A stretch of 3,259 nucleotides of DNA from a bacterium. GTDB taxonomy: Bacteria > Zhuqueibacterota > Zhuqueibacteria > Oceanimicrobiales > Oceanimicrobiaceae. Shown here piece by piece: positions 1 to 3,259 of the stretch. The position numbers and the translations under genes are program-made. The notes beneath the pieces are model-generated. The model was not told the origin of the DNA. It was given only the letters and a program-made list of their open reading frames with translations, and did no database searches. The first letter of the stretch is position 1, and every line of letters begins with the position of its first letter. The DNA lies in assembly GCA_046758365.1 (NCBI GenBank), contig JBHIAC010000239.1, positions 1 through 3,259 on the forward strand, written 5' to 3'.

Positions 1-119
1 CCGAGCATGATAGGGGTGTCGGTATTGATAGGCGGACCTTGGGCAAAACTATCTGCCCAAGAACCTGCATACAAAAGAATGACCAGCAAGATAAAGCTGA
101 TTTTTAGTGGTTTGATCAT
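1..119 (-). CDS. 5' part of a secreted/outer-membrane protein of unknown function (runs off the left edge of the window)
   Basis: Hand translation from ATG at 119..117 gives MIKPLKISFILLVILLYAGSWADSFAQGPPINTDTPIML(G), open to position 1. It has a Sec-type signal peptide (basic N-region, hydrophobic core ISFILLVILLY, S-F-A|Q cleavage site). It starts 16 nt after the TBDT stop with an AAAGG element upstream. Not in the supplied ORF track. Confidence 0.85.
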   Translation of the reverse strand, partial: MIKPLKISFILLVILLYAGSWADSFAQGPPINTDTPIML

Positions 120-130
120 ATTAATAATTG

Positions 131-135
131 CCTTT
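131..135 (-). promoter_or_regulatory. Possible ribosome-binding site for the CDS starting at 119
   Basis: Minus strand reads TGA-AAAGG-CAATTATTAAT-ATG. The purine-rich AAAGG lies 11 nt before the ATG, a somewhat long spacing. Confidence 0.4.
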
Positions 136-2655
136 TCACCTTTTGTCTTTTTTAAAAGGTTCAACAGAGATTAGTGAAGCTTTAAATCCAGCTCGTTCAA
201 CAACATTAATTAATTCATCCAGTGACACTTTATTCTCACGGACGATGACTTGCGCCATTTTATCTTTAAGGCTCACTGTTGTCGAAACCACACCTGGTAG
301 CGCGTTGAATCGTTCATTAATCGTTTTAACACAGTTTTGGCAGGCCATCCCTTCCACTGATATCCGGACTTGTTTGGTATTTTTAAGATTTAACTTTTTC
401 TTGAACTTAGGCATAGGTAACGTGAGTCTAGTCGTAATAAAGGCATTACGTCCGGGTTCAGGAAGGAGTGCAAGATTCAAATGATCTCGGTAATTTTTGT
501 TGAAGATATTTTTAACACCAACAGAGAATTCAATACCTTCTTTAACTTTCCATCCTCCTCTGAAGTCAAATACGGCATATGCCGGAGTGTGTTCTTCTCC
601 ATACCGTTTAGCATAACGATTTTGAGCGGCTGCTACTTTTACAGCAAACTCAAGCCAGTATCCCTTGTCGGCATTATTGTATCCAAGCTTTGTAGCTGAC
701 TCAAGTGGTGCAATACCGGGAAGTGGGTCACCGGTTGTTTTATCCTGCCCCCAATCGTAAGATACATTCGTGCTAAGAAATAATGATTGTGAAATAGAAA
801 ATTTAACGACAGCACTTCCACCGATAACATTCGCCTTATTAATGCCATCAAATCGTTTGACTCCTTTTGACCCCCGGTATGGATTTGCTATGTTGGAATC
901 TACTTCGGCAGAAATCAGATTCGATAGACTATTATGATAGATTTCAATATTCCAGTTAAAACGATTTTGCATTCCTTTAAGTCCAATACGTTTGCTGGTA
1001 TTGGTTTCTGAAGTTAAATCTGGATTACCAATTCGGTAATAACCATCTATCATAGGAGCAGCAATAAAACGTTCTACAGGCGTGGCTGCCTTAAATCCCT
1101 TACTTACAGAGGCAGTCAGTGCGGTGTTTTCTGCTAAATTGTAAAGCAGGCCCGCAGAACCACTAAGTATGAATTCTTCAGATTGCAGATTGTCCTGGAA
1201 AAAGGTAGATGTAGTATCTTTTTTGGCATTTGAACTTATATAATTTGCTCGAACGCCAGTTTGCACTTTTAAGCGATTGAAAATTTTATATTCATCTTGT
1301 ATAAAAATACCCAATTCACTGACTGACGACTTTGGAAGAATATCTATGAACAGTGAGCTTACACCATGGTTAATAACGCTGCTTTTCTCATACATTTTCC
1401 ATAAGCTATAGAAGACCCCCGTAGTGAGCGTATTTTTTTTACCGATTGCCCAATAGCTGTTTACATTAATATTATAGGTATTTGTTTTTGAATCGCCTTT
1501 AAATTGCAAATTACCGGGCAAATAGTTTATCATATTGTGATACATGGGTGAATATGAAATATTAGCAGTAATCATTTGCAGTTTTTGACCTAGATCACTA
1601 ACAGTATAATTTAAGGCATACGTATCTCTTTTTTCTTCAGGGATGATGGTATTGGCAGCCGGCCAGCCAATATCTTCAGCTCTATAAATTTGAGTTGTGA
1701 AAAGCAATTGTTGATTATAGCCTGGACGATATCTGCTTTTCAGTTGAATGTTACTGGATTTAAATCCGCTATTTTTGACAACTCCTTGTTTTGTTTTATA
1801 GTCATCGTGTAAGCCTGCTCCAACACTTGCAACAAAGTCAAATTTTTCATTTCCGCCACTAAAAGAGAGCATTCCAGTACGTGAATTAGACACGCTTTGG
1901 TATTTGCTGACAAAATTGATATCTGTTTTAAAGTTTTGACTTTTAGTATATTTGGAATTTATCGTTGAAATATTAATAATGCCGCCCATATTACCGGAGC
2001 CGAATTGTGCTGACCCTGGTCCTTTCTGTACCTCTATATTTTCAATCATATCAGGTTCTATCGTGGCGGTGCAGGCATCCATGCCCATCGGACAGGCTTG
2101 ATTTATTTTTACTCCGTCAATGAATACCAGTATTCTGGAATCTGTCATACCTTGAAAGTAGGGTTTTGTACCCCAACTTCCTGAGCGTGAAGTTGATACA
2201 CCGGGCACTTCTTTTAATATATCGGCTGTGGTAGTAGGTACAAGCCTTCTAATTTCTTCTGATTCTATCTTCATTACTGGCATGGGACCTCTTATTTTTT
2301 TAGCTTCTATAGTGATTTCATTTAGTTCAATTAATTTAGAAAGAAGACCAAAATTTAATTGAACGGTTTCCCCCTGTTTAACGGTAACACCTCTTATTTG
2401 ATTTTTAAAACCAATCATTCTGGCTTCTAATTTGTATTTTCCAGTCGGTACATCTTTAATTTCATAAAACCCTCTTTTGTCTGTTGCGGCTCCCTGAGTT
2501 GTGCCCAGAATCAAAACGTTTGCCCCCGCTAACGACTCACCCTTCTCCGCATTTCTTACGTACCCTTTGATGGTCGCATTTTGTTGAGCATAAACTCCAG
2601 ATGTAAGGAAAGGAAGAATTAAGTACACAATCTTCATTAATTGTTTAAGCTTCAA
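136..2655 (-). CDS. TonB-dependent outer-membrane transporter, OprC-like (putative copper), with N-terminal carboxypeptidase-regulatory-like domain and C-terminal HMA domain
   Basis: 839-aa ORF. Signal peptide 1-23 (VYA|Q). Residues ~27-104 look like a CarboxypepD_reg-like domain (IKGYV..GESLAGANV..GAATDKRGFYEI..PTGKYKL..IGF). TonB-box-like LNEITIEA at 111-118. Plug motifs ADILKEVPGV, VFIDGV and IENIEVQKGPGSAQFGSGNMGGIINI. Barrel hallmarks GIFIQDEY, GFKAAT, GNPDLTSE and GVKNIFNKNY...PGRN. Metal motifs C188-x3-M192 and H373-x-M375. HMA motif GMACQNC at 769-775. The TTG start is supported by a Shine-Dalgarno; an alternative ATG is at 2637. Confidence 0.95.
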   Translation of the reverse strand: MKLKQLMKIVYLILPFLTSGVYAQQNATIKGYVRNAEKGESLAGANVLILGTTQGAATDKRGFYEIKDVPTGKYKLEARMIGFKNQIRGVTVKQGETVQLNFGLLSKLIELNEITIEAKKIRGPMPVMKIESEEIRRLVPTTTADILKEVPGVSTSRSGSWGTKPYFQGMTDSRILVFIDGVKINQACPMGMDACTATIEPDMIENIEVQKGPGSAQFGSGNMGGIINISTINSKYTKSQNFKTDINFVSKYQSVSNSRTGMLSFSGGNEKFDFVASVGAGLHDDYKTKQGVVKNSGFKSSNIQLKSRYRPGYNQQLLFTTQIYRAEDIGWPAANTIIPEEKRDTYALNYTVSDLGQKLQMITANISYSPMYHNMINYLPGNLQFKGDSKTNTYNINVNSYWAIGKKNTLTTGVFYSLWKMYEKSSVINHGVSSLFIDILPKSSVSELGIFIQDEYKIFNRLKVQTGVRANYISSNAKKDTTSTFFQDNLQSEEFILSGSAGLLYNLAENTALTASVSKGFKAATPVERFIAAPMIDGYYRIGNPDLTSETNTSKRIGLKGMQNRFNWNIEIYHNSLSNLISAEVDSNIANPYRGSKGVKRFDGINKANVIGGSAVVKFSISQSLFLSTNVSYDWGQDKTTGDPLPGIAPLESATKLGYNNADKGYWLEFAVKVAAAQNRYAKRYGEEHTPAYAVFDFRGGWKVKEGIEFSVGVKNIFNKNYRDHLNLALLPEPGRNAFITTRLTLPMPKFKKKLNLKNTKQVRISVEGMACQNCVKTINERFNALPGVVSTTVSLKDKMAQVIVRENKVSLDELINVVERAGFKASLISVEPFKKDKR
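166..372 (-). other. C-terminal heavy-metal-associated (HMA, CopZ/MerP-like) domain of the TBDT
   Basis: Residues ~762-830, QVRISVEGMACQNCVKTINERFNALPGVVSTTVSLKDKMAQVIV...LINVVERAGFKA, contain the canonical GMxCxxC (nt 331..351), LPGV, VSL and AGF elements of the HMA fold. Confidence 0.93.
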
Positions 2656-2660
2656 TATAT

Positions 2661-2666
2661 ACCTCT
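2661..2666 (-). promoter_or_regulatory. Shine-Dalgarno sequence for the TBDT (TTG start at 2655)
   Basis: Minus strand reads TGA-AT-AGAGGT-ATATA-TTG. GAGGT lies 5 nt before the TTG, inside the 13-nt intergenic spacer. Confidence 0.7.
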
Positions 2667-2668
2667 AT

Positions 2669-3259
2669 TCAGTTTTGTTCTTCGACTGAGGCTTTATTAA
2701 CACCAACGAATTTTGCCTTAAAACCGAGCTTCTCTACGGTCTCGATCAATTTCCCCCTGTCTTTTTCATCCCCCGAACAGAGAACCGTGGCTTCATTTTT
2801 TTCAAGACTGACCGATACCTCTTTGGCACAATTGATTTTATTTAACGCAGCCTCCACTCGCGATACGCATCCCTGACATTGCATGCCTTCTATTTTCAAA
2901 GCCACGTTGTGGTATTTGGATTCTGACTTGGTTACAGGCTTCTCGAAAGTAATTTCCCGTGGCGTGAATCCAGCCTCTTTGACTTTCTTCTGAATTTCTG
3001 CCTCAGTGAGTTTGGCGCCTTCTTTCAGAAATAGATTAACCAGACCATCGTTGATTTTAATTTCAAGCTTTGCGACGCCGTTCAGTGATTTCAGCTTTTT
3101 CTCCAACCCGTAGGCACAAAATGGACAGGAGAGCCCATTTACCCGAACCGTGATTTTTTCTCCCTTGACTGCGTTCTTAGACTGTTCCCCAGCGTAGGTG
3201 GAATTTATTAAAAATGTGCACGCCAGAAGGAAAGCGGTTAAAATCAGCACAATATTATG
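2669..3259 (-). CDS. Exported protein with two tandem HMA domains (periplasmic metallochaperone-like); true start probably beyond the right edge of the window
   Basis: The ORF track starts at GTG 3250, but the frame stays open to the edge (CAT AAT ATT GTG = H-N-I-V) and the signal peptide lacks a basic N-region, so the gene is probably 5'-truncated. Hydrophobic leader LILTAFLLACTFLINSTYA|G. HMA1 is ITVRVNGLSCPFCAYGLEKKL...EAGFTP (motif nt 3116..3136). HMA2 is VALKIEGMQCQGCVSRVEAAL...VSLEK...LGFKA (motif nt 2867..2887). Confidence 0.93.
   Translation of the reverse strand, partial: HNIVLILTAFLLACTFLINSTYAGEQSKNAVKGEKITVRVNGLSCPFCAYGLEKKLKSLNGVAKLEIKINDGLVNLFLKEGAKLTEAEIQKKVKEAGFTPREITFEKPVTKSESKYHNVALKIEGMQCQGCVSRVEAALNKINCAKEVSVSLEKNEATVLCSGDEKDRGKLIETVEKLGFKAKFVGVNKASVEEQN

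Follow-up and report, generated by a model that had tools for sequence, protein, structure and literature searches.

A TonB-dependent transporter of the OprC lineage with a C-terminal HMA domain may act at the start of mercury or copper uptake

The window, that is, the whole stretch of DNA analysed here, is a short contig of 3259 bases from a fragmented MAG (G000; 95% complete, 8% contamination). At positions 136..2655 (-), the ORF list, Pfam and a structural model define a gene for a TonB-dependent transporter (TBDT) fused to an HMA domain, the order of its parts being signal peptide, CarboxypepD_reg, Plug, barrel, linker and HMA. The ORF comprises 839 residues from a TTG start to a TGA stop at nt 138-136, and an in-frame ATG at residue 7 (nt 2637) gives an alternative form of 833 residues (protein-collection entry P0001). 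Upstream, at 2669..3250 (-), a gene ending 13 nt before the TBDT start encodes a secreted protein of 193 residues with two HMA domains (CPFC and CQGC; two Pfam HMA stretches, E 1e-21), which is a probable periplasmic metal carrier. An ortholog of this protein, with 189 residues, occupies the same position in locus L002 of genome G065. Downstream, 18 nt past the TBDT stop, another gene starts (3..119 (-), ATG at nt 119-117) and is cut by the contig end, its product beginning with a signal peptide followed by AQGPPINTDTPIML. This gene is the ortholog of the one for a 304-residue Phenol_MetA_deg-type outer-membrane protein found after the TBDT in L002, the stretch AQGPPINTDTPIMLG being the same in the L002 protein, which matches Pfam PF13557 (E 6.5e-13). 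L002 also contains a weakly matching TonB_C protein with ExbB and ExbD, as well as a CopZ-N-terminal-type protein. Judged from L002 and L036, the missing flanks of the window are predicted to hold TonB-ExbB-ExbD, a three-Cys MerR, a MerTP-like gene and a CopZ-N-terminal-type gene on the upstream side and an NHL propeller on the downstream side.

The fused protein begins, after its signal peptide, with a CarboxypepD_reg-like domain (residues 29-116, 2308..2571 (-); Pfam PF13715, CarbopepD_reg_2, E 1.3e-20), followed by the Plug domain (residues 122-226, 1978..2292 (-); PF07715, E 2.1e-22) and by the beta-barrel, which extends over 418..1743 (-) to a last strand ending at L746 (nt 420-418), as delimited by Pfam PF00593 at residues 305-717 (TonB_dep_Rec_b-barrel, E 2.4e-37), the model and the C-termini of relatives. 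Both TBDT matches lie above their gathering scores. Residues 113-119 form an E-I-T-I/V-E/x-A stretch conserved in alignment A1 and falling in a segment with pLDDT below 50 (110-119), the sole low-confidence segment past the signal peptide; this stretch is a candidate TonB box. After the barrel, a Lys-rich linker, PMPKFKKKLNLKNTK, of 13-15 residues (747 to about 759-761, 379..417 (-)) is recognised in the sequence, the alignment and the model; its first residue, P747, is invariant. It leads to the C-terminal HMA domain (residues 760-833, 157..378 (-)), matched by Pfam PF00403 at residues 765-825 with 47.4 bits (E 2.5e-12; gathering score 24.8) and likewise delimited by alignment A1 and the model fold. 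Its GMACQNC loop spans residues 769-775, with C772 at nt 342-340 and C775 at nt 333-331, and G769, M770, C772 and C775 are all invariant in alignment A1.

The AlphaFold2 model of the fused protein (mean pLDDT 92.1, pTM 0.81) places the last barrel strand at residues 737-747 and, beyond a linker block (751-760) with pLDDT of about 76, folds residues 760-833 as beta-alpha-beta-beta-alpha-beta (E760-768, H773-785, E789-795, E800-806, H812-821, E825-833). A Foldseek search with this model retrieved TBDT structures at E about 1e-41. The chain continues for 93 residues beyond L746 and lacks the C-terminus at the terminal strand that is a feature of TBDTs. Among 128 non-fused relatives, 112 end at the column aligned with L746 and 76 are Phe-terminal. 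Since both ends of a 22-strand barrel are on the periplasmic side, the C-terminal extension, and with it the HMA domain, would be periplasmic.

A preliminary description, made from the sequence alone, had proposed that the TBDT frame runs past L746 without a stop, through a linker and into a complete HMA domain, and the sequence and Pfam bear this out, the placement of the barrel end at L746 being exact when judged against the relatives. Contigs from runs X1, X2 and X3 (3390, 3341 and 3348 bases) each carry nt 1-3259 in one piece and cross the junction without indels, with zero base differences from the window in nt 244-695. X1 may be the source sample of the window. Run X4 has no cover at nt ~332-462, a gap that is uninformative. 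The runs listed as carrying the sequence include no RNA run. The fusion, together with the CxxC motif, is present in all 13 complete loci of the species genomes, which belong to several phyla, and in the six complete metagenome loci. When 1.84 billion representatives were searched exhaustively, only 6 full-length clusters and 2 fragments were found to reach the HMA domain, down to 34% identity, and below them come non-fused TBDTs at identities of 30% or less. The Aminicenantes versions have two tandem HMA domains. A metagenome scan gave 8 further loci with little context; L036 repeats L002 in gene order and ORF starts, L043 repeats L014, whose layout L042 shares, and the remaining ones are short contigs. 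The suggestion that no TBDT of this architecture had been characterised agrees with a literature search, covering few subscription journals, that yielded no paper describing a TBDT fused to HMA or a TBDT linked to mer genes. The TBDT-HMA fusion is confirmed as a real and conserved architecture of an outer-membrane protein.

By sequence, OprC is the best match among solved TBDTs (E 2.4e-25 for the alignment to 6FOK, with about 20% identity). In the fold search PhuR comes first by E-value; ranks 2-10 all belong to OprC chains, whose target-normalised TM-scores (0.83-0.87) are the highest. The ligands that coordinate copper in OprC are C143, M147, H323 and M325 (PMC8610252), and C188, M192, H373 and M375 of the fused protein align with them. 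The first two lie in the plug motif C188-P-M-G-M192-D-A-C195 (2071..2094 (-)), defined by the 6FOK alignment and invariant in alignment A1, and the others in the barrel-wall motif M371-Y-H373-N-M375 (1531..1545 (-)), defined by the 6FOK alignment, the OprC ligands and alignment A1. This OprC-type CxxxM plus HxM site is kept in 12 of the 13 fused proteins, one having Ala at position 375, and is complete in 57 of 128 non-fused relatives. A second cysteine of the putative site, C195, is present in 13/13 fused proteins vs 0/128 non-fused ones. In a tree built on plug and barrel only, the fused proteins form one clade of 13 leaves with support 1.0. The match to the NCBIfam TonB-copper model TIGR01778 (E 3e-47) reaches 161.7 bits, under the equivalog cut-off of 472.45, so the fused TBDT is a relative within the OprC lineage and no equivalog. 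Judged from these alignments, the barrel is assigned to the OprC copper-transporter lineage, and the fused clade is predicted to have gained a second cysteine (C195) at its putative extracellular metal site. C188 and C195 might also form a disulfide instead of a two-thiolate site.

An OprC-type paralog was sought in G000, where only one other TBDT was found at E <= 1e-15; this protein (contig C129, 24% identity) has no CxxxM motif discernible in its plug. The fused TBDT may then be the sole OprC-like protein of the organism, as no separate paralog of that type was found with this query, and the argument that a canonical OprC paralog in G000 would speak for a new function was dropped.

Regarding the HMA domain, curated models provide no discrimination between mercury and copper. 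MerTP_fusion (NF033556) gives 43.3 bits vs a cut-off of 180, CopZ-type models give 44-54 bits, also below their cut-offs, and MerP (TIGR02052) is not among the best 25 of 40 families listed for the fused protein. Because the CopZ-type and MerTP scores are about equal and all sub-cut-off, the domain is not assignable to either metal by its sequence, and assignment by family scores was abandoned. In the PDB, the tail is matched best in sequence by HMA domains from copper ATPases.

The gene neighbourhoods point towards a relay for thiophilic metals. MerT or MerTP is encoded within 4 kb of the fused gene in 6 of 13 loci. On the strand of the fused gene, L005 (519.9 bits), L013 (493.2) and L004 (546.6) each encode a MerA above the NCBIfam equivalog cut-off of 454.45 bits, and MerTP exceeds its own cut-off in L005, L010 and L013; L002, L007, L010 and L012 have part of the mer genes (MerT/MerTP). 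For example, in the cultured, non-pathogenic Flavilitoribacter nigricans DSM 23189 (L013), the fused gene comes directly after merTP and merA. A 450-residue flavoprotein reductase in L004 was considered as MerA and rejected, its score of 312.6 bits being below 454.45 and its best match being glutathione reductase; the true MerA of this locus is further upstream. L002 and L005 encode MerR-type regulators with three cysteines each, which score best as Hg-MerR (147 and 145 bits vs a cut-off of 150.85) and reach 125 and 123 bits with CueR. CsoR-family repressors are found at 6 of 13 loci, with weak best matches to the copper sensor RicR, and in 4 of 14 loci (L006, L008, L009 and L011) no metal genes were found near the fused gene.

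At the level of whole genomes, MerA above the cut-off is encoded in 9 of 14 carriers of the fused gene. Within the phylum of the window, this holds for 3/5 carriers vs 19/162 non-carriers (Fisher p = 0.017, kin being not independent), and the enrichment could mirror metal-rich habitats and not function. No MerA above the cut-off was found in G000 itself, nor in its closest relative, G065. A 28-bit match on contig C313 of G000 was discarded, since it covers MerA positions 440-465 as a short peptide without the adjacent Cys pair. The same contig encodes a MerT-HMA-COX2/cupredoxin fusion, which ties MerT and HMA modules to a copper-type domain.

Based on these data, a tethered soft-metal acceptor is the best-supported reading of the fused HMA domain, because the barrel is of the OprC type with four ligands and secreted HMA proteins flank the gene, adjoining it in the window, L002, L003, L010, L013 and L041. 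The fused protein would be a TonB-dependent soft-metal importer of the OprC lineage with its first periplasmic acceptor built in, a proposal that we consider about equally likely to be right or wrong. The transport and transfer steps that we infer would be the following. The ion would bind on the outside to C188, M192 and C195 of the plug and to H373 and M375 of the barrel, and a TonB-driven rearrangement of the plug would then release it to the periplasmic side. There, the HMA domain, tethered to the last barrel strand by its linker of 13-15 residues, would take it on the CxxC pair (C772 and C775) and hand it over, through an exchange of ligands, to secreted HMA proteins, such as the one with two HMA domains encoded just upstream, and from these to an inner-membrane carrier of the MerT/MerTP type.

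The cargo may be Hg(II) instead of the Cu(I) suggested by the preliminary description, because mer genes neighbour the fused gene in several genomes. For the family as a whole Hg(II) would be the most likely cargo, with roughly an even chance, and the protein, with its fused MerP-like domain, would then be the outer-membrane entry of the mer-type 'funnel to MerA' route. MerR activators and CsoR-family repressors belong to regulator types that turn genes on in the presence of metal, and uptake for detoxification would thus fit these neighbours better than scavenging. Somewhat short of an even chance, we propose a dedicated TonB-energised uptake of Hg(II) for detoxification, in which a second thiolate at the binding site has re-tuned an OprC-type barrel that carries its own MerP. 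If so, Hg(II) would stay bound all the way from the cell surface to MerT/MerA, an outer-membrane component would be added to the mer paradigm, which now assumes diffusion across that membrane, and this would be the first TBDT known to deliver its cargo to a chaperone covalently joined to it in the periplasm.

The main alternative for the family is Cu(I)/Cu(II), which is possible although distinctly under an even chance. Here, the protein would serve the acquisition of copper (or silver), importing ionic copper for cuproenzymes as OprC/NosA does. The HMA domain would chaperone Cu(I) in the periplasm, and the neighbouring MerT-like and HMA proteins would be mer paralogs that handle copper. To this scenario we give a similarly minor share of the probability. 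It agrees with OprC being the closest solved relative, all four copper ligands being conserved, the His and both Met included, and with the NCBIfam TonB-copper match, although the bit score of the latter is far under the cut-off and the clade-specific extra cysteine is left to explain. The weakly RicR-like CsoR neighbours and the CopZ-N-terminal-type protein in L002 are also consistent with copper. However, bona fide MerA and MerTP are in a same-strand cluster in L004, L005 and L013, and the first ligand position of the MerR-type regulators is a Cys, where the Cu(I)-sensing CueR has Ser, their CueR scores being below those for Hg-MerR. Moreover, metal-activated regulators beside an importer sit badly with scavenging. 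That no other OprC-type TBDT was found in G000 and that a cupredoxin is fused there to MerT and HMA speak for copper too. For the window's own lineage, where neither G000 nor G065 yielded MerA, mercury and copper come out close to even.

It is improbable that the HMA domain acts as a sensor or gate, docking under the barrel or on the TonB box when metal-loaded and thereby shutting uptake off, or that it merely buffers metal. The short linker with its confidence of about 76 and the pTM of the model indicate that the domain may have a defined place under the barrel, and the tandem pair of the Aminicenantes versions recalls the tandem HMA domains in the regulatory N-termini of P1B ATPases; however, a relay agrees better with the stand-alone secreted HMA proteins and the MerTP carriers encoded beside the gene. 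Finally, an artefact (a misassembly, a stop codon lost to a sequencing error or two genes that recently became joined by accident) was rejected as extremely unlikely, as far as sequence data can tell and in spite of the short contig and the contamination of its MAG, because the per-sample assemblies agree, the invariant Pro opens the linker, GMxCxxC is invariant and every complete homolog is fused, down to 34-36% identity and in several phyla.

To our knowledge, little has been established about the passage of soft metals through the outer membrane or about their receivers on the periplasmic side of TBDTs, and OprC is the sole structurally characterised importer of ionic copper of which we are aware. 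In a tethered relay, the natural fusion would mark the hand-off partner of a soft-metal TBDT, and the fused family may represent an entry step in the uptake of mercury or copper that has so far gone unrecognised. The extra cysteine at the metal site is a clade-specific change open to mutation, and a cultured carrier exists in Flavilitoribacter nigricans DSM 23189. Also, the fusion family indicates that barrel assembly in a TBDT is possible with the beta-signal strand inside the chain.

Compared with OprC/NosA from Pseudomonas (PDB 6FOK, PMC8610252), importers of ionic copper, of which OprC is repressed by copper and induced when copper is scarce, the fused TBDT shares the plug and the 22-strand barrel, with CxxxM and HxM ligands that align residue for residue, whereas it adds an invariant Cys three residues past the Met, an N-terminal CarboxypepD_reg domain and the C-terminal linker and HMA domain, and its neighbours are of the mer or CsoR type and not denitrification genes. 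With MerP and MerTP it has in common the GMxCxxC HMA fold, predicted to be periplasmic and to take a thiophilic ion for a membrane carrier, as well as the idea of an HMA-transporter fusion; however, the HMA domain is joined here to an outer-membrane TonB-dependent barrel and in MerTP to MerT of the inner membrane. An outer-membrane transporter is absent from the canonical mer model: in PMC8261052, the legend of Fig. 1 gives entry as diffusion, and 'TonB' occurs 0 times. The CopZ/Atx1-type chaperones and the N-terminal HMA domains of P1B ATPases present the same fold and CxxC metal loop, but these are cytoplasmic, either free or on inner-membrane export pumps, whereas the fused domain would be periplasmic and is attached to a putative importer. 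TBDTs with accessory domains, such as those with FecA-type signalling or the Bacteroidota-type CarboxypepD_reg extension, share the TBDT core and an added periplasmic domain, and the fused TBDT also has the latter extension. The accessory domains that we know of in TBDTs are all N-terminal, while in the fused protein the HMA domain follows the last strand, so that the aromatic beta-signal residue that is usually terminal becomes internal.

Contig C239 (3259 bases), which is the window as a whole, belongs to a 3.7-Mb metagenome-assembled genome (G000; completeness 95%, contamination 8%) and carries three tightly spaced genes on the minus strand. ORF calling and Pfam assign a secreted protein of 193 aa with two HMA domains to 2669-3250 and a TonB-dependent transporter (TBDT) of 839 aa with a C-terminal HMA domain to 136-2655; at 3-119, 18 nt past the TBDT stop, a third gene begins (ATG 119-117) and is truncated at the contig end. 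In the fused protein, Pfam detects CarbopepD_reg_2 (residues 29-116), Plug (residues 122-226), TonB_dep_Rec_b-barrel (residues 305-717) and HMA (residues 765-825; E 2.5e-12, 47.4 bits, gathering score 24.8). Residues are numbered in the 839-aa form, which starts at TTG 2655; the start codon is ambiguous, and ATG 2637, six codons on, gives an 833-aa form (P0001), with the signal peptide intact in either case. The preliminary description placed the barrel end at L746 (nt 420-418), followed by the linker PMPKFKKKLNLKNTK and a GMACQNC motif (residues 769-775), and the sequence reads exactly so. The column aligned to L746 is the C-terminus in 112 of the 128 non-fused relatives, and a C-terminal Phe is found in 76/128. 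Since 112 relatives terminate at this column, the barrel does end at L746, the remainder being an addition. The predicted structure of the fused protein has a mean pLDDT of 92.1 and a pTM of 0.81.

Three vent-metagenome runs from a single study (X1, X2 and X3) were assembled separately, and a contig of each spans the entire window unbroken, with no indels and zero base differences over nt 244-695; X1 is possibly the source sample. These contigs, together with the recurrence of the fusion in relatives, rule out an assembly artefact as its origin. The three contigs (3341-3390 bases) all stop ~45-90 bases beyond both window ends (nt 1 and nt 3259), which suggests that repeats or strain variation flank the three-gene block on both sides.

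A word-based search with residues 640-839 recovered six relatives with a Pfam HMA domain at 52-68% identity and a seventh at 49%; P747, G769, M770, C772 and C775 are invariant in the alignment of these seven relatives with the window protein. When 1.84 billion cluster representatives were searched exhaustively with HMMER, the match reached HMA in six full-length clusters (identity 62 down to 34%) and two additional fragments; below these, after an abrupt fall, came non-fused TBDTs of <=30% identity, whose matches stop at query residues 729-745. Moreover, 15 loci were found among 185,579 species genomes, with an HMA domain bearing CxxC at the end of 13/13 complete ORFs, the incomplete loci being L009, cut by a contig end just past GMACEFC, and L016, an N-terminal fragment. 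A metagenome scan added 8 loci, with the fusion in 6/6 complete ones. The earlier claim that an HMA domain follows the last barrel strand is thereby confirmed. Carriers include Bacteroidota, candidate division KSB1, Fidelibacterota and Aminicenantes, and for this rare family (~15 of the 185,579 species genomes; 5 of the 167 genomes of the window's phylum) a cultured carrier exists, Flavilitoribacter nigricans DSM 23189 (Bacteroidota). The database names of the relatives are generic, two being "TonB-dependent receptor" or similar and the others nameless. The Aminicenantes-type TBDTs (L014:7953-10682, L015:1170-3914 and the metagenome locus L042:7983-10709) have 908-914 aa and two tandem HMA domains (G[IV]DCQ[FY]C).

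By sequence, the closest TBDT among solved structures is OprC, the Pseudomonas TonB-dependent copper importer (E 2.4e-25). In a fold comparison, PhuR has the best E-value and ranks 2-10 are all taken by OprC chains, whose target-normalised TM-scores are the highest (0.83-0.87, rmsd 3.0-3.6 Å). The NCBIfam TonB-copper equivalog model gives the fused protein 161.7 bits; because this is far under the cut-off of 472.45, the protein is best placed as a relative within the OprC lineage and not as an OprC ortholog. The copper site of OprC, described as "CxxxM-HxM", comprises Cys143, Met147, His323 and Met325, its Cys being required for Cu(II) binding and dispensable for Ag(I)/Cu(I) binding (PMC8610252). 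C188/M192 of the fused protein align with OprC chain positions 143/147, and H373/M375 with 323/325.

The site was compared in an alignment of the window protein with 140 proteins of 550-1000 aa from the word-based and HMMER searches. All four OprC ligands are kept in 57/128 non-fused proteins. Cys195 occurs in 13/13 fused proteins and in none of the 128, which have P, G, V, A, T or other residues there. The full C-M-C-H-M pattern is observed in 12 of the 13, the remaining one having Ala at position 375, and the plug motif CP[ML]GMDAC occurs in every fused locus. A tree on plug and barrel alone (645 columns, without HMA) places the fused proteins in a single clade of 13 leaves that contains no other protein (support 1.0); in the sister group of this clade the OprC site is kept, and residue 195 is Gly or Ala. 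This clade, and the limitation of Cys195 to fused proteins, show that HMA fusion and second Cys originated a single time within the OprC-type lineage, together or nearly so. In the predicted structure, the stretch with C188, M192 and C195 is coil, then a short helix (195-198), and since the three residues span <=8 residues, C195 could be near enough for the metal site. Alternatively, a C188-C195 disulfide might be formed rather than an added thiolate at the site.

ORF calling <=4 kb from the gene covered L009 as well as the 13 complete loci and gave 119 ORFs; two spurious ORFs inside the L009 TBDT were removed, and the other 117 were scanned against Pfam, 30 of these also against NCBIfam. MerT or a MerT-HMA fusion (MerTP) is encoded in 6/13 loci (L002, L005, L007, L010, L012 and L013), with MerTP above its cut-off (180 bits) in L005 (267), L010 (282) and L013 (290). 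Mercuric reductase (MerA), on the same strand and above the equivalog cut-off of 454.45 bits, is found in L005 (519.9), L013 (493.2) and L004 (546.6, ~6 kb upstream). The MerR-family regulators of L002 and L005 have their highest scores as Hg-MerR (147 and 145 bits, against a cut-off of 150.85), their CueR scores being 125 and 123 bits, and have three Cys (85/120/130 and 80/115/125, respectively), an arrangement typical of the divalent thiophilic-metal sensors MerR, PbrR and CadR; CueR, the Cu(I) sensor, has Ser at the first of these positions.

CsoR-family repressors are also present in 6/13 loci (L003, L004, L010, L013, L014 and L015). Those of Bacteroidota (L003:603-968, L004:7223-7588, L010:6658-7035, L013:7355-7738; 121-127 aa) lack the usual Cys/His positions and share instead the conserved motif ACPGNC around residue 75, plus a long extension at the C-terminus; they may represent a novel kind of sensor within mer-like clusters. 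Immediately before the TBDT, four loci encode small MTH895/ArsE-type thioredoxin-like proteins of 84-90 aa (L003:1057-1311, L004:7671-7925, L007:6914-7186, L010:7159-7428) with an N-terminal CxxC and, in 3/4, a C-terminal Cys-Cys pair, L010 additionally having a 72-aa GDCCVxC-domain protein. Secreted HMA proteins, single or double, are found in L002, L003, L010, L013, L041 and the window. The window protein at 2669-3250(-), 13 nt upstream of the TBDT, combines two loop types, GLSCPFCAYG and GMQCQGC, and has an ortholog at the same position in L002 and the metagenome locus L036; the first loop recurs in a 106-aa protein of L003. An outer-membrane protein of 256-304 aa, then an NHL beta-propeller, is encoded in L002 (10861-11775), L003 (3885-4655) and L007 (5708-6502), Pfam naming Phenol_MetA_deg in L002 only and the other two being similar to it by sequence; the third window gene, 3-119(-), is the beginning of this outer-membrane gene. 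L002 also encodes a weak TonB_C protein, ExbB and ExbD. In Aminicenantes, ArsR, a P1B ATPase (best match Zn/Cd/Hg/Pb type) and ArsA accompany the gene (L014 and the metagenome loci L042 and L043); L014 and L042 share the cluster CsoR - TBDT - ArsR - P1B ATPase - 94-aa protein - ArsA, and in L015 CsoR alone adjoins the TBDT gene. Metal genes are absent within 4 kb in L006, L008, L009 and L011.

At genome level, MerA above cut-off is encoded in 9/14 carrier genomes reached via the loci and in 22/167 genomes of the window's phylum, where it is found in 3/5 carriers versus 19/162 others (Fisher p = 0.017; numbers are small and kin are not independent). Habitat could confound this association. MerA above cut-off is found neither in G000 nor in G065, the genome most closely related to it and the one in which L002 lies. 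Elsewhere in G000, contig C144 encodes an ArsR-family regulator and a 110-aa MerT-like protein (L025:1096-1803), the MerT-like gene stopping ~85 bases short of the contig end. Contig C313 encodes a 344-aa MerT-HMA-COX2/cupredoxin fusion (L023:387-1421, minus strand) with SLCCIGP in its MerT part, an HMA domain with the variant loop GLSCAGCAYG, and a CuA-type COX2/cupredoxin domain, CSIFCGSGHSQM; judged by its domains, this fusion links mer-type carrier modules to a copper-type domain in G000. A second OprC-type TBDT was not found in this genome.

The fused protein thus has an OprC-type site with an added Cys and an HMA domain 13-15 residues beyond the last strand, at the periplasmic end, and its gene lies alongside those for signal-peptide HMA proteins and MerT-type carriers. 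The ion would be bound outside and moved through TonB-driven plug rearrangement, as is assumed for all TBDTs, then caught by the tethered CxxC before contact with other periplasmic thiols and relayed through HMA domains to an inner-membrane carrier by exchange of ligands; because MerT has three helices, the HMA domain of MerTP would lie on the periplasmic side. For the cargo, we give Hg(II) about an even chance. In its favour, three genomes have true mer genes clustered with the TBDT gene, MerA is over-represented in carrier genomes, the MerR-type regulators are of the three-Cys kind and the site gained a thiolate. Also, the adjoining regulators are of kinds that switch genes on with metal, which fits the funnelling of mercury to MerA in mer systems; where merA is lacking, mer uptake genes render cells hypersensitive. 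Cu (or Ag) as the cargo is possible and less likely than Hg(II), being favoured by the fully kept OprC ligand set, the neighbours of CsoR-family and CopZ-N-terminal type, the cupredoxin fusion in G000 and the lack of MerA in the window's own lineage. That the HMA domain is a gate or sensor is improbable, and other metals or roles take what is left. The suggestion in the preliminary description that the domain could capture Cu(I) or another soft metal is supported, and the metal may be mercury rather than copper.

In full-text literature searches, outside which most subscription journals lie, no description of a TBDT with a C-terminal HMA domain was found, in line with the preliminary statement that no characterised one was known, and none of a mer-linked TBDT. 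In the available text of the main survey of mer diversity, "TonB" has 0 occurrences, and its Figure 1 legend gives diffusion across the outer layer (PMC8261052). The terms "HMA", "heavy-metal", "fused" and "mercury" are absent from the available part of a 2026 study that describes a new family of copper TBDTs (PMC12914433), and a Bizionia paper, in the part available, describes a flavobacterial OprC-like TBDT with a CxxxM-HxM motif and notes no fusion (PMC11213822). The fused family is a solid finding at the sequence level and leads to a testable hypothesis on periplasmic hand-off by TBDTs and the outer-membrane entry of Hg or Cu.

Finally, in function the HMA tail has its nearest analogue in MerP/MerTP, but family scores do not assign the domain to MerP or CopZ. 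The closest characterised system is OprC/NosA, with which the fused protein has the fold and the metal site in common; unlike it, the fused protein is below the equivalog score and has an extra Cys and two added domains. A known transporter lineage is joined to a known domain, the conserved combination, the re-tuned site and the operon setting being what appears new.
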